Part shown: positions 1 to 64,000 of the stretch, in pieces
Layout of the letters: each line of letters begins with the position of its first letter
Numbering within the stretch: position 1 is the first letter of the stretch
Assembly: GCA_045837725.1 (NCBI GenBank)
Contig: JBEWZL010000302.1
Coordinates: 62,001-126,000 of the forward strand
Reading direction: 5' to 3'
Origin: Vermamoeba vermiformis
Taxonomy: Eukaryota
DNA length: 64,000 bases
Translations under genes and position numbers: made by a program
Notes under the pieces: generated by a model
What the model saw: only the letters and a program-made list of their open reading frames with translations
Databases searched by the model: none
What the model was told of the DNA's origin: nothing

Positions 1-968
1 AAAACTTCGTCTGTTTCACTAGCGTGCCTCAGTGGCTCGTAAAAATGCTGCAAAAATCGTTAATCAAAGCGAAAAAAATTCGATCCGGTCAAATTGTTTT
101 TTCAATTTGATTTCAAATTAATTAACCATTAATACAAATCGATATTATAGGTAAGATTAATTATAATTAAGCTATGTAAACTCAATTTAATGAAAGTGTC
201 ACTTCAATTTTCTATTTTTGGAGTGACAGTATCTTTTCATTTAAATTCAATTGGATCCACCTTAAGTAATTGATCTTCCGCAAAGATACGCTATAGACTG
301 ATAATATTACTTACTGTAATAAGCAAATTAAGATCTGCATAATAAATTAACTCCGATTCGAGGATTTCTCGGCGCCACCTGAGTTTTTCTTGAACGGCTG
401 GATCTTGCACATTCTGTTCGTCAGCAGCTGCATATTCTTCATTTTCGTAATTATTACTGCCAGAACCATTTGCAGCATTATAACTAAGCTCCATTTCGAA
501 AGGATTTTCTGCATCCACCAAATTTTCGTTATTATGGTTTGTATCCTCGTCATTTGATAGTGAATCGGTACTTTGGCGCTTAATATCTGTATAAATACGT
601 TATTAATCAAATTGGAAATAGCGTAAATTTAATTTTAAATTCACAACCGAAAATCAATTCAGCGATCTGCTCGAGAAATAATTAAAAAATTGTGAAAGTA
701 TCGCAAAATAATTAAAATACTATATTTAAGTGCTGATTATACCTCTATCTACAAGTTTGGGCATTAGATCGGGTTGGATCGATCCTCTTAACGACGGCGT
801 GGTTGAAAGTGAGCTTGGATTATCCTCGTCATAGTCCCACCCCTCAAAATATAGTGATGAACTCATAGACGAAGATGATTCCACTGAGCTCCTTCGCGCT
901 GCAGCAGCTCTTCGGAGAAGTTCCTCCATCTGGCTAGAATTATAAGAAAGATGATTCTGACTCGTCAT
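1..968 (-). CDS. RhoGEF (DH-domain) protein, 5' part; gene continues beyond the left edge of the window
   Basis: Exons ~968-743, 586-315 and 47-1 with GT-AG ends. They give a Ser-rich N-terminus, then EKLRWRREILESELIYYADLNLLI..HFYEPL, which matches the first helix of Dbl-homology domains. Confidence 0.65.
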
Positions 969-1249
969 TTTCGCAAAATAAATAACATAATACAATAAAA
1001 ATAAATAAAAATATTAAATAATACAAGGTGTGGTATATAATACAATGAAGCGCAATAAATGACGTAAGATGACAAGATTTTTTAACGAACAAAAATCTCC
1101 GGTTAAATCTCACTTGAGCTCACTAGATAGGTCTCTAAGATACAATTCACTCAATGTTAGTTAATAGACACGACTATTGTCCTAAGGCCTCGCGTCAGAG
1201 CTCGGATCCAGGAGAGTGGATTTAGATTTGGCTTGGATAAGATCAATTA

Positions 1250-1980
1250 TGCTAAAACTCCAGCGGAGCCTACTTTAGGCACAATAATATGGAATTATAG
1301 TAGTATATATTATATTAGAGTATAGTACAATGTCTTATAATTGAAAATTAATTCAGAAACACAGCCCAGATATTATAAAATAGAATAAATGATTAGATGT
1401 CGCCGATATATTTAATATAAATATAAAATTATTGAATTAAATATTTGGATTATTTATAATCGTCACACCGTTCTCCGTTTCTGCGTTTATGACGTAAGCG
1501 CGTCACAATAAGGGTAAAAAATTGTAAATAGATAAGTTTTTATCTGATCAGTTTGCCGCGATGGCGTTAACTTCGTTGTGATGGCGATTAACTTGCCGTG
1601 ATGGCATCAAACTCATTCAACATATATATTGCCGTGATGGCCACAACCTCACCGTGATGGTGATAACATTGCTGTGATGGCAAAAGACACCCGGTGCACC
1701 TACAGCCGTGATGGCTTTGACTACACTGTGATGGTGTTATCCTGCCGCGATGGCAGTATGATCTCCGTGATGGAGAAAGTGTTCACCGTGATGGTGACTT
1801 CATAGTAAACCCTTGTAATGTAATAATAAAACCAGATCTACTGCTGCAGATCAACACCTCATAAAATACCACTAATATCTTATTGTTATGATATTATGGT
1901 GTATTATAAATTATATTGTACATATTATGATGGATTTGAGCTATATTGGCCAAAATTTAGGCTCCGCTGGAGTTTTAGCA
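1250..1980. mobile_element. Non-autonomous TIR element (MITE-like, ~730 bp) flanked by TA and containing a hairpin array
   Basis: Perfect 23-bp inverted repeats TGCTAAAACTCCAGCGGAGCCTA (1250-1272) and its reverse complement (1958-1980). TA lies on both sides (1248-49, 1981-82). No internal transposase ORF. Confidence 0.7.
1554..1797 (+). repeat. Array of 11 short stem-loops with conserved GYGAT loop
   Basis: Loops start at 1558, 1578, 1598, 1634, 1654, 1674, 1708, 1728, 1747, 1767 and 1788. Stems differ but stay complementary (e.g. tgcc/ggca, tcacc/ggtga, tctcc/ggaga, agcc/ggct, acact/ggtgt). Confidence 0.9.
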
Positions 1981-2028
1981 TAAAACGTCTTGGATATGAA
2001 AAGATCGCTACAAGTATCTTGGAAATTT

Positions 2029-2079
2029 GTTTTCGGTCATTACAGCATTTCTATCCTACAATTAGCTGTTATACAATAT
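2029..2079 (+). repeat. 51-bp dispersed repeat, copy 1 (copy 2 at 22588-22638)
   Basis: GTTTTCGGTCATTACAGCATTTCTRTCCTACAATTAGCTGTTATACAATAT, with one mismatch between the two copies. Confidence 0.9.
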
Positions 2080-2379
2080 TAGAAATGTTCAGCTATAATA
2101 TATTAGCAACCTTGCACGTTCTTCCTGAGCTTTTGATGCAAGCTGAAGATCAACACTTAGTAACGGTCAAAAACATGATAGAAAAATCTTGATGAATCAA
2201 ATGCCGGAATTAATTAATGTCGGAAAGTAACGTGAATATTATTGTACAATTGTGGTTTCGTTGAGCGAAGGGGTCACAGACTGAAAAAGAAATTGATTTT
2301 TCGATTTCTGAAGTGACGAATGACACGAAACAACGTGTTTGTATGAATAACAGTAGTATAGTATTATTTGTATATAAAA

Positions 2380-4987
2380 ATGGCTGAAATTATGTCAGAT
2401 ACTACGCTGGTAAGTTTTCGGCCAGATCGTGTTCAGGCGATCTGATCTGTAAGCCGGAATAATTGCTAACTATAGTATAGTTTATTATTATAGCGGTAGT
2501 AGTTGGCGTAGTTGTATTCGTGGCGAGCTTTGTGACTTACTGCATCTGCCGTCGAAGGTAAAATTCGAACAAAAATTCCAAAAATTATAGAATCGCCGTA
2601 AAATAACTTATTATAATACGAGTACACAGTATAATACATTATATGATAGTATCTAATTGAAATAACACTCTTTCGATTTTTCGCGCGAATTTTCTTGCTT
2701 GTACTAATTTCGGATCGCTTCGGTAGGCGTCAATCCACAAAATATGAACGATTGCCTATTACCGAATACTTGCAGAAGACAGTTGTATTGGATAAAGTCA
2801 CTAACGAAGCTAAACAAGGTAAGACAAACAAATCCAACAAAAAATCACTTCTCGATCTGCTCAAAGCATTCCTTTTCCGAGATAATTACCTTGACTATAA
2901 TGCCAATTAGTTCTAATATTTCAATAATTACACTCATCCAATAAGAGGTCTTTCGAAACGGATCGGAATCTGATTTTTATTGTTACAGATGAGCTTTTGA
3001 TGCAAGTCGGAATGTATTTGCGCGCCAAAGTTCTTTATAGTCTGCGATACCCTTTGTTCGATATTGGAAGCCGCGAAGATAAACACAACTTTTTGCTGAA
3101 AGGCCCGCACTGCGATGTTGTCATGACTTGGGTACGTAACCTTTGCAAAAATTTTACGAGTCTTTGCGATAATTTTATTAACGGTGCCGGATAGGTCAAA
3201 AAAGGAGCGAAGACGGCGTATCTAAATACTGTCGCGTCGAGAAAACTCGTGCTCAACATGCTCACTAAACTTCAAGTACGGATCCAACAATTAAATTTTT
3301 GTTTATGAACGAGTGATTAATTTTGTTACTATTTATAGCATACTAATATTGCACCTATTTTGGATACTGATTTTGAAGACAAACAAGGAAATTTCGTGTT
3401 TTACAAAGAATATTTCAGCAAGGGCTCTTTGAAGGATCTGATCTACCACGTGAGTACCGCAAATCAAACTCATTTGCCAAAAATATTACTATATTAGGCA
3501 AGTATGATTAACTATTGCCATATTTAGTCATCACCGCAAGACACGTACACTCAAAAGTATCGCAAAGGTTACCCGCTCTCAGAGAAAAAAATTGCCTCGT
3601 ACGGCCGTCAAATACTCGATGGTCTGTATTATTTAGAGACATCAGGCTATCCTTATTATCATTTACATGCTGGTAACGTCCTTATCGATGGAAATTTCGC
3701 GAGGTAAGCACATCCGAAAAAAAATTTCCATCCGGATCTGTACGCAACATTTTTCTAATTTTGAGCCTTTTTATTTGCACATGTTATAAATGTAATGCGT
3801 TATATTTGTTATTTCGATTATTAATAAGTTTTGTGGTATTTTTAGGTTGTCGGACATCGAGAACAGTTTGCTCAATTTAGAACGGTACCACGAGAAAATA
3901 TTCGTGGAATTTGCGCGCAATGAATTAGACAGCATTCAGTACGTCAATTTCAACGTCGTCTGCTTTGGCTGCGTGTTGTACGAGATGGCATTAGGTACGA
4001 AAATGAAATTAACTTTTATTTTCATCTTTTGATAGATTTTCTAGCGATCAAAGTGCTAATAATAATGAATTTCCTTATTAGGCAAAGAAATGAATTCAGT
4101 GAAAGACATCGATTATTATCCCGCTACTTCATCCGAGGCCGTAAAAAGAGTACGAATTCAAACTCAAACTCTAATGATTATTTCCTTATTTAGGCATAGA
4201 CCTAATATAGTGATATTAATATTACTAATTAGGTCCTCGTCGCAATTTTCAAAGATTCATTGCGGACCGCGATTCCGATCGTACCTTCAGTGACCGATTT
4301 ATTAAGACTGCCGTTCTTTGCTGACGTAAAAGTCAAGCAAAAACATCCTGAACGACCAGTACGTATCAAATTATATTTCCTTTTTTGGTAATGAGGTATA
4401 CTAACGGTATATTTTTTTGTTACTAAAGCCCGGTTATGAAGGCAAAGAAGTTGAAATTTTAAAATACGTCTCGAAGCGAATGAACAAAATTAAGTCCAAG
4501 TACGATAAAGACGAAGACACTATTAGCAAAACTAAGTCAAGCAATTCCCTAAAAAGGCAAGTTCAGCACAGATCTGGATCGGATCGAGCTCCGCATCCGT
4601 TTAAATTTTTTTTTAACAATTCTAATTTTTTTTCTTAGAACTGTTTCATCACCAAAATCAACGAGCAGTTCCACGACTACTCCCGCTGAAAGTGCTAATA
4701 ATAGCGTCAAAAACACACCTGCAAAGTCTTCTTCCAGTTCGAAAAAATCATCCAGCGGAACAAAATCGAAGCGCCAGTCAACAATTATTCCGCACAGCGA
4801 TTCCAGCGCCAAGATGAACGGAACAAATAACAGCAATAATAACACTAATGTTCCGCCACCTCCACCGCCAATTCCAGCACCAAAAGTGGAAAGTGCAGCG
4901 TTACCTGAAGTCAGTGGCGAGCGCAATGATTTATTGGCCTCGATTCGTGCGTTTAACGCGAAGAAATTGAAAAAAGTAAAAGATTAA
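2380..4987 (+). CDS. Slob/PXK-type inactive kinase with N-terminal TM helix, poly-Pro and C-terminal WH2
   Basis: Spliced: TM FIIIAVVVGVVVFVASFVTYCIC; kinase-like KGSLKDLIY, YGRQILDGLYYL, PYYHLHAGNVLI, LSDIENSLL, CFGCVLYEMA; PPPPPPIPAP; WH2 GERNDLLASIRAFNAKKLKKV; stop at 4985-4987. Confidence 0.85.
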
Positions 4988-5370
4988 AGTTATTTTTAAT
5001 AACTAACAATGTTAAGTACTTTTGAAACAATCATATTATTATTTAGGCAAAGATTAGTATGCATTGTATCTTACTCAACAATAGATTTGTTTGCAAGCAC
5101 AACAGCAATCGGATCTGTCAGTTGATCTGATTGCTGAAAAAAAATTCCTTTTTCTGCAAATTGCTCCAGAATCTTTGCAGCTGCGCGTGTTACCTGACAA
5201 TTTTAGCAAGAGGTTACCACCTTGCAGAGGTCCAGAGCCAGGTGCATAGTGCTGCCCAGAAAGTGCGATGAAGCGATAACGACTTGCTTACTAACATTTT
5301 CTGATCAGCAAAAATCATAAAGCTGAAAAGGTTTATTGAATAACAAGCAGGAAGTAAATTTGCAAATAAA

Positions 5371-5916
5371 TTAGGCCTCTTTTTGGAGTTGAGGTTCAAC
5401 AGAAGAAACTTTTGCGGTGACCTTCTTTGCGACTTGAGTTAGATCTTTGATATTCTGCGTGCGATACAAAGCTACAGCAAATAAAATTGTTGCAATTATA
5501 TGACTGGTCATTGACATGGCAGCGGCATCGAATTTCTTGCGCTCCAAGATCACTACGCGGATCAGCATCCACGAAAGAATAGCATTGTACACCAGGAGAG
5601 CCATACTCAACACTCTCTTAATGCGCAATGACGGCTTTAAGTACAAAACAAGACCAGAGAGTATACCTAACGTAAATTAATTTTCTTAGAAATTATGTTC
5701 GCTGGATTTGATTTCTAGATCTTACGTACCAATGCAAAGCAAAGCATTCGCTAAAAATCCAGATACCTGAACAACATCGTGACTTGCTTTCGGGTATACC
5801 ATGGTAGGACGGAACATAAACAAGAAACCAGCGCCAAACTCAAGCACCGCATTGTAACCTAGAACAAAGTCCAGAAGTCGTTCAGGTTTGGGAGTATTCG
5901 AGACTAAAGCAGACAT
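5371..5916 (-). CDS. Small multi-pass membrane protein of unknown function
   Basis: Two exons joined across one intron (~5668-5727), giving about four hydrophobic helices. Confidence 0.7.
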
Positions 5917-6138
5917 TTGTGTGCGTTATACGATACAATAAATTTGAATAGGACTGAATGAATTCAAGTTGAAGCGAATTTGGATCTGAAAACGAATCTA
6001 AATTTCAGCATCAATTTACCAGAATTAACTATGATTGGCATACTGTCACTGCATCACGATATTATTGACTTAAAAATCGTTTTAAATTGCATTTTATAAC
6101 CACAGAAATAATACACAACGTTTTCAAATTCAAATTTG

Positions 6139-7062
6139 TTACGCGTTTTTGACCGTAATTACCGAGTTCAGCAGCGCCAATTCTCCGAGGGTTTTAGAGA
6201 AATCACCCGAAGTGAGTGCTCTAGGCGGCCATCCTCCCATCAGGGTGCAATTACTAACGTGTTGTTTGGCGAAATTGACGACTTCTTGGAGTGTGGATCC
6301 AGCGGTGAACTGGCCCTTTACGGTCGTTCCATTGGGCAGTCTAAGCGTGACATTGCCGCTTGACTGGTTTGACGTGGTTGTGCCCGTCGAGGTAGTAGGA
6401 GGTACATATGTTTCTTTTGGCTCTGAGCTAGTGGTGCCCCCGGTAGATCCAAGTTTGTTGCCTGATCAGGAAGTTTCAGCAAGTCGGCAATAAAACGCGG
6501 AAATACAGCGAGATGTTGATATTAGTATTTGCTATACACATACCACCACCAGGGAAATAGCTTGCTTCACCCATTTTAGCCTTGATCTTGGCTTCAAGAG
6601 CGCGTGGATCGGCACCAACCAAATCATCAACTTTCTTGCCTTTGAAAGAGAAATTAGACCATTACTGTAGTAGCCTCGTATTATAGTTACCTTTAAGGAA
6701 TAGATAGAATGTAGGCATCGCTCTAACACCGAGTTCTCCAGCGAGATCGGAAAGTTCGTCCACATTACTTTCAAAAATACGACATTGGTGTATTTATTGC
6801 TAAACTCGTCTACGTTGGAGAAATTTTTTAAGGACCCCCCCTAAATTTAATAAATATTTTTTTTTTAATTTGAATTTATGAAAATTTTCATTAAACGCTA
6901 CTGCGCTTCTAAAATTATCTTCGCTTTAAAATTAATTCTTCATTAAATATGTACTAACCATTCTGCGAAGAAATCAACGACTACGAGTCTTTCACCAGCA
7001 GATTTCAATTTTTCATTGAACTCAGATTCGCTGCTGACGTGATGAACTTTACTTCGGCTCAT
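6139..7062 (-). CDS. Thioredoxin domain + SHP box + UBX domain protein (putative p97/Cdc48 cofactor)
   Basis: Trx: LVVVDFFAEW...VVFLKV.VDEL..LA.ELGVRAMPTF...DDLVGADP. SHP-like: YFPGGGNKLG. UBX-like: VTLRLPNGTTVKGQF...TLQEVVNF...GGWPPRAL...KTLGELALL. The second exon (active site) is garbled in this assembly. Confidence 0.8.
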
Positions 7063-7211
7063 TATGTATTGTATTTGTACTAATGTAACGTAAACAAAAT
7101 TAAAATTTTGCTGGAAAGGCAAATACAGGTTTGACCAAAGTTTGACCAACGAAGCTCGAGCACTTTGATAGCGTTACAAATAATTTATATAGCTAATATT
7201 TACAATTACAA

Positions 7212-8593
7212 TTAAATATTGGATGAAATTGGCGCAACACCAGATTCTACAGTATTGCGCAAGTTGATAATCATGTTCAACAAAACACCGCCTTGTGTAG
7301 CGTTAACTAAAGCGTATGCGAGCCAACCTCCTATGAAACATATACGCGTTAATAATCATAACAAAAAATAATATGAAATTGAGGCGCTAATATTTAAAGG
7401 TTTGAATTGTAAGTATGGAGATCTTTTACGATAAATTGTAACGTACCAGTGTCCACTTGAGATAACAAAGTAAACTGAGTCGAGTCTTCAATAACGTCGC
7501 CATTAGCATCTACTGCATTAGTCAACTGAATTCCCGTCGAAAAAGTACGACCGCGAACGTATCCAGATCGCGCAGGATAAACGCGACTAAGATCCACGCT
7601 GCCAGAAATCGTCTCGAATTTTTCAATCATGCCTTCTTGTACATCTCTATTTGTTCTATTATATGACAGAATAAACGTTAGAAAGAAAGCTAAGTAGCAG
7701 ATCTGCAGCCGAAGACCAACTTACCTAACATCAATAAAATCACGTGCGCTAATTGCGCCACCAGCAAAAGAGTTCAATTCGATGTTAATAATGTCTGTTT
7801 CATTATCGAGCTCTACTAGTGTCTTAATATCCTTCAAACCGGTGTCCCAAGTGCGTCGTGTAGCCGTGTCTAGATCGAACCGTTAGTAGTAGACATTTTA
7901 CACAAAAAAATTTACGCAAATCTTTTATAATATAATTAAATAGAATATTATAACCGTATTTCATGCAAATAATTAATCGCTGTTAGCAATTTCAAAAATA
8001 GTAATTTCGAAATGTTCATCGATCTGCGCATCTAGGTTTCGGTAATTGAATAAATAACATTATTAAGCAATATTAAGGTACCTATAATATATTTCTTAAT
8101 CGTGGGGATAGAGGCCTTCATTATTGCGTGAACTTTGAATGTTGCGGGTACGTGTGATCCTCCAAAATTGTGTAAATGCCATACTTTTACGCCTTGCTAT
8201 AATAAAGAATATGCATCAGTTAAATAATATACGTCGAATAATTGCGATTTAATAAAAATCGAAAATGAAAATTGTGTGATCCAAAACGGCTAATTAATAA
8301 CGGAACGGACACTCATTCCGCGGCATTTAATGTATTATTAGGCGTAGCATCAACGTATTAATTTCGTAATTTATGTATTTTTAAATAATAAATTGATTTT
8401 ACCGTTATTTTAAAATCGAAATTGCTAACCGATTGATTTAGTTCAGATCAAGAGCAGTAAAATGACTTACGTCTTCTTTTTCGAGCACCCAACCGTCGGT
8501 TAGTGTCAACTTCTTATAGAAATCTTCAATTGTCTGCGCGTTGACCTTTCGGGCAAGAGCGATCTCAGTCGGATTCAATGGATTCGTCGACAT
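7212..8593 (-). CDS. START-domain lipid-binding/transfer protein
   Basis: Spliced: GWVLEKED-QGVKVW, RRTWD, ISARDFIDVR, YPARSGYVRG, SQVDTGGWL. These are START-domain hallmarks. Confidence 0.85.
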
Positions 8594-8904
8594 TCTTACT
8601 GGTTTGTGTTAATAGATAGTTGATTATGTTTAAAATATCGTTTTCTAGCCGGAAAGCTTATTCCGTCCGGGGACACATTGATTTTTCGCCGTCCGAAAGA
8701 ATATTTCGGAAAAAAAGGCCAGCGGACTCCGTTCTTTAAATCCTTTTATATTTATTGCCCTTCGTACGTAGTAACTATTTAGAATGATCAATATTTAACA
8801 TTGCTCTTTGTGCACCGAGAAAATCTGGGGATGAAATCAGCGTAAATTCATGAAATTGAACAACAAGATTGAATTTAAGTCTTGTTACCTTGTCAATAAC
8901 ACTA

Positions 8905-11169
8905 ATGGAGCAACCCAAACGAGCAAATGACTGCTTTGATATCCTTGAACGCCTGTCAAAGGAGATGCGTGGCGAGATCTTCGTAAGCGTCATTCAACTT
9001 TTGCCTTTATCAAAAATAAATAAATTATAATTAACAACTAATTATTAGCGCCACAATTCCGCGATAATTCTTCATAACAATTAACTTCCAATAAAATTGA
9101 TACTTTTGCTAAAATTTCGACGGTTTATTGCTTACTATAGCAGTATTAATTTATTATTTATTAGCACTGGTTAGCAGAGGATATTTATACGATAAGAGCT
9201 CTTGGAAAAATCGCGACTGTTTGCAAAACTTGGAGCGTCTATGTTTCAGATAACTTTGTAAGTATCTCTTATGCTTGAGTATACTAAAATTATTAACATC
9301 ATGATATATTTGAATATTATTGGACGATTAAATAATCAATGCAAATTTTGAGGCAATTCTACAGATCGAAAGCAATTAATCCTTTTTGATGCAGTTATGG
9401 AAGCAGCTTTATCAACATGAATGGCCTTGGGAGGATTTATCCGAAGTAGAAGTACGAAGAGTAAGCTGCGCGTTCAATTGGAAGAAAGTAAGTACGATCC
9501 GCGAATTTTTTTATCTAGACCCGTACGATACTACCATCGTCTTATATATTTATATTACTTATAGATGTACATACACCGACGCCAAGCAGAGATCGTTAAA
9601 CCACCAGGTATTTCTTTGCCAACTTTTTTTTTGCTTGTACTAATCATTTGTTTAGGCATACATGTGAATATGGATGCAGCAGTTACACTTGCAGAGCTAT
9701 ACAAAGGCGTCACAAAACGATTTGCGCAGAAGGATTTGAAGGCATTGTGCGTCAAATGCGGCGGGTACGTGCACAAGAAAAATTATCAGATCCGGCTGTA
9801 ACTTTAATTTAATATAACGATTGCATAATACGACATGCTTATTAAGATGTATCAATACAGATGTGGTGCTAAAAAGCCGAGTCTATCGATAAAGTGCGAC
9901 CTTTGCGTGGGATCCGGTGTAGTGGTGTAAGTCTGACAAAATCAGCCTCGGTCAATCGATCAAATTATAATATATTGTCATATATGCGCAGTCAACAACA
10001 GCAAGCTGCTCAAGGAATGGTCCAACAGCTTCAAAAAGAGTGCTATAAATGCTACGGTTCAGGTACAGTAAACGCAACCGGATCTCCTATGAATATCACT
10101 AACTATAAATTTAATAGGAAAAAATATCGCAAAAGAAAATCAATGTCCTATTTGTGAGAGCAAAGGATGGATTTTAAAGGTTCGTACAAATGAGATCTGA
10201 TCAAGATCCGTTCTAACTTCAGCGTCTAGCGTTCGATATTGAAAGTTGATATTCCTGCCGGCATGCAATGGGGAGATCAAATATTGATTGAAGGACGAGG
10301 CGAACAAAAAGTAGGCTCAATTATGTCTTAATTCTGCGAAACTACTAACGCATGCGTAGTCGAATTCAGAACAGGCTGGAGACGCAATTTTAACCTTAAT
10401 TGAGAAGAAAACTGATGATTTGGAGGTGACTCGATACCAAACTGATCATCTGCTCCTCGAAAAAGAAATTACGTTCAGTGAATCGTTGTTCGGGTTTTCG
10501 TTCTTGTACACGCAATTAGACGGCCGAAAAATAGTTGTTCAGCCTAAACCTGGCATTATTGTTACCTCAGGTAAGGAATAGGAATCTATATTTATCGTTG
10601 GACACTTACAGAAAGTCTGACTTTCCTTTTTAGGCATGATTTTGACGATCCCTGGGGAAGGCATGCCAATTCCGGGTGGAAATGAGCGAGGAGATTTACT
10701 CGTTAAATTCAAAGTCCAAGACGCCAAATTAACAACGGAGCAAATTCTCGTACGTAAAAAAACAGTTTTGAGTTCGTTGCTAATGGTCAAGTTGCCGACT
10801 CATTTTCTCGTTTAGATGCTACAAGATCTTCGACCACAACTCGAAAGGATCCTCGGCTTGCCGTCTTTTTACCAGCCACGTGACGGCGAAGAGGTTATTA
10901 CCAAAGAAGGCAAGTACAAGTCGGCATCTTCGGGTACTTCAGGAGAAGGTCGAAAACCGAAAAAAGTTCAAGCACGAAGAAGACCAAAGCCTCAGCGACC
11001 TGGCAATAATTACCAGAACCCGCAAGATCCGAACAACATTTTCAATCAATTTTTTGGCGGTCAAGGTAATGCGCAGCAGCCGTACAATAATTATCAAAAC
11101 GACGCAGACGAGAATATGGACGTAGATGATAATGGAGAGCCTGCGCAGCCTCAATGTCAGCAGCAATAA
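8905..11169 (+). CDS. F-box fused to class A Hsp40 zinc-finger and C-terminal domains, CaaX end, no J-domain
   Basis: Exons 8905-8982, 9165-9257, 9395-9487, 9565-9607 onward. F-box LERLSKEMRGEIF...LGKIATVCKTW...DNFLWKQLY. Then VTLAELYKG, four CxxCxGxG-type repeats, DIPAGM..GDQI..EGRG, AGD, QLDGRKI, PGEGMP..RGDLLVKF, ending CQQQ*. Confidence 0.85.
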
Positions 11170-11427
11170 GCTTAATGACGTGTAATATCGCTGTATATAT
11201 AGCTAGAGTTATTTTGTAAAGTGAATTTGATCGGATGCGGCTAAATCGGTTTGAACGTTCAAAAATTCAGAAAGTTCGAGTGGCAAGCCAAAATTCCGTA
11301 TCTTAATTAATTGATTGCTTAATGCCTCCAAATAAGTACTTTGAAATTTCTCGAACTAAGGCTGATTTCAACAACCATTGACCTTATCGTAACCGTAATA
11401 ATTGACCATCCACAACAATATTGCACC

Positions 11428-12607
11428 ATGTCGGAAGAAAAGACAATACAAAGAAGACCCGTACAGCGTTCGGAAGATGAGGAGTTTTGTACTGAATGCT
11501 CCGATCGGCTCGTAAGAATGAAGTTCGCGCCTAAAAACGAAACTCCAAATATTTGCCCTACATGCAATGTTGATTTAAAATGGATGTACTCATGCAGCAC
11601 GTGCAAGCCAAACATTTGCGCCTTTTGCTGCGGCGAGTTTGAAATTTGAATAAATTTATTTATTAGCGCATTATTTCGTTTGTCATGGCACTATGAAGCA
11701 TACTTAGCATATTTATATGATTTATTATGTTTAAAAAATATTACAGTAATAGTCAGAGGGTAATGGATGCAGAACAATTTAACGCCACTTTGAATCTGTT
11801 TTGCCAGCAGTTTGCTGAGACATATTTAAAGAATTTCGAGCGAAATTATGGCTTACAGTGCTATGAATTATTATGCATTTATGTAAAGGAATGGTTTGCC
11901 GAGGACGACTCAGGTAAATTGTCAGATTTGACAGATTAATATTTAAAACACCTTGAATAATGGAAATATTAGTCTTACCCGCATTTTTAATAATTCTAAT
12001 AATTTCTTAAGCGTTAAGCGACCCTAGTTATGCGATTGACATAATGCGCCAGCATCTCGAGTTTTCAGTTATTGGTGCTGATGAAGATATTCTTACCGGT
12101 ACGTAATTCTAATAATGATTGGTTAAATAAACACGTTATACTTATTCAATACATGTCAGCACTTCGTTCAGAGGTGATCAAGAGACGGATTGCTCGGCTG
12201 TGCACGCGTGCTTACCAATTAGAGCAGGAGCTTTTAGACAATAACACTATGAGTACAGGTATAATATTATAGATTAGTGGTCTTTCGAGCAGTGCACTAA
12301 CAAACTAACTTAACTTGATCCAGATCGGGAGCACGCACTTCAACTGAAGCAAAAAGCGATCATACAAGAGGCTCAGCAGCTCGAACAAAACATTCAAGTA
12401 TGATAGCCCTATTAAAACTCCTAATAAGACGCGTGCTAATATTTTGTAGCAACTCGCATCCGTCGATCTCGTCTTGTCTCGGCAAGCTTACGAAAACTTA
12501 AGGATTATCAAAACATCAAATATGTGAGTCAGATGTCAATATCTACGCGAGCACGTGACGCTAATACATTTGGTGCTTTAGGATGGTATTTGGATTATCG
12601 TCTTTGA
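11428..12607 (+). CDS. Unknown protein with N-terminal Cys-rich (CxxC x4) zinc-binding region and helical/coiled-coil C-terminus; 3' end uncertain
   Basis: CTEC, CPTC, CSTC and CAFC in exon 1, followed by several short GT-AG-bounded coding-like exons. Confidence 0.5.
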
Positions 12608-12841
12608 GTCTTTGAGCCAGATCCAAACAAAACCAGTTCGCTGAACGAAGATTCTTCCAGTATACGGTATGGTATAATACACAAGGTCTTAGATAATTTT
12701 ATGTCAGCAAGTTCGACGAATTTAAAATAATCAAAGACCTGACGCGGTCTTAATTTAGACAAAGCTCTAAATTTCAATTCAACGGTTACATTTTCAGGAT
12801 ATACTAAAGATATTATTTAAACAGGAAAGTGAAGACAACAA

Positions 12842-14480
12842 ATGCGCTTCGAACTTTTGCATTTGCTTTTTGTTGGTCTTGCTGCCTTGGCCATAGCTGA
12901 TCAATGGGGTCTCGGCACAAATGGAGTGCATAGCAATCCAGTATTTAGATTTAAGCCAGAAATTCGTTGGTCATTTGATGGAAATGCAACCGCGGCTGGA
13001 TTTAACGGTACGCTTTTGTCTCGCATCTTTGAATAAAGTTTAAATTCAGAATTAAAATACTAGTGATTCCATTCTCTAATACAATAATATTTTAGGCATC
13101 ATTCCGTTGAATACTGACGAAAAGACTTTGTACATCTCGAACGGCTCGGGCAAGAATCCGGCGATCTGGAAGATGACTTGGGACGGAGAAATCGTGATGC
13201 AGTATAATTATACCGGAAAAGGTACTTTTGCCTTTGATGGAACAATTTCGGTTCGCAACGGCGTCATCTACATCTACAACGACGATAGCAACACTCTCCA
13301 ATTTTTCGCTATTGACGAAGCGAGCCAAACTATCTTATGGAATACTCCCGTAGACTCGACTGATTATTCATCTGGTCCTGTTGTATGGAGCCAAGACGAG
13401 ACCTATTTTGCCTTCGCTACGTACAGCCAAGTTGTGGCGCTGAATGCCAGCAACGGCGCACTTTTGTGGCAATATCCAATTAACTACGAGTTCAGCTCAC
13501 TGCCTATGATCTACTCTAAGCTCGACGACACGCTTGTGTGGATGACAAATACGCAAGAACTCATCAAAGTGGCCATGAAGACGGGAACCGAGATCTGGCG
13601 CAACACGGATCTGCAGTATGATCCTCAAAGCAGCCAGCCTCTTAGCGTTGCTATTGACGACGCCGGCAATATTTATGGAGGCACACCCTCGACTGCGCAG
13701 GTGTACAAGGTTGCCATGAACGGCACGATGTTGTGGGCAACAACGGTGGACTATCGTCTGGCCTACAGCTCTACCGTGCTCACTGCTGACTGGATATTCA
13801 TCATTGACAACTCACAAGGTGCTGTGTACTCGATCAATGCTGAGAATGGCACAGCTTACTTGGCCTACAATAACGAAGATCCAGACTCGGGCACGCACTG
13901 GAAGTGGATCACTGGCCAAGTATTCTGGAATCAAAACGTCCTCTACGGCAGTTTCCAAGGTGTCATTGCCGCCTACGACACGACTGATCCGTCCAACGTG
14001 AAGCAGTTGTGGACTATTGAGACTGGCGCGGGTGAAAGTACCCAGGGTGGCATTGCCATTGCTCCTGATGGCACGATGTTCTTGACGAGCACTATGTACG
14101 ACGCGAGCTGGCCGTTGTTGATCTCAGTTGGATGTCCTCTTGGCTTGCATTTGAAACCTGACGGCACTGAATGTGTGCAATGTTACGCGGGCTACGTGTT
14201 GAACATGACCACGCAGCAGTGCGACAAGTGTCCTCAAGGCACTTTCAGCAACGACGGTGACGCTCAATGTACTGCGTGTACCGAAGATCCGAACAATCCT
14301 CAATGTGTTCTTCCTCCTGTTGAGGTACCAGCTGTTAACGAACCCGTAGCTGATGTTCCTGTGGCCGCTGAAGTGCCTCTAACAGCGCCAGTTAAATCTC
14401 CTCTGAGCAAAACTAACTCCGCTAGCAAGATGATTGGATCTTTGGCTATCTCGTCATTGCTCCTTGCTACTACTATCTAA
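12842..14480 (+). CDS. Secreted/GPI-type protein: PQQ-like beta-propeller + Cys-rich repeat + Pro/Val stalk + hydrophobic tail
   Basis: Signal peptide MRFELLHLLFVGLAALAIA; repeats such as VVALNASNGALLWQY and TGTEIWR; CVQCYAGY..CDKCPQGTFS..CTAC; C-terminal SNSA+hydrophobic tail; one intron ~13008-13095. Confidence 0.8.
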
Positions 14481-14580
14481 ATATAAAATAAATTGTTTGC
14501 GTAGATTTTTAGGATCAACTTCTTGCAAAAACGTTTTTCAGTTGGAATTCAATTCAAATGGTAACAATGCTAACTTATTC

Positions 14581-15859
14581 ATGATGCTTCATATTGTGCA
14601 CCGATTGCCAATAACGACGGTTAGCGTAGTGCTGCTTTGCGTGTACAGTCTCGTGTCAATCGTTTTGCAACGGATCAAGCGACATTTTGCGCGAAAAATG
14701 TATGTAATATTATGATATGTTGTATAGATAATATTTAATAGTATGATCACCTAAAACAAGAGAGTTCAAGTCGTAACGAAGTTTACTTAATTTTGAAAGG
14801 TACTTTACAAATCATTATTAACCTTAAATATAGTGTACAGCATTCAATATTGCCTAGAGAATTATTAAACGAAATTTTGAATGAAGTATTGGCGGATTCA
14901 AGCACATCCGTGATTGACTTGACATCCCTGTCACTCGTTTGCCGAGAATGGAATGAAAAAATATCCAAACACGAGATTTGGTTTCATTATATGAATACGA
15001 AGTGGATAAATTTCAAACACAAAGCGCGCGACATCCAGCTCAACAAAATTTTTCGGTCAACGGCAGCAGTATTATCTCCGAAGCTTTCATATGCAGTTCT
15101 GAGATACAGAATGCCATTATACAATTATTATGCAAGTGGATCGGTGCTTCTTGGCGACATGGAATTTTTGGAATTTCCAGCAGATCTGATCCCGCTTCGT
15201 TCAAACAAAAATCTGTGGGTCCCATGGCTCAATCACAATATCACCAAGCGACCAGAGACATTATGGAAGTTTCTATATTCAATAATAAGGCATCCTAAGT
15301 GGATTTATCCGTTACTGGCTTATCGAACCCCGGATGCCACTCACAAACACGACTTGGATCCGCTCGCTGTCACTCAAATCGATAAATTACTATTATATAT
15401 AGCAGTACGTATATTATTACACTATTAATCAGCATTTAATACTTACTCGATCAGATCTTGTTCAATTTCATGCCGTGGCTCGATCACGTGCTTATTGTCA
15501 AATTATCACGTGGCTTCGAACAATTCATGAACGGAAATTCAGCGTGGTACGATTACTTCCAATTATGGAAATATCCGGAGATGTCCACCGTTGCATGCCT
15601 GCAAACATTAACAGCTGCAACATCTTTGCAGGCCTTTGAAAGTTCATTTTTCAACGCGTCATTGATGACTATTCGAGTCGTTATGGTGGCTATTAGTGTG
15701 ACTACGGGCGACATGATGGCACTTTTAATTTTCTTTGTACTTGTCATACTGTCGATTGTAGTCCACGCACAAACCGATACTTTTGCGAAACGGCTCTATT
15801 GGGCCCGAGTGTGGCTAAGTGTTGGTTTATTTCCTGTAATTTGGTGCGCAATTATGTAA
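14581..15859 (+). CDS. Membrane-anchored F-box-like protein with polytopic C-terminus (paralog of 52014-53498)
   Basis: Exon 1 (14581-14699) encodes TM RLPITTVSVVLLCVYSLV. Exon 2 from 14834 encodes ILPRELLNEIL...LSLVCREWNEKI...IW, then WVPWLNHNI. The last exon is hydrophobic. Confidence 0.7.
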
Positions 15860-16689
15860 ATGATGCTCTGTAAAAGGTTACTCGTATAAAAACATTTTAT
15901 TCCCCGCTCCAGGTTTGATTGTTTGGATTAAATTATAAACCTTTTTTTGTATTGGGGCGCCGGCCTGTGGGTTTTTTTATTGGCCTGTTGGGGGGGGGGG
16001 GGGGGGGGGGGGGAAAAAAAAATAGCATTTGTATAATATAATACAAGGCATAAGAAAGAGGTCGAATAGAATTCGCAGCTTAGCGGTTGGAATGGGATCG
16101 AGATCCTCCTTCAACTTTTAATGCGAAATCTTTTCGCTTATTTGGTTGGCAAGAATATATTCGGGAGTATATTATGCCTTTTAGATATTGATATGGAAAT
16201 TTTAGTCCACTGTGTGATTCTAAGCCGAATATCTTCGCCCGCTCGCGATGAACTAATTACAATTTATACCAATGCGAAATCTCACAAGCGGGATGTTGCG
16301 GTCTTTCCTTATCCGCTATCACGAACGAAATCTCGATAATTTTTATCGTATTACACCTCGCATCCAAGTCTTCGATGACATCGAGCGGACCAAATACTTG
16401 CTAGTTGACTTGGCTATGCAGCAACAGGGGCCTTTCTTGACGATTCTCCTTCTTAATTTGCCGAAGATGTTGTACTTGCCGTTCTGTAAGCACTCTGCGA
16501 CGACGATGTAAGTTGTAGTTCATTGTTCCTGTGCTGTTATAAGTCGTTACTTATAGATAATGGTCACTACAGCTTCTTATTTATATTTTCCTATGATATA
16601 CTTCGGTGCTATTTCCCGACGGGCAAAAATAAAATTTTAACCAGTCCGGTTGTACAGACTTTTTACTTCATTTAATCCAATAGAAGACA

Positions 16690-19600
16690 ATGCACCAGTC
16701 TTTACAGTGTTTGGTTATCTTATTAGTGTTGTGTTTTGGCTTATCTTACGGCCAACAACAGCTTTCCGTCTTCGTGGCAGTGGAAGGTGGATCGGATGTG
16801 ACTGGCGATGGAACAATGGGCAGTCCTCTCCAAACAATTACTGCCGCACAAAATTATATTAGAAATAATATAACAAAGTCTGCTTATTCAGGTAAATTTT
16901 AACGAAGATTTTCTAGTTGGGGTTATTCACGCCAATTTGTTGCGTGTTTTGCGATTTTGCGGTTTGTTGGTTTTTGCGATGAAGTTTGTCACAAAATATT
17001 TTTTTTTGTCCTCGCTCGTAATTGACGCATCGACCACAACTGCTTCCTAACAGTCGCAGATTTAATGCGTTATCTTAACGGGTACGCGTGCACCCTTTAA
17101 CGAGGATGCTTGGTCTTTAACGAGATCTTTAAATTTGAGCTTAACCGCTCCGGCTTAATTGCCCTGGCCTAATAGCCTCTCTTAACGGAGAAATCCCATT
17201 AACGTGGGCTTGTCTTAATGGACTATCCTTAACGGGAAAAACCTTTAACGAGGTCTTCAAATGAATCCGGATTAATTTTTAATTGTCAGATTAAATGTTT
17301 TTTCAGTTTTTAAATTATATAAAAACATATATATAATTGTTTGATGACGTGCACGCAAAATTGCGGTTTTTCAACCGCCTCCACTAAAGAAATTTATCAA
17401 TGGGTCTACGATCCAGCAGAATTCAAAGAAAATAAACCACAAAATACGTTTTTGCTAAAATTTTCGCATTTGTGAGATTTTTTTGTGGTTTGCTAGCAAA
17501 ATTGACGTGAATAACCCCAAGTAGCGCGTAGATTCGGTTTAGTTTTTCAGTTTCAATCACATTTTTGAAACTATTACTAGGCACCATGGAAATATATGTT
17601 AACGTAATTGATATGACTAGTACTATTGATGCTAATATTTACTTTTAAAAGATATTTTCGTCGAGATCAGAGCCGGTTTATACTTTATTTCGTCTCCGCT
17701 CGCTTTCACCGCGGATGACTCAGGCACTGTGACTACTCGCATTACATATAGGTAACTATAAAGCGATTTCTTCACGTATGAGCTGCGCACGAATCACAAT
17801 TGAATTAATTTCCGAAATTAGCATTTATTTATCGATATAATCTGAGGTATTAGCCTTTATATAATCTTGACATTAATATACTTGACTTTATAGGGCTTAT
17901 AACGGCGAAGAAGTTCGTTTAATCGGAGGTACAACCATTGGCGGTTGGACATCCGTCACCGAAACTGCAATCCTAAATCGCCTGCACGATTCTGCTAAGG
18001 CGAATGTACGGTAGTACTACATCTATAGAATAGTATTAACTAATTATCCAATTCAGGTTATCGTGGCGTCACTCGGTTCGTTAGATCCTGGAGTTTTGAT
18101 GAGAAGAGGATTTGGCGCTAGCGGAGGGTATGCAGCCATGGAATTATTCTTTAAAACTGAGCCTATGATTATGGCACGATATCCTAATAGCGTAAGTAGT
18201 CTTATTAAAACACTTTTGTCCAAGTTCCGAATCTGATCTCGTTTACATCCAGGATTTTCTCAAATTATCTGCCTTCGATAGCAACACAAATACTGTATCG
18301 TTTGATAGTAAGACTAATAACGTCGCAAATTGGCAATTAGAATCCGATCCTTGGGCTTTTGGCTTCTGGTTTTACGATTGGGCAGATGAGTAAGTGACAT
18401 TTTTGACACTTTGACACGTGTCAAACTTTAATTAACCGGTATAAATGCAGCTTTATCCCGATCAAGCAGATTACAAGTCTCGGAGGCACGAATGTGTCAT
18501 TTGTGGCTAATGCTCAAACGAGTTATGGTTTTGCAGTCAATCAACGATTTTATTTGCAAAACTTTTTGTCCGAACTTGACGCCCCTGGCGAGTACTACAT
18601 TGATCGCAACAACTCGAAGATCTATTTTTGGCCTACTTCTACTGACTACACTCAAAATGACTTCATCATTTCAACCACAAACAACGTTTTGACTTTGACG
18701 AACGTCGCGTACTTCACTTTGCAAGGCCTCACTATTGAAGCTTCAAGAAAAGATGTAATTATTTAACTGCCCAAAAAAATACCAAAATTAATTCTTTCCT
18801 CATTAGGGCATTGTCGGATCCAACCTCCGAAACGTAAGTTCATTACCAACCTGAAAAATTTTCTGAAAATGAATAACGATGGCATCAATAGGTCACTTTT
18901 ACTGACCTTACTGTTCGTAACTTGGGCACGCACGCGATGAACTTGGGGGGTCCCGAGAACATTCTCGTTGAGCGATGCACTGTCAGCGGTCCCGGAAACT
19001 CCGGAATTAGATTGAGCGGAGGAATCCGTGCCAATCTCACTCGATCCAGTAAGTTTCCTTATATGGTAATCAAAGCTTATCTAACGTACAACACAGACCA
19101 CGTGGCTCGTAACAACGTCGTAAAAAATTTCAGTCGTTTTGCGAAAACTTATCAACCTGCTTTTAACGTCGCTGGTGTTGGTATTACTATCGAACATAAT
19201 GAAATGTATAATGGTCCTCATACTGCTTTGCTTTGGAGCGGAAACTATCACACGATGCAGTACAACATTGTTCACGATGTACTTGCCCTACTTTGACCCA
19301 TCTTTTGAACGCTATATTAAATTTAAATATATATGCAGGTATGCACTGAGACAGGAGACGTCGGCGCCTTTTATTCAGGACGTGATTGGACTCTACGTGG
19401 AAACGTCATTAAGCACAATTTGTTCTAGTAAGTCAGATCCGACGTCATCTCAAAAATTAGAAATTTCGTTCTAACGGTCATTTTATTCAGTAATATTATT
19501 GGCCCTGGTAACCTTGGTGCATCTGGCGTATATTTCGACGATCAATATAGCTCTGGTTCGATCTACGGAAATATTTTTTACAACGTCTACCGAGTATGTT

Positions 19601-20315
19601 TGCAACTATTTTTCTCCGTGTGAATATCTCGTTTAATCTCCCATATAGGGAATTCTTCTCGGAGGTGGCAGGGACAGTGAAATTTTCAATAATATCTTTA
19701 TTGGATCTTCCTACGCTATTCACGTCGATGCTCGCGGATACCATGTGTGCGGACCTACCAACAACGACACTCTGATGAACAATCTCAACGCTGTGCCTTA
19801 TCAATCTGACTTATGGCGTAATGCTTTCCCTACTCTATATACTATTCTTGATGTAAGTCAAAAACTCACCTAATTTCAGTGAACAATTTTTTTAATTGTT
19901 TTTTTTTTCTAAGAACGATCCGCAAGCCCCGAACGGAAACCGAATTGGCACAAACATTTTCGTTAATAATACCCGCAATAATTTTTTGTGCGGATCTTTC
20001 AACTACACCGGTCACGTGGAGTTCGTCGAATCGTGCGTCAATTTGACAGCAAGTGACTTTACAAATGTCGCCGGACTTGATTTCCATTTGCAGTCTGATG
20101 TCATTACAGCCAAATGCGGTAGTTCATTTGCATCTGCATTCACTCAGATCCCCTTGGACAATATCGGAGTGGCTCCTCTGCCGTCAGATCCGGCCTCATC
20201 ACCCAACGGCAATCCGAACAATAGCACTCCAAAAACAGTATCTCAAGCCAATAACAACCCCATTGAAAGCGTTGTTTTATTGACGGTTTTGGCAGTGTTA
20301 GCCGTTGCTGCTTAA
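16690..20315 (+). CDS. Secreted/GPI-type right-handed parallel beta-helix protein (pectin-lyase fold, bacterial-like carbohydrate-active candidate)
   Basis: Signal peptide; GSD..GDGT..SPLQTITAAQ, ARYPN, GFWFYDWAD, RFYLQNFLSELDAPGEYYIDR, ETGDVGAFYSGRDWTLRGN, GVYFDDQYS, LLGGGRD; hydrophobic C-terminus; many introns. Confidence 0.8.
16918..17519. mobile_element. Non-autonomous TIR element (~600 bp) in intron 1 of the beta-helix gene, 3-bp TSD AGT
   Basis: Left end TGGGGTTATTCACGCCAATTT and right end AAATTGACGTGAATAACCCCA (1 mismatch). AGT occurs at 16915-17 and 17520-22. Subterminal TTTTGYGGTTT motifs are present. Confidence 0.8.
17071..17254 (+). repeat. Array of 11 short stem-loops with conserved TTAACG-type hexaloop
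   Basis: Loops at 17075, 17097, 17117, 17141, 17155, 17169, 17182, 17199, 17215, 17229 and 17245. Stems: tatc/ggta, cct/agg, ggtct/agatc, gagc/gctc, ggc/gcc, ggc/gcc, tctc/gaga, ccca/tggg, gtc/gac, tcc/gga, acct/aggt. Confidence 0.9.
18412..18423. repeat. Dispersed palindrome TGACACGTGTCA (first of 11 copies)
   Basis: Copies at 18412, 20346, 22566, 24500, 24543, 34120, 44738, 46913, 47070, 61866 and 63184, all non-coding. Confidence 0.9.
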
Positions 20316-20506
20316 GCATTAAAATAAATTGACACTTTGACACTTTGACACGTGTCATTTTCCCGTGACATCTGCATTATCTATGCAAACTACAATAAAA
20401 AACCTACCTATGTTTCCTACGGGCCGTAGAAACGCAAGCCTTGCTAGCTACTTTAAGTTTGACTATGACACGCAGCGATCAGTTTAAAGGCGAAGTATTA
20501 CAAGAC

Positions 20507-22344
20507 TTATTGTTTATTCACGAAGGAATAACAGAATGGCAGCTTATTCGAAATTTCCTGCGCCAACATTTGTCTGCTCGGCTCTGTTTTCAAATTAACG
20601 CATTGCAATCGCGACAGTGTTGTCAAGCATTCAAGTGATTGGCTGCTACTACTTTCAACTTCCAAATAAGTCAATTGTTGAAGCGTAGTGAGGTTTGTTA
20701 TATCTCCGGGGTGATATTCTTGAAGCACGTTCAGTTCGCGTAGTTTTGTCAGATGTGCCAGATCCGACCAATTTTTCAGCGCTTTAAATTTTCTGATAGT
20801 GTATTTGAACCTTAATTTCGTTAAATTCGTCAATGTTGATAATCCACTGATTTTTACTGACTGTTTCAGCATTCCACATCCGTTTTCAATCTCGAGCAAT
20901 TGCAAGCTCGTTAACTTTGAAACTATAATCTTATTCAAATATTCTGTTATTCTTAATGCTGTTAGATGCTGCAAATTTTCATATCTCATCGTTTCTTCTG
21001 GATTTCTCCTTGAGTAATTGCGGAGACTTAAATCGACCAAATTTGTCAATTGATATAGCAATCGCCCAATTAATTGACCATAAGGTGCTGTATAGGTCAA
21101 GTGCAATTTTGTTAAGAAGGGCAGTGTGAGATCTAAAAGTGGTACCAAATTATTGATCGTCAATGTCAGATCTGCGAGTCTGGTGAAATTGACGAGCTTT
21201 GGAAAGTTGTCTTGAGTAGCTGTTATTTGTAATTGTCTTATTTTCTCCGAATTTAAATAATTCAAAATTGTTTGGTTGCAAGATGCGTCGTTGATCTCGC
21301 AAGATTCCAATGACAATAACGCTGCTCTATTATTCTCTGGCAACTCGATCTTTTGGCATTTTAATTTCTTCAAATATGTTAAATTACTCGTAATTATTGT
21401 AGGTTCTGGGTTGGTCGTAAGAATTTGCAAGTTTGTCAGATTTGATCCGTAAAGAGATGGAAGGATGACGTTGGTTACTAACTTTTCCAAATTTGGTAAT
21501 TGCGTTGAGATCTTTATGTTGTGGTTTAAAAATGGTCCTGGGTGACGTATTTCGAGTTTTTTGAGGTTTGGAAACGCGTTGAATAAACTATCATCAACTG
21601 TCGATACTTTAAGCTCTGTCACTCGAGTTTTTATTTCACTGACTGTCGATTGAAATGAAAATCCATCAAAGTTTAGTGATTCTAATGAACTTGGTGGAAA
21701 TTGCTCGGTGGATCGGATAATTTTTGATGTTTTTAGTCTCGTCAAATTTGTCAAGTTTGCGCTGATCGATTCCCTAATTGGATGCATCGTTGTTAATGCT
21801 TGCAAATTAGTCATTTTTTTGGGCAGGTTAAAGCCAAAAAGACGCAGGTCTAACGACGTTAATTGCGTCAGTTTTTTTATCGTTTGTTTGATCTGCTTAG
21901 CTGTCAGTAAATTGGCATTTAATAATGACTCATTGTTAGCATGGCTTAATTTAGTAAGTTTAAAACCAATAGGCTTTTCATATCGGCTGAAAATACGATA
22001 AAATTCGTCTGCTTCAGATGCAAGCAAAACTCCGATGTCGAACTCGTTGTAATTGATAATATCAAACCACAATCGACAAACTAGCCTTATGTGACGTCGT
22101 TGGTAGTCGTTGGTGATGTATGAAAGGAACTGGTGGTGAACTTCGGGGGGAAGATCTGAAAATAAAATAAATTCCTGTTCAAAAAATGTATTATTAGTTT
22201 CACATATATATACGACATTACTACTTCACATACCTTAGTCTCATTGATATTAGCAATTTTAATTTTTTTGCTGGGTGGATTTGGGTCCTCGTTTCCCACC
22301 TGATCTATTTTCCGTTTCGCAGGAGTTGCGTGGAGCTCTTCCAT
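20507..22344 (-). CDS. F-box/leucine-rich-repeat protein with bipartite NLS
   Basis: Exon 1 has KRK...PPSKKIK. Exon 2 has FSDLPPEVHHQFLSY...IRLVCRLWFDII, followed by LxxLxxLxxL repeats. Confidence 0.8.
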
Positions 22345-22636
22345 ATAATATATACTATCAATATTATGGTATTACAATGCGGATTTAATATCAAAATAAA
22401 AAAAACTGTTGTTGCAAAATAGGACCAAAGAAAACGCTACGAAATTTCTTCACAAAGGTTATTCAGAATTAGATCGCATTCTCTATTTATTATTAGACTA
22501 TACTACTATATATTGAAAGAAAAGCAAACCCAGAAAGTGATGTTAGGTTGCCCTGATCTGAAGTTTGACACGTGTCAAAGATTTTTCGTTTTCGGTCATT
22601 ACAGCATTTCTGTCCTACAATTAGCTGTTATACAAT

Positions 22637-24242
22637 ATGTTATTTAAAGTCGTATTTGCTGCCGTCGTTCTTATTATTTTCAACATCCAACTCGTTGCGG
22701 CTCAAACTGTGGATGCAGGTGCGTAACAGAAAACATTCTTATATGTTTAAATATGCCACAAAATGAAATGGCTAAAGCATATCGTGATATTGCTAATTTA
22801 GCTGCATCATATTGAAAATAAAATATTAATTAATTTTATTTAGCCCAACTTGACTTCAGAGCCTCTGCACCGGTAAATATTTTGCGCTATTAAAATTGAT
22901 TAAATTCATTAAGCCATTTGATAGTCATATCAAGCGTAATTAATCAATTATTGTTGCGCATCAATATTTTATACTTTTAATAACCATTTCTGAATTAAAT
23001 AGCCAGCTCTGGGCATGATTTCAATTGCATTGGCTGCAGCAGCGATAATTTATTTCGGTAGATCCAGCGGGATCGAATTTCTTTCCGATTTCAATCAAGA
23101 AAGAAGACTTGCGATCCATAAAGTGACTTTATACGCCACATACGGATATTTAACGGTAATTATTGAAAAATTATATCGTTAGAAAAGGATAATTTTCGTA
23201 TTAAGGATACTGTTACCTTCTTGAAATTTCTCGCCAATCACGTGATTTTATATGAAATAGCGAAAGAAAATTAATTCATGCTTGCTTAAAACGCATCCGT
23301 TTTTTTTTTCGGTTTGGTCATATAATTAAACAAACCAAATTCTACTAAACGGTGCTAATTAAAAGCAAAAAGGAACCTTTTTTCTCGCTTTTTCACACGG
23401 TAAACGGGAGATTACAATTGAGATATAACAGTATCCTTAATCGAATACGACGGAAATTATTGCTTTCAGATCTGTTTTCCGTGATCTAACTTATTTTTTC
23501 TTAGTTGGCAGCCGTATTTATGTTTTATAGCATTGCTTGGGTCGAAGCTTATATGCTTGCGTTCTTGTCCTTATTCACTTTCTATCACGTCTGGATCCAA
23601 GATCGCAGAGGAATTTTAATCGTACGTTCAAGCTTGCCTTTCAGTAAATATAACATAATAATATTTTTAGGGTATTATTACTGGAGTTTTCTTAGAATTT
23701 GTTATTACTGGCAAGCTTGCCTTGTTCGGGTTCAACCACAATCTCGCCGATTTCAACACCATCGAGTAAGACTGATAAAATTGCTAAAATCGAAGAGTAT
23801 ACTAATTTAAAAATATAGGTGCTATAGCTACTATTATGGAACTTATATTGGTCAGTCGGGACGCTGCGATCCAAAAGGATATTTGAACTTTTTAAGATTG
23901 CTTGGCTTGGCTGCCATAATCATTCAAGTAAGAAAAATAATCATATATGTGTATATATTAATATTAATAATATAGCCTATTGCTATCTACTTTGCGTACT
24001 CTTTGTACGAAATGTTGAGCAACAGATCCGATGCTGGTACGTCACTTTGCAAAACTCGGTCATGATTGTAAATATAATTATAGCATATACTAATATATCA
24101 ATATATAGTACGTGCCGGCTACTCTAGTTTCCGCGATGAGGCTTCAAATCACGCGCAACCTGAAGAGCGAAGCAGCAGCCCAAACCCACCCGTCCAAACT
24201 TCTTCCACGTACCAGTCCTATCAAGTCATTGAAGAGCCCTAA
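22637..24242 (+). CDS. Signal-peptide, multi-pass membrane protein of unknown function
   Basis: MLFKVVFAAVVLIIFNIQLVAAQ followed by several hydrophobic exons; ends SSTYQSYQVIEEP*. Confidence 0.65.
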
Positions 24243-24316
24243 AAATAACAGCAGTATTGTTTTGGATAAATCTCTCGTTTAGATATATTTACAAAGGCTG
24301 GGCGTTTTTTTTTCAA

Positions 24317-26624
24317 TTAGTTAAATCCGTGGCCGTGCTGCACGTGATGCTCGTCCTCGCTCATTGAAAGGCTCTCGCGCATGCTGGCCAATTTTCTTTG
24401 CTTTTGAACCACTTTTTCTACGAGATCCGTTCGTACTAACGTACCAGTATACTATAAAAAAATTATAAGTCTCACGATAAACGAAAGAAAGATGGAAATT
24501 GACACGTGTCATCAAGTGTTCAAACCTAGACTGTTAACGAGGTGACACGTGTCATCAAGTAAAATATGTTTCCTCTTAGTAAAAGTCACAACTACGTACC
24601 AAGATTCGAACGAGCATGGCCAAAGTGATAGGACAAATGACGGCAAAATTCAAGACCGGGATGAAGACGAAAACGACTCGCCAGTACCAATTCAATTCTT
24701 CTCGAGCACTAATTGTATAGTACGAGACCATAGCGCAGTATACGGCCAATAAGAACAAAATGCCTTGGAACATGCGGATGTAGATCAGCGGTTGATGGAA
24801 CATGATCAGCTTCAACTTGGGTGAAAATCTTCGCAAAGCTTTGACGTTAGGATGGAACGAAGATTTGGTGCCGTGGTTGATCACGTGATCATCTTTCTAT
24901 AAAAGGAAATTATCGTCAGATCCAATCTTAATCATAAAATTTTTTGCTACTTACGTGTCCTTCAATATCATCCAATAGTCGTTCTTTTTCCGCTAAAGTT
25001 GATTTTCGCTCATTTCTAATAAAAATATCCATATTAATGGACTTGCTAAAAGGGGAAAAGTCGATCTGTTGGATCTTACCGCAAAATTCGATTGAGGACC
25101 ACTCGACATCTGAAATAGAAAGCTAATTGCAGAGTAGTCGTTACGACACCTGTCAAAACTAATGCAATAGCGCCTTGCGTGTTCTCAAAATCAATAACCT
25201 ATTTTTGGATCCGAGGTTAGAAATGAATTCAACAGAGATTTTCCTAATTTAGTATACGTACCAAGTATCTGGCCCAATTAGCCCATACGGACAATAGCAA
25301 CATGAGCCATACACTCCAGTGAATATGAATCATAATCACGATTACTTCGCGCATGCCGTACTTCAAGTACAAAAAAAACGAAAAATCTTCGTGCATTTTT
25401 TCACGAACGATCAATCCATCACGTAATCTGATTCGTACGTGATATTGTTACCAAATATGGAAATATTTTAGGAATCGAGTGACTTACACGTGATAGTTGA
25501 GTTTGCTGGTGTAATATCTTTGACGCAAGTGTGAAACAATGTTGAAGATCCAAACAAACCAGTTCATATCCTCTCGGCGCAAAGCTTCAGCAGTGTGCTT
25601 CATTTGCCATTTTACTATAAAAGGAAAGGACATATTATAATGAGAACTTGTTCGCGTCCATCACCCGAAATTTGCTCTGCCGTAAAATTTTGGCCGAACA
25701 ACTAATGTATGATAAATATGAGGGGCAACGGAAAATTTCCTAATATGGAAATAAAGTTGATGACTTACGATGGCTATGTTTTTCAGTACTGGAAAAATAT
25801 CTCGAGATGAGTACGTGCAAGAGAATCAAGTACATGCATATTAATATATACAGTACCATCAACTCGAACAAGAACATGTGGACTTTTTCCCATAAAATAT
25901 CCGTCAATTCTTCGCAATGATCGTCTTCTGCATCCGTTAAACGGAGGAACACTTCTTGAATCTTCTCTAGCGCAGTTGTTTGCTTCAATACAAACATAAA
26001 GAATGATATAACACCAATGATCATCAGTTCTAAGAATTGTTCAGTTAATAAGCGAAATATTCCAGATCCGTTTATTTCGCCGGAAATTTATTCAGTAGAT
26101 AATATCAAAGGGTAATTTAATTATTTTTATGCTCTTACCTTTGTATACTGCATTAATGATCTTCATAATATGCGAAAATCGACCCCATCTCTGCAATAAA
26201 AAATTGATCAGATCCGATCGCAATTTAATTTTGTTAAAATTAGGTTTAACTTACTGACTCCACTTTGTGCGTTACAAATTCTATCAAGAACGAGAAGAAA
26301 ATCAAGATAGTGATAAATATACTAGCAAGAGTAACGTTCTGGCGTATACTGGGATCGCACTCGGTTTCTGCAATAAAAATTAGCTTAATTAACTATCCAA
26401 TTAATTTTTCTAACGGCCATTAAGGGTCGATTATCTGTTGGATCGAAACTATATTATTGTAATTTAGTACTAAATATTTAAAAAAATATTAGTTTTGTTA
26501 ACCCTGATTATGACGTTGTTAACACGATTCCAAGGATTAAAGTGTAATGATTACCTGTTAAATGCCCTAAAGGGAGAGTATGCTCATTATTTGCCGTTGT
26601 AACGATATCTCTAATGGTATCCAT
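24317..26624 (-). CDS. MLO-like multi-pass membrane protein
   Basis: Spliced: FSFLIEFVTHKVE, NAVYKELMIIGVISFFMFV, EKVHMFLFELMVLY, FSFFLYLKYGMREVIVIMIHIHWSVW. These parallel the MLO motifs KEELMLLGFIS, LHIFIF and FDFHKYI..ISxxLW. Confidence 0.75.
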
Positions 26625-26826
26625 TCACAGTCCGGTCTTGATTAATAGGACTGGTATGGCTTGTGGTACAACTACAAAAAATCTAAAATTTTGACCGCTG
26701 CTCCGTTCCTTGAAATCGATTCGGAAAAACAGAAAAAAGAACAACATCCAGACTTTTCTGTTTCTATTTTTGGCGACAGTACATAAGGAAGAGATCTTTA
26801 TTTACAACATAAAAAAACGATGTCTA

Positions 26827-28524
26827 TTAATAACTTCTTTCTTCTGGCTTTTTATAAGGCACGTCTAAAATCTCGAAAACTTCTTGCTCGCTTCCCACGG
26901 GTATTGGATCTCCAACCTCGCCGGTACTACCAACTGGAAAGATGCCATATTCACTTAATGTGTAGCCCTTCTTGAGTGCAACGACGCGCAATTGACGATT
27001 AAATTCGCCAGAGCCTGTGAAGTGGATCAAACCGGGGTAAAATGACTCGGTCGGGAACAACTTAATGTCGATCCGTCTTGCAGGATGATCTTCGTCCTAA
27101 TATGATGTAAGTATAAGGCTACTATATGCATATAATAATACTTACTAGTCTGCAAACGCCCATATATTTGAATAATCCTTGACTTAAATCATCGATCAAA
27201 AATTTACGCTGCTTCAACTTTTTGACGATCTTTTCGACCAATGGCGGTGCTTTGCCCTTTTGTTTTTGTTCATAAGTATAATCAGGGTGGGTTCTATTAT
27301 ACAAAAAAGTTAATGCCAGCCTGAATTAATCTTGTGATACGGAGTTTACGTACAACAAAACATCGACGTCACCGCTGGAGGGAAGTTTTCTACGGTAACT
27401 TCCACAACACTTAGCTGTAATATTTTCATCAATTTCTTTAGCCACTTCAATAACAATATCCTGTATAATACAATTAGACCTATACGTCTTCGTAAAACCT
27501 CAGGTCAACTTGAAACTTAAACTTTTCGTTTCGTTGTAAATCTGGATCCGCACCTTTAATTTCTTGATTTCTTCTCTAGGCACACGTTTTTCAAAGTCAT
27601 CGAAGTACTTCAAACCGACTTGTTGGTGATGTGTCAGCTTTACATTTTTCTCTTTGAGATCTTCAAGCGTTCGTACTCCTTCTTCAAACACAAGTTTTTT
27701 AGCTAACGCCGGCCTATTTAATTTGTAAGGTACTATAATAATAAAAATAGGCTTCGTTTGAGGCTCACCCTATGCCAGTAATGCGAGACAACAGATTCAG
27801 TGCCTTAATGTGCTCGTCGTTATTATCTTTATCAAGCCTAAATAGCAGAAAAATATTAATAAGAGACTTAAGCAGGTTTTATTTTGCTATGACTTACCGA
27901 GTCAAAGCTCCTGTCTCAAGGATCTCGTCAATCTTTTTCGCGATCTTTTCACCGACACCCGGTAATTCTAATCCAGTCTTAATACTAATACCATATATCA
28001 TAGCTAAATCAATAGGTGCGCTTACTTTTGGCCTCTTTGCCAGAGGTTATTCTTTGGGGATGCGCTTTCAGCGAGTTGGCTGCTGTCACGTAAGCTTTAT
28101 ACTTGTACAAAGCTCCTTTGTTTTTTTCTATATTTCCAAGCTCTAACGAATTCAATCGGTTAGTATCACTCGCCGTGACAGATGCGTCCAAAAATCTCAA
28201 TTATTGTTAGATAAATTTTAAAACCGATTCTTGTTCGTGCAAAATGCTTCTATATTATAATTAGAATAATAACGAACCTAATAAAATTTTTGTGATGTCT
28301 TCATTAAAGTTTTCGTGCAAGGTCGGTTGTAAGTCCAATACTTCAGATTTGTTCGGTGTCTTTGCCTTCTTAGTGGCTGGGCCTTTATTTTTTATCGATA
28401 CTTTTTTGGTTTCTTTCGCTCCAGCCCCGCTGCCTTCATCATCGGAAGAGGCAATCTGATCAGACTTTCGCTTTTTGGGGTTTGACTTGGTATCTGGTGG
28501 TGAACGCGTAACGAACTTATCCAT
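26827..28524 (-). CDS. POLB: DNA polymerase beta-like (family X)
   Basis: HhH LPGVGEKIAKKIDEILETG, ITGIGPALAKKL, HHQQVGLKYFDDFEKRVPREE, CCGSYRR..SSGDVDVL, KYMGVCRL, RRIDIK, HFTGSGEFNRQLR, KGYTLSEYG. Confidence 0.95.
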
Positions 28525-28755
28525 GTATGTGATCGCGTTGAAAGTTAATAAGAAAGGAAAACAAGCACACGATTGATTTTATATTGCGCGATTTCCTCGA
28601 ACTGAAATTTCCCGGAAGAGAGCTAAAAATGGAACTGATCACGTGCCTCCAGACGCCGTCCGACCCCCTTTGGTACAAATTTACATGCACCGCTTAGTAT
28701 AAAGGCATGTAGTTTATTTAATATGACTGCAGAGGTCGTATAGGATTGGATCCCA

Positions 28756-29217
28756 CTACATTACCAAATAGCTCATAGCATGAAGACCCACCAATAAAAA
28801 TGTAAGAATAGACACCGATTCGGATGTCGCTCCGTTGAAAGGATAGTTACAAAGATCTGAGGAACAGCAAGTAGCGTTTCGATACCATTTCCAAACCTCC
28901 CAATGGTCAGGTATGTCAGAGCACACGCCAGCACTCAATACGCCATAATACCATGTATACGTTGCATTTTGGATGCTTACTGCGTCGCAGCCACCATAAC
29001 AATCATTGCTGGAATTTGTGCATCCAGTACACGTAGGTTTTTCATACCGGAAGCACCTATCGTCGGAGTCGATACGAGGAGGCACATAAATAGTGCCAAT
29101 ATTAGCAGGATCGGTGCTATTGCCTTGGTAACAACGAAATCCGCCCTCACAGTAAGAAAAATTCACCACAAACGCGATTAAAACCAATATGACCAAAAGA
29201 AACTTCTGCATTTCCAT
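28756..29217 (-). CDS. Small secreted Cys-rich GPI-type protein with Ly6/three-finger-like CCxxDLCN end
   Basis: Single ORF with signal peptide, 10 Cys in the mature region, CCSSDLCN and a hydrophobic C-terminus. Confidence 0.75.
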   Translation of the reverse strand: MEMQKFLLVILVLIAFVVNFSYCEGGFRCYQGNSTDPANIGTIYVPPRIDSDDRCFRYEKPTCTGCTNSSNDCYGGCDAVSIQNATYTWYYGVLSAGVCSDIPDHWEVWKWYRNATCCSSDLCNYPFNGATSESVSILTFLLVGLHAMSYLVM

Positions 29218-29594
29218 CCTTTCGTCCTACTCAGATTAGTACGTATTCAAAGATATGAAATAACGAAAATTAGATCAAGAAAAATTTCTCGTCTCCATAT
29301 TCGGCAATTTTAATAATTATTATATTAGTAGAACAGTAATTTGTCATTGTAGCAGAAAAATATTGTCATTGTTATTAAATCCCAATTTTGGATCGTTAAT
29401 GGCAGCCACCAATGGCAGCGTAGCTTCTACGAAGATACAATACAGCGAGTAAATCGCGTAGTACTGCTTAGTATTACTCGTTGATCAATTACCTTTGTGT
29501 TTGACTTCGCGTTGACTGCTGAAAAAAAGATTGCGCTCAAGTTTTTTTATTTTTCATTTGCAAACCAAACAGAATCAAACAAACATCATCTCAA

Positions 29595-30469
29595 ATGGAC
29601 GTAAGTTCATCCTCGTGTTATTTTTAATATTCTCGTTCGGTTTTTCTAATTTTCCCTTCTCAAATCCTCGCAGCCTCAGAAAATCCTCGGTCACTTGCTT
29701 AACCAAGACGAAGAAGGCAAGAAATTCCTTCGCCTCGGTGCCTCTGGCTATATGGGTATGTATACATAATCATAACAAAATAGATTCTCTCAATAAAAAT
29801 TAAATTGAATATTTCAATGGTGTCTGATTTATTTTCTGACAATCCTTTTAATCAGTCGGCATCGGTGCTTTGGCTGTCCTCGTACCCGGCTTGCTTTTGG
29901 GCTTTTTGGGTGGCGGTTTCTTCCCTGCTGGTACCACTACTGACTTCTTCCAAGTAAGTAGCATTGCTAAATCTGCAATTTTTTTCTAATCGCGCAAATT
30001 TTGGCCGTAGCGTCATACCAGCACTTTCAGACGCTATCTTGATGGTAGCGGAATTAATACAATTTTTTTTGCAATTTTTTTCGTTCCGGATGCGTTCTAA
30101 CTTGTCGGTCTTATAAGGCTTTTGGCATCGTCTTCGCTGCCCTCGGCTATTTGTACTACATCTCTGAGAGTAAGTAATCATATTAAGAGGCAGACTGGAA
30201 TTCAATTCGGCTATTTTTGTCTCGCCGACAGTCGTACTGTAGCCTGCATCTCCGCCAACTCAATTTTAATTCAATTCTTTATTTTAGAGTGGCCTGAAGT
30301 GCCCAAGAAGGAAGTTACCACCGTCATTGGCGGCGTTTTCGGTTTGTTGGCTTTGTGGAACTTGATGGTTTTGTTCTGGGGTTACGAGATTGGATTCATG
30401 ATCTTCTTCAACTTCCCGATCAACGCTGCTTTTGCTTTCTTCCACGCCAAGCAACTCCACTTGATTTAA
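29595..30469 (+). CDS. Small multi-pass membrane protein of unknown function
   Basis: Micro-exon ATGGAC followed by GT-AG exons encoding hydrophobic helices; ends FFHAKQLHLI*. Confidence 0.6.
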
Positions 30470-30836
30470 GTCAGTACTTTTATAATCTAAACTGTGTATA
30501 GAATCAATCAGAATGGCAATTTAGCTTGCATTCTTGAAAGATTTATAGCGCTAAGTTATTTGATCATATATAAATATATTTTTAAGCAAATAATATTCCT
30601 AAATAATGAAGAAATGAATTTATTAAAATTAACATAATTTCAACGCGGATCGTGTCAATATTCCGCGTCTAACTACGGAGTAATAATTACTCATAGAATC
30701 GAGTATGTTATGAGTGTACTTATGATGCCTTGTACTACGACTAAGTAATATATAGAAGACTAAGGTGAGCTCCGTAAGTTCAGAAAAATGGCTAAAAGTA
30801 GCTTTACAAATCTAAAAGTACAACGATAATACTAGA

Positions 30837-32392
30837 TTACAATATAATACATTGGCATCGTTTATCCGGCTTTGGACCAAGACCGAGATCGTCAGTTGAT
30901 GACGGAACTTGCGCAGCTTGTTGGCTATTACTTTGGGCAGTAACAGGATCAGATGTTGAGGTTGATGCGGATTCAGGAACGTGTCTATGAGTAAGAGTTG
31001 AAGGCTGATTCGAATTGCCTTTTCTTGTGTCATCCTTTTCTTCTATTAATAAGCTCTCGTCGCTCAAGTTATCATCGTCCATCGAAACCAGCGCGAGTTG
31101 TTCGCGAAGGTAATTAGCTTCGTACTTCAACGCTTCAATCTTTCTGTTAGCATTGGCTAATAATTTTCTAGTCTCTAATAACTCTTCGTAAATCTCATCG
31201 TCGGTTAATTCGTCCACGTGGAAACTGTTTGGAGCAAGATCCAACTCCCAGTGTTTAACTTTGGCTGAGAATGAGGCTAAAAGGCATTTATTAGAATTAA
31301 AATAGGTAATAAGTAATAAATGAATGGAATAATTCAAAATCGGAGTTACTCAAAACGAGATGTAGTTGATCGATCAACTGAATTTGCTTAGATCAGTCTT
31401 AAACCATCGATCGTTTCGTGCAAATTAATCGATAATCAATACTATGCACAAAACGTATTTGGATTTCTTTAGTGACGAAGTACTTACGAGCTTCCAGAGC
31501 CGGCGTGGATGTAACTTTGATCTCTCCTTCGGTGATTGAAAATGCTCTGAATTTAGATAGTGCCTCTAAGTTGGCTAATACTTGGGGCATATTTTTACGA
31601 AGATGTAAGTCCGTTATATCAAACAATTGGCTCGGTGGCATTCCAATCCGAGCGCAAGCTCTCAAATACAATTGTATATTGGCCTGTTAATTAGTAATTA
31701 GCATAAAATAATATACATAATTACGATATTAAGGAGACTTACTGTTTCTCCGATTGCATGCAACTTTTTGCCGTCCTTTTCAGCTGGATTGAACTGACGA
31801 ACGATACCCGGGCGCAATTTGTTCATTAACCTATAAAATACAAAATAAGTAAATATGTGTATTCTGGTAACGCATTTAACTTCGTATTCGACGCAAATTG
31901 GGCCAATAGAAATCGAGATCGAAAAGTGGCAAAGCTTGATCAAATTCAATTCGCTTAGAAAAAGGAGAAAGAGCGAAATATAATAATATGATTAATTACT
32001 ACGCTGGATTTACCTGCAAAGCATGACTCCGCTTTTTAACGACGTGTGCAGATCTTCCACGTTTTCTAATTTATCTTCTAAAATGCTCTCAATCCATTCA
32101 CCTATTTTTCTTTCGAGCAGCGGATCCTCTTTAGCTTTAATCTATAATAAAAATTCAATTAAATTTAAAAGTTGAAGGAAATTTATTTTCTTTCGTGATC
32201 TTCGGGGTTAAAAATAGACAGAGCATATTGATTGAGTAAAGCGATTAAATACTCGAGTATAGCCTAAGAGTATAATATGATTAATACCTTTAAATAATTC
32301 TCCGCGTCCATGCCATACAACTTCCGTCCATCTGCGGTTTCAACACCGCCAGTGTAATTGGCAATGTTACGCTTCTTGATTTTTTCAGACAT
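30837..32392 (-). CDS. Calponin/transgelin-type CH-domain protein with coiled coil and CaaX tail
   Basis: YGMDAE, IGEWIESIL, SLKSGVMLCRLMNKLRPG, NIQLYLRAC..GMP..QLFDITDL...NMPQVL; ends KRCQCIIL*. Confidence 0.85.
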
Positions 32393-32555
32393 ATGTATGT
32401 TGCTCTATTGTATAAACACTGCTTTAAGAATTTCAGATCACGCAACAGCGGTTCACAAAAGAAATTTTTATCAAGTTTAATTTTTGACGGTTTTTGTCGC
32501 GTGGATCGAGTGAATTATTAGTTTCAGATATTATATACAGCACATATACACCACG

Positions 32556-34721
32556 ATGGAGATCAGCAAAGATAAGATCGTTGAATTGGGCAAGCTCGTT
32601 TGCGACGAATCTGCCCCGATGGCACGAAGGATGCGAGCGGTGTTTACTTTGAGAAATATTGGCGGCAATGAATCAGTCGATGCTTTGAGACCATGTAAGT
32701 AATATTAAATTCATATAATAGTGAAAAACAAATTCATGAAAGTGGATCTGATCCGGTTTTTGATATTCTAAAAAATTTCTCTCCATTACAACGCATAAAA
32801 TAATTCAATAAATTACAGATCATTGATATATTTAATTTTTCTATCATTATAGCAATATTTATTATATAAATAATGGCTTGGAACATTTTCTAATTTGGAT
32901 GTAGCGTTACGCGACGGCTCAGCCTTGCTTGCTCACGAAGTTGCTTATTGTATGGGTCAAATGAAGAACCCTCATGCTATCTCTTATTTATCAGATACTC
33001 TTAAAGACAAAACTCTCAACGCCATGGTTCGTCACGAGGTAACGCATGATCCAAATCCAAGTTCATGGCTTAAAAATCATCAATATCGGTTTTTACATAA
33101 ATTTACTAATATACGTGTTACTGACAATACGATACTACGTTAAGGCTGGTGAAGCTCTTGGCGCTATTGGAGATCCGGTCGCTTTGCCAATTTTGGAAGA
33201 ATATTTAAAGGACGAGCTTCCTGAGGTATGTAATTGCAATATTGAGGATAAATATTACTAAATAAGGAAATATTTTTAAATGCCTAACGAGTAATTCTGA
33301 CATTTTTTTTGCCAGATCCGCGAGACTTGTCAAGTTGCAATTGATTTGATTAACTGGAAAATAGAAAATAAGTAAGTAATGTCCTATTTAAATTCTCATA
33401 TGACATATATGCTTATATTATATTAATAGGGAAAATGCCGACGCTAATGGCAACAATCCAGTGTTTATGTCGGTAGATCCAGCGCCCGCTGAAGATTTTG
33501 AAACAAAACAAGCAGCACAAAAGGCGCAAATTGAAAAACTAAAGGGACAATTATTGGACACTAAGCTCAGCATATTTAAACGATATAGAGCTTTGTTCGC
33601 GTTGAGAAACATTAACACTCCTGACGCCGTACTGGTGAGTTTTCACTGAACACGAAAATATTACCATATATGGAAATTTTGTCGATCTTGCAACATAATC
33701 TTCCTTTTCGACGGTTTACTCGATCGGCTTTCACGAACGAAAAAAATTGTTTGATGTGCTTTCGCTAATTAAACACCTTTTCCTTTTTAGGCAATTTGCT
33801 CGGGTTTCAAGGACGAAAGTGCTTTGTTCAGACACGAGATTGCCTACGTATTGGGTCAAATGCAACATCCAGTCTCAATCCCTGCCCTCGCTGAAGTCCT
33901 GAAAACTAAAGAAGAGCACGCTATGGTACGTACGAGCGTAAATTAGTGCAAAGCTTGTTTCATGAAACAAACGAATCTTATTGAGAAATTACGAGCGAAT
34001 TGTACGAGCATTAATTGCACCCGACATGAAATTTCATTAATCACCCCGTCTTGTTTTCACGATATTCAATTCAGTCATTATGGCACTTATTAGTCTTATT
34101 ATTTGTGACGTTCGTTGTTTGACACGTGTCAATTATCAATATTTTTACGTGTCAACCTACCTTCGTACTACCGATTCGTCCAAAGATCATCTTCTATTCG
34201 ATTTTTGCAGTTCGTTCATGAAACGCGGTGACTAACATTGCAATTATTTTCAGGTTCGACATGAAGCCGCTGAGGCATTGGGTGCTATGGGCGACAACAA
34301 GGACACGATTGATGTGGCTGAATTGTTGACTGAATATCAAGCTGATCATGCGGCTGTTGTGAAGGACAGTTGCACTGTGGCTCTTGATATTATGAAGTAT
34401 TGGTACGTACTATATTTTTTATCAAATTTATCAATTTTTTTGGTGCCGTCATATTGTCCATTCTCGACCTTGGCGCTCTATATCCTTTTCGAATTACGTT
34501 CCCAAATATATATCATAAATAAGAGCCCTCGGCCACATTACAAAAGTGTTATATAAGGACACTATTGATTAAAAACAATGGTGCTAGAATGAGCTAAACA
34601 TCGTCACTACAACACGATAAATTTTTCTTTTTCAGTTCGGCATTCTTTAGTCCTAATTGAATTACTTGTTAGGTCTGAAAATGAATTCCAATACGCTGAT
34701 GGTCTCGCTGATAAGCATTGA
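32556..34721 (+). CDS. DOHH: Deoxyhypusine hydroxylase
   Basis: [87 protein letters not shown]. Confidence 0.97.
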
Positions 34722-35420
34722 TTGCTAGCATGCTTTTTGCTTGGTATGAATAAAAATGTTTCTTTTCCAGATCTAGAAATAGAACTTATAACTATTATCA
34801 TTTTCAACGGTACGGCCATTACAAAATAATTTTTATGTCGCTCGTGATCAATTACGAGATTACATTTTAAGCAGCGAACAAATTGACAACACAAATCACG
34901 CTGCATTAAAGTGATTTAAAAATAAGGCACTGAATTTACGTAAACCCTTTTTTGGCTAATGATTATCGAGAATAATTATCAACTATGTGATACGAGAATA
35001 TTATTAGTATAATTACTAAAGCTCTATGTACATCATTATTTAATTTGACACGCAAATTTTTTCTTTTCTATCGCGATAGATCTGGGTTACTTACTACGGC
35101 GACTATGACGATCAAATCTGCTTGTGCTTCATTTTAATTACGAGACGTTTATCATAAGTGATTAGTCCATACTATACATTTCTTAAATCATGCCCCACTC
35201 GCTACAATCACGAACTTTCTGTTTGTAACGGATCAGGTAATACCGCAGTCTGTTTGGCAAGCGTATATGATTGTAACTGTATGGATGACTATAGAGTGAT
35301 TCCAAGCGGAGATTGAAAAACTAATTAATTTGAGTTCGTGGGTCACATTGACATTCGTGACACGAGACATTAATTAAAATTTGTAAGTGGTTTGGGTCAA
35401 TTAATTTTATTATTAGATCA

Positions 35421-36323
35421 ATGCGATTAACACTTATCGTAGTATATTTATTCGCTGCCAGTTGCTTGGCTGCACCGCCAGCGTATTACCCTTTTGGACC
35501 GCAAGCGGATGTACCTGAAACTTCTCTGCTTGGGTGGAGGCGCTGTTGGAACACTAGCTACGCGTCAGAAGATCCTAATACTACTGATATCACCACTATG
35601 TATGGAGCTTGCACGGGCGACTACTTGTTATACGGATGTCGAGAAGACGGCGCTACGAATCTAGCAGTTCTCGCTGCCGGTCAAAGAACAGCCGTATTAA
35701 ATGATACTGGTAATGCAACGGATTACCCAACATCTGTTACGAACAATAACGGAGTGGATTGGTACTTCAACCGATGGAGCTCGATCGGATTCGCTAAAGA
35801 AGGAGATGCGATCCTAAAAGACAGCTGCGACTTCGTTAATGGTACTTATCCCGACTTGAAGCTTTGTTGGCGTGCAGGTAATATATATTCCGATCACATT
35901 CTGTGTACCAATTAATTAACACGTAATTTTACAGGAAATGGCGACAACAAATATTTGTACGGCGGTACTCGTTGTGGATCTGCTACAGGCATTTACGAAG
36001 GCTGGAATCGGGAAATTTGGATGCCGGATCCATGTGGCAACAAGAATGAAGGCGATTATTGCGATAATGGCAGTACTTGCACGATCAACACTTGCCGATC
36101 GGGTGTTTGCGTTAGCGGATCTGCTGTGACGTGCACAGTACCTGAAGGCTGTTTAAGCTCGACATGTAACGCTAAGACTGGTCAATGCGAGGATTTTTGT
36201 CCTGATCCAGAAGCTACTCCAATTGAAAACAAATTGCCGCCGACAACCGAAGTTACATCTAGCGCAGTGCAGATCTGGACATTTCAATTTGTATTTATAC
36301 TTGCTATTGAAGCATTAATCTAA
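35421..36323 (+). CDS. Secreted/GPI-type protein: conserved Cys domain + Cys-rich repeats (paralog of 38214-39420)
   Basis: Signal peptide; YYPFGPQ..GWRRCW..C.GDYLLYGCR..NGVDWYF..SIGFAKEGD..CD..LCW..RCG; CDNGSTCT repeats; hydrophobic tail. Confidence 0.8.
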
Positions 36324-36615
36324 TATTAAAATTTAATTCATCCAAAGGAATAAAGGATTATGCGTACCGAATGAAAATTGTACTTCGTACTGGATTTGGG
36401 GTACTCGTGGAATTGAACAGCCACCGCACCAGAGACTAGAATTGAAAATATAAAGAGACTATTATCCTCATTATAGATGTTGTGCTCGTACTCTTTGGTG
36501 CTGCATTTAAACGTGAATTACATTTTTTTGGTTTGGACGGCAGATGTCACCCTCACTTTTTTTTTCACTTTGAAACGGATGCAATATAATCGTAATAATT
36601 ATAACTTACCTATTG

Positions 36616-37621
36616 ATGGGCAACAAATCAACAAGCTCCAAACAGAAAAAGAAAGTCGGTGGAGCGGAGCCGATCGCACTTCCGTACTTGCCAATGGAAA
36701 TGTGGGAGATTGTTCTATCACATTGCCCACCAAAAATGTTGATTTATGACGTGCCTTTGGTATCAAAGATATGCAAATCAATCATGAACAACCTTTGGAA
36801 AATTAAAATTAGACGAGATTATCCGGATCTCAAAGAAGAACCGTTTGATAATGATAGTTGGAAGGAATTATATTTAGGTGCGTGTTAAGAATTTTTTTTG
36901 TATTTTTTCTGATTTTTCTGGAGAGGTTTGACTAGATTTGAATTAATTTTTTTCTCGAGATCAGGTCCGCATAAATTGTTTCCGCTCATGGGATTTATAA
37001 TTACAAAGACAACATTCAAAGAACTTACCAAAATAAAGGGCGCTATCCCAGAGCTCACAGATACCGACTACACCTTCTCAAGATGCACCATTGACGACTA
37101 CGTATTTCACTGTAATTCTCGAATATTTACGAAAATAGAGTTGATTTATGGGTTAGACAATGCTATTCCAGAGTAAGTTGTGCTGTTCTTGAAAAATCGA
37201 AAAATTGATCTAACGTACCGGAACTTTCGCTAGGGATTGGCAAAGGCAAGGATTGAATTGGATGAAATCCGTTAACGAGTACATAGAATTATTTAAACGG
37301 AGCTCCGGCAATTATTATGCAGAAGACCCACCAACGTATGATAAAAGAAAATGCCGACTCAGTTCGGTCGTAAAACAACAGATCCAAGAAAATACTATAT
37401 TCTACGAAATAGTATTGGTATTCGACAAAGTACGATCTGAAGCAGGCCCCGAATACTGTAAGTCTACAAAAATACGTTTTATTAAACTAATTTAACTTTT
37501 GTAACGAACAGTTAGAGACGCGCCATTCACGTTGGAATCGATTAGAGTGCAATCTTATTTACCAGGAAATTTTTACGACATTTTAATCGAACGCTTCAAT
37601 TTGAGACTGTGCTCTGGCTGA
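36616..37621 (+). CDS. F-box protein with putative N-myristoylation/polybasic N-terminus
   Basis: MGNKSTSSKQKKK, then LPYLPMEMWEIVLSHC...VPLVSKICKSIMNNLWK; four exons. Confidence 0.7.
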
Positions 37622-37649
37622 CACGACATTCATCGACATCAAGATGGTG

Positions 37650-37752
37650 CTATTGAATGCACCGTGGCTGCAGACTGCTTGAGCCTGACGTGCAATGCAA
37701 TTACTGGTCAATGCGACAACCAATGCCCACCAATCGCATCACTTGTCAAAGC
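37650..37752 (+). pseudogene. Fragment of the Cys-rich GPI protein gene family
   Basis: CTATTGAATGCACCGTG...ACTGGTCAATGCGACAACCAATGCCCACCAATCGCA closely matches 39221-39325 but lacks upstream exons. Confidence 0.75.
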
Positions 37753-38050
37753 GGACCGTACAAAACGTTCAAGGAAACGCTGGCACCACAACAACAACGC
37801 TGGTGAGTGCAGTTTCGTTACATTGCTGAGAGACGAGATATGTAAGTATAACTACAATGAAGAATAACCGATGCCGCAAAGCTGAATCATGATTAAGTTC
37901 GGATCTCCGACGACAACTTTAGTTTGCGTGTTTTTTTCGATAAAATAATTGTATCCGCTTTTAGCTATGACTTTAATATAAATCGAAGAGGCGGTAAAGA
38001 TTGAAAATTGTTGGTTTTTTATGGAACTGGCATTTTTGATTTTGTTATGT

Positions 38051-38091
<41 letters not shown>

Positions 38092-38213
38092 TTTTTTTTT
38101 TTTTTTTTTTTTTTTATTTTTTCGGGTTTTTTTTGGGGGCCTTTTTTTAAAAAAAAAAAAAAAAATAAATCACAAAAATTGTCGTTAACTAATTCACAAT
38201 TATTTAGATAAAA

Positions 38214-39420
38214 ATGCAAAGACCACAAACGATATTAGTTTTATTAGCGTTAGGTTTTGTGGCTTGCTTGGCTACACAACCGACGTATTACCCGTACGGG
38301 CCACAAACAAACGTACCGGAAACGGATTTGCTTGGTTGGAGACGCTGTTGGAGTAATAGCTACGTAGATACCCCGTATGACTACACTGCCAATATTACAT
38401 CTATTTTTACGGAGTGCTCAGGCGACTACCTGCTTTACGGATGCCGATCAGATGGATCAACGAATCTGGCTCTTCTTGCGGCTGGCCAAAGGAGTGCAGT
38501 ATTGAATAATACTGGATTAACTTCGGAAGATGTTACTAATGATAATGGAGTCGCTTGGTACTTCTACCCAGATACGTCTATTGGATTTGCAAAAGAAGGA
38601 GATCAAATCAATAAGGACGATTGCGATTATATTAACGGAACATTCCCTCAATTAAAACTTTGCTGGCACACTTACGGTAAGTCTGCAGCTGAGTTAAACG
38701 TTTTTTCCAACGGATAACTAGAAAAAAAATGGAATTCTGATATCGCTTAATATACAATAAAATAACAATAATTTAATTATATATATAATAGAATGGACAA
38801 TCTTTTAACGCTTTATTTTTCATTTCGTAACTTTCTGATCGGGATTTAAAAATTTAAAAATGAAATGCCACCTTAACGATCCAATTTTATCAGGAAACGA
38901 TTTGGAGGGATTTATTATTCGCGGATATCGTTGCGGAGCTAGCGTATCTATCGACTCCGGCTGGGGCCGTGAGATCTGGATGCCCGATCCTTGTGGCAAC
39001 ATGGTCGATGGTGCTCAATGCGACGATGGCAACCCATGTACAACAGACACTACGTGCTCTGCAGGTGTATGTGGAGGAGGCTCAGAAGTGACTTGCGATC
39101 AGTGCATGGAGTGCGATCCAAACAGCGGATGTGTTCCCGTACAAAACGGCACGAGTTGTTCCGACGGCAATTTGTGCACTGAAACTGACACCTGTCAAGC
39201 TGGCGAGTGCGTCGGTACGACTATTGAATGCACCGTGCCTGCAGGCTGCTTCAACTCGACGTGCAATGCAAGCACTGGTCAATGCGGCAACCAATGCCCA
39301 CCAATCGCAACACCTGGCAAAACGCCGGTTGCAACACCGACTGCAAAGACTTCTGATGCCGCACAACTCGTCGTATTTAACGTACTTATTCTCGCTGTAG
39401 CAGCGATTATTTTTTATTAA
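38214..39420 (+). CDS. Secreted/GPI-type protein: conserved Cys domain + CDDGNPCT-type repeats
   Basis: Paralog of 35421-36323 with the same intron position. CDDGNPCTTDTTCSAGVC and CSDGNLCTETDTCQAGEC repeats, TP-rich stalk, hydrophobic tail. Confidence 0.85.
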
Positions 39421-40375
39421 TGTCCGACGTTTAATAAACACTGTGGCGTAAAAGCTCGGCATTTTGGACAAATGCTGCACATAAATTTTTTCCTGCACAG
39501 CAGAAAACAAAAAGTTGCACATTCGCACAGTTCGCAAAAAGATCAATCTCGTAACAGTGTCACCACAGAAGGTAAAACAACATTAATAGCTGTAGGTCAA
39601 TATTACATATTAATTTCATGTGTAATATTACCCTCCGCTAACAGCAGGACCAATAGTAATTTATTTAGATTTAGATATCGAATATGCGAGGACAATTGAC
39701 AACCATATATAAACTGGTAATAATCATACTTTTAAGTTTTTAACAGTATTTGTACTAATAAATTTAACGTTTCAGATTGCGGATCGAATCGAATGCGTGC
39801 AGACTTGCTCCCATTTATTCGTAAGCACTAGTACTGCAGTATTTGGTGAAAAATAATATATTGCAAGCATTTAAGGCATTAACAATATTAACTATAATTT
39901 TGTAAGGCCAGAGTTGGAGATCTGTCATTGGATTTAAATTTTGAATAAGGAACGATAGGGTCCCTTTCAAACTTTGTATGGGTGCGTATTAAATATGTAA
40001 CTAATACTAGGCAATATTGCTAACTCATCTGATTTCAGGATCCTGAAAGGGTCAATCTGGTGACAAAACTCGGCCCGCACGTCAAACTCAGGCAAGTAAT
40101 TGAGATAATATAATATTATATATTATTCGAAGTAATATTAATATTAATATATATTTAGATCTGATCGAGGTTCGGGGCCTGATGATCGCGAAGTTACTGC
40201 TGAACTGTGACGAGAAGTCACTTCTGGTTGTTAACCATAATAAATGATACTTCTAGAAGTAATGTACTGGAAAATGCTCAGCTTTTTAAATGCTCGGAAT
40301 CTTCGCCGCTCAGCACTTCTAAAAATGCCGAGCTTTTACGCCACAGTGAATCGTTAAGTAAAATACGCGTTATAT

Positions 40376-41665
40376 TTATGACAGGTCTGTAAAGCATTTG
40401 TTAACAATTTTGGAGCCGTGCTCGTTATATTCTTGCTTCGTAATCCATCGGTCAAATGACTCAGTGCTCGCGAGAATAGATCCACCGATCCAAGCTGAGT
40501 ATTTCGTAGCAGAGCTATGAACTTTAATTGGTTGATTAGGTGCTAATATTTGCAATTCTTTTTGTAATCGCGAGGCTAATCCGGGGAATAGCGACGAACC
40601 ACCAGTTAAATAAATGTTACTGAACAAATCCGCTTGAAGTGAGGGTTCGCAACTCATTATTGACTCGTATAATAGTTCGTGGATACCGCTTAATTCGTAT
40701 CCTAGTGCTAATGAAGGTTTAAATAGCGATTCAGGCGCTCTAAACCGTTCATTTCCTAAAAAGGAAAGTTAAATCAGATCGTTCTTCAAAAATTGTAACG
40801 TACCTAATCTAAATATTTGACCACTCGGTATATCATATTCTTTATCGATAGTCTTATTAGTTTCATATTCTTTCATTTCCAAGTCGAAATCCTGCGCGAC
40901 ATAACAAAGTCTTTCCTTCATTTCGCGAACGATATCTTTTTCTTTGCTGTTGTGTAATTGATAATGCTTTTCATTATTTAATATAGTTTGCAAATAAGTA
41001 GTAATAGCATCACCAGCCATGCCAAGTCGTTTACAGCCATTAGAAATTACTTTAAAATCTTTTACCGGAGTTACGAAACTGCAGTCCAGACCCAGATCTA
41101 CAGCCACGCCGGTCAACTTGCCATGCGTTAATAGTGATAATTGACTACTAGATGTTATATAGGCGGCAGGTACATTAAACTGCTCGAACATAGATTGAAT
41201 AGTCTGTTCTCTATTATACTCTGGATTGTCTGGACTTTCGGTCAACAGCACGGATCTAAGTTCGGGATCCACGCGTAAGTCATTATAAAACATGCTATGC
41301 CATAATTTTTCCATATCCTCGAAATTAGTAATAATACCATTTTTGATCGGATTTTTTGGTTGCTGACTGGGATTCGAATTTTTGATATAACTTATTGGCG
41401 CACTAGCAGACTGCGGTGTGTCGTTTCCCGCAAATCCAGATTTTATTTCATCTGCAATCAAACGTTAGATATGGTTTTAGCTTGAAGTCTTGCGAAAAGC
41501 TGAGAAACAAATCCAAATTAAAAATAATTCATCGTATTTTAAAATAGTGTCCTTGCTTGAGCTTGCGCGTAAATAATTTAATTAAATAAATTTAATTATT
41601 TAGAATGTTTTCTGGTGCTTACACGCGCCGTTATCGATTACAATCGGGTCAATTCCAGCTGACAT
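40376..41665 (-). CDS. Divergent actin / actin-related protein
   Basis: IVIDNG, IKSGFAG, PIKNGIITNFEDMEKLW, VLLTE, MFEQFNVPA, IVREMKERLCYVAQDF, GNERFRAPESLF, IYLTGGSSLFPG, YSAWIGGSILAS, WITKQEYNEHG. Confidence 0.92.
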
Positions 41666-41976
41666 TCCACAATTTGCTTAATTATTGTTGTAACACAACA
41701 CGCTAATAGAATCTAAATACTAATATTCAATTGTTGTGATATTGTCGTCGGTTAGCTTTAAAAAATAAATGTTTTTTGTGCAGGCTTAAATCATTACAGG
41801 TTTCCTAAACGCAACAGCAGGCGCATTATCTATTATGTAATGTAATTATAAAATTATAATTAATTTAGTCCAGCGGAGTGGCGCGGAAGGGAATTTCTAG
41901 ATCCGCGGAAGGGAGGAAAAGCAAAGCCGCTTGTCGTGTCAAGTGCGACTTTTTGGTTAATATGTAGTAATAAACA

Positions 41977-43886
41977 ATGCTCGTCGTTAAGATTGCCACG
42001 AACGCCGTTCTTCGAACTGGCAAAAATGTTGTAAGTAAATCCACTTTTAAGCTGTATCTTGCAAATACAAATAGCTAAAAATTATGATCTTATGATAATA
42101 ATTAATAAGATAATCTTTTAGCGTACTACAGCTCGGTTTTTCTCTGCTAGCACCTTAACAAAGGTAAACAAGATCCACTGGCCATTATTCTTTATTCGCT
42201 TATCGTCTAATATAAATTTCTATTTACTCTAACCATTATTATACTAGACTCGTGAAGCAGTGATTGTTAGCGCTGTGCGTACTCCAACAGGCAACTTTTT
42301 GGGATCTTTGGCTAACCACTCCGCGACTCAATTAGGCTCGATTGCTATTAAAGGTGCCGTTGAAAAAGCAGGACTTAAGCTCGATCAAATTGAAGAGGTT
42401 ATAATGGGCAATGTCTTGCAAGCTAATCTGGGTCAATCTCCCGCACGTCAAGCCTCGCTTGGTGCTGGTTTGCCGGTATCTTGTGACGTCACCACCGTCA
42501 ACAAAGTAAGTGCCACTGTAATATATTAAGACTACTAGGGACCTACTAATAATAGACTAAATATAACGCAGAAAAAGTTTAACAGAATTGAATACTAACG
42601 CGTGCAATGTAGGTCTGCGCATCGGGCATGAAATCAATTATGTACGCAGCTCAAGCTGTAATGCTCGGTCATCGTGATATAGTGGTAGCTGGTGGTATGG
42701 AGTCCATGTCTAATGCTCCTTTCTATGTTGACGGCAAGATCCGCAAGGGCTTGAAGTTCGGCAACGAACAAGTACGTTATGAACAAAGCTAGTTGGTACC
42801 AATACTAATACTAACATCTCAATAGTTCATTGATTCTCTACTCCGCGACGGTTTGACGGATGTCTACGACAAGGTCCACATGGTAAGTTTTTTGTTTTTT
42901 TTTGGATGTACGATCTAGATCGGATCCTGAGTATTTTGTTAGGGCGTTTGTGGTGACCTGACTGCGGAAAAATACAAAATCACTCGTCAAGAACAAGATG
43001 AATATGCTATTAAGGTCTACAAGGCCGCTGCTCAAGCCACCAAAGACGGCAAATTTGTCGATGAAATCATTCCAGTTTCATTGCCGCAAAAGAAGGGCGA
43101 TCCAATCATGTTCAACGAAGACGAAGTATTTAAAAAGGCTCAATATGACAAGATACCTTCTTTGAAGCCTTCGTTCAGTCCTAATGGCACCGTCACTGCC
43201 GCTAACGCCTCGCCGCTCAATGACGGAGCTAGTGCTGTCGTTGTCATGAGCGCTGAACGTGCCAAATCATTGGGTTTGACACCTATTGCCAAAATTAGAG
43301 GTAAAGTTAATCTTTGCAAGTATTCTTTCTGACGTGACTTATCGATCCATACCAGGCTTCGCTGATGCTGCCACAAAGCCTCTTGAATTCACTGTTGCTC
43401 CTTCTCTCGCAATTCCTCGTGCTTTACAAATCGCTGGTAAGTATTGAATTGTTCGAAAGGTATAAACATTTGACACTTACGAAGTTAATTGACTTTTTGA
43501 CTTGTTCAAGCGTTCAATTGACATTTAAATTGCGTTTTTGACACTTTTGACAGGTGTCAAAACCTCCGAGGTTGATTTCTGGGAGATCAATGAAGCCTAT
43601 GCAGTAGTTCCTTTAGTCAACCAGCGATTGTTGAACATCGATCCTTCTAAGATCAACATTCGCGGTGGTGCTGTTGCCTTGGGTCACGCTATTGGGTAAG
43701 TTTAGAGCTGTCTGGATCTGCCTCCTTGGATATGCATTACTAATTCATTTCTATGTTAGATCGTCTGGCGCACGTATCACAGTTACTCTAGCCCACATTT
43801 TGCGTCAAGAAAAGGGGAAGATTGGCGTCGCTGCAGTTTGCAACGGTGGCGGTGGTGCATCGGCTATCGTCCTCGAACGAATCTAA
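41977..43886 (+). CDS. ACAT1: Acetyl-CoA acetyltransferase (thiolase II, probably mitochondrial)
   Basis: Basic N-terminal presequence, [66 protein letters not shown]. Confidence 0.93.
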
Positions 43887-43990
43887 AGCACCTGTGGCAG
43901 GCTAATGTAATTAGTTTTGTATACATTATTAAATATTAATTTGCAGTTTTTGGTTCTGACTGAAGGTTTTACGGCAAAAGAGCTGAGCAT

Positions 43991-45913
43991 TTATTTGCTT
44001 AAAGGAGTAAACTTTACACGGATTGAGCCTTGGCAAAAAGGCATTCCAATGGCCCTACAGATATTACTATTAGACATACGCCTTGAATAAGAAACAGCAA
44101 TGCGTTTTGATTTAAAAAATCCAAACCGAATTTCCCAAAAAAGGAAATTATTTAAAGTAAAAATGACTTGTTAAACTTACCGAGAGAAGTCAGGACCAGT
44201 CAACGGCGACAAGGTTTCAACTTTGTAGTTGAGCAAACAGTTCATCCAACCAGCCTTCAACACGACATTGGCAAACTTTTCACCCAAACAGCGATGAGGG
44301 CCGTATCCGAATTGAATATAAGTCTTGTCTTCAATGTGTTTCATTGCAGCACCATTGGCAAATCGATCAGGATTGAATGTGTCTGGCTCTTTGTACACGT
44401 TTGGATCGTGATGGGTCAAGTACGGACTGATCGAGACCATCTCGCCCTTGGGGATTTGAACGCCGCCGAATGTAGTAGGTACCACTGTGCTTCTGGTTAT
44501 AAACAACAAGGCGTAGCTTCTGACAGTCTCTTTCATGACACAATCTAAGAACGACAGGCGCGATAATGTATTGACACTCCATCCTTTTTCATCGACTATT
44601 CATGTTTTTAGTACAAGAAAAATGTCAAGATTGGTTGAGCCAGATCTTGCGTACAATTGTCATATATCACAAAAACGTTCTAAATAATGTCAAAAAAATG
44701 TAATGACCCATTTTGTAGTAGAATTTTGCTTAGATGGTGACACGTGTCAGAGTGTCAAAAGTTCAGCGGGAAGATTTAACGACTCGGTACTTACTCAAGG
44801 CCTTCTCGCACTCATCACGTGCTCGCTTTTGGTACTCGGAGTTGTTTCCGATGTGAGCCAATGACCACGCAAATGTACCAGCTGTGTTGGTGTGAGCGGC
44901 GAACAGGATCCCGACAATATTGCCCGAGAACCACTCGCCAAACTTCTCAGAAGGGAAGCCTTGCTTAAGAGCCATATTGATCATCAATTGAAGGTAGTCA
45001 AAGTTGTTCTCGTACTTGGGCAGATCTGCAAGACGTTTTTTGATCTGTCATGTTAATGGCGTTAGAACAGTTTTGAAAGGTCTGAAAGTTTAAGTATTAA
45101 TGCAATTATACTTACTTCGAGTGTAATAATTTCTATTAAACGTTTACGGGAATTTTTAACGAATCTGACGGCGTTTGAAGGGAACCAAGGAGCAATGAGA
45201 ACATGAGGCTTGAACGCATTCAGTTCAATCTTGTAATAAGACTCGGCCATCTCTTCGCCATATTGGTTATAGCAGTCCTCGCCGACAATGCAGATTGAAG
45301 AGAAATTGGGTTTGAGTTTTAAAAAAATTTTAAAATTCAGGGAATAAATCAAACGATTCTTTTTTAGCAAGATTGGCGAATTGCTTTTCGGTTTCGTTTT
45401 TCACTCGTTCGAGATAACCAGCCAATCTTTCAGCTCGTAAAAATCCTTCTGTAATGTATTCGAGATTATTAGGACCTTGTTTTCTAAAGCCTTCGGAGCC
45501 TAGCGCTAATTTGACGAATCTCTCCGCCGCTAAATTTTGAAATTAAAATCAAAAATTGGAATCGATCCCTAAATCCAGACTTACAGCCCATAGTCATTTC
45601 GGTTTCTTGCGCCTTGAAGAAGTGTTGAATATCTTCATTTCGTAACGACATAGTTAAGCGCAAAAGTGACAGATCTACGGTGAAAACGTTGTCGAGCTTT
45701 CTCGCATCCAACAATAATTCAGCAGGATTCTCTGTTTTAGCATTAAATAAATGTCGAATAATACCAAAAATAAAATATAAACGTACTTGCGAAACGTAGG
45801 GCAGTTGAAATGCCACCAAGGAGCGGAACTCCCGGGATGGGCTTTGGTTTGAGCCAACTAAAAAGCGCAATGGCCAATGCAACGACAACAGTAAGTCCAA
45901 CAATAAGAGACAT
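43991..45913 (-). CDS. Cytochrome P450, CYP51-like with CYP7-type I-helix, copy A (lesion near 45300-45340)
   Basis: TM anchor + PIPG, LFAAHTNTAGTFAWSL, KETVR, FNPDRF, FGYGPHRCLGEKFA. Confidence 0.85.
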
Positions 45914-46284
45914 GTTGTTATATGTTGCTATTTTGGCTAAACAATTGAAAGGCGTGCTTTGGGTGTTATTTATGCCTTGCTAAATCAGGGCGAATTGAAT
46001 CGGAAGTTATTGTTACGATATCCTGATATTATTATGATAATAATATAGACCATAACGACTACTTAAAAAATATTTAGCCTTTTAAGCTGAAAAAGGGTTT
46101 TCGATTATTTGTTTCAAAAGATCTACGACTAAAATTCATATCTGATTCTGAAAGTAATTATTAATTAGGAAATAGGTCGCGTTGAATATTATGCACATAA
46201 TTTCTGCAGTTTGGATTCATGCGCTCTCGCTTACCGCGGTTACGGATCTGCAGAACTTGAAGCCAATTTGAAAAAAATAATCGT

Positions 46285-48318
46285 TTATTGGCTCAAAGGC
46301 GTCAATTTGGCGCGAAGAGAGCCTTGACAGAATGGCATACCAACGGCACTACAAAAAAAAATCTCGTTAATACTTTGCCGGAGTAACCGATAAAATTCCG
46401 AAAATAACCCAAAAAGGAAATAATTTAAAGCAATAACACTTACCGAGAGAAGTCAGGACCAGTCAACGGCGACAACAATTCGACTTTGTAATGGTTCAAA
46501 CAGTTCATCCAACCAGTCTTCAAGACGACATTGGCAAACTTCTCGCCCAAACATCTGTGAGGACCAAACCCGAACTGCATATAAGTCTTGTCTTCAATGT
46601 GTTTCATTGCAGCACCATTGGCGAATCGATCAGGATTGAATGTGTCTGGCTCTTTGTACACGTTTGGATCGTGATGAGTCAAGTACGGACTGATCGCAAC
46701 AATCTCGCCTTCAGGAATAGGCACGCCTCCAAATGTAGTAGGTACCACTGTGCGTCTCGTGATGAATAACAAGGCGTAGCTTCTGACAGTCTCTTTCATC
46801 AAGCAGTCCAAGAACGACAACCGCGCCAACGTATTGACATTCCAGCCTCTCTCGTCATCTGTGAAAAGTCATTAATATCATTGTCTGAGCAACAATAACG
46901 GACTCTTTGAGTTGACACGTGTCACTCATTAAGATGAACTTTCGTGTTTCGTGTGAAAATTGTTGATCGTGTCAAAGTGTCAAAGTGTCACTTAACGTAA
47001 AGGCTTGTTTAGTGGCAATGATAAACCGATGTAATGTTCAATCTTATAGTAGAATTTTGCTTAGAATCGTGACACGTGTCAGAGTGTCAAAATGTCAAAA
47101 TTTCAGCGGGAAGATTTAACGACTCGTTACTTACTCAAGGCCTTCTCGCACTCGTCGCGTGCTCGTTTTTGATACTCGGGATTGTTTCCGATGTGAGCCA
47201 ATGACCACGCAAATGTACCAGCTGTGTTGGTGTGAGCGGCGAACAACAAGGCAACAATGTTCGTTGAAAACCATTGACCGAACTTCTCTGATGGGAATCC
47301 GTCTTTAAGAGCCATATTGATCATCAATTGAAGGTAGTCAAAGTTGTTCTCGTACTTGGGCAGATCCGCAAGACGTTTTTTGACCTGTCAAATATCGATC
47401 GAATTAGCTTCGTTGAAAAGCGATCGAATTTGCAGAATTTAATGAAATTTCATGTACCTCGAGAGTGATAATCTGAAGCAATCTCTTGCGGGCATTGCTG
47501 ACAAATCTAGCGGCGTTTGAAGGGAACCAAGGAGCGATGAGAACATGAGGCTTGAACGCATTCAGTTCAATCTTGTAATAAGACTCGGCCATCTCTTCGC
47601 CATACTGTTCGTAGCACTCTTCACCGACGATGCACAAAAGGTTCGTAAGAACAACAACACGCGAGATCTGATCGACAAAAAAAAAAAGGTTAAAAAAATC
47701 AAGCTTGATTATGATTTGCAAAACGTTCTTACCTCAGGGAATAAATCGAACGATTCTTTTTTGGCAAGATTGGCGAATTGCTTTTCGGTTTCGTGCTTGA
47801 CTCGTTCAAGATAACCAGCCAATCTTTCCGGTCGTAAAAATCCTTCAGTAATATAATGTAAGGCATCGGGACCTTCCTTTCTAAATCCTTCGGAGCCCAA
47901 GGCAGCCTTGACAAATCTTTCGGCAGCTAAAATAATTAATTGGCTATTAGTAAAATATTTAAAATTCAATCCGGATGTACGAACTTACATTTCAAAGTCA
48001 TTTCGCTTTCTTGAGCCTTGAAGAAGTGTTGAATATCTTCATTATTAAATGATACGGTCATGCGCAAAAGAGAAAGATCTACAGTGAATACGTTGCCTAA
48101 TTTTCTTGCATCCAACAAAAGTTTAGCCGGATTTTCTACGTTAATGAAAAATCAATACCCAATAGTCGTCATAATAAAATATTATACTTACTAGCAAATT
48201 GCATAGCAGTAGAAATACCACCAAGTAGCGGCACTCCCGGGATGGGCTTTGGTTTTAACCAAGTGTAAAGCCCAAACGCTAACACCACGACAATAGTCAG
48301 CCCAATTACAAAAGACAT
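46285..48318 (-). CDS. Cytochrome P450, CYP51-like with CYP7-type I-helix, copy B (intact)
   Basis: Tandem paralog of copy A with matching exon structure; LLFAAHTNT, KETVR, FGFGPHRCLGEKFA. Confidence 0.92.
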
Positions 48319-49660
48319 GGTTATGTGGTAGTTATATAATAAAAGAACAAAGAACGGGCGGTCTGCGTTAATTTATACGCCGCTAAATTAGGAAAAACTT
48401 TGACGTAAAAACTCTCGTAACAATAAATCGGATCGGAAGTTATTATTACGAATATCTAATGACAAGATCACGCCTATCCGTAAGAATAGCTACCGATTAA
48501 AAAGGTAACAGGAATATTTTAACAAGTGCTCGTGTTAACCAACAACATCTGCTAGTTAACCGAAAAACTAAAAATAATTATTGCAAAAAAATAGAACTGA
48601 CTAATAATTAAATATAATTAAAATTATAATGGTTCAACCAAGGATGTTGATGATTAAAATTAAATTAATTTGAAATATTTGATCAAGCAGATTTCCATCT
48701 GGTGTTCCGCTTACCGCAATCCTGAACAATGTATCGTGTCCTTCAACAGGCGTCTCAGAGCAGGACTCAATTTAATACCTACTGATTGAGGTACGTGTGT
48801 AGCGAAGAAGTTGGTAAAATAACGCTGCCGATCTCGCCTTTTGGTTTATAAAGTCCTCGTTTCACGATAGCTAGCTATCGCTTTGGATTTTCAACACGAT
48901 AACGGATCATTAGACCAAAGGCACGGTGAACAACTTTCAAAAACTCTTTGAATTGAGTCCATTTTTGGTAATTTACCTTGGCGAGCTTCCCAACGTCTAG
49001 ATCTCATGTTAGAAGTTGCAACAGGCTAATTCCTGGTGATAACTATTCCTGAACGGGAAATTATTCTAATAAGCCATATTTAGCGGATGCACGGTGAACG
49101 ACTAAAGGATCGCGTACATTTACAATAATAACGATAATTTACTAAATATACAAATATAACCTACAATGCTCTGCTAAAACGTGCAAAACCTGTGCATACA
49201 ACAATAGCAATAACTCCTGCTACAACACTTCCACCGCCAACTGCTGTCAAGACCGCGCCGACAACTTTCATGTCCTCTGCAAATCATAATTATATTAGTT
49301 TATTTTTATATTATGTTATTTCATTGTTGGTAGCTTAATATTAGCGACAGTATTATTTTTAAAATTTATTCGTAATTTTTAAATTTGGTCTTGACCTTGG
49401 ATCGGGGTCTGATTCAAACCGACGCCTAAAACAACAGCGCCAGTTATTAGCATAGCTAATCCAATCCATGCCATGCAGCAAAACCCGACCCGTTCGTTGG
49501 TACAATCGTCTCCACTGCAACAACCCATTGAGCCAGATCGAGAGCTTAAAATGCGATGTATTCAATGAAAGTAGTGCAACTGCTATGTGCTGCTAAATAC
49601 AAGAAAATTTTAATTAATGCTATTACTGTCGCAATTCTCATGTGACCACCAAAGGAAATT

Positions 49661-49724
49661 TTATTGGCTAAAAGGAGTTAATCTTACACGAATAGAACCT
49701 TGACAGAACGGCATACCAATAGCG
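49661..49724 (-). pseudogene. Orphan last exon of a third copy of the CYP51-like P450
   Basis: AG acceptor then AIGMPFCQGSIRVRLTPFSQ*, homologous to the last exons of copies A and B. No other exons are present. Confidence 0.8.
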
Positions 49725-49931
49725 CTTAAACAAAGAAAGGTTTAAGTTCAACTATCGGAGAACAATTTTATTTGATTTTTTTGTGGTTTTTTAAAAAAAA
49801 CCGAATAAAAAAAAAAAAAAAATACCGGGAAAAAAAACAAAAAAATATGAGAAAACCAAGCTCAGGCCTCTAGAGTAATATTAATCAACGATATTTACAA
49901 TTATTTAAGTTAAAATCCGAATATGAACATT

Positions 49932-51764
49932 TTACAATGCCGCGAGTGTCACGTGCAAAGATTCGGGTTTGTTCATTTGACCAATTCTCGATTGTTGCTT
50001 AAACTCCGTGACTCCCATAATACGATAATGTTGGATTAATGTCGCTAAGAAAACAGCTTGCTCTAACAACGAAAATTGATTGCCGAGACTAAGAAGTACT
50101 TTATTAGTAAACATTAGTTAAGACGAAGATTTGCACTGCTTACCAAGCACGTGATTTCATTGAAAATGGTACGTAAGAAAATGGCGTGAAAGGTTTGTCG
50201 AATCGATCAGGGTTGAACTCTTCGGGGTTTTCCCAAAACTCCGGTGAGTGATGCAGCGCGTAAATGCCAACACCCATCATGCACTAACGGCAAGTATTAA
50301 CTACTATTACTATATTAGGAAAGTTTGACGTACGCCTTTGGGCACAATTTGGCCTTCAAACTCGGTGTCTTCAGCGACAGTTCGAGTCGTCAAATTTGTG
50401 ACTGGCGGTTGCATTCTCATGTTTTCTTTGATCGTATTATTCAAATAACGCAACTATACGAGTCATTATGTAAGTAAATATAATAGTAAAGTATCGTTAT
50501 TGTACCTCTTTGATATTTTCTTTGCTGACAGGTTGACCCTTCAGTACCGTGCTAACTTCGTCGATCAAGCGCTGTTGTACGGATTGATTCATGGCCAAAT
50601 GATAGAACATCCATGAGAGGGCGGAGGCTGTAGTCTCGTGGCCAGCAGTGAACAAAAGGAACGTAATTGCAACGACCTGTCAAAAGTGTCAAAACTGCAT
50701 GTCAACCGAGATTTTTTTGTCCTAAAAACAGTCCTACCTCGTCTTCAGTCCAAGTAGGATCGTGAGCACTTAACATAGCATCAACAATGTCAAACTTCGA
50801 TGGCGATGGATTTCCTTTTTTGCCCTAGTCACGTGTTGGTAAAACGGATTTGCATCATCGATCAACTTACATTTACAAGGCTTCTCATTCCCTCACTCAG
50901 CTCAATCATTCTCTTGTTCAGTTCGATAGGTAAGGCTCGGCCGATTACTCCTTCAATCTGCAAATTTCCTAATTAGGTAATTGCGAAAAAATTTCTCTTG
51001 AGAACTTACCAAGCCAACGATGAAAGTGGAAGGCTGTACTAAGTTGTTTAACATATAAGACAGATTCTCTAAGTCACGATCTTCTTTGCCTTTCATTGCA
51101 TCAAACGATTTGCTCATGACTGTCTTGCCAAGCACATCCACCGTAAAAAGAGGCATCCACCGGGTAATATCTATTGGCTTATCGATCATAGGACGCCATA
51201 TATCCATTAATTCGAGTGATGTTGAGTAGAATTCAGGCAACCATTCTTTCACTGCATCGAAATGGAATGGCGGACTCAACACATTTCGAAATCGCCTGTT
51301 TTAAAAATTCGAAAAATTAATTATTGATTAATCTTCGCTTTAATACAATCTATGTTACCTCCAATCCTCGCCATTGCTATTTAAAATATTATTTGAAATT
51401 AATTTCGGCATATTTTTCAAATTGATTGGCGGGGTCGTTTTTGGGAACAGTTCTGGATTCGATAATACCCACTATAATTACGTCATTTAATTACAATAAT
51501 TTTATAATGAGATATGATATTGAAACTAACCTTAGCGCTGTCCGGATGCGTCGCTAAAACGGCAGTAAATCCAGGCCCATTCATTTTGAACAGTTTTGGT
51601 CGCTTGACCGCCCAACGAGTGAAAAGATTTCGCTGAAAATTAAGTGGATCCTTAACAAAATCAAATAGAGATAGTCCTTCGATGTGTTTGACTTTGTTCG
51701 AGGCAGATCTGATCTTCCAACCAACAAATGATATTATTGCGACAACTAATACTGCAATTATCAT
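49932..51764 (-). CDS. Cytochrome P450 of a different family (CYP3/CYP4-like clan)
   Basis: TM anchor, NGEDWRRFR, FTAGHETTASALSW, KENMR, FNPDRF, PFSMKSRACLGNQFS. Confidence 0.92.
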
Positions 51765-52013
51765 TCTGCAATGTGTTATCTACTTCAAATTAGTAAAGTA
51801 ATAGCTCTCGTTGTTCAAAACCTTAAATTTAGCTAAGGTGCCGTAAGATTGATTTTACGCTAGCTCCGAATTTCCTTTTTTAGAACAAGGAGCCTCGTAA
51901 GTCGTTACGGCTCATTTCAATTCTTTATATAAATAGATTAATACGATTAAGATACAAGCAGGTGCTGTTTTTGGTTTAATTTTTATTTGACGCAAAAAAA
52001 AGTTTTGGATCTG

Positions 52014-53498
52014 CTACACTAACGCAGCCCATCCAATAGTTCCAATAGCCAAACCTAAAAATACATCTCCAAATTTCATATTTTGCTCGGCAAAATTAAG
52101 TCGGCTTTGGCGGAACACGTCCAGAAGGACAGCAAAAAATGCTGTGGATCCAAGGATTAATAATCCAGGATAAAAATAGACCAACGGTGATAATACCAAT
52201 AATACCACTACTAATAATGTTCTTCTACTTTCAAAATTTGGTATTATCTTTTTGCGAACCCCAAACACAAATCCACCAAAGGTTGCCGAGATAAATGCCG
52301 CTGTTACCAAAATTGGAAATAATCCTCGCATAAATAACGCTGTAAGTAGCAATAATACGCCCTTGACTATTATTAAGCTAGGACTCAAATGTAAATTATC
52401 AAAAAGCTGCATCCACAGTAAGAAACTGACTGATTGGATCTGGGCCGTTAAACTCCACGAATTCTTCATCCATAAGCCATAATACTTTCCACTTATAACT
52501 TCCTTAATTACATCCGTTGAGTTCCATATCATATTATCAGCCCAAGGTAATACTGACAAGCCAATCTATAAAAACTAAATTAATACAATTTTCATGCGCC
52601 ATCGGCATTCAGCTGCTTTATATATTTGATATATAGTGCATATTATTATACTTACGGAAAGTACGAAGAGAATTTTCTTCACTCTATTCGCGCTATCGTG
52701 ATCCGCGTAAATGCTGTATTTTTTTTTCTCATCGTATGCATCGTAAACCAACGGAAAGATCCATCTTGGGTATCTAATAGATGTATATAGCCATTTCCAT
52801 ATTATTTCGGGTGCCTTAAGTATATTGTGATTTAACCAAGGCGTCCACAACTTGTTGTTATTTTTGTTCGATTTCAGATCCGGCGTTAATTTTGCTAAAG
52901 TCGGTCTGGGCTTTTGTCCGTGATAATACTGGTCAATTCTACGTCTAAATAGATAATACATGATCTTCGGCGAGAATACGCCTTTTATGCCAAGCAGTCT
53001 TTCGATCGGATCTGTAATCTGATTATCTTTGTCGCCAAGATCCTCTAATCTATTACTATTACGCACAATTTCCTCGAGATATTTAAACCATCGTTCATTA
53101 TGGGATATGAATTTGAACCAATCTTTGCAAACTAAGCCAAGTTCAAGTATCTGGTGGTGTGTTTCGTTTAATGTGTCTAATTCTGTTTCTTCGAAAATAT
53201 GTTTTAATATTTCGTGTTGAATATCTTGCAATAAGAATGGCTCTTGCGCGCTATTAATAATCAGTGAGTAAATATTTAACCATTAAATTTTCAATTGAAT
53301 TTGCATTCGCTTGATATTAGCGATATCAGTACTCATATCGCTTAAATATGTAATATTTATCATATTATAAACTTAATTTTACCTCTTTTTGGTGGCGAAG
53401 TAAGTCTTGATCTTTCTAACCGCCACTGAAACTACTGTGTACGCGCTGAATAGCGCCAACGCACTTGTTGTTAGCGGTAAACGCCTTAAAATATACAT
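52014..53498 (-). CDS. Membrane-anchored F-box-like protein with polytopic C-terminus (paralog of 14581-15859)
   Basis: Exon 1 RRLPLTTSALALF; LQDIQHEILKHIF...LGLVCKDWFKFI...RW; WTPWLNHNI; hydrophobic last exon. Confidence 0.7.
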
Positions 53499-53661
53499 AA
53501 AAAGTACTAGCTATAGTTGATCAAAGCTGATAATAATTTAAAAAAATGACGCGAACAAAATTAAACATGCTTAAATATACAATAAGGTTTTAGTCGTTTA
53601 CTTTTTGTCATTAAAATAATCTATATATATCAACTACAATACATTGTACTCTAGCGTTGGT

Positions 53662-55328
53662 TTATTCCAAGCCTAACTTGGTCAATTGGCTTCGAACTTC
53701 AGGTGATCCCTTAACCCAAGCTACAAACTCCTATAAACGGTATATATGATAAGCATCATGTAGTGGCACCTATTATTAATAAAAAAAACGATACTTACGT
53801 CCTTAGTAATCAAATCGTCCTTGTTGAGATCAGCCATTGAAAACGCGCTGTCCACCACTTTGTTGACTTGTTCGTCAGGAATGGGTTGATCCAATACGTA
53901 TGAATAGTTGTTAATAGATTTGTCCTAGGGATTAACAACATGTAAGTACGATTGTTTATCATAGCAGATACGGTTAGACGTGGTGTAAAGGTCGAAGATC
54001 CGGAAGATCAGCACGACACAAAAAGTCGTTTCAAAATCGTTATTTTCAAGCAAAATCGATTTTAATATTATTTTCCACGCTCTTCGTGATTAAGAATATG
54101 ATAATTAACTCTTACCTCCATAAACTTGGCCATTTGTTGGTATTGAGCCTTCTTCATCTTACGCACGCTCTCCAAGAATCGCTTGACAGCTTGGCGCATT
54201 TCAGCACGTGTAATCTTGCCGTCTCCGTTAATGTCGTACATGCGGAACAACACTATAAGACAATAAGGATCAGAATCACTGACGATCTCGCATTCCGAAA
54301 ATAATTGAGTTCAGCCACAAAGTAAGCATTTGCTCGCGAAGACTTTAGAAATGATGCTTCGTCATAGTGTTAATATGAATAGTACTACTTACATGAAGCT
54401 TTGTCCTCGACGCTAGAGGATTTCTAAATTTAGAAAAATTATTAGATCCGAGTGAATTCAATAAGATCAACTAAGATATGTATTCCTTACGTTAACAGTA
54501 GCAAAGCCGCTAACAAATTCGAAGAAATTGACGTTTTGATCCTTGTCAGAGTCGAACATATCGAAGTACAGATCAGCCAAAATTTCCTTGGTAAATCCGT
54601 GAGTCTTAGCCTTCTCGAACAATCCCAATGCTTCGGCGACCTAATTGATAGCATTAATATCCTATTTATCCAATTACAAGGAAGAGTATTAATGCAGTAA
54701 ACTTTAAAACGAGATGCGAACACACAGGTGGCTGACTCGTCCAATTTTCAAACAGTAATTATCGTATCATTATAAGCATATTATAATTATCAATAAGTAA
54801 GTAATTATTAAAGTATTTGCGATCAAGTTCTAAAAATGGAGCCTTTGAAGCTGAACTCAGCGCAAAAATATCTTGAATCCGTATTTGGCGCTAGAATTCT
54901 ACTGTAATTTTGCTAATATTTATTCTGTACTTACTCTAGTGAATTCAGCCTTATTGAGGCCCTTGTCGTAGTTGTTCGATCCAACTTCCTTCATGATCTC
55001 TTTTAACTTTTCTTTGTCGACTAAAAATATTTTTTAATTAGTATTATGTATAAATATAATATTTATCTTGCGCGCAGCGATTAATAACTGGATTTAAATT
55101 TTTCTAACCGAAATTAGTTTGTGTCTAAAACGTATCTCGGTCTTTAAATTTGAGTTTTGACTTTCGCCTATACCATTATATATATAATTACTTACGATCA
55201 GTTTCCTGCAAAAGAGAAGCGAATTTGTTCTCATCTTGAGGCGGGATGATGCCTTGCGAGATCATCAAACCACCTCTGTTGGCAGCTTGGCCTTCAGCAC
55301 CGCCGGGAGTACTTTCGATAAGACCCAT
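53662..55328 (-). CDS. Neuronal-calcium-sensor/calcineurin-B-like EF-hand protein
   Basis: MG start; FDMFDSDKDQNVNFFEFVSG, FRMYDINGDGKITRAEM, FSMADLNKDDLITKDEF. Confidence 0.88.
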
Positions 55329-56173
55329 TGTATATAAGTAGTTTTTGGTAGTGTAAGTGTTGTGGTTTGATGTTCGCAAAAATTTTGTTTGACTATGAAC
55401 AAAAAAGAGACCGATTTTCAACGAGACGACTGAACCCAGAAATCAGAGAACATATAGTTCTGGGAATTAAAATAGATTACAAAGAAGGTATCGTTGGCGA
55501 ATTCAGTTTTCGGCAGTAAAATGCACAAAAATCATAAATTGGATCCAATTGTGTATTGTGCATACGGACTACTTTGACCCGACCCTCTGGATATTAAAAT
55601 AAGGAAAACAATCGTTTGTATGTTAGAACTGATTTGGATAGGATGTAATTGCGTTTCGTATTAAAAATGAATTGTGGCCGGGGATCTCCTGTGACCGCGC
55701 GACCTCGTTGCGTTGTAGCGAAGCAAAAGAAAATTTTACGCTCAAATTTTGGCACCTCATATTCCAGCTCTTACTTACATATGCGGAAGAGAGCCAAGGA
55801 GCAAACAATTTCTTCGAATCAGGACTGAATGAGTCAACCGAGCGACATCACGGGATGCAGATAGAACTACTTTATCGTTTTATGTTGAAAACAATAACGG
55901 CTAGTCTGTGGTTTGTTTCGCGTTCTGGCAGAGATTTGGCTGAAAATTTTTCCCGACAGCAAATTTGACTGTCAAAACTTGGCTAGAAATCTCGTCACGC
56001 GCGGGGGAAACGAATTGTTCAAAAGTTAGTTAATTACGCACGAGCTACTATTACGCAACAATAACGGTTAGTTTCAATTGGACTTGTAGTTCGTATCATT
56101 AGCGTTACTCAATACCGCGTATACTCAATCAGCAAAGTTATCATTCGCCGTGCAGAACACTAACAGCAACGCC

Positions 56174-57438
56174 ATGTTAAATCGCAAGCTATTGTCCATT
56201 AACCCTCGGCTTATCTTATCCGGGTTTGCCGTTGTAGTGCTGCTCTTTTTGGCATTCAACTGGACCAGACCCACTGTTGTCAACGATATCCAATCCACCG
56301 CGTTCACACAAACAGCTTCAGGAGAAGTCAAGAAGACTAGCATTGGGTTTATAACTGCTGGACTAGGCCCAGGTAACGATTTGAGCTGCGGTTGTGTGAC
56401 CACAAAAAAAAGTCCTGTGACTCACATCTACCCAACGCTGATCTGAAAAGAGAATTAAAAATACATAATCATTTTCACGTCTGAAAGTTAATACAGACCC
56501 TAATTATTACAACTATATAAGGTCAGTTATTCGTCTTGCCAGTTTAAATCAAATTCTTTTCTTCGCAACGCGGTAATTGATTGTCTAATACTTGTTTTTA
56601 GCTTATAGGAAGTTCGCCGTAGAGCTGTTCGAGTCGTCTGAAAAGCATTTTTGCAAGAATAAACGCGATAAATACGCAGTGGACTACATCCTTTTTTCCG
56701 ACGACACATCTGATACACAACCTCCATCCAGAATCATCTACCAGAAGAAACAAGGATGGCCTATGGATAGCGAGAACAGGTAATTGATAAATCCTGCGAA
56801 TAGCGAATCATTCGCCGTCCGTTGTTAATTTTTGCGATCAGATTGAAGTTTATCGTGGATGCGAAAGAGAAGTTTTCTTTAGATAAATACGACTTCTTAT
56901 ATTGGCTCGACGCAGATATGCTATTCGTGAATGACACCTGCGAAGACATTTTAGGAGAATTAGTTGGTGCTCACCACGCGTGGTTCCCTTCTCCGTTAAA
57001 ACGACAGTGGCCGTACGAAAGTAGAAATAATTCAATGGCTTACGTACCCCAAGAAAATCAATATGAGCAAGTCTACTTCCATGCCACATTTTACGGAGGC
57101 TCCTCGTACGAATTCTTGAAGATGGTTCAGCTGATGCGAATTTATTCCGACACCGACCACGCACACGTAAGCGGGCTTACTCTATGATAACAACTACGTT
57201 AGAAATTATTCCGCCTCTATTAACGATTATACGGTAATGTTTTCAGTTTTGTTAATTTTGCGGTTTTTTTTTTTAGGGAATCCAAGCAGCCGTCGATGAT
57301 GAAAGTTATTTAAATAGATATTTTTACGATAATCCACCAAATATAGTCGTTAGTATGGGCTTTGTTTGGACCAAATACGTCCCAGTAAAGACAAGAAAAA
57401 TCTATTTAATAACACGAGGAAAACCGCCAAAGAACTAA
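56174..57438 (+). CDS. Glycosyltransferase family 6 (ABO / alpha-1,3-Gal(NAc)-transferase family), type II membrane; 3' end uncertain
   Basis: N-terminal TM; IGFITAG..AYRKF..LFESSEKHF..VDYILFSD; GWPMDSENR; YDFLYWLDADMLF; LVGAHH.WF; PYE..NSMAYVP; YFHATFYGG; DESYLNRYF. Confidence 0.9.
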
Positions 57439-57764
57439 TAACGTAATTAATTATCACGAAAAGATGATAGTAATTAATAATATTACTTTTATAATTGTAA
57501 ATAAAGATGAATTGAAAAGACAACTCGTTGGAGATCCAATTATTACGAATTAACGGCACAAAACGATCGGGCGATATTAAAATCTTACCAGTACTGCGTT
57601 AATTTTTATATGTTCATAAGTCCGTTGTGTTAACTCAACGCCACGTGGTCAGGTTGAATTCAAAAAAATAAAAAAAACGGAACGATTCATTTTATTTTTC
57701 CTCCCGTGAAGATCTACACATGTCTTTATCAAGAATATCTTATATATTATGCTGTAAATAGATA

Positions 57765-60181
57765 ATGAATGATTCGGAACTGTACTCGAGTGACGAATCT
57801 GGTTTCGAAGAAAGCGACGACAAGCAAATTGTAAAATACAGAAAAGCCAATGTAAATGATGTAAATATAAGTGATGCCGTATTAGCTTCCTTCGGGCACC
57901 ATCTAAAGGTAACATAAACGTAATCCATAATGCCGTAATATTCCGTTTGAAAAAACGGTCAAATCCAGCAAAAAATTCGAAATATTGATTCGAATTACTT
58001 TTTTGTAGTCTTTATAATTAGTATTGATATAAGGAGAATATTTTTAAGCAGTAAATTTAACCTATGGAATTGCAGGATGAAAAGAATGCGCACCAACTGC
58101 AACGATTGAGCACTATGTATGCGCAGTATTCGCTTTTAGTATCAATCAATAGATGGCCTATAATGCCGTAAGTATTTTACTTAAAGATTAAATACGAAGA
58201 TATTTTTGAGATACAAAATGAAGATCTGATCGGGATCTGCCATTGCATCTTTATTTAAACGTCACCAATATTATTTTGCGAATCTATATCAATATATAAG
58301 CCATATGAAACGATCTATTCGCATTACAAATTATTCGTAAGCGCACAAAGACTAGTTGCACTTGGTGACGTGTTACTCGCGCCAGAAAACTCGTTTTGGT
58401 TTCTTATCTTATTCTCACCTTTGTTCATATAATCTAATATACTATTACTAGCCTCATTAAATACTATGAGACGCACTTTATCGAGCAAGAGTTGATTTCT
58501 AAAGGTGGATTTGGATCCGTGTACAAAGCAGTCGATAAGTTGGATGGTAAGCGCTTAATATTGATACCTACGGAACATAGTGATATAATACTATCATTAG
58601 GCGTTACTTATGCCATTAAGCGAATCAAGTTCATTGATTGCATGAACTCGACATCCAAGTTCGATCGTGCCCTGCGAGAAGTGAAGGCTTTGGCTCGCTT
58701 AGATCATCGTCACGTGATCAGATATTTCAATGCGTGGCTAGAGATCGATGAGGTGTTAGTAACAGATGATAAGCTGGAGTCCAACAGAGATCAGCAAGCC
58801 GGGTTTGACCCGGTAAAGAAGAGCACGAAGCGGCCTAAAATTAAAGAAGTTAGAGAAGGCGAGAGCGGCAATAGTACGTGCCCGACACCATCTTAATATA
58901 GTACTATATACTAACCCTATTGATGCAGCTTCCAGCTTGTCTTCATCGCCGGAAGTGATGCCTAGTCTCTTGTCCTCGTACAAGTTACGCGGCTCAGTGT
59001 CGGCGATTGATTTGAAATCACCGTACTTTGAAGACACATTAAATAGTGTCGCAGGTGAGTATAACGAAGAGTATGACAATTTCAATGAATGTTTGGATCT
59101 GGTCCCGTACAAGAACACATATCAACACAAATTCCAACGATCACTTCAGTCGGAATTATCAGCAAGATATCTAAACAAACCAACCTTAGATCGGACATAT
59201 GATGATGCAGTGGTCGAAGAAAGTTTTGATTTTGGACATAACACGTACGAGTCAAATTCAGCCAGCAATGAAAATCACCACGTGTTGAGCACGCAATCGA
59301 AGCAACAATCGGTGCCTAAGTGCGTCTTCAGTTTATACGTACGCATGCAGTTGTGCACTAAGATGACGTTGCAACAAGTAAGTGATAGTACAGGAGTATA
59401 TAAAAACATTACTAATGTGAGTTTTAGTGGATCGAGAAGCCGGATCGCGTTGTTGACTTGGAAGACAATTTGAAAATTTTCAAGCAGATCGTACTTGGAT
59501 TGAAGCACATTCACGACATGAACATTATTCATCGTGATATCAAGCCAAGCAATATCTTCTTAAGTCACGACGGGGACTTTAAGATCGGAGATCTCGGTCT
59601 GGCCAAGGATATGACGCTGACACCTTATAACCCTGGATCTGTATTGAAAAACTCTTTGCACACGACTAATATCGGCACGGCTACATATGCTGCGTAAGTT
59701 GGATGGGATCCGGATTTGGCTCACTTTCGACTTAAACCCTGACCTATAGTATTATGTTAGGCCTGAGCAGTCTGCAGAAAAGCAAACGGCTTATACGAAC
59801 AAGGTCGATATATACAGCTTGGGCTTGATCTTGTTTGAAATGTTTCAACAGTTCGCTTCGTACCACGAACGTGCGAAGACTTTGAACGAGTTGAGAAGCT
59901 TTCAATTGTTGCCGCAGGTGTTTGAAACACAGTGGCCTGCCGCCCTATGCAACTTAATTAAGTGCATGGTATCGTCCAAGCCTGAAGAGCGACTTTCATG
60001 TGACGAGATCTTGGGACACCCGATCATGAACAGAAAAGTTAAAGCTTCGGATGCGGTCTTGCAGTTGAAAGAGAAGCTCGATGAAATGACATTAGAGAAT
60101 AAGAGACTACTCGATATTATTCAGAAGCAACAAGAACAGATCGAAGAGCTGAAGAGAATAGCTCAAAATGGCAAAGGCTAA
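57765..60181 (+). CDS. eIF2-alpha kinase family protein (HRI/Ifk-like) with long kinase insert and C-terminal coiled coil
   Basis: [46 protein letters not shown], insert, [49 protein letters not shown]. Confidence 0.9.
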
Positions 60182-60481
60182 AGTGATCCGGATGCCACAT
60201 CCGCTGGAAGGAAAGAGCCTAAAATGCTTCGTATAGTCATGATAGATCTTATGGTTATTATTATTATTCGTATTTGCATAGATATGAGAAGATAGAAAAA
60301 GCAAGACGAAAAACAAAAAATAATATGAAGATCAGATCCAGCATTTCGTGACATAATTAGAAGATCCAATACTATTACAATAGCAATATGTATGTTATAA
60401 AGTAATAGTTTTCAACAGCAAAATAAAGCACGCTTTAAAAAGACCAACTTTTTTCTGGCATCCTTTTTTGTTCGTTACAAA

Positions 60482-63400
60482 ATGGCGTCACCACAACGGC
60501 TCTTACTGCCAGACACTATCAAGCCATATCATTATGATATTCATTGGCATCCATGCTTAGATACTCTCACTTTCAAAGGCTCTGTAGATATTTCAATTCG
60601 GATCGTAAAAACAGTGGATGCGGTTGTCTTACATTGCGACGAATTGGATATTGATAACGTCAAATTAATTATTGGCAATGAAGTACTTGTTCCTATTGAG
60701 CAGATATTGAAAGAAGAGGATGAGACGTTGAACTTAAAATTCGATCGTCTACTAGCACTTGGAGAGGCGAAATTGCATATTGAATTTCATGCGCCATTAT
60801 CCACTAAATTATATGGATTTTATAAATCAAAAATAGTCGATAAGCAAGGCAAGGAAAGGTAATTATAATTTTTGTATAATTTTCTAATTGCATATTACGG
60901 ACTTAGACCTCTATAGTGACTTAATTATGGTTATAAAACATTATTAAATAACACAAAATTAATTAATTATTTTTTTCCAGCTGGATGGCGGTGACGCAGT
61001 TCGAGGCGATTGGTAATCCCTTGCTAATTGCTAAATTTTATTCTAAATATTTTTTATATTATTACAGATGCCAGAAGAGCATTTCCATGTTGGGACGAAC
61101 CAGCGCTAAAGGCAACTTTTCGGGTTAAACTTACCATCGCAAAAGATCTGGATGTAAGATCCAACCAGCGATAATTTTCATTGCTAAAAATATGATTTTA
61201 GGGACTGAATAATATGCCCGTAGTAAAAGAAGACGTCCATGGCGACAAAAAGACGCTTGAATTTGATACAACGCCAATTATGTCGACTTATTTAGTAGCA
61301 GCTGCTGTCGGCCGTTTTGAATTCATTGAAACAAAATCAAAACGCGTAAGATAGCTTAAATTTCCTTTTTTGGAATCTTATGATAATTTTAGGGCATCAC
61401 TGTGCGAGTTTATGTTCCGCCAGGAAATATTGACCGAAGCAAATTTTCGCTGGATGTGGCAGGTAAAATTTTAATATAACTCTATAATATTACAATATGA
61501 TTCATATTAATATCGAAATTATACTTGCAGTGAAAGTGCTTGATTATTACGAAGAGTATTTTTCGATCAATTATCCGTTGCCAAAGCTCGATTTGATCTT
61601 AGTGCCCGACTTTGCCTATACCGCTATGGAGTACGATTCAATAATATATTATAAGTAGGTCCCGTCTAATATATAATTATAGGAACTGGGGTCTCATTAC
61701 GTTTGAAGAGTACGTGCTGTTGTGCGATGAAAACTCGGGTGTCAACGCCAAATTGAGCGTCGCTTACATTGTTGCCCATGAAAGTAAGCCTCATTACGAT
61801 TATTATACATACATTAAATTACATATATTAAGCTATTGTGGCACTTTTTTGCCGTAACCAATCGATGACACGTGTCATCATAATTGACACTTTATTTTTT
61901 CATTTAATTATTAATAATTTAACTCCATTTCCAAGAATTAATATATTAATAATATGATGCCTTTGATATCCGTTGTATTACTTATATTGTTAGTGTTAGA
62001 AAAGTGTTGACATTTTGTTTTCGTAGTTGCACATCAATGGTTTGGCAATCTTGTGACAATGGAGTGGTGGCGCGAGTTGTGGCTCAACGAAGGATTTGCG
62101 ACGTACATGGGCCATCAAGTCATTCACGATTTGTTTCCGAATTGGAACGTGTGGGGTCACTTTTCAACCAAGTACTACGTCAAGTAAGATATCTAATCTC
62201 ATTATAATATATAATTTTGTGTACTAATGTAGTTATTATTATAGTGCGTTGCAACTGGATTCGTTGACTTCGTCACATCCGGTTGAAGTTGAGATCCAAA
62301 ATTCCGCCGAGATTAGCGAGATCTTTGACGATATTTCTTATAGCAAAGGTACTACTATAATACTATACTTATTAGATAAGTCTTTATCTAACGATTTTTT
62401 GCAGGTGCTGCCGTGATCCAGATGTTAGTTGCGTTCATCGGTGAAGAAGCATTTAGAAAGGGCCTGAACATTTATTTGAACCGATTTCAATATAGCAATG
62501 CTAAAACAAATGATCTGTGGCAAGCATTGACTGAAGCGAGCGGTCAAAATGTTGCTAAAGTTATGAACAATTGGATTATGGAGACTGGTTATCCGTACAT
62601 TAAAATCACTAAAGATCAACAAGGTAAATTTATGCAAAGATTAGTTATGAATATTCGATACTAATAGGGAAATTATGTATAGGAGGTTATGTTGTTGAAC
62701 AGAATCGATATTTGCGAGTTGCGGATCCAAAAGCGAGCAACCCGATCTGGTCGTTTAATGTTAGCATTGATGATTTTAACGGTCATAAACACCTCGTTGA
62801 AATTACAGGTAAAATTTCTTAGAAAAATTACGTAATTATGTAATTTTTGCTAATTGAATGGTTTTTCAGAAAGAAAAACTGGCTTGCAAAATACAAAGTG
62901 CAAGTGTTTCAAATGCAATATGCGCCAAACAGGATTTTATCGCGTATTATACCCACTTGAATTCTACGAACAATTTGCAGAAGAAATTAAGCAAAACAAA
63001 GTCGAAGAACTTGATCGATTTGGGCTGCAAAGCGACGCATTTGCACTTGCAAAAGCAAATTTGCTGCCGTTCAGTACTGTTTTGGAATTAGTTCGCGCCT
63101 ACGAAAATGAAAAATCTTACCATATTTGGCAAGATTTAATTGCCGAGTTGAGCGCTCTGAGTACGGTAAGAAAAAAAATTATTTGACACGTGTCACTTTT
63201 TTAAAGCCACTAACGCGTTTTGTAGCTTTGGAATGGACAACCAACATACGATTTATATAAGAAATACGTATTAGAGCTCTTACAGCCTTCAATTAAGAGA
63301 TTGGGTCTCACACAGAAATCAACGGATTCAGATCTCGACAAACTTTTGCGTAACTTGCTCTTTTCTGCAGCGGTGAGGGCTTACATTTTCAATAATACCT

Positions 63401-64000
63401 TTATTAATGGATAAAATTTCACTACAGTAATTCAATTGAATATAATGGTGAGCAATCGCCGAAAGTGTCGCCGTAACTCTGTTCACAGCGATGCTAACGG
63501 TGAAGATCCACCATTATCTCCTTATTGGGGATTAAACCCCGTTTTGGTGCTCTGAAACCCCGTTAGAGAGACTATTTTGGGGTTACAGGCAACCCGTCCA
63601 ATTAATTTTACCCAGATCCGATAATTTTTATCGGGCCTAGACTTTATAAATAAGAGCTATAGGTGCACATTATACTATTATATATATATATATGTTATTA
63701 TGGTGCTAATACTTGGGCCAAGCAAGTACTTGGAGTTGCAAAACCGAGGTCTCGGAGATCTCGTGCAACGAACCGGGATTAGCGACCCCTATAGCAATAA
63801 TACCCCCTAAAACAGGGTTTTAGTAGCCTGTAACGGGGTTTCCGCCCCTGTTACCAAGTTACCGCCAAATTATATTCGATTTGGCCACCATAGTGAAATT
63901 TTATCCAATGTTAATTTATAAGGGCTTATTCGGCCACGAAGAAATCATTGCCGAGGCAAAAAGATTGTTCAAGCAGTATTTGACAGATCCGCAATCGATT
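60482..64000 (+). CDS. M1 family (puromycin-sensitive/ERAP-like) aminopeptidase; runs off the right edge
   Basis: [91 protein letters not shown]. Confidence 0.95.
63409..63906. mobile_element. Non-autonomous TIR element (~500 bp) in an aminopeptidase intron, 3-bp TSD AAT
   Basis: GGATAAAATTTCACTA (63409-24) and TAGTGAAATTTTATCC (63891-906). AAT at 63406-08 and 63907-09. Further inverted subterminal matches (ATGGTGAGCAATCG / CGATTTGGCCACCAT; AAACCCCGTTA / TAACGGGGTTT). Confidence 0.8.

Follow-up and report, generated by a model that had tools for sequence, protein, structure and literature searches.

A phased array of eleven hairpins with a near-constant loop is the central module of a small, gene-less DNA transposon

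Introduction

Repeat arrays inside small transposons are already known, and tandem repeats in such elements tend to be regarded as cargo or as the origin of satellite DNA. In hAT and CACTA transposons, subterminal arrays of short motifs lie near both ends and in both orientations, with no known pairing constraint. Hairpins are read as such at the ends of IS200/IS605 elements, in REP/BIME sequences with their RAYT proteins, and in integron attC sites; these systems are bacterial, employ HUH or tyrosine enzymes, produce no target duplication, and are not known to comprise 11 phased units.

The internal repeats of other gene-less transposons are satellite-like monomers or microsatellites, and the consulted portions of the reports describe no joint constraint on loop and stem of the kind presented below (PMC7492417, PMC4067079). 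According to the same portions, HINEs combine palindromic inverted repeats and tandem repeats in the center with a short palindrome that follows the 3' inverted repeat, and they insert without a target duplication (PMC4067079, PMC7492417). Maverick/Polinton elements, as far as the consulted part of one report goes, have 5'-AG...CT-3' end motifs and a 6-bp duplication (PMC8097293).

An array that bears two signatures of constraint suggests that internal repeats of this kind can be working parts. Here we describe such an array, found in a 64-kb stretch of DNA (hereafter, the window) that is A+T-rich (about 30-40% G+C), contains short exons with GT...AG-like introns, and looks eukaryotic; the proteins encoded in the window have distant relatives only, the best being 58% identical. 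A preliminary description, made from the sequence by itself, had reported the hairpins and proposed what they might be for; the outcome for its claims is given with the results that bear on them.

Results

The array and its units

The motif YYGYGATGG has 13 matches in the 64-kb window, compared with 2.54 ± 1.62 in shuffled sequences, none of 100 of which reaches 13, and 11 of the 13, every one on the + strand, sit at 1556-1794. They are the cores of a hairpin array delimited at 1553-1799 (+ strand) by motif scan, alignment, folding and a covariance model, in which each of the 11 units has a 5-bp frame and a GYGAT loop. The unit cores are placed at 1556, 1576 and 1596, at 1632, 1652 and 1672, and at 1706, 1726, 1745, 1765 and 1786, with start-to-start spacings of 20, 20, 36, 20, 20, 34, 20, 19, 20 and 21 nt, so the units are grouped in blocks of 3, 3 and 5 with a within-block phase of 19-21 nt. 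Linkers are A/T-rich and 4-7 nt long; two longer spacers occupy 1608-1628 and 1684-1702, and the latter contains the palindrome GGTGCACC at 1693-1700. The loop comprises 5 nt (GTGAT in 9 units, GCGAT in 2), the stems are 3-5 bp long, and a sixth position is paired in just one of the 11 units. A covariance model of the unit recovers all 11 at 21-26 bits and nothing else above 15 bits within 64 kb, and no second cluster of hairpins with the same loop occurs anywhere in the window. Motif scan, spacing and folding therefore confirm the phased array of 11 hairpins with a constant loop, in blocks of 3, 3 and 5, that had been described at the outset.

The array is more than a row of copies diverging evenly along the unit from head to tail. 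Tandem Repeats Finder reports a period of 20 in only 2.7 copies, at 1553-1605, and blocks 1 and 2 are 76% alike across 54 nt. Over the 19 columns of the unit alignment there are 55 departures from the column majority; the seven core columns GYGATGG account for only 2 of them (P < 1e-5; 100,000 random placements), leaving 53 in the flanks outside the core. Because Tandem Repeats Finder sees 2.7 copies, the departures cluster outside the 7-nt core, and the stems covary (see below), the array is not a simple minisatellite. The earlier statement that it is not a simple tandem repeat holds on these grounds, core and self-complementarity both being kept.

Stem pairing and covariation

Covariation was counted on an ungapped alignment of the 11 units (66 cells) against 500 shuffles, and all of it is covariation between paralogous units of one array, whose related rows can beat every shuffle without structure. 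Counted in this way, 78.8% of the 66 cells are paired (shuffles, 67.7 ± 3.2%), both sides are changed in 10 cells (shuffles, 3.3 ± 1.6), and the covariation score is 0.539 (shuffles, 0.258 ± 0.045), none of the 500 shuffles reaching any of the three values. Sliding the 3' partner by 1-3 columns reduced pairing to 33-64%. Two other counts do not rise above the shuffles, namely pairs with a change on both sides (3 vs 2.4; 232 of 500 shuffles) and further pair types (9 vs 7.6; 119 of 500). Flanks that change in complementary pairs had been noted before, and the doubly changed cells and the covariation score, which exceed all 500 shuffles, bear this out.

The changes are spread over the outer stem. 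Position 3 is occupied by GC (7), AU (3) and UA (1), position 4 by CG (5), UA (3), AU (1) and UG (1), and position 5 by UA (6), AU (1) and CG (1); three pair types at each of the three positions need several independent double changes. A compensatory pair is also seen between corresponding units of the duplicated 54-nt blocks, where unit 2 has G-C and unit 5 has A-T. Two constraints act together: the loop with its closing pairs is fixed, while the stems need only to pair.

On the + strand, the 5-bp frame contains 5 T·G cells and no A·C cells, so every non-Watson-Crick cell that still pairs is T·G on that strand, as expected if the hairpin is what is read. The frame also has 4 pyrimidine-pyrimidine mismatches at the stem bases of units 1, 3, 4 and 7, because of which the stems of these units are 3-4 bp long. 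The original claim that the mismatches are exclusively G-T wobbles on the + strand is therefore correct for the cells that pair and has to be amended for those that do not. The strand-specific structure deduced from it keeps the 5-to-0 count in its favor; as an argument it is weak, since 3 of the 5 wobbles are C-to-T changes at the CpG closing the loop and the summed unit energies as RNA differ by only 3.8 kcal/mol (-52.3 on the + strand vs -48.5 on the - strand).

Pairing between arms could also be maintained by mutation. Under this explanation the array would be a passenger minisatellite, selfish or neutral, with a palindromic 20-nt unit whose symmetry arises when template switching during replication, within small inverted repeats, uses one arm as the template for its partner, with no fold being used; the consulted part of one report states that template switching can, in a single event, generate perfect stems along with compensatory changes of several bases (PMC8794818). 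The tandem, higher-order organization of the array, with its 54-nt blocks and its period of 20, fits such an origin. The same 9-mer occurs in simple minisatellites of many unrelated metagenome and bacterial contigs, and tandem repeats are common inside gene-less transposons according to the portions consulted (PMC7492417, PMC4067079). Template switching does not protect a loop, however, and here the loop and the GG that follows it are almost invariant, nearly all departures being in the flanks. Moreover, the arms are just 5 nt long, the minisatellites found elsewhere have identical units and no varied paired stems, and the wobbles are one-sided. We consider this explanation unlikely.

Folding of the units and of the whole array

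When the units are folded singly as RNA, the + strand forms the described hairpin in all 11 cases, with energies from -2.7 to -7.7 kcal/mol; the - strand folds in 10 of the 11, with the 5-nt loop in 8. With DNA parameters the single units have energies of -0.8 to -4.9 kcal/mol. Folded as one RNA, the whole array prefers long-range pairing between units over 11 local hairpins, the + strand reaching -89.3 kcal/mol (z = -3.57) and the - strand z = -1.76; the whole-array fold with DNA parameters has z = -2.12.

The greater stability of the hairpins as RNA than as DNA and the lower z-score of the + strand RNA are in line with a transposon-borne transcript, either an RNA acting as scaffold or sponge, with 11 GNRA-like GYGA(U) loops, or a long imperfect hairpin that feeds small-RNA silencing of the transposon family. 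The long hairpin is conceivable because every unit can pair with every other. The resemblance of GYGA(U) to a GNRA loop, on which the scaffold version draws, is a supposition of ours and counts against that version. The signals flanking the array and the RNA data relevant to a transcript are given below.

The surrounding element

The array is the central module of a gene-less DNA transposon of about 751 bp (1240-1990) with inverted-repeat ends. Its left end (1240-1286, + strand) begins with AGA, followed by 4 mismatches and then a 26-nt perfect run, and includes the 21-nt end core TGCTAAAACTCCAGCGGAGCC (1250-1270), which contains the small palindrome CTCC-AGC-GGAG at 1258-1268. The right end (1944-1990, - strand) terminates in TCT and carries the palindrome CTCC-GCT-GGAG (1962-1972) and the terminal hairpin GTTTTA-GCA-TAAAAC (1972-1986), which stops 4 nt from the end of the element. 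The arms at 1247-1286 and 1944-1983 are 40 nt long and 85% complementary; compared in register from 1240 and 1990, the ends match at 29 of the first 35 positions, and the 21-nt perfect core occurs twice in the window, where no occurrence is expected. On either side lies the direct repeat CTTGGATA, a putative target-site duplication of 6-8 bp, at 1232-1239 on the left and at 1989-1996 on the right, the first two letters of the right copy overlapping the end of the element when this is read as 1240-1990. The duplication may be 6, 7 or 8 bp long. Outside the 8-mer, a local tandem repeat in the flanks finds no support (514 of 2000 shuffles give as high a score).

Both modules that adjoin the array are non-coding. 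The left one (1287-1552, + strand) is A+T-rich and contains the inverted repeat TGACG-TAAGCG-CGTCA at 1490-1505, and the right one (1800-1943, + strand) contains AATAAA at 1825-1830 and, around 1836-1853, a 5-bp stem with an 8-nt loop (GATCT...AGATC). The longest stop-to-stop frame within the element has 64 aa and crosses the repeats, and a frame of 120 aa begins inside the element at 1830 and exits through the right end to 2192. The density of small palindromes in the element is borderline and A/T-driven (19, where the window averages 8.9 and has its 95th percentile at 18). No second copy of the element is present within the 64-kb window.

Presence and absence of the element

Thirty-five DNA contigs of the same organism (run X2) were aligned to the locus. 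One joins 1231 to 1989, skipping 757 nt and thus the element, with 7 junction letters that fit either side, and others are identical to the filled site. Since one contig of the same organism is without it, the element is an insertion polymorphism: some DNA contigs of the source organism carry it here and one does not. It has been recently mobile.

The small mobile element that has the array as its core probably has a few near-identical relatives. In one X2 contig the array portion 1539-1691 stands beside unlike sequence left of 1539, another contig matches exactly up to 1991 and then diverges, and another carries a 6-nt insertion after 1687. Among the X2 differences listed, no base substitution falls inside the hairpins.

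Run X2 gave no coverage of the left module at 1288-1531; together with the unlike sequence left of 1539, this may mean that the version of the element in that sample has a different left half. A 203-nt contig (depth 2.8) from run X7, which is labelled as another organism, is identical to 1597-1799 and so spans hairpins 3-11, and no other part of the 1.8-kb stretch is covered in that run; the contig may be carry-over of the source organism or may come from an element shared with another species.

A second presence/absence difference lies outside the element at 2026-2079, where one X2 contig skips from 2025 to 2080 (54 nt) with 5 other letters between, and where other contigs end against sequence containing the palindrome TTTGACACGTGTCAAA. 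The 8-mers TTGACACT and GTGTCAAA, related to TTTGACACGTGTCAAA, form short tandem runs at 18402, 20329, 46969 and 47077; this is possibly another small repeat family.

Class of the element

An element that makes a duplication of 6-8 bp is the simplest reading. Terminal inverted repeats, a flanking duplication with an empty site, the absence of coding capacity and the small size are all MITE-like. A TA duplication, as in Tc1/mariner-like elements, ranks low: TA does flank the perfect core on either side, but the contig without the element would then need an independent deletion, and the flanks are no tandem repeat beyond the 8-mer. Replitrons, whose ends are direct repeats in the part of the source consulted, fit poorly.

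The array could also represent the central repeats of a Helentron-type rolling-circle element, similar to HINEs or DINE-1, and its + strand would then be truly single-stranded during transposition. The palindromic inverted repeat and the 3' palindrome of HINEs are both seen here, CTCC-AGC-GGAG within the repeat, GTTTTA-GCA-TAAAAC near the right end and the array between them recalling the HINE layout; TT is found at both junctions, and the exact match of one contig ends at 1991. HINEs insert at TT without a duplication, however, whereas an 8-bp direct repeat flanks the insert here and would have to be an 8-nt coincidence. The inverted repeats, furthermore, are 47 nt long and in register from the very ends instead of being 11-15 nt long and subterminal. 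We regard a Helentron-type origin as highly doubtful.

The transposon context also agrees with an array of sites read in double-stranded DNA. In that case GYGATGG would be bound by a domain of a transposase or a host factor at intervals of two helical turns, and the palindromy would be secondary. The subterminal repeats of hAT or CACTA elements would be the model, and several superfamilies are known to carry arrays of short sites for their transposase; the invariant 7-mer is asymmetric, and a phase of 19-21 bp suits such binding. A duplex site leaves unexplained, however, why positions outside the 7-mer vary and yet stay complementary, and the array is central and in one orientation, not near both ends. 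In addition, stems of 5 bp are probably too short for cruciforms. On balance, we find duplex binding rather improbable.

Neighboring genes and expression

The element falls in a gap of about 1.4 kb between two divergent genes. The left neighbor is on the - strand, with a frame that is read up to 968 and begins with M; the right neighbor is on the + strand, with a probable start at 2380; neighboring exons lie at 2386-2568. The sequence TGACGTAAG is found twice in the 64-kb window, where 0.33 copies would be expected and 4 of 100 shuffles have at least as many. One copy, at 1060-1068, lies about 90 nt upstream of the start of the - strand gene, in its promoter region, and the other, at 1490-1498, lies inside the element, 55 nt upstream of the array, as half of TGACG-N6-CGTCA. 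TGACGTAAG may be a promoter motif carried by the element. Together with the AATAAA located 28 nt downstream of the array, it may allow a small transcription unit, both signals being weak.

These two signals are the further points in favor of the transposon-borne transcript, the sole other copy of TGACGTAAG in the window being in the promoter region of a neighboring gene. Against the transcript, AATAAA and A/T-rich boxes are common in DNA of 30-35% G+C, no Rfam family matches at E <= 1, and two RNA runs contain no read of the array, which is a weak test. Overall, we consider the transcript quite improbable. The suggestion of a CsrB-type sponge RNA made in the preliminary description is not upheld, given the absence of Rfam matches, the lack of a GGA loop motif, and the absence of array reads in these two weakly informative runs.

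The two RNA runs, which carry the same species label, have no reads on 1471-2600 and leave the neighboring exons bare too, and since their reads are divergent they are given little weight. Most of the aligned reads (550 and 222) are poly-A matches at 975-1021, with 517 and 200 less than 90% alike, and every read on 800-920 disagrees with the window at each of 11 listed places. Because the neighboring exons are bare and the reads carry fixed differences, the runs say little on expression; the strain that they represent is apparently divergent and may be without the element. None of the sequencing runs listed as containing the sequence is recorded as RNA.

With regard to the differences at 800-920, the species label may cover divergent lineages, or the reads may derive from a paralogue. 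Elsewhere in the window, two similar open frames (35361-35915 and 38208-38717, compared by eye) resemble secreted Cys-rich proteins and share YYP(F/Y)GPQ...LLGWRRCW, and two others (14742-15428 and 52575-53282, also by eye) have W(V/T)PWLNHNI in common. A T-rich tract of 100 nt is present at 38033-38134, and a G24 run at 15990-16013.

Searches for relatives

No diverged homologue was found in Rfam or in the metagenome, viral, prokaryote, plasmid and phage collections, and the only other copies seen are the near-identical ones in contigs. Rfam gave no match at E <= 1 on 1000-2300, the 21-nt end motif had no match in metagenome contigs or in viral contigs, and the plasmid and phage collections gave no match.

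Pattern searches returned candidates that were rejected. A two-hairpin pattern yielded 32 loci in viral contigs, apparently chance occurrences or else coding repeats whose spacing was a multiple of 3; at one locus, 11 motifs stood at multiples of 30. A three-hairpin pattern yielded 86 loci in metagenome contigs, screened for at least 3 motifs, with no relative among them; the 7 examined unit by unit were identical-unit minisatellites or 21-nt coding repeats, none with varied paired stems. The same kind of pattern gave 95 loci in prokaryote genomes, and a looser one at least 118 loci in viral contigs, none a relative; the 3 prokaryote or viral loci examined closely were all simple G+C-rich repeats.

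Judged from titles and the beginnings of abstracts, none of the listed literature matches to CCGTGATGG concerns a transposable element or a hairpin array. Likewise, as far as the listed matches on non-autonomous transposons with palindromic or hairpin internal tandem repeats go, they describe no such array. Within the parts of the literature searched, we found no eukaryotic element reported to carry a short-hairpin array that combines an invariant loop with compensatory stems.

Discussion

We hypothesize that the array consists of multivalent, hairpin-shaped binding sites for a loop-specific protein, read in single-stranded DNA or RNA and probably serving the transposon. We hold this reading tentatively, as a real possibility that falls short of an even chance. 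A loop-reading protein is favored because it explains both constraints, whereas a duplex binder explains only the fixed loop and template switching only the paired stems.

Each of the 11 units would be a shaped binding site, in which a 5-bp stem presents the fixed GYGAT loop on a fixed stack of two C-G closing pairs and otherwise needs only to pair. Strung at a 20-nt phase along A/T-rich linkers, the units would offer a loop-specific protein a multivalent docking platform whenever the + strand is single-stranded, either in a transcript or as ssDNA made during replication or transposition. The reader would most likely be a protein that serves the propagation of the element, such as a mobilizing enzyme, an accessory protein or a host factor. 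Recognition sites for a mobilizing enzyme had been suggested before, and the context is compatible with that suggestion, the array lying in the middle of an insertion-polymorphic, gene-less element with inverted-repeat ends. The loop-reading model takes the constraint to be selection rather than mutation bias and the folded form to be what is read, and it supposes which nucleic acid folds and who binds it. GYGA(U) may likewise be a GNRA-like loop.

Several points count against the loop-reading protein. The covariation is between paralogues of one array, two of its five measures stay within the range of the shuffles, and the two RNA runs, a weak test, have no read on the array. The strand asymmetry is small, 3 of the 5 wobbles are CpG transitions, and the whole RNA favors pairing between units. 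Elements that make target duplications are not, to our knowledge, known to pass through a single-stranded stage, and the internal sequences of gene-less transposons are often passengers.

A broader version of the proposal would have a eukaryotic, duplication-making transposon family carry a multivalent array of single-strand hairpins, with invariant GNRA-like loops on free but paired stems, as a cis module, read in ssDNA or RNA by the enzyme of the family or by a hijacked host protein, as a counterpart of REP/RAYT or IS200/IS605 recognition. We regard this version as unlikely. If it were true, the module would parallel in nature the engineered arrays of stem-loop tags. If the hairpins are read single-stranded, a eukaryotic element of the cut-and-paste type would use a mode of recognition until now linked with bacterial HUH elements, and the unit would offer a compact natural protein-hairpin pair, possibly useful as a tag. 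If template switching explains the symmetry, the array would instead be a clean natural case of mutation keeping many small hairpins intact without selection on the fold, an outcome that bears on the use of covariation as proof of RNA structure.

Among the systems with which the locus can be compared, Mavericks share AG...CT termini and a possible 6-bp duplication (TGGATA) when the element is read as 1240-1990, a faint match of two letters per end. They differ in being 15-20 kb long, with long inverted repeats and viral genes, whereas the element described here has 751 bp and no gene. HINE and DINE-1 elements, which are gene-less Helentron derivatives, resemble it in the palindromic inverted repeats close to their ends, the stem-loop on the 3' side, the repeats in the center and the T-rich junctions; here, in contrast, an 8-bp repeat flanks the element where they have none, and the inverted repeats are longer and reach the termini.

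The arrays of hAT and CACTA transposons resemble the present one in that a short motif recurs many times within a transposon, possibly providing avidity for a multimeric enzyme, and an 8-bp duplication would fit hAT. The array described here differs in being single, central and in one orientation, and its arms covary; the termini AGA...TCT seem to depart from the usual hAT end pattern. CsrB/RsmZ RNAs and Xist repeat A likewise consist of repeated short hairpins with a fixed loop motif and A/U-rich linkers; they differ from the present array, which has no GGA loop and no Rfam match and lies inside a mobile element.

With the IS200/IS605 ends, REP/BIME sequences and attC sites, the array shares a conserved structure with free stem sequence, a short fixed motif and a link to mobility; searches of prokaryote, plasmid and phage collections found no homology to these prokaryotic ssDNA hairpin signals. 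MITE-like transposons with internal tandem repeats share with the element a length below 1 kb, inverted ends, a flanking repeat, the lack of a gene, presence/absence polymorphism and centrally placed repeats. What sets the element described here apart from them is that its repeats are 20-nt hairpin units with an invariant loop and compensatory stems.

Follow-up and report, generated by a model that had tools for sequence, protein, structure and literature searches.

The window analysed in this study, a stretch of 64,000 nucleotides from Vermamoeba vermiformis (contig JBEWZL010000302.1), contains a + strand gene whose product is a secreted beta-helix / GH141-like protein. An intron of this gene holds a small inverted-repeat element with a row of hairpins inside it, and a second element of the same design lies elsewhere in the window. 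The features are as follows.

16892..17651, + strand: GT..AG intron of the host gene
16916..17521, no strand assigned: element 2, non-coding and bounded by inverted repeats, about 606 bp, its ends uncertain by a few bases
16919..17523, no strand assigned: presence/absence polymorphism, with a second allele in the same DNA run (X1) that lacks 605 bases
16947..16978, + strand: three subterminal direct copies of TTTTGCG, with one inverted copy at 17354-17360
17071..17254, + strand: hairpin array 2, 11 stem-loops with 3-5 bp stems, loop [T/C]TAA[C/T]N and spacers of variable length
1250..1980, no strand assigned: element 1, bounded by inverted repeats, about 731 bp, unrelated to element 2, with array 1 in its centre
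1554..1797, + strand: hairpin array 1, with a period of mostly 20 nt; its 11 stem-loops carry G[T/C]GAT loops on stems of 3-5 bp, 10 of them distinct

The elements and the host intron

The placement of element 2 in an intron of a + strand gene, which an earlier note made from the letters of this DNA had proposed, was borne out by the spliced joint 16889->17650 found in two contigs of run X4 (depth 4.7), which was read as GT..AG with the cut two places further right. Beta_helix and GH141_M matches (Pfam) lie on the downstream exons of the host gene. The best protein relative of a 466-aa exon is 58% identical. Besides the spliced joint, run X4 showed exon coverage and zero depth over the unique flanks of the intron (bins 17543-17624), and the depth of its copy of array 2 (5.6) was similar to that of the spliced form; the run seems to behave like RNA, as both a tool's guess and our own reasoning suggest. 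Two RNA runs with the same species label, X21 and X23, gave three poor partial reads each and were uninformative on expression.

The inverted repeats that the earlier note had described around the array are also present, with arms at 16913-16938 and 17499-17524 (26 nt, 92% complementary). TA stands on both sides of element 2 (16914-15 and 17522-23), and GGGGTTATTCACG is found free of mismatches only at its two ends. The TTTTGCG motif is not enriched across the whole window (27 matches against 19.9 expected). No ORF of at least 110 aa was found within element 2 or element 1. Terminal inverted repeats and a small non-coding size are properties that both elements share with MITEs, and element 2 shares mobility with them as well.

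The evidence for mobility comes from run X1, in which one contig carries the joint 16918->17524 at a depth of 150.6, compared with 273.6 for the element-bearing contig. The element-less contig also differs nearby, where base 17551 is left out, 17567 is changed from G to A and AA follows 17593. The polymorphic gap is bounded by the inverted repeats, both of which lie 0-6 bases from its boundaries. Since an allele without 16919-17523 exists in a DNA run of the same organism, element 2 is or was mobile; for the same reason array 2 is dispensable for the host gene, whose intron measures 155 nt without the element. Read by its TA flanks, the element-less allele keeps three bases of the left end and is one TA short, which would make it an excision footprint rather than a virgin site. 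The depth of element 2 in X1 is about that of its flanks, the element being single-copy at word level, and no other contig of X1 is at least 80% alike across array 2.

Element 1 is intergenic, between two divergently oriented genes, and its arms (1247-1286 and 1944-1983) are 40 nt long and 85% complementary, with TA beside them at 1248-49 and 1981-82. Its ORFs reach just 54-64 aa and cross an inverted-repeat arm or array 1. When the whole window was scanned for at least four identical loops on stems within 300 nt, arrays 1 and 2 were recovered and the rest was low-complexity sequence; plain hairpin density in the window was not above that of shuffled sequence (maximum of 7 versus 4-7).

Loops, stems and pairing in the arrays

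Array 2 proved to be as the earlier note had described it, with 11 hairpins at a spacing of 13-24 nt and 10 different stems of 3-5 bp, GGC/GCC being the sole stem used twice. The loops start at 17075, 17097, 17117, 17141, 17155, 17169, 17182, 17199, 17215, 17229 and 17245, which gives loop-to-loop distances of 22, 20, 24, 14, 14, 13, 17, 16, 14 and 16 nt. Seven of the 11 loops read TTAACG, and the others TTAACC, TTAATT, CTAATA and TTAATG. Counted with G-T pairs, the stems measure 4, 3, 5, 4, 3, 3, 4, 4, 3, 3 and 4 bp, so that all of them reach at least 3 bp, as do 10 of the 11 by Watson-Crick pairs only. The loops are conserved and the spacers vary in both sequence and length; the mean column identity of the units (63%) is due to the loop. 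Tandem Repeats Finder gave no row overlapping 17071-17254 at a minimum score of 30, its lowest threshold, and the array does not consist of head-to-tail units alike in sequence, as a minisatellite does. Array 1 has this minisatellite property in part, since the same program reported a period of 20, 2.7 copies and 77% matches.

The pairing in array 2 is far above chance. In 20000 shuffles of the non-loop bases, the mean number of loops with a stem of at least 3 bp was 0.62 and the maximum was 5, and no shuffle reached 11 (0/20000); chance-level pairing around TTAACG, a possibility that the earlier note had raised against itself, is thus not what the permutations gave. When the 3' partner was slid by 1-3 bases in either direction, 0-1 of the 11 stems was left, and a flanking stem of at least 3 bp was found at one of the 27 + strand TTAACG sites elsewhere in the window.

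The 11 units also covary. Paired cells amounted to 78.2%, compared with 42.8% in shuffled units (equalled by 0/500 shuffles), and 22 cells were altered on both sides, compared with 7.3 (0/500 shuffles), although the units are paralogues and these cell counts therefore exaggerate the number of independent events. At the three loop-proximal positions every cell was paired (33/33), through three to four pair types per position (CG/UA/AU; CG/GC/UA/UG; CG/GC/AU/UA). At the two outer stem positions just 10 of the 22 cells were paired, which indicates that the helix is sharply bounded. The view of the earlier note that simple tandem duplication hardly accounts for such an array is supported by covariation far above both controls, as well as by the Tandem Repeats Finder result. 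In array 1, 92% of the cells were paired, compared with 75.4% after shuffling (0/500).

A second copy of array 2 was present in run X4, and this one homologous copy was compared with the window through a table of differences. Over its span of 17090-17252 there were seven differences and no stem was broken: five lay in spacers, one in a loop and one in a C run with the stem intact. Spacers make up 33 of the 163 positions, and the probability that at least five of the seven differences fall in them is 0.005. Two indels of the copy each add a base pair to a stem (3 to 4 bp in one case, 4 to 5 bp in the other). Against this, the copy diverges from the window past 17252, and hairpin 11 has 2 bp there. 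In a contig of X4 the right end of element 2 is present up to 17520 and is followed by unlike sequence. Every stem that this copy covers in full is kept, in line with the preservation of pairing that the earlier note had looked for among homologues. Stems and loops are constrained relative to the spacers.

Possible roles of the arrays

We tentatively read the array as a stem-loop minisatellite under structural constraint, which would work in single-stranded form, probably as RNA, and offer a multivalent platform to a loop-specific binder. It forms the core of a small, non-coding and recently mobile DNA element with inverted ends. Each unit shows one short loop motif (YTAAYN, or GYGAT in array 1) on a minimal helix of 3-5 bp, and the helix sequence could drift freely provided that pairing persists. 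The units may act single-stranded, most likely in RNA transcribed through the element, and jointly they could serve as a multivalent platform or sponge for a putative protein that recognises the hairpin-borne loop. The maintenance of shape despite the differing spelling of the stems suggests selection for shape, and on this reading the pairing would have been kept by such selection and not by a mutational process; likewise the active form would be RNA, and a protein would bind the array.

When the + strand is folded as RNA, its minimum-free-energy structure contains every one of the 11 local hairpins of array 2, each with an energy of -1.0 to -5.1 kcal/mol. In array 1, five T·G wobbles pair on the + strand only, and the stem sum is 50 bp with T·G compared with 34 bp with A·C, which points to a single-stranded + strand form. 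The earlier note had taken wobbles as a mark of the + strand in array 2; this failed, as array 2 has two G-T pairs only, in hairpins 1 and 3, and its stem sum is 40 with G-T (+ strand) compared with 45 with A-C instead (- strand). Together with fold z-scores that are equally good for the two strands (-2.36 and -2.40), this absence of a strand preference in array 2 counts against the RNA reading. Three further points weigh in the same direction: the loop motifs matched no known RNA-binding protein; it is not obvious why an element that carries no gene should need an RNA function; and the single-copy level in X1, with no other contig at least 80% alike over the array, gives no sign of a large family for selection to work on.

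A single strand could also be DNA, and the hairpins might work during movement or copying of the element, either by offering structure-specific sites to a transposase or accessory protein or by marking where gap repair pauses or is primed. We consider this unlikely, although several observations agree with it: the arrays are central in two unrelated mobile elements, the strand-specific wobbles of array 1 fit single-stranded DNA as well as RNA, and the polymorphic joint has no clean target-site duplication, with one base only fitting both sides. In addition, prokaryotic hairpin repeats are mobilised in single-stranded form, presumably through HUH-type enzymes. As DNA, however, the hairpins of array 2 are marginal (0 to -2.5 kcal/mol) and two of the 11 do not fold at all; inverted ends of an ordinary kind, flanked by TA left and right, fit double-strand cut-and-paste; neither a transposase nor an HUH-type gene was found among the 33 window ORFs scanned against Pfam; and the layout of DINE-1/Helentron elements, as given in the accessible part of their description, is not that of element 2.

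An array of binding sites in duplex DNA for a transcription factor or transposase, for example of the Myb type, with incidental complementarity of the flanks, appears still less probable. All 11 motifs share one orientation, as do the subterminal site arrays of many DNA transposons, and TAACGG or TAACCG in four of the 11 units fits the Myb core YAACNG. Such sites give no reason for covariation of the flanks, yet all the loop-proximal cells are paired through several pair types, and array 1 repeats the design with another motif. Furthermore, pyrimidines predominate in the 5' arms of the two arrays (24/33 and 23/33 bases), and since duplex DNA gives a strand asymmetry of the arms no meaning, this bias, like that of the wobbles, speaks for a single strand.

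Selection would not be needed if the array were a neutral tandem repeat in which template switches during replication make and repair small palindromes, an explanation to which we give little credence. According to the part of the report available to us (PMC8794818), a single template switch has been proposed to leave behind both a hairpin and what look like compensatory changes, and in array 1 a 20-nt tandem repeat is plain to see. The stems, however, are only 3-5 bp long and pairing falls sharply to chance level beyond them; the loops are kept, unlike the spacers, which differ in sequence and length, and the differences between copies are concentrated in the spacers. The same process would also have to act around two different motifs in two unrelated arrays.

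Lastly, it is very improbable that the arrays form a splicing module whose loops expose a branch-point-like YTAAY in the sense strand and either make the element tolerable in genes or titrate branch-point factors: all 11 array 2 loops fit YTAAY, eight introns inspected by eye have TTAAC, TTAAT, CTAAT, CTGAT or ATAAC 10-25 nt before AG, a T-run followed by CAG stands downstream of array 2 at 17296-17306, and introner-type transposons are described, in the excerpts available, as DNA elements that can be selected for RNA splicing signals, but YTAAY is low in information and was matched post hoc, the GTGAT of array 1 fits only four of the five positions in an element that is intergenic, element 2 and the intron are not the same thing (24 and 130 nt of the intron lie outside the element, and the element-less allele keeps an intron), and the sequencing-run data reported no alternative joint that uses element 2.

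Known systems, searches and significance

The bacterial small-RNA genes CsrB and RsmZ, which are not mobile elements, carry GGA loops that bind CsrA/RsmE. In these sponge RNAs, as in our arrays, rows of hairpins bear one loop motif on differing stems and capture protein multivalently, and we think by analogy that the array may work like a sponge of this type, with no homology implied. Membership of that family was rejected, because the loops are YTAAYN and GYGAT instead of GGA and the host is a eukaryote with spliced genes. The Xist A-repeat and the fission yeast meiRNA decoy are non-coding RNAs in which a motif is repeated to recruit or sequester a protein. Small hairpins stand between spacers in the Xist A-repeat, as here, but their stem sequence is conserved; the meiRNA motifs are not on hairpins, and neither RNA lies in a mobile inverted-repeat element. 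REP/BIME elements are likewise mobile, non-coding hairpin DNA in which pairing is kept while the stems change; unlike our arrays, they are prokaryotic, have longer stems and show no loop motif common to their units.

Among MITEs, DTC84 of the clam Donax trunculus (PMC3879986) and a minisatellite-bearing MITE of Porphyromonas gingivalis (PMC4596501) are small, non-coding elements whose inverted ends enclose a central run of short tandem units. Their units are satellite-like monomers or plain minisatellites, and the accessible parts of these papers do not report a conserved loop on covarying stems. DINE-1 and other Helentron-derived elements share near-end inverted repeats, a variable central repeat region, the lack of an ORF and a stem-loop, and the DINE-1 stem differs between Drosophila species, which its authors took as compensatory change (PMC2374699). 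As far as the available text of that report goes, DINE-1 inserts between TT and has one hairpin of 7-11 bp, located shortly after a 3' repeat that is clearly subterminal, whereas the repeats here are terminal and flanked by TA, with 11 central hairpins of 3-5 bp and none after the right arm. A DINE-1 or Helentron-derived identity was rejected on this layout (TT insertion, internal 3' repeat and terminal hairpin), so far as the accessible text defines it.

Other candidates were set aside as well. Element 2 is not an introner, as intron 16892-17651 exceeds element 16916-17521 and the element-less allele retains its 155-nt intron. The box C motif RUGAUGA, considered for GTGATGG, and the Myb core YAACNG were dropped as untestable or ill-fitting. 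Kissing loops through the palindromic UUAA do not apply to array 1, from which UUAA is absent; recombinase core sites have conserved arms and a variable spacer, the reverse of the arrays here; and hAT-type hairpin-opening excision footprints have no loop.

Rfam gave no match at E <=1 in 15000-20000 and 1000-2300, and none at the gathering score in the whole window. A metagenome scan that constrained just four loops and their spacing returned three unrelated loci: two subtelomeric repeats of the GGTTAACGG type (L001 and L002) and one intergenic repeat from a bacterium (L003). In viral contigs and in prokaryote genomes alike, neither the end pattern of element 2 nor a four-loop array pattern had a match, and the end pattern of element 1 had none in viral contigs. 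A two-unit pattern of array 1 matched 104 viral loci; among the 80 listed, nearly all were single matches spaced in multiples of three, and the viral contig with multiple matches (L030/L069) proved to be a perfect 23-nt tandem repeat. Our literature search found no description of a loop-conserved, stem-covarying array in a mobile element.

Non-autonomous DNA transposons are usually thought to need their ends only. The best-kept part of the two unrelated elements described here is an internal array that is preserved in shape and not in spelling. We regard it as possible, though doubtful, that they represent an undescribed class of mobile element, whose conserved cargo would be a covarying stem-loop array with a family-specific loop (YTAAYN or GYGAT), a transposon-borne scaffold or sponge of RNA or single-stranded DNA for loop-reading proteins, kept by selection on the element lineage. 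If this is true, such arrays, scattered into introns and promoters, could rewire host RNA-protein interactions. Should selection be the cause, small transposons of eukaryotes are able to bear structured nucleic-acid modules that have their own function and to bring these into genes, and the arrays would then be nature's analogue of engineered hairpin arrays and of bacterial sponge RNAs. Because it holds eleven replicates of one loop in a single array, array 2 offers a clean test between selection and template switching as the source of compensated hairpins.

Stem pairing in the TTAACG array

17071-17254, + strand: TTAACG array (array 2), 11 loops, each directly flanked by complementary bases (sequence reading)

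The description of this array in the earlier note, coordinates included, was borne out by the 11 loops with stems found here. Seven loops are TTAACG and the remaining four are TTAACC, TTAATT, CTAATA, and TTAATG, at a loop-to-loop spacing of 13–24 nt. The stems measure 4, 3, 5, 4, 3, 3, 4, 4, 3, 3, and 4 bp when G-T pairs are included; with Watson–Crick pairs alone, 10 of the 11 still reach at least 3 bp, and 10 of the 11 stem sequences are distinct. When the loops were fixed and all other array bases were permuted over 20,000 rounds, a mean of 0.62 loops carried a stem of at least 3 bp, and no round reached 11. The permutation check proposed in the earlier note therefore placed the pairing above chance (11/11 stems against a shuffle maximum of 5). 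Shifting the 3' partner by 1–3 bases left 0–1 of the 11 stems. Elsewhere on the + strand of the window, one of 27 TTAACG sites had a stem of at least 3 bp. These hairpins are genuine and not an artefact.

For the analysis of covariation, the 11 units were aligned as 5 + 6 + 5 columns (alignment A1), and the pairs were counted per cell. Standard pairs made up 78.2% of the cells compared with 42.8% after shuffling (none of 500 shuffles as high), a shifted-partner control paired 27–49% of the cells, and 22 cells were altered on both sides compared with 7.3 expected (0/500 shuffles). The three loop-adjacent pairs were paired in all 33 cells, with 3, 4, and 4 pair types, whereas the two outer stem positions were paired in 10 of 22 cells, approximately the chance level, indicating that the helix is short, sharply bounded, and unconstrained in sequence. 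As the units are paralogues, the cells are not independent events; nevertheless, three positions with 3–4 pair types each require several separate double changes.

Carrier elements, host intron, and mobility

16913-16938 and 17499-17524: inverted arms of element 2 (26 nt, 92% complementary), array 2 at the centre
1247-1286 and 1944-1983: inverted arms of element 1 (40 nt), array 1 at the centre
1554-1797, + strand: array 1, the first array that the earlier note's title implies; 11 hairpins on stems of 3–5 bp, nine with the loop GTGAT and two with GCGAT, period mostly 20 nt (repeat search, family D9, and direct reading)

The two elements are unrelated, and TA stands immediately outside the conserved ends of both. 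The 13-nt end motif of element 2 has exact matches only at its two ends, TTTTGCG occurs in three copies near the left end and in one inverted copy on the right, and no ORF of at least 110 aa was found within the element. Element 1 (1250-1980) lies between two divergently oriented genes. No transposase was found among the 33 window ORFs scanned against Pfam. The nearest known kind for both is that of tandem-repeat-bearing inverted-repeat elements.

Four public runs were compared with 16600-17800 at 80% likeness, namely X1 (DNA, same organism), X4 (under another organism label), and the RNA runs X21 and X23, the last two of which gave three poor partial reads each over this interval. X1 yielded a 739-nt contig identical to 16885-17623 (depth 273.6, with flanks alike in depth) and a second contig joining 16918 to 17524 (depth 150.6), which represents an allele without element 2. 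Nearby, this allele lacks one base at 17551, carries G>A at 17567, and has AA inserted behind 17593. The 16918/17524 joint shows no clean duplication, since just a single base is compatible with both of its sides. Read as a TA duplication, the element-less allele retains three left-end bases and lacks one TA, and would then resemble an excision footprint. Whichever reading of the joint is taken, element 2 is mobile now or was so recently.

X4, which is RNA by automatic guess, behaves like RNA: the exons are covered, but bins 17543-17624, in the unique flank of the intron, have zero depth. Its spliced joint from 16889 to 17650 (two contigs, depth 4.7; it reads GT..AG once the cut is shifted two places to the right) places the host intron at 16892-17651 on the + strand. 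Together with the inverted arms of 26 nt, this joint supports the earlier placement of array 2 in an intronic TIR element. Another X4 contig (175 nt) is identical to 17280-17454. At least one further insertion site exists, since a 1783-nt X4 contig matches the right end as far as 17520, beyond which its sequence is different. Diverged paralogues of the host gene (X1 and X4; joint 16878 to 17650) link both exons without the intron, with 18–20 differences per 106 nt; in X4 the two sides of this joint are separated by 11 other letters.

A second copy of the array was found in X4 as a 190-nt contig (depth 5.6), which covers 17090-17252 and diverges from the window on both sides. It differs by three substitutions and four indel events. 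Of these seven, five fall within spacers and one in the loop of hairpin 4, and the last shortens a C run but leaves the stem intact. When these differences were applied by script, the nine fully covered hairpins kept or lengthened their stems (in two of them, stems of 3 and 4 bp grew to 4 and 5 bp), and hairpin 11, located where the shared stretch ends, had 2 bp left. The result favours the earlier expectation that homologous copies keep the pairing, in a single comparison made from the difference table.

Strand preference and possible function

In array 1, 92% of the cells were paired compared with 75.4% after shuffling (0/500 shuffles). The five T·G pairs always have T in the 5' arm, and the summed stems reach 50 bp with T·G allowed but 34 bp with A·C allowed, as the opposite strand would see them, indicating a single-strand structure of the + strand that tolerates only G·U-type wobbles. 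The same test gave 40 (T·G) and 45 (A·C) for array 2, which thus has no strand preference; the earlier wobble argument for its + strand fails here. The 5' arms are pyrimidine-rich in both arrays (24/33 bases in array 2 and 23/33 in array 1). A palindrome, TGACGTAAGCGCGTCA, lies ~55 nt upstream of array 1.

Folded as + strand RNA, 17060-17265 formed all eleven local hairpins (-55.6 kcal/mol, z = -2.36), most TTAACG loops being closed by U·G to leave UAAC tetraloops; the opposite strand folded equally well (z = -2.40).

Both arrays share a conserved loop, a minimal helix unconstrained in sequence, variable spacers, strand asymmetry, and a central place in a mobile element, and the TTAACG array thus belongs to a pattern, with two hairpin-array families within one 64-kb window. 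Selection may act on a loop displayed on a hairpin and repeated ~11 times, and the arrays would then best be explained as multivalent binding platforms working single-stranded, preferably as RNA. RNA is favoured because the hairpins have stable RNA folds but marginal DNA ones, because array 1 accepts no wobbles other than the G·U type, and because an array copy is present in the RNA-like run X4. That the array is genuine, under constraint, and borne by a mobile element is very probable; the whole reading, as a selected single-stranded binding platform, is a serious but tentative candidate. In function, the arrays would come closest to the CsrB/RsmZ sponge RNAs of bacteria and, among eukaryotes, to repeat RNAs such as the Xist A-repeat.

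Alternatively, the hairpins may serve the movement of the element itself as single-stranded DNA, which is unlikely: the folding energies of single array 2 hairpins are -1.0 to -5.1 kcal/mol for RNA but 0 to -2.5 kcal/mol for DNA, and two of the 11 are unfolded as DNA. Duplex binding sites with incidental flanks are distinctly improbable. Neutral repeats, with palindromes arising by template switching, a proposed source of hairpins (PMC8794818), are more improbable still: with 70 stem, 60 loop, and 33 spacer positions among the 163 covered by the X4 copy, P was 0.005 for at least five of seven differences in spacers and 0.02 for none in stems. A branch-point-like splicing module is the least probable. 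In its favour, array 2 loops fit YTAAY, and TTAAC, TTAAT, CTAAT, and CTGAT precede AG in eight introns read by eye, but this lead is weak and post hoc, and array 1 lies outside introns.

MITEs with central tandem repeats are already known (PMC3879986, PMC4596501), and DINE-1 combines one compensated hairpin with a central repeat region (PMC2374699). Unlike the arrays here, neither kind is known to present a single loop motif on numerous covarying stems, and the present elements do not follow the layout of DINE-1. In the literature covered, with most subscription journals outside its scope, this design was not found described for any eukaryotic mobile element, which is no proof of novelty. That the arrays mark a new class, namely stem-loop scaffolds borne by transposons, is conceivable but doubtful.

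Rfam gave no matches (E<=1 in 15000-20000 and 1000-2300; gathering score for the whole window), and no homologue was found among the matches listed from metagenome, viral, and prokaryote collections and pattern scans. Two metagenome contigs of an unrelated eukaryote (L001 and L002), with GGTTAACGG-type tandem repeats beside CCCTAAA/TTTAGGG telomere-like repeats, owe their match solely to TTAACG motifs that are spaced in a similar way.

Other repeats and genes in the window

A window-wide search for stem-borne loops repeated identically at least four times in 300 nt detected no further arrays besides arrays 1 and 2 and low-complexity matches. The octamer GTGTCAAA/TTGACAC, in short runs, and the palindrome TTGACACGTGTCA are found repeatedly in several introns and in regions flanking genes; they could represent a regulatory motif or be left over from another family of repeats.

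18402-18417, 20329-20351, 46969-46990, 47077-47105; also 44734-44765, 46912-46952, 63183-63223: GTGTCAAA/TTGACAC and TTGACACGTGTCA sites
44175-45914 and 46438-48319: ~2.3 kb tandem duplication, 74–89% identical, with cytochrome P450 genes on the - strand
50953-51300: third P450 fragment
35361-36323, 37650-37753, and 38208-39420: three neighbouring copies of a secreted cysteine-rich protein gene without a Pfam match

Homopolymer tracts were also observed: a T run of ~70 nt (94% pure) at 38053-38122, with an A-rich partner ~11.6 kb off at 49772-49855, and a perfect G run of 24 nt at 15990-16013.
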